Shown: positions 1 through 6,063 of the stretch, one piece after another
How positions within the stretch are numbered: position 1 is the first letter of the stretch
How the letters are laid out: each line of letters begins with the position of its first letter
Assembly (NCBI GenBank): GCA_903916665.1
Contig: CAIWXP010000100.1
Coordinates: 1-6,063, forward strand
DNA length: 6,063 bases
Origin: Candidatus Iainarchaeum sp.
GTDB taxonomy: Archaea; Iainarchaeota; Iainarchaeia; Iainarchaeales; 0-14-0-20-30-16
Reading direction: 5' to 3'
Program-made: the position numbers and the translations under genes
Notes under the pieces: model-generated
Seen by the model: the letters and a program-made list of their open reading frames with translations, nothing else
What the model was told of the DNA's origin: nothing
Database searches by the model: none

Positions 1-1929
1 AATTAAAAAGAACACCAATATCATTGATAACAAAATAAATAAATTTAAGCACAGTCCAACAATACCTAAAATAAATCCTGCCTTTGATAATGATGTTTCT
101 TTTGTTTGTTTTTGGATTATACTAAATACTAATCCTAGGCCAGACAATATAAAAGCAACATAGGGCATCAAAAATAAAAGAATTCCTAAAATTCCTAATA
201 CTAAACTAACAACACCTTTGGTTTCAGATTTATTTTGTTTACTAGAATCAATTTTTCTTTTTAAAAAGAAATAGGTTAAACCAATTGCTATAATTCCAAT
301 TAATACAGTTATAATAAATATCCATGCAGAAGTTTTTGCTGATCCTGCAGGAGTTGTTCTTTCAATAACTATTGCAAAGTAACTAAAGCTAGGTACTGTG
401 GCAGTATAAATATATCTTCCATAGGAATCTTTTGTTGGATAATATAAAGTTGGTAATGATACCCATTCATTGGTTGTTTCATTATAATGAAGTAACTTAG
501 TTCCTAAAGGTTCTTTGCCAGTTGTAAAATCAAAAACAATTTTTGTATAATAGGGTAATGCGCCATCATCAAAGGGGGCTTTATTTTCAACTTTCAAATA
601 GGATTGAATATCATATTTATCACTTGAAGGTGCGCTCAAAGGAACTCTTGGAACCGCATAGTCAGGATTACCAACAATACCTTTTCCTCCTAAAAGTGGT
701 ACTGCTTTGTTTAGATTAACTTCATCTATTGTTGTTATTTCTAAACCCATATTTTGTAAAGATTTTGCAGCAGTAACAACAACATTTTGTACTATTGATG
801 TGTTTGGAAAATCTACACTTACAGTTTCATTTTGATTTGCATTTATTTTTGCTTTATAATATTTTATATAATCTACAATTTGATCTGCTGTTAAATTTTT
901 ATTTCCAGATAATACATTTTCTAATTCATTATATATTTCACTATCCTTTACACTGGCTTCGTCAACAGAAATATGTTGAATAGGATTTTGGTTTTGAGAA
1001 TCAATTTGATTAAATGGATTATTATTTGTTTGTTGGCCTGTTGTTTGATTAGTATTTTGATTTACATTTTGCTGTGTTTGTTGTTGATTATTACTAACTT
1101 CAGCCTGTTGTTTTTCTTCATATTGTTTATCTAATATATCTTGATAAACATGAAATGCAGCATTTGATGCACGACTTAGTTCTTGTTCTGCTAATAATAT
1201 ATCAAACCATTTTTGACATCCTGCAATACCTGCATCAAGGCATTTTGACAAATTACCTGTACCTTCTGGAATAATTCCTGCATTTTGACATCCAAATCCA
1301 CATTCATCAGATGGGTAATATCCCGAACTATCTTTTGCAGATAATTCTGAATCTAATTCTTTAATTCTATCTTGATATTCTTGCTGTATATTAGAACACC
1401 CAGATTCGCCGTTATTAGCAATCAAACAATCCAAATAATTTTTATAAAATTCTTGTGCTTCAGTAATTGCAAATTGTGCTTTTACTTTGTTTACTTCACC
1501 ATCACAATTTCCTCCATCAGCCATTAAATTTTTTAAATAACAACAATCGCTTTCTAAACCATATTGTCCAGGATCTTTACAAATTGATTCTATAGTTGGA
1601 CCATTAAATTCATTACTAGATTGATTTTGTTTTTTAGCTAAAGCATCTTTACAAGCTTGAGAATCTCTTGCTCCACTATTATCTGCACCTGGAGTGCCAC
1701 AACATTCTTGTGGATAGCCTTGAGAAATACATTGAGTATAAACATCATTACTTCCTGAATTAGAGATTGCATGGCAAGAACAATCTGGCCATTGAACTGT
1801 ATTTGTTCCACATCCTTGATTACAATTAAAAGATAAATTAGTATCAACAGCAGAAACAAATGATGCTAAAAATATAGTTAAAACAGAAATAATAAAAATA
1901 AAAAATAAGATTATAAATTCCCTTTTCAT
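1..1929 (-). CDS. Partial CDS (C-terminus beyond window start): secreted, membrane-anchored Cys-rich surface protein, paralog of 1926..3425. Carries a PGF-pre-PGF-like beta domain, a TM anchor and DUF4190-like TM hairpins
   Basis: Not in the ORF track. Manual reverse-complement translation from ATG at 1929..1927 gives 643 sense codons with no stop down to position 1. N-terminus MKREFIILFFIFIISVLTIFLASFVSA|VD is a signal peptide. aa 36-93 (nt 1651-1824), CNQGCGTNTVQWPDCSCHAISNSGSNDVYTQCISQGYPQECCGTPGADNSGARDSQAC, aligns with the upstream protein. Q/N-rich linker at aa ~273-318. ...LLHYNETTNEWVSLPTLYYPTKDSYGRYIYTATVPSFSYFAIV resembles the archaeal PGF-pre-PGF domain ending (..W..L.T....Y.Y.A.TPGFS.FAI). 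TM helix AWIFIITVLIGIIAIGLTYFFL followed by KRK, then G-rich TM hairpins (VVSLVLGILGILLFLMPYVAFILSGLGLVFSII...GFILGIVGLCLNLFILLSMI). GGTAAT SD-like motif (1940..1935) lies 5 nt upstream of the ATG. Confidence 0.85.
   Translation of the reverse strand, partial: MKREFIILFFIFIISVLTIFLASFVSAVDTNLSFNCNQGCGTNTVQWPDCSCHAISNSGSNDVYTQCISQGYPQECCGTPGADNSGARDSQACKDALAKKQNQSSNEFNGPTIESICKDPGQYGLESDCCYLKNLMADGGNCDGEVNKVKAQFAITEAQEFYKNYLDCLIANNGESGCSNIQQEYQDRIKELDSELSAKDSSGYYPSDECGFGCQNAGIIPEGTGNLSKCLDAGIAGCQKWFDILLAEQELSRASNAAFHVYQDILDKQYEEKQQAEVSNNQQQTQQNVNQNTNQTTGQQTNNNPFNQIDSQNQNPIQHISVDEASVKDSEIYNELENVLSGNKNLTADQIVDYIKYYKAKINANQNETVSVDFPNTSIVQNVVVTAAKSLQNMGLEITTIDEVNLNKAVPLLGGKGIVGNPDYAVPRVPLSAPSSDKYDIQSYLKVENKAPFDDGALPYYTKIVFDFTTGKEPLGTKLLHYNETTNEWVSLPTLYYPTKDSYGRYIYTATVPSFSYFAIVIERTTPAGSAKTSAWIFIITVLIGIIAIGLTYFFLKRKIDSSKQNKSETKGVVSLVLGILGILLFLMPYVAFILSGLGLVFSIIQKQTKETSLSKAGFILGIVGLCLNLFILLSMILVFFLI
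976..1113 (-). repeat. Low-complexity Q/N-rich coding linker in the downstream paralog
   Basis: aa ~273-318: KQQAEVSNNQQQTQQNVNQNTNQTTGQQTNNNPFNQIDSQNQNPIQ. Occupies the same architectural position as the linker in the upstream paralog. Confidence 0.7.
1656..1705. repeat. Copy 1 of a 50-nt near-identical segment shared by the two paralogous genes
   Basis: Plus strand cttgagaatctcttgctCcactattatctgcacctggAgtGccacaacat matches 3134-3183 at 47/50 positions. Encodes CCGTPGADNSGARDSQ on the minus strand. Confidence 0.85.
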
Positions 1930-3425
1930 TTTTTATTACCTTTCTTATTATAAAATTTATATACTAATCCTGCAACAACCGCAACTATTATTATAACCAA
2001 TAAAACATACCAGCCAGCATTACTTGATGATGTATTTGAATTATTCCCATCATCAAAACCACTTGCTAAAGAATTAAATTGTTCTTGAGATAGAGTACTT
2101 ACTTTTGTTGTACCCTCTTTAGTTACAATTAATGTATTTCCAGCGTCTAAATCTATAACACTGCCTGCCAAAGGAGTAATCTCTAATTTACCTTCATTTA
2201 AATCAATTTCAGAAACATTTGTATCAGAATTATAGCCAAAAACAAATTCTGTTCCCCTTACTGCTAAAACTGCATTTAATGATCTAAATTTTATTGTTCT
2301 ACCTTCTATTTGTTTCATAATAAAAGCTTTTATTGAGCCTGTATTTAATTTCAATCCTGTTTCTGGATTATGAATTTCAAATGATGAATTTGAACCAATA
2401 CTAATAACACTGCCGTCCATCAAAGTTATTTGTATCTTTCCATTTGAACCAGTTTCAATAACATCTCCTTCACTAAGTAAAGAATCCTTTCCAAATACTT
2501 TTGCTTTACCATCTGCACCAATTAATTTTACTTCGCCATTAAAAGAATATACTGCTCCTGTTTTTGGTTTAAAAAAACTATCTGAATTATTAGTGGTTGC
2601 ATTAGTGTTATCTTTATTACTATTAGCAGTAGTTGTATTTGTATTTTGTCCATTAGTTGTATTTGCCTGTGTTGTTTGATCATTATTTTGGTTAGCTGCA
2701 TTTTGTTGTGCAATTTGATCATTTATTTGTTTTTGAGTTGCTGCTTGTTGAGTTGTTTGCCAATCATTTTGAGCATCTTCTTGAGCATTATACAATGCTT
2801 GAATTTTATCACTTAATGGTTTTTTTGCAGCATCACATTGTGCTCTACAACCTGGTTTATCTCCTCCGTTTGCAGCAGTAACAAACCCAGACCAACAATT
2901 ACATATTTGTCCAACAGTTGTTGAATTTTCTCCTTGATTTAAAACTGCTAATTTTTCTTGATAGGGACCTAATACATCTTGATAAATTTGTAAACAATTA
3001 GTTCCTTTTGTGCTTAAACATGAATAATAAGAATTATAAAAAGTTTGTACTTCTGGATCAGAATAGGTTCTATTAGTAGCTGCTGGCTCTGATTGTATTT
3101 CGTTAGACATTGCATTAAAATCTCTAGCACATTCTTGAGAATCTCTTGCTGCACTATTATCTGCACCTGGTGTTCCACAACATGATGCGGGCATACCCAT
3201 TTGTATACACTGAGTATAAACATTATCTGTATTTGGTTCATCTAAAGCATGACAAGTACAGTCTGGCCATTGAATTGTATTTGCAGAACAGGTTTTATTT
3301 TGGGCATTACAAGTAGTAAATCCAGCATTTACTGTGGGAACATTTAACAATAAAAATAACCCTAAAGTAAATAATACAAAAATCAAAAGAATAGTTTTTT
3401 TAACAAAAGCCATTATAATCACCAT
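1926..3425 (-). CDS. Type-I membrane-anchored surface protein: signal peptide, Cys-rich ectodomain, Q/N/T-rich linker, FecR-type domain, C-terminal TM anchor
   Basis: 499-aa ORF in the track. Signal peptide ...TILLIFVLFTLGLFLLLNVPTVNA|GF. Cys-rich module at aa 39-99 (nt 3129-3311). Low-complexity linker at aa ~216-283. aa ~288-420, GAVYSFNGEVKLIGADGKAKVFGKDSLLSEGDVIETGSNGKIQITLMDGSVISIGSNSSFEI...LNTGSIKAFI...FRSLNAVLAVRGTEFVF...IDLNEGKLEI, matches the FecR (PF04773-type) pattern (GD.i.Tg..g.a.l.l.dGS.i.l..nS.l.i ... G ... V.t..a...VRGT.F.v). C-terminal TM WYVLLVIIIVAVVAGLVY followed by basic tail KFYNKKGNKK. An alternative start at ATG 3413 (MAFVKK...) is preceded by a perfect GGTGAT (3423..3418) with a 4-nt spacer, so the true start may be 3413. 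Confidence 0.9.
   Translation of the reverse strand: MVIIMAFVKKTILLIFVLFTLGLFLLLNVPTVNAGFTTCNAQNKTCSANTIQWPDCTCHALDEPNTDNVYTQCIQMGMPASCCGTPGADNSAARDSQECARDFNAMSNEIQSEPAATNRTYSDPEVQTFYNSYYSCLSTKGTNCLQIYQDVLGPYQEKLAVLNQGENSTTVGQICNCWSGFVTAANGGDKPGCRAQCDAAKKPLSDKIQALYNAQEDAQNDWQTTQQAATQKQINDQIAQQNAANQNNDQTTQANTTNGQNTNTTTANSNKDNTNATTNNSDSFFKPKTGAVYSFNGEVKLIGADGKAKVFGKDSLLSEGDVIETGSNGKIQITLMDGSVISIGSNSSFEIHNPETGLKLNTGSIKAFIMKQIEGRTIKFRSLNAVLAVRGTEFVFGYNSDTNVSEIDLNEGKLEITPLAGSVIDLDAGNTLIVTKEGTTKVSTLSQEQFNSLASGFDDGNNSNTSSSNAGWYVLLVIIIVAVVAGLVYKFYNKKGNKK
2577..2780 (-). repeat. Low-complexity Q/N/T-rich coding linker (CAA/AAT/ACA-rich) in the FecR-domain protein
   Basis: aa ~216-283: EDAQNDWQTTQQAATQKQINDQIAQQNAANQNNDQTTQANTTNGQNTNTTTANSNKDNTNATTNNSDS. 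Contains N-x-S/T sequons (NTT twice, NAT, NNS). Confidence 0.7.
3134..3183. repeat. Copy 2 of the 50-nt near-identical segment
   Basis: Plus strand cttgagaatctcttgctGcactattatctgcacctggTgtTccacaacat. Encodes CCGTPGADNSAARDSQ on the minus strand. A second conserved patch is gcatgRcaagWacaRtctggccattgaaYtgtatttg at ~1768-1805 versus ~3247-3284 (QWPDCxCHA region). Confidence 0.85.
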
Positions 3426-3443
3426 ATGTTAGATATTATTTCA

Positions 3444-3451
3444 ATTTAAAT
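3444..3451 (-). promoter_or_regulatory. TATA-like box for the two-gene Cys-rich surface-protein operon
   Basis: Palindromic ATTTAAAT lies 19-26 nt upstream of ATG 3425 on the minus strand, preceded by purine-rich AAAAGATAA (BRE-like position). Confidence 0.35.
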
Positions 3452-3483
3452 AATTATCTTTTCTTAAAAATCAAAATTAAATC

Positions 3484-3501
3484 AGAATTTTTTGAAATTC
3501 T
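3484..3501. promoter_or_regulatory. Inverted repeat AGAATTT-tttg-AAATTCT in the divergent promoter region (possible operator)
   Basis: 7-bp perfect arms (3484-3490 / 3495-3501) with a 4-nt spacer, ending 1 nt upstream of the 3503-3510 TATA-like box. Overlaps an imperfect tandem 11-mer: AATCAAAATTA (3469-3479) / AATCAGAATTT (3480-3490). Confidence 0.25.
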
Positions 3502-3502
3502 A

Positions 3503-3510
3503 TTTTTAAA
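3503..3510 (+). promoter_or_regulatory. TATA-like box for the methyltransferase-fold/GNAT/uL11-like gene string
   Basis: TTTTTAAA sits at -29..-22 relative to ATG 3532, with no SD-like motif. A second TATA-like run (TTATATATA, 3521-3529) abuts the ATG, which makes the assignment ambiguous in this AT-rich DNA. Confidence 0.4.
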
Positions 3511-3531
3511 TGTATATTCCTTATATATACT

Positions 3532-4260
3532 ATGGCAACAATAAAACCAAGAGAATTAAGAAAAATTGAAAGAATAAAACCTAGTGGCGACATTAGAGAT
3601 ATAATTGAACGAGATCATAGAGAATCTCGATGGACTAGATTAGGAACTGTTAATAGATTTAAAGAAATATTTATTGATGATTTGGATTTAAAACCCATAA
3701 TAAATTTGTTAAAATTAAGAAAGAAAAACCCAAATGTTTTATTTTTGGGTGCAGGTCAAGGAGACGACATAGTAACATTAAATCATTTATTATCTTTTGC
3801 AAAACTCGAACCTAATTATGATGTTTTAAGCGTTACTAAAAAATTATCTCGGGAAGCTAGGGCAATAGTTAGAAAAGATTTATCGGGTAATTTTGCTTTA
3901 GAAAATGTAATCGCAGATCCTGAAAAATATGTAGAACTAATATCACAAATAAAAGGAAAGTATGATTTAATTATGGCATCATTAAGTATTGGTATTTATA
4001 CTAATTGGCCAGATAGAAATGCATTTGCAACTGCTTTAATGTTGGGGCCAGAAGGAGAGGCCTATATTACCGTTGATTCCACTGGAATTAATCAAAATCC
4101 TAGATTTGGTTTTGAAAACATTAAAAGATTTATTGAATTGGCAAAAAGAGCATATAACAAAAAAAATAAAACTAATTTGAACTTTGAAGTAACTCTAATT
4201 CCTGAAACTAATACAACTATTGTTGGTACATATTACATTTGTATTAAAAGAACCGCTTAA
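3532..4260 (+). CDS. Hypothetical protein with a class-I (Rossmann-fold) SAM-dependent methyltransferase-like core
   Basis: 242-aa ORF. Motif I-like VLFLGAGQGDD (aa 69-79, nt 3736-3768) resembles hh(D/E)hGxGxG. A later YDLIMASLSIG resembles the fDlIvs...l strand of motif III/IV. The usual acidic residue after beta-2 is not obvious (YDVLSVTKK), so catalytic competence is uncertain. The charged N-terminal ~60 aa has no recognisable motif. A TATA-like box sits at -29..-22. Confidence 0.75.
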   Translation: MATIKPRELRKIERIKPSGDIRDIIERDHRESRWTRLGTVNRFKEIFIDDLDLKPIINLLKLRKKNPNVLFLGAGQGDDIVTLNHLLSFAKLEPNYDVLSVTKKLSREARAIVRKDLSGNFALENVIADPEKYVELISQIKGKYDLIMASLSIGIYTNWPDRNAFATALMLGPEGEAYITVDSTGINQNPRFGFENIKRFIELAKRAYNKKNKTNLNFEVTLIPETNTTIVGTYYICIKRTA

Positions 4261-4305
4261 ATGGGTTTTTATTCCTTTTGTAGTTTATTTTATTATTGAT
4301 TTATT

Positions 4306-4743
4306 ATGGTGTCTAAATTACAATTAGTAAAAACTAAAGATTTTAAAGAAATTGCTAAAATATATTGTAATGAATTCTCTAAAGACCCTTATAATGAAAA
4401 GTGGACTAATTCTATTGCATTAAAGCGATTAAAAAGTTATTCTAAATTTTGTGATATGTGGAAATTAGTCTTAGATAAAGAAATAATAGGATTTTTTGTA
4501 ATGAATACCAGTAGATGGTTTCCTAAACTAGTTTGCTTTGGAGAAGAACAAGCAATAGAATCAAAATATCAAAATAAAGGCTATGGAAAATATATGCTAA
4601 ATAAATTATTTGAAATATACAAAAAGAAAGGTTATAAGTATTATATGGGCATTGTTAATGTTAAAGGCAAAGCATTAAAATTAAATAAATCTATTGGAGT
4701 AAAAACATCAAAAGAAAATATATTAATTGAAAAAATGTTATAA
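4306..4743 (+). CDS. GNAT-family N-acetyltransferase
   Basis: 145-aa ORF. Canonical acetyl-CoA-binding motif A, Q-x-x-G-x-G, is present as QNKGYG (aa 89-94, nt 4570-4587) within AIESKYQNKGYGKYMLNKLFEIYKKKGYKY (beta4-alpha3 pattern). Size is typical of single-domain GNATs. TTGAT (4296-4300) lies 5 nt upstream of the ATG. Tandem stops TAA TAG. Confidence 0.85.
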   Translation: MVSKLQLVKTKDFKEIAKIYCNEFSKDPYNEKWTNSIALKRLKSYSKFCDMWKLVLDKEIIGFFVMNTSRWFPKLVCFGEEQAIESKYQNKGYGKYMLNKLFEIYKKKGYKYYMGIVNVKGKALKLNKSIGVKTSKENILIEKML

Positions 4744-4755
4744 TAGTTGATAACT

Positions 4756-5145
4756 ATGAATATTATTTTAGAATTGCCAATTAAAAAAGATAAATTAGAT
4801 TGTGGTTCACCTTTAGGCCCTCTGTTAGCACCCTATGGTGTTAATATTAACAAAGTAGTTGATGCTTTAAACAAAATGTTAGCAGAAAATAAAATTACAA
4901 TACATTCTAAAGTTCACATTGAAATTGATTTGGAAGATAGATCTTGGAAATTTGTTGAAACTCATAAGAAAATTACTGAACAATTAAAAGAACTTTCAAA
5001 AAACGGGAAAATAAACTATTCAGATTTATTCTCTTTTGCAAAAAAATCCTTAGATAAAGATGATCTTGGAGACCTATCAAGAAAAATAAAAGATCTGGAA
5101 GGAACCTGTAAAAGTATGCATTTGGAAATTATTAAACAGATTTAA
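4756..5145 (+). CDS. Divergent, short ribosomal protein uL11 (L11)-like protein
   Basis: The track ORF starts at TTG 4747. ATG 4756 is preferred because TTGAT at 4747-4751 acts as an SD-like motif 4 nt upstream. Product MNIILELPIKKDKLDCGSPLGPLLAPYGVNINKVVDALNK...KVHIEIDLEDRSWKFVETHKKITEQLKEL...GKINYSDLFSFAKKSL...IKDLEGTCKSMHLEI aligns by eye with E. coli L11: ...[26 protein letters not shown]...[27 protein letters not shown]...GKISRAQLQEIAQTK...IEGTARSMGLVV. The conserved G-x-KSGSG-x-P loop between the two domains is missing, and the protein is ~129 aa versus ~140-165 aa for typical L11. Confidence 0.75.
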   Translation: MNIILELPIKKDKLDCGSPLGPLLAPYGVNINKVVDALNKMLAENKITIHSKVHIEIDLEDRSWKFVETHKKITEQLKELSKNGKINYSDLFSFAKKSLDKDDLGDLSRKIKDLEGTCKSMHLEIIKQI

Positions 5146-5254
5146 AATATTTCTTTAATTCTTCTAATGACATTGATTTTTTATTTTTAGTCTCTTCAGC
5201 AATTTTTAAAATATGTTTTATATATTTATTTGAAAATTCCTTCTTTTTAACCAT
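5132..5254 (-). CDS. Candidate 40-aa micro-ORF with a ribbon-helix-helix-like pattern (hypothetical)
   Basis: Hand translation: ATG 5254..5252 to TAA 5134..5132 gives MVKKKEFSNKYIKHILKIAEETKNKKSMSLEELKKYFKSV. It is below the ORF-track length cutoff. The spacing is RHH/CopG-like: short N-terminal strand, helix (YIKHILKIAEETK), turn, and an S-x-S-capped second helix (SMSLEELKKYF). It lies 34 nt downstream of the Nudix gene stop on the same strand, with TTTTTAAG at -29..-22. It overlaps the 3' end of the uL11-like gene by 14 nt. In AT/Lys-rich DNA this could be chance. Confidence 0.3.
   Translation of the reverse strand: MVKKKEFSNKYIKHILKIAEETKNKKSMSLEELKKYFKSV
5177..5188 (+). terminator. Possible oligo-T termination signal downstream of the uL11-like gene
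   Basis: TTTTTTATTTTT begins 32 nt after stop codon 5143-5145. Archaeal RNAP terminates at oligo-T tracts. The same bases would encode KNKK of the candidate minus-strand micro-ORF, so the two readings compete. Confidence 0.25.
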
Positions 5255-5288
5255 AATATAAATAATATACATATTCTTAAAAATGGTA

Positions 5289-6011
5289 CTAACCTATTTT
5301 TTTATATTCTATTTTCAAAAATTTATTTCCTTCTTTAAACATTTTAATTTCATATAAAGCTAAAGAATGATGATTTTCAAGCATATCAAAAATAATTATA
5401 TTATCAGGAAATAATCTATTTTCTTTGTGTTTCTTTTCAAATTCTTTTTTATCAACAAAATGATAATCTCCTTCTCTGTTTTGTTCAATTAATATTCCTT
5501 CTGGATCTTCAAATAAAACAACAAATTGAGAAAAGTGTGTCAAAGGATTTTCTTTCTCAAAAGTTAAAATATTACTTACTGCAATTAATTTACCTTCCCC
5601 TTTTAAACCAGTTTCTTCAAATAATTCTCTTTTTGCACCTTCTAATACTTGTTCACCAAAATCTAATTTGGCGCCAGGCATTCCATACATATCGTAGAAT
5701 GGTTCCTTTAGTCTATGATATAGCAAATACTTATCTCCTTTTTTTACTACTAATAGCAAAGCAACAAATGGCCTTTCTCTTTTCTTTCCTGTTTTACCAT
5801 CTAAATCACTTTCATATCTTTGGCCTAAAGTAGTTAATGAATATTTTTTATCCTCATTTTTTACAACTAAACCTTCATCAATCAATTTATTTAAATGATA
5901 GGTAAATTCATTGGAAGGAACACTTTTATCAGATAAATCAGAAAAACTAGCCTGCGGATTATGTATCAATGTTTTAATTATTAATTCTTTTATTTCTTTA
6001 TCGTTTGTCAT
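5289..6011 (-). CDS. Winged-helix (ArsR/MarR-like) DNA-binding domain fused to a C-terminal Nudix hydrolase domain
   Basis: The track ORF starts at TTG 6047. I prefer ATG 6011 (MTNDKEIKELI...) because the 36 nt between them contain a consensus archaeal TATA box (TTTATATA, 6040..6033). wHTH pattern: ELIIKTLIHNPQASFSDLSDKSVPSNEFTYHLNKLIDEGLVVKNEDKKYSLTTLGQ. Nudix box (nt 5604-5675): GAKLDFGEQVLEGAKRELFEETGL fits E-x7-REUxEExGU, with the usual first Gly of G-x5-E replaced by Ala (PGAKLDFGE versus the typical PGGklEpGE). Confidence 0.85.
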   Translation of the reverse strand: MTNDKEIKELIIKTLIHNPQASFSDLSDKSVPSNEFTYHLNKLIDEGLVVKNEDKKYSLTTLGQRYESDLDGKTGKKRERPFVALLLVVKKGDKYLLYHRLKEPFYDMYGMPGAKLDFGEQVLEGAKRELFEETGLKGEGKLIAVSNILTFEKENPLTHFSQFVVLFEDPEGILIEQNREGDYHFVDKKEFEKKHKENRLFPDNIIIFDMLENHHSLALYEIKMFKEGNKFLKIEYKKIG

Positions 6012-6032
6012 ATTATTATTGGAGAGAAACAA

Positions 6033-6040
6033 TATATAAA
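6033..6040 (-). promoter_or_regulatory. Archaeal-type TATA box for the wHTH-Nudix gene (leaderless architecture)
   Basis: The minus strand reads TTTATATA at 6040..6033, centred ~25 nt upstream of ATG 6011. No SD-like motif lies between them. Confidence 0.5.
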
Positions 6041-6063
6041 GAATCAAGTCAAAAACTTTTGAG

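Follow-up and report, generated by a model that had tools for sequence, protein, structure and literature searches.

Two overlapping genes lie on the minus strand of the window (the whole 6,063-nucleotide stretch of DNA that was analysed), and their products, here called ProtA and ProtB, both begin with a signal peptide followed by a Cys-rich head (Table 1). ProtA is identical to the database protein P0003. In ProtB, the head contains an insert and is followed by a Q/N-rich stalk, a C-domain, a TM helix and at least two further TM helices (TM-like segments 529-558, 568-606 and 613-643). The stop codon of ProtA overlaps the start codon of ProtB in an ATGA tetranucleotide (junction AATAAAAAATGAAAAGG), which indicates translational coupling and a single operon, from which both genes would be co-transcribed and co-expressed. 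The DNA is AT-rich (28% GC) with strong codon bias, yet long open reading frames are present. No tRNA genes were found in the window; TATA-like boxes are present, on a promoter and terminator scan made on AT-rich DNA. The neighbouring proteins contain 0-2% Cys; a genome scan with one of them, a NUDIX protein, gave no match. The hints at an archaeal host are indirect: wHTH families of archaeal type, the PGF-pre-PGF match below threshold, the GC content and the TATA-like boxes.

Table 1. Features of the two genes and of their products; nucleotide positions are those of the window.
Feature	Positions (nt)	Residues (aa)	Strand	Description
ProtA	1926..3425	1-499	-	499 aa ORF; signal peptide, Cys-rich head, stalk, FecR-like domain, TM, KK-rich tail
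ProtA signal peptide	3324..3425	1-34	-	Predicted cleavage VNA/G; hydrophobic segment 1-36
ProtA 8-Cys core	3129..3311	39-99	-	57% identical to ProtB core, E 1e-24
ProtA head extension	2826..3128	100-200	-	Helical hairpin with 2 Cys, then CxC...CxxxC cluster; alignment with P0002, z=4.1 against ProtB
ProtA stalk	2559..2825	201-289	-	Predicted helix, then low-complexity N/Q/T-rich linker
ProtA FecR-like beta domain	2169..2558	290-419	-	PF04773 match at aa 321-414
ProtA C-terminal TM anchor	1956..2012	472-490	-	Hydropathy segment 465-494; YKFYNKKGNKK tail
ATGA overlap, ProtA stop/ProtB start	1926..1929		-	
ProtB	1..1929		-	At least 643 aa; frame open to base 1, truncated by contig end
ProtB 8-Cys core	1651..1824	36-93	-	Alignment with ProtA core
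ProtB head extension	1210..1650	94-240	-	4-Cys insert, helical-hairpin motif, 4-Cys cluster
ProtB 4-Cys insert	1504-1581	117-142	-	Within head extension
ProtB PGF-pre-PGF-like domain end	367..498	478-521	-	TIGR04213 sub-threshold; common to P0002 C-terminus

The core of the head spans about 60 residues directly after the signal peptide. Its eight Cys are spaced C39-x6-C46-x9-C56-x-C58-H59-x13-C73-x8-C82C83...C99 in ProtA and C36-x3-C40-x9-C50-x-C52-H53-x13-C67-x8-C76C77...C93 in ProtB, so that position 3311 of the window falls on the first Cys of ProtA and position 1651 on the eighth Cys of ProtB. BLASTP with compositional adjustment aligns the two proteins with 41 of 72 residues identical (57%, E 1e-24). 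The initial annotation, which had described paired minus-strand proteins with a shared post-signal-peptide module of eight conserved Cys and invariant strings, is thus sound on this point, down to the spacings that it quoted. At the DNA level, the two copies contain three colinear repeats with constant 1478-nt spacing, 89-91% identical. This identity does not come from recent gene conversion: among the 35 of 48 core residues that are identical in the two proteins, 26 share the codon, against 22.0 expected from codon usage (P=0.08), and synonymous sites in the core have diverged about as far as codon bias permits. The conservation of the core is therefore attributed to selection.

Among about 15 billion public proteins, the only other head-bearing relative is P0002. 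When 1.84 billion cluster representatives were scanned exhaustively with HMMER, P0002 and P0001 were recovered, the latter being a partial ProtA sequence from a different sample; word-indexed searches with the ProtA head, the ProtB head and a three-sequence profile recovered P0001 only. P0002 is 49% identical to the ProtA head over 195 residues. The strings QWPDC.CH, VY.QCI and CCGTPG.DNS.ARDS..C are invariant in ProtA, ProtB and P0002, and all three proteins have the signature C-x3-6-C-x9-C-x-C-H-x13/14-C-x7/8-CC-GTPG-x-DNS-x-ARDS-x2-C after the signal peptide, which occurs in no further protein among the 1.84 billion representatives (E up to 1e-3). Scans for related loci in GTDB genomes, JGI metagenomes and IMG/VR detected no head, and tblastn gave no match in phage and plasmid records. 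Eight JGI metagenome matches to the degenerate DNA motif WPDCxCH...CCG all proved to be chance hits with in-frame stops. Judging from these alignments, the Cys-rich head is a real domain under selection, with conservation statistics that are thin at three full-length sequences from two organisms.

No described family accounts for this domain. Pfam contains no family matching the ProtA head at E up to 5; the combined Pfam-A and NCBIfam comparison gave only spurious sub-threshold matches for the ProtB head (Ig_TgrO1, 19.2 bits against a cutoff of 27.9) and none for P0002, and PDB sequences gave no significant match to the N-domain. As far as database comparison can tell, the head is a genuine orphan domain, very narrowly distributed and outside described protein families, as had been surmised when the motif set was first noticed.

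Beyond the core, the head continues into an extension of about 100-150 residues. A hairpin segment, FY..Y..CL...C..I..YQD, gives a Smith-Waterman z of 4.1 between ProtA and ProtB (1 of 500 shuffles scoring as high) and of 4.5 between P0002 and ProtB (0 of 500), so the similarity up to YQD proposed initially is real but weak. The distal 4-Cys cluster reads C-x-C-x15-C-x3-C in ProtA and C-x3-C-x15-C-x7-C in ProtB; the clusters agree in count and in the central x15, but their residue alignment is without statistical support. The robust alignment of ProtA with ProtB therefore covers ten Cys, and the earlier figure of about 14 is plausible; all 14 Cys align between ProtA and P0002. The extra 4-Cys insert of ProtB is present as initially described, and was rejected as a copy of the core (z 0.1-2.0).

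ProtA has 14 Cys in 165 head residues and none elsewhere, ProtB 18 in 213 head residues (aa 28-240) and one elsewhere. Ectodomain counts are all even (14, 18 and 14+2), and so are the gains, namely the 4-Cys insert in ProtB and a C-x5-C pair in the C-domain of P0002. This parity fits disulfides, and the Cys of the head most likely form intradomain disulfides. Should the source habitat be anoxic, extracellular disulfides would be less certain.

Topology places the head outside the cytoplasm. ProtA, ProtB and P0002 all have a V-x-A signal-peptide site, and the C-terminal TM helix and basic tail support an extracytoplasmic head, as first suggested; the best reading of both proteins is that they are type I membrane-anchored surface proteins. 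N-glycosylation sequons number 10 and 8 where composition predicts 8.3 and 6.5, and so are not enriched. The linker part of the ProtA stalk is rich in Asn, Gln and Thr (N16, Q14 and T14 in 71 residues).

The modules downstream of the head are those of surface proteins, FecR above threshold in ProtA and PGF-pre-PGF-like below threshold in ProtB. The FecR region matches PF04773 with 39.7 bits (E 6.9e-10), above the gathering score of 24, and covers profile positions 1-96 of 97. The best NCBIfam matches of ProtA are FecR-domain surface lipoproteins and adhesins, among them Leptospira Lsa33 and LipL45, and the LapA retention module, all sub-threshold; scores of the adhesin-like families are far under their cutoffs (45 against 420 bits for Lsa33 and LipL45), and the resemblance is confined to the membrane-proximal domain and does not extend to the head. 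Nor does ProtA look like a FecR-type anti-sigma regulator: its N-terminus consists of the signal peptide and the Cys-rich head, with no anti-sigma domain, its sole TM helix comes after the FecR domain, and the FecR equivalog PRK09774 scores 17.8 against 385 bits. ProtB matches the last 40 model positions of TIGR04213, and only those, with 20.9 bits (E 2.8e-4), short of the 28-bit cutoff. The matching segment lies immediately before the TM helix, as in PGF-CTERM proteins of archaeal surfaces, but the tail, ...PAGSAKTSAW-TM-KRK, has no PGF tripeptide ahead of that helix, and ProtB falls outside the PGF-pre-PGF / PGF-CTERM group by score as well.

The C-terminus of P0002 is 31% identical to that of ProtB (E 1e-5) and has no match to TIGR04213. 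P0002 thus joins a head of the A type to a C-terminal end of the B type, so the head is a mobile, shuffled module. The proposal that it is joined to differing C-terminal modules is supported by FecR-like ProtA, PGF-pre-PGF-like ProtB and the mixed P0002.

The AlphaFold (AF2) model of the head, of moderate to low confidence, has pLDDT 65 (about 56-72 in the core) and is mostly alpha-helical with one small two-stranded hairpin. The better-modelled helices (model residues 90-104 and 110-133, pLDDT 74-89) belong to the head extension of ProtA; another, at 157-182, belongs to the stalk. Cystine knots are small, beta-rich domains in which three disulfides form a ring-threaded topology, and in this sole model there is nothing to support the "Cys-knot-like" label of the initial annotation. 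Several extracellular families pack eight Cys, including CC and CxC, into about 60 residues with probably four disulfides: the plant 8CM/nsLTP helical bundles, hevein, hydrophobins and CFEM. The 8CM proteins are helical, with Cys order C-C-CC-CxC-C-C, whereas the order in the head core is C-C-CxC-C-CC-C; the spacing also differs, HMM matches are absent and the taxa are unrelated, so that we regard the likeness to all these families as one of pattern only and claim no homology. The head could still be a highly diverged member of a described fold or family, in which case the novelty would be in the sequence family and not in the domain type. We consider this somewhat unlikely, given the lack of any HMM match and of any Foldseek match with E<0.45 in PDB or BFVD.

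On the best reading, the operon encodes two type I surface proteins, N-out and C-terminally anchored, in which the Cys-rich domain, after cleavage of the signal peptide, would be the part most distant from the membrane. This head, composed of the 8-Cys core and a helical extension with 6-10 more Cys, would be borne on a stalk, first helical and then flexible and N/Q/T-rich, below which would come a beta-rich module, FecR-like in ProtA and PGF-pre-PGF-like in ProtB, and the TM anchor. Disulfides would rigidify a small scaffold and so present a surface of invariant aromatic and polar residues (QWPD, VY.Q, GTPG.DNS.ARDS), a putative site for an external ligand, for example a glycan or a protein on another cell or surface. 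We give an even chance to this reading of a disulfide-stabilised distal head that binds an external ligand; the part in adhesion or host attachment proposed in the initial annotation is conjectural.

ProtA and ProtB might instead be structural components of the envelope, associated with or anchoring an S-layer, with the head serving self-assembly or A-B heterodimerisation. Translationally coupled tandem genes with the same head would suit such a role, as would the same-strand gene that starts 3 nt after P0002, and a C-terminal TM anchor with a PGF-pre-PGF-like end is a typical archaeal envelope layout. Archaeal S-layer proteins diverge quickly. We nevertheless hold this to be unlikely: there is no match to S-layer families, the organism has a low abundance in its samples (exact protein matches lay only on short contigs, under 1 kb), and a core part of the envelope would not usually be so narrowly distributed.

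Clustered Cys pairs, and the invariant His59 straight after CxC, also allow a metal or cofactor module, in which C-x-C-H, CC and CxC...CxxxC would provide ligands for Zn, Cu or Fe-S in extracellular redox or metal capture, and a possibly anoxic source habitat would disfavour disulfides. This appears quite unlikely, as only one His is invariant, CxxC and CxxCH motifs number zero in ProtA and ProtB (only CxCH is present, so a c-type cytochrome haem site is missing), and strictly even Cys counts and gains fit pairing. CCG/HdrB, ferredoxin, cytochrome and metallothionein-type families give no Pfam match at E up to 5. The HdrB-type CCG domain (PF02754), which binds Fe-S in the cytoplasm, has C-x31-39-CC-x35-36-C-x2-C, against C-x8-CCG-x14-C in a head that follows a signal peptide.

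That the similarity of ProtA and ProtB is an artefact, due to chance, to low complexity or to non-functional sequence having undergone recent gene conversion, is a suspicion invited by AT-rich DNA, strong codon bias and the DNA identity of 89-91% in the most conserved blocks; it is effectively refuted by the compositionally adjusted E value, the long frames in 28% GC DNA, the absence of excess codon sharing and an independent homologue from another sample (49-51% identity).

In cultivated DPANN archaea, some surface proteins are specific to their lineage and lack sequence homologues; they begin with a signal peptide and end in a TM helix (bioRxiv 10.1101/2023.10.27.564410). Those of Nanobdella aerobiophila, described in the same work, resemble ProtA and ProtB in having a cleavable leader, modules outside the cell and a TM anchor at the C-terminus, and in their restriction to a narrow lineage, but have Ig-like, lectin-like or pectin-lyase-like folds, whereas the distal module of ProtA and ProtB is Cys-rich, apparently helical and without family match. 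The host of the present locus is probably a small, uncultured archaeon, perhaps DPANN-like. It is tempting, if decidedly speculative and doubtful, to go further and see in the head an unseen fold, acting as the host-recognition tip (for glycan or S-layer) of a co-expressed, possibly heterodimeric pair in an episymbiotic DPANN-type archaeon, and swapped as a cassette between stalk and anchor modules.

The head, with its three sequences, is one among very many lineage-restricted secreted domains of metagenomic "dark matter". At present its value lies in documenting an orphan family and in showing how surface proteins can shuffle a domain. To our knowledge, few molecules are known for partner recognition in ultrasmall archaea; if the head does serve an episymbiont as a binding module, it would be a concrete candidate for such recognition, and a small scaffold rich in disulfides would be new with it.

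ProtA and ProtB, adjacent minus-strand proteins, begin after the signal peptide with a common head, made of an 8-Cys core of about 60 residues and a more weakly shared, predicted helical extension. A recheck of the sequence reproduced all Cys spacings, invariant strings and coordinates that the initial annotation had given for this module. The two cores share 41 identities in 72 positions (BLASTP E-value 1e-24), and at the DNA level they form three colinear direct repeats, 89-91% identical, at a constant offset of 1478 nt. Recent gene conversion of the core was rejected, as codon usage in the window predicts 22.0 shared codons among the 35 identical core residues and 26 are seen (P=0.08). Codon sharing this close to expectation indicates that synonymous sites have diverged about as far as codon bias permits, with the protein sequence kept; a pattern of this kind marks purifying selection acting on an old duplicate pair.

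The head had been proposed to be uncharacterised, and HMM searches bear this out: there were no matches in Pfam-A (E-values up to 5), NCBIfam (up to 10) or PDB sequences (phmmer and profile), and the items that were listed are noise, e.g., Ig_TgrO1, whose 19 bits fall short of the cutoff of 27.9. A haem c site was discarded because CxxCH is absent, the HdrB CCG domain because CxxC is absent and the spacing is wrong, and plant 8CM because the order of Cys is different.

Among 5.8 billion proteins, word-indexed searches with the ProtA head, the ProtB head and a three-sequence profile retrieved a single match, P0001, a chimeric 159-aa ProtA fragment from a second sample. Its source contig (ENA ERZ27313068 k141_202975) follows window 3914..3017 at 99.9% identity before diverging; the divergent stretch, at contig positions 899-997, gives P0001 its unrelated tail, and the junction probably reflects either a chimeric assembly or a breakpoint between strains within the head domain. 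When 1.84 billion representatives of 50% clusters were searched exhaustively in HMMER with the A/B profile (E-values up to 1e-3), two proteins came up, P0001 and P0002; with a 60-aa core compared to 1.8e9 sequences, relatives below about 40 bits would fail this E-value limit. No relatives of the head were detected in GTDB genomes, JGI metagenomes, IMG/VR, or records of phages and plasmids. Eight matches to the degenerate DNA motif WPDCxCH...CCG were all chance occurrences with in-frame stops.

P0002, an independent homologue of 505 aa from a third sample, is encoded on a 2275-nt ENA contig (ERZ27297570). Across 195 aa it shares 49% of its residues with ProtA (E-value 3e-58), with all 14 Cys aligned; its last 80 residues, however, are like those of ProtB (31%, E-value 1e-5) and unlike those of ProtA. 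The combination of an A-like head with a B-like end indicates that the head is modular and has been recombined with more than one kind of membrane-proximal region. A divergent gene lies upstream of P0002 and, 3 nt after its stop, a same-strand gene begins (67-aa fragment); this layout matches that of the window and suggests that a second organism has kept the genes in tandem.

Similarity between ProtA and ProtB had been claimed to continue beyond the core, and this is partly upheld. The segment FY..Y..CL...C..I..YQD has modest significance in ProtA versus ProtB (z=4.1, 1 of 500 shuffles) and in P0002 versus ProtB (z=4.5, 0 of 500). Four additional Cys close each head, alike in ProtA and ProtB in count and central x15 spacing, but the residue alignment of this cluster between the two is without statistical support. 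The 4-Cys insert noted in ProtB is real; as a copy of the core it was dropped, similarity being undetectable.

All head Cys lie between leader and stalk (14 in 165 residues of ProtA, with 0 elsewhere; 18 in 213 of ProtB, with 1 elsewhere), and neighbouring cytoplasmic proteins contain 0-2% Cys. Every ectodomain has an even number of Cys (14, 18 and 14+2), and lineage-specific Cys come in even sets, which fits disulfide pairing better than metal ligation. Leaders of ProtA, ProtB and P0002 are basic, then hydrophobic, and end in V-x-A. The head is followed by a stalk, a predicted helix leading into an N/Q/T-rich low-complexity linker. Beyond it, ProtA has a FecR-type β domain (PF04773 at 39.7 bits, cutoff 24), whose nearest NCBIfam entries, the LapA retention module and surface proteins of Leptospira, all score well under their cutoffs; ProtB has an unassigned domain that closes with a stretch similar to archaeal PGF-pre-PGF (20.9 bits, cutoff 28). 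ProtA and P0002 terminate in a single TM helix and a Lys-rich tail, and C-terminal TM anchoring of this layout is also known for surface proteins of cultivated DPANN (10.1101/2023.10.27.564410). Unlike these two, ProtB is not a simple single-anchor protein. Its residues 533-643 (window 1-333, minus strand) contain a TM helix with a KRK stop-transfer signal and at least two further TM helices, the latter matching DUF4190 weakly (17.5 against 35 bits).

The ORFs of ProtA and ProtB fill the left half of the window, and four genes occupy the right half (see table). A database copy identical to ProtA exists (P0003; NCBI, ENA), and its contig has the exact length of the window, 6063 nt; the window is thus a contig in full. 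The ProtA stop and ProtB start overlap in ATGA, so the two form one translationally coupled operon.

Features of the window
Feature	Coordinates	Strand	Remarks
ProtA	3425..1926	minus	ORF, 499 aa
ProtB	1929..1	minus	ORF open to base 1, at least 643 aa, truncated by contig end
242-aa ORF	3532-4260	plus	divergent from ProtA; no Pfam or NCBIfam match
RimI-like GNAT acetyltransferase	4306-4743	plus	
L11-like protein, 129 aa	4756-5145 (alternative TTG start 4747)	plus	very divergent; full-length L11 alignment
Winged-helix + NUDIX fusion	5289-6014	minus	winged helix N-terminal; NUDIX PF00293 above cutoff

The exact protein of the 242-aa ORF is not in database records; the 5' part of the gene is present on the P0001 contig. 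Its LFLGAGQGDD string resembles, by eye only, motif I of SAM-methyltransferases. The L11-like gene starts 3-12 nt downstream of the acetyltransferase gene, and identical copies of its product occur on short contigs in at least four other ENA samples. With scores far under cutoffs (TIGR01632, 33 against 141.85 bits; PF03946, 29.9 against 32.9), it would be an L11 that has diverged extremely or else a paralog that arose from L11. The best matches of the NUDIX fusion's HTH, archaeal DUF7347, HVO_0163 and Sso10a, are all sub-threshold. Some 20-30 nt before their ATGs, three genes (ProtA, the 242-aa ORF and the NUDIX fusion) have TTTAAAT, TTTTTAAAT and TTTATATA boxes, located in window 3426-3531 and upstream of 6014, and the Shine-Dalgarno motif is absent at these three starts. 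The arrangement is like that of archaeal TATA boxes on leaderless mRNAs; in DNA of about 28% GC this is weak evidence. Together with the archaeal HTH matches of the fusion, the PGF-pre-PGF-like segment of ProtB, the C-terminal anchor layout shared with DPANN surface proteins and the low GC content, these boxes indirectly suggest a DPANN-like archaeal source, each of them weakly in AT-rich DNA; archaeal origin is judged probable. The organism has low abundance and turns up again in ENA samples (several, from two series), in each case on contigs <1 kb.

Most economically, ProtA and ProtB would be a co-expressed pair of type I surface proteins whose distal head is braced by disulfides. The working surface of the head may be the invariant aromatic/polar patch QWPD, VY.Q, GTPG.DNS.ARDS, which would most likely bind an external glycan or protein. 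What stands of the earlier interpretation is a real, extracytoplasmic, uncharacterised and modular domain, given the lack of a family match, the leader and TM layout, and the A-type head and B-type end of P0002; the binding step is conjectural. Uncultured small-genome lineages commonly have orphan secreted domains, and no feature of ProtA and ProtB points to an unusual mechanism. What is new here is the head domain; the protein that carries it is of a known kind, the modular anchored surface protein.

Follow-up and report, generated by a model that had tools for sequence, protein, structure and literature searches.

The window, a 6,063-bp stretch of DNA that makes up an entire contig, carries at positions 4756–5145 a gene for a short protein resembling ribosomal protein uL11, and the question raised by the locus is what such a divergent copy represents. 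uL11 is universal and usually among the best-conserved ribosomal proteins; it lies at the docking site of translational GTPases and is the target of thiopeptides. The original prediction, made from the sequence of the window, left two options: a specialised or non-ribosomal paralog (an alternative stalk-base protein, a factor decoy or an RNA binder) in a genome with a canonical uL11 elsewhere, or the fast-evolving uL11 of a reduced genome. The evidence presented below points to the second. The gene is very probably the orthologous rpl11, in a reduced form specific to its lineage, of a DPANN archaeon of Diapherotrites type.

Both domains of uL11 in a 129-residue protein

The open reading frame is intact; it opens with the ATG at 4756, closes with the stop codon at 5143–5145 and encodes 129 amino acids, in exact agreement with the coordinates and approximate length originally given. 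A TTG at 4747 would extend it upstream by three codons, but all homologs begin at the Met equivalent to ATG 4756 (MNIILEL or MKILKEI), indicating that the ATG is the true start. The features of the gene are listed here, each with its basis.

4756–5145, forward strand: the gene read here as rpl11, a reduced archaeal uL11 of 129 amino acids plus stop (open reading frame, L11 homology, model, synteny and dN/dS)
4756–4956, forward strand: N-terminal, predicted factor-facing domain, residues 1–67 (PF03946 match to residues 16–63; superposition on 3cjs_C)
4807–4839, forward strand: helix-1 motif S18-P-L-G-P-L-L-A-P-Y-G28 (direct sequence reading)
4963–5142, forward strand: C-terminal, putatively rRNA-binding domain, reduced, residues 70–129 (hhalign to the canonical archaeal C-terminal domain)
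5005–5010, forward strand: deletion junction between G84 and K85, where 12 loop residues (canonical IEKGSGTPNTVK) are absent (phmmer, MAFFT and hhalign)
5101–5121, forward strand: G116-T-C-K-S-M-H122, counterpart of the archaeal GTC(K/V)S(M/I)G (codons read; alignment)
5143–5145, forward strand: stop codon, 7 residues past H122, the archaeal tail being absent (alignment and hhalign)

The L11 landmark strings on which the prediction had relied are present, SPLGPLLAPYGVNI as residues 18–31, DRSWKFVET as residues 61–69 and LEGTCKSMHLEI as residues 114–125. Profile searches gave a more uneven picture. The Pfam N-domain model (L11_N, PF03946) matched residues 16–63 of the window protein over profile positions 12–57 of 58 (E = 4.5e-7), at 30.0 bits just below its gathering score of 32.9. 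A search of the window protein with the Pfam C-domain model, PF00298, gave no match; a 72%-identical ortholog scored 19.7 bits with this model (E = 1e-3; cut-off 21.4). The NCBIfam archaeal L11 model matched with E = 3e-8 (34.0 bits) and the bacterial model with E = 6e-8 (32.7 bits, aligned over residues 4–126), scores of 33–34 bits being set against cut-offs of 142–162 bits. In a phmmer search of the PDB every significant match was an L11 chain, opposite whose K-G-S-G-x-P loop the window protein had a gap of about 12 residues, and the phmmer and NCBIfam alignments extended to residues 123–126 of the window protein.

Because the Pfam C-domain model was not significant on the window protein, this domain was probed by hhalign and by AlphaFold2 with Foldseek. 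A profile built from 17 members of the family aligned with nine uL11 sequences of canonical archaeal type at a probability of 99.8% (E = 2.4e-27) over 123 columns, covering residues 2–124; the C-domain portion aligned query positions 70–124 with template positions 71–137. The AlphaFold2 model built from the family alignment had a mean pLDDT of 83.2 and a pTM of 0.53, the latter being usual when a flexible linker joins two domains. Strands at residues 2–8, 52–58 and 63–66 and helices at 20–27 and 31–43 were predicted in the N-domain, and helices at 73–80, 88–98 and 104–120 with a short beta ribbon in the C-domain. The top 50 Foldseek matches in the PDB were all L11, the best being M. jannaschii 5col (E = 3.6e-7), and the modelled N-domain superposed on the Thermus thermophilus L11 N-terminal domain (3cjs_C) with a target-normalised TM score of 0.80 and an rmsd of 2.1 Å. 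The predicted model has the two-domain L11 fold, and the AlphaFold modelling proposed with the prediction agrees with its assignment. Homology to uL11 thus extends across both domains of the protein.

The protein is nevertheless reduced. phmmer, MAFFT and hhalign agreed on one single gap of 12 columns, between the first two C-domain helices, at the K-G-S-G-x-P loop whose absence had been predicted. The missing segment, IEKGSGTPNTVK, corresponds to residues 86–96 of T. maritima L11, an induced-fit loop that supplies many of the rRNA contacts of the C-domain (PMC1802607). The loop is a conserved uL11 feature but does not decide descent. Also missing is the C-terminal tail of archaeal uL11, about 30 residues long (GKDPxE...GxY...): the hhalign alignment stops at column 137 of the 169 in the template, and columns 138–169 are without counterpart in the window protein. 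This loss had been overlooked in the earlier reading of the sequence.

Other parts have been kept in whole or in part. Conservation in the family peaks at GTCKSMH, in which six of the seven positions of the canonical G-T-x-x-S-M-G are retained; His takes the place of the terminal Gly in each of the 17 sequences of the short clade (the window subfamily and its wider relatives), and G116, K119, S120, M121 and H122 are invariant in the same 17. In helix 1, where the canonical motif reads PPLGPALGPLG, the first Pro is Ser18 in the window protein, so that the loss of one Pro from PP-x-GP was correctly called. This first half of the motif varies across the family, with Ser-Pro in the window, Pro-Pro in certain other proteins and a stretch shortened by one residue in still others, while G21, P22, A25, Y27 and G28 are invariant. 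The helix-1 GPLG motif contacts eEF2 (PMC9122527), and changes of Pro to Ser or Thr in this stretch confer thiostrepton resistance in bacteria (PMC1802607).

Divergence and purifying selection

The window subfamily comprises 11 clusters of 45–98% identity, with 23 invariant columns over its 11 sequences. Together with the wider short clade there are about 20 sequence clusters with an intact open reading frame of 115–130 amino acids; the clade is rare, with these about 20 clusters found among 5.8 billion and with 2 GTDB species. One further candidate, P0016, was discarded as a false positive: it is a 3,722-residue eukaryote-type repeat protein in which weak repeat scores from 20 matching stretches had been summed.

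Divergence was gauged against neighbouring and other genes by pairwise identity between lineages, using the same genome pairs throughout.

L11-like: 39–57%
L10: 51–77%
L1: 61–75%
P1: 63–74%
FtsZ: 78–84%
TBP: 82–84%
Spt5: 82–92%

The L11-like gene is the fastest-evolving gene of its neighbourhood, and the divergence that had been thought unusual for a ribosomal protein is borne out. Profile scores tell the same story. Canonical archaeal L11 reaches about 83 + 83 Pfam bits for its two domains, as compared with 23–54 bits for the N-domain and at most 22.5 bits for the C-domain in the short clade. In the locus L017 of Candidatus Diapherotrites archaeon PEXK01, L1 scored 142 bits and L10 and P1 were well above their cut-offs; the L11-like protein was below the cut-off for both domains. 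Comparison of two related loci, L005 and L016, gave a dN/dS of 0.088 for the L11-like gene (dN 0.081, dS 0.92), comparable to FtsZ (0.076) and IF-2B (0.125), with a dN about 2.5-fold that of FtsZ and about fivefold that of Spt5. The gene is under purifying selection, and the dN/dS value rejects a pseudogene.

These data bear on the possibility that the gene is a decaying remnant, a dispensable uL11 in the course of being lost whose product has already ceased to work in ribosomes. Its substitution rate is the highest in the neighbourhood, its main rRNA-contact loop and its tail are gone, both E. coli and yeast survive a uL11 knock-out (10.1101/755876; PMC9122527), and a variant of 98% identity (P0001) stops short at 108 amino acids. 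Against this stand the intact reading frames of about 20 sequence clusters, a dN/dS of 0.088 with a dS of 0.92, the invariant positions of the helix-1 and GTCKSMH blocks and a confidently predicted two-domain fold, and we consider decay very unlikely.

Gene order in relatives and archaeal type

The original prediction placed the gene outside any ribosomal-protein cluster. This is true inside the window only, where neither spt5 nor L1-L10-P1 is visible before the contig ends, 16 nt past the last gene. The neighbours in the window are as follows.

3532–4260: upstream orphan gene (no Pfam or NCBIfam match; pLDDT 40)
4306–4743, forward strand: GNAT acetyltransferase (PF00583, 29.8 bits, cut-off 20.7), 12 nt upstream of rpl11
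5289–6047, reverse strand: convergent wHTH-Nudix gene (Pfam NUDIX, 42.8 bits, with weak wHTH matches)

Two FecR-domain genes on the reverse strand lie further upstream. Pfam thus confirmed the GNAT and Nudix neighbours that had been claimed, and the third, a methyltransferase-fold gene, found no support in Pfam, NCBIfam, the PDB or AlphaFold2. PrmA is the bacterial L11 methyltransferase, and a possible analogue at 3532–4260 was considered but is unsupported, the Pfam and NCBIfam searches being empty, the best PDB match having E = 0.32 and the AlphaFold2 model a pLDDT of 40. Searches with this gene returned no homolog besides itself, and it is unrelated to the 259-residue insert of L005. Rfam and tRNA scans of the window revealed no RNA features. 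Exact-protein look-ups intended to extend the contig gave no match for the Nudix protein with either of two possible starts, and only a 580-bp contig for the GNAT; of the contigs that carry proteins of the window, the longest measures 6,063 bp.

The loci of relatives show the gene in a wider setting. In gene order they read as follows.

L005 (NCBI GCA_053535935.1): FtsZ, Spt5, GNAT, inserts, L11-like; then convergent small open reading frames, wHTH-Nudix, P1, L10, L1
L016 (GCA_053535955.1): FtsZ, SecE, Spt5, GNAT, L11-like
L008 (JGI 3300013136): FtsZ, SecE, Spt5, a 130-aa gene, L11-like; then convergent P1, L10, L1
L017/L013 (Candidatus Diapherotrites archaeon PEXK01, 72–73% identical): FtsZ, Spt5, a 119-aa gene on the minus strand, L11-like; then P1, L10, L1 (identities by Pfam)
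L012/L018 (Logan SRR16642441 / CAZMGA01, uncultured archaeon): Spt5 ending at 9965 and L11-like starting at 10001; then Nudix, P1, L10, L1 within 3.2 kb
P0012 contig (wider clade, about 41% identical): FtsZ, SecE, Spt5, L11

Wherever a relative offers enough flanking DNA, the L11-like gene occupies the canonical archaeal slot, ftsZ-secE-spt5-[rpl11], and in four lineages it lies next to a convergent P1-L10-L1 operon. Both ftsZ-secE-spt5 and L11-L1-L10-L12 are recognised conserved archaeal segments (PMC10833476). The flanking genes of the window belong to the same arrangement: its GNAT is 63–64% identical to the gene directly after spt5 in L005 (8391–8816) and L016 (5590–5991), and its Nudix protein is 66% identical to the product of the gene between rpl11 and P1-L10-L1 in L005/L006 and L012/L018, P1-L10-L1 following Nudix in L005 and L018. 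The apparent isolation of the gene is therefore an artefact of a window that is a complete 6,063-bp contig. The linkage to spt5 may be broken in the window organism itself, since the orphan gene and the two FecR-domain genes stand upstream.

As relatives carry the gene after spt5 and near P1-L10-L1, it is most likely the syntenic ortholog and not a paralog. A specialised or non-ribosomal paralog, with a canonical uL11 elsewhere in the genome, would account for a divergence that is extreme for a universal ribosomal protein, for scores below the curated HMM cut-offs and for the non-ribosomal genes that flank the gene in the window; copy number, moreover, was read from loci of up to 20 kb. Yet the slot is the orthologous one in all lineages with enough flanking DNA, and tblastn with canonical archaeal and bacterial L11 found no second L11 in any cluster or locus examined (up to 20 kb). 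The N-domain Pfam scores also form a graded series, from about 60 bits in P0026 through 54, 45, 36, 31, 30 and 23 bits in the short clade to no match, which looks like one diverging lineage, and two of the less derived proteins in the clade carry the name L11 at JGI. With similarly divergent uL11 found in the ordinary position in relatives, the paralog option of the original prediction falls away as highly improbable.

The lineage is archaeal. Among named genomes the closest is a Candidatus Diapherotrites (DPANN) MAG, and the contigs of relatives also carry TBP, MCM, Spt5, P1 and L10P-insert genes. In 16 of the 17 short-clade sequences the archaeal uL11 HMM scored above the bacterial one, by about 2:1 in less derived members (88 versus 44 bits in P0013, 81 versus 37 in P0018), and the family has the archaeal-type motifs GTCKSM and KVVxxIN and the D-x3-R spacing. 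The phylogeny proposed with the original prediction was run by neighbour-joining, and placed the short clade as a monophyletic group beside other reduced archaeal-like forms. Replacement of the archaeal gene by a horizontally acquired bacterial-type L11 would explain the bacterial-like length and the missing archaeal tail, and accords with full-length alignments to bacterial proteins as the best PDB sequence matches (D. radiodurans, E = 7e-5) and with the span of the NCBIfam bacterial model, residues 4–126; but a bacterial xenolog is unlikely, and was rejected as the least probable reading of all, because the archaeal uL11 HMM scores higher in 16 of the 17, the archaeal NCBIfam model slightly outscores the bacterial one on the window protein (34.0 against 32.7 bits) and the motifs are of archaeal type, as are the best Foldseek match, 5col, and the synteny.

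The second option of the original prediction, a fast-evolving uL11 of a reduced genome, is thus the one that the data favour, with a DPANN/Diapherotrites lineage as the genome and the gene evolving faster than any other in its neighbourhood.

Proposed role of the reduced uL11 in the ribosome, and comparison with known uL11 proteins

For the orthologous but reduced uL11, ribosome association and rRNA binding are inferred. The protein would still occupy the P-stalk base. There its C-domain would be anchored on the H43/H44 element of 23S rRNA, chiefly by the invariant GTCKSMH region together with the three-helix core that it has kept, and aEF2, aEF1A and aRF1 would meet the conserved GP..APYG helix on its N-domain. 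Unchanged rRNA binding is not to be assumed, because the lost loop normally gives many rRNA contacts. The loss may be tolerated for two reasons. uL11 appears intrinsically dispensable or semi-dispensable, and can be removed in E. coli and yeast at a cost in growth (10.1101/755876; PMC9122527; PMC2175356); and its binding is probably cooperative with that of uL10/P0, as archaeal L11 and the L10/L12 complex bind rRNA cooperatively (PMC1635324). Changes in the rRNA may add further compensation. Relaxed constraint on uL11 alone would lead both to the high substitution rate and to the failure of HMM-based annotation to detect the gene.

A broader change is conceivable but improbable, in which the whole P-stalk base of the Diapherotrites clade has been remodelled: uL11 without loop and tail, a uL10/P0 of only about 285 amino acids without the P1-like factor-binding C-terminus, co-evolved H43/H44 rRNA, and GNAT and Nudix proteins that modify or regulate stalk components. 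Were this so, the GTPase-associated centre would have altered factor recruitment and thiopeptide sensitivity.

Returning to the reduced ortholog, its practical consequence lies in annotation. At 30.0 bits against a gathering score of 32.9, curated annotation would miss the window uL11. NCBI labels the Diapherotrites ortholog PIU21953.1 a hypothetical protein, no source has a name for the window subfamily, and our literature searches found no description of a reduced uL11 in DPANN. Since the protein scores below the cut-offs of Pfam and NCBIfam and its ortholog is hypothetical at NCBI, marker-gene pipelines would probably count uL11 as absent in these MAGs, and estimates of completeness could be skewed by such false absence, as could claims that DPANN have lost ribosomal proteins. 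An HMM built for this family would mend the under-annotation. In evolutionary terms the reduced uL11 is an example of reductive evolution in the GTPase-associated centre, and a gene that is kept under selection with its loop deleted amounts to a natural experiment on the minimum required of the stalk base.

Canonical archaeal uL11 (L11P; M. jannaschii 5col, 5d8h and 5dar; NF002232) shares with the window protein the two-domain fold, the GP...G of helix 1 and GTCxSM near the C-terminus, and the position of the gene after spt5 and beside L1-L10-P1, as seen in relatives. It differs in length (about 157–164 amino acids, as compared with 129 in the window), identity being about 23%, and in having the 12-residue loop IEKGSGTPNTVK and the tail of about 30 residues that the window protein lacks. 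The Gly of SMG is replaced by His, and the first Pro of PP by Ser in the window sequence, and Pfam scores are 30 and 0 bits in the window against about 83 and 83 in canonical proteins.

Bacterial uL11 (RplK; TIGR01632; T. maritima 1mms, D. radiodurans 1nkw) is similar to the window protein in length, in the lack of a C-terminal tail and in fold, and aligns with it over the full length at 28–29% identity. Unlike the window protein it keeps the induced-fit loop of residues 86–96 and has GTARSMG and EFxKxFN motifs, and its HMM scores the short clade below the archaeal HMM.

Other reduced uL11 proteins recovered by the profile search are either archaeal-like (P0026, 145 aa; P0031, 128 aa; P0034, 130 aa) or AT-rich and bacterial- or organelle-like (P0020, P0022, P0024, P0074 and P0076). 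They form lineages separate from the window clade in the tree, and most hold stronger N-domain scores (63 bits in P0031; 60 + 32 bits for the two domains of P0026). The SMH signature occurs in none of them, although the bacterial-type P0038 does carry it. Like members of the window clade they are shortened, and several are also without the loop, which suggests that the loop has been lost repeatedly in reduced genomes.

Neighbours of rpl11

In several lineages the interval directly between spt5 and rpl11 holds a GNAT gene, and a Nudix hydrolase gene, at 66% identity, is kept between rpl11 and the P1-L10-L1 operon. Coordinates in the window and in loci of relatives (L005, L016 and L018) that carry an orthologous L11-like gene are as follows.

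Window 4306-4743 (+); L016 5578-6003; L005 8379-8816: GNAT acetyltransferase, conserved neighbour of rpl11
Window 5289-6047 (-); L005 10840-11556; L018 10363-10764: Nudix hydrolase, conserved

The GNAT is the better conserved of its pair with uL11, at 63-64% identity as compared with 48% for uL11. In the window its gene ends 12 nt before the start of rpl11, and this spacing indicates that the two are probably co-transcribed as one message. Matches of the GNAT to RimI-like proteins were weak (E=6e-5), and it is speculative that it acetylates a protein of the stalk or ribosome. The Nudix protein carries an N-terminal winged-helix domain in the window and in L005; the L012/L018 protein, of just 133 aa, lacks this domain.

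Three further genes lie upstream of the GNAT in the window.

1-1932 (-) and 1926-3425 (-): a tandem pair of paralogs, secreted or membrane-anchored
3532-4260 (+): 242-aa orphan gene

The 242-aa protein is a true orphan, its sole match among 5.8 billion proteins being itself. The original prediction had given it a methyltransferase fold, but Pfam, NCBIfam and PDB provided no support for this assignment, a single-sequence AF2 model reached a pLDDT of 40, and the string VLFLGAGQGDD loosely resembles motif I. Both tandem paralogs have a signal peptide and, at the C-terminus, a TM anchor; their N-termini are Cys-rich and have a T-x-QWPDC-x-CHA motif in common. In the complete copy (1926-3425) there is also a FecR domain (E=7e-10), together with a low-complexity linker rich in N, Q and T; the other ORF is incomplete, extending past the contig start.

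Short ORFs and short L11-like proteins

A small ORF converges on rpl11.

5132-5272 (-): 46-aa ORF

It shares the final 14 nt of rpl11 on the opposite strand. Gene callers predicted it on further contigs of the same organism, and it shows weak similarity (E=4e-4; 40% over 35 aa) to an equally positioned ORF in the related loci L008-L011. P0001, encoded on a 1,537-bp ENA contig, is a 108-aa variant that is 98% identical to the window uL11; its C-terminus differs (…DKDEFIKIK), and the conserved GTCKSMH block is therefore missing. This short form may stem from a frameshift or from misassembly, or it may be a genuine truncated allele.

Profile searches revealed further short L11-like proteins of 118-130 aa. 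One set (P0020, P0022, P0024, P0074 and P0076) is AT-rich and of bacterial or organelle type, and also lacks the 12-residue induced-fit rRNA-contact loop; a second, very divergent group (P0029, P0030, P0032, P0036, P0043 and P0094) retains no more than a remnant GP-x-G and, at the C-terminus, an I-(L/I)-(K/R)-S motif. The uL11 loop may have been lost repeatedly across reduced genomes. A 3,722-aa eukaryote-type repeat protein (P0016; E=9e-19 against the uL11 family profile) was rejected as a false positive, its score having accumulated over 20 repeats that weakly match positions 7-43 of the profile. Profile searches using the window uL11 family thus call for caution.

Inteins and stalk proteins in relatives

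Intein-splicing domains are present in two genes of L013, from Candidatus Diapherotrites archaeon PEXK01, whose uL11 is 73% identical to that of the window.

L013 5645-8404 (-): MCM helicase with intein-splicing domain
L013 8503-10335 (+): 610-aa thioredoxin-domain protein with intein-splicing domain

The L005 orthologs of both (781-aa MCM, 122-aa thioredoxin-domain protein) have no inteins.

The whole stalk may be streamlined in these genomes. uL10/P0 is merely 285-288 aa long in L017 (also PEXK01), L005 and L008.

L017 7309-8166 (-); L005 12083-12946 (-); L008 11394-12260 (-): uL10/P0

Its end (…RIANALGKKVI) lacks the acidic GLGALFG-type C-terminus that is normally common to archaeal L10 and P1 (PMC1635324). 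P1 in these genomes retains this tail (…AGLGALFG).
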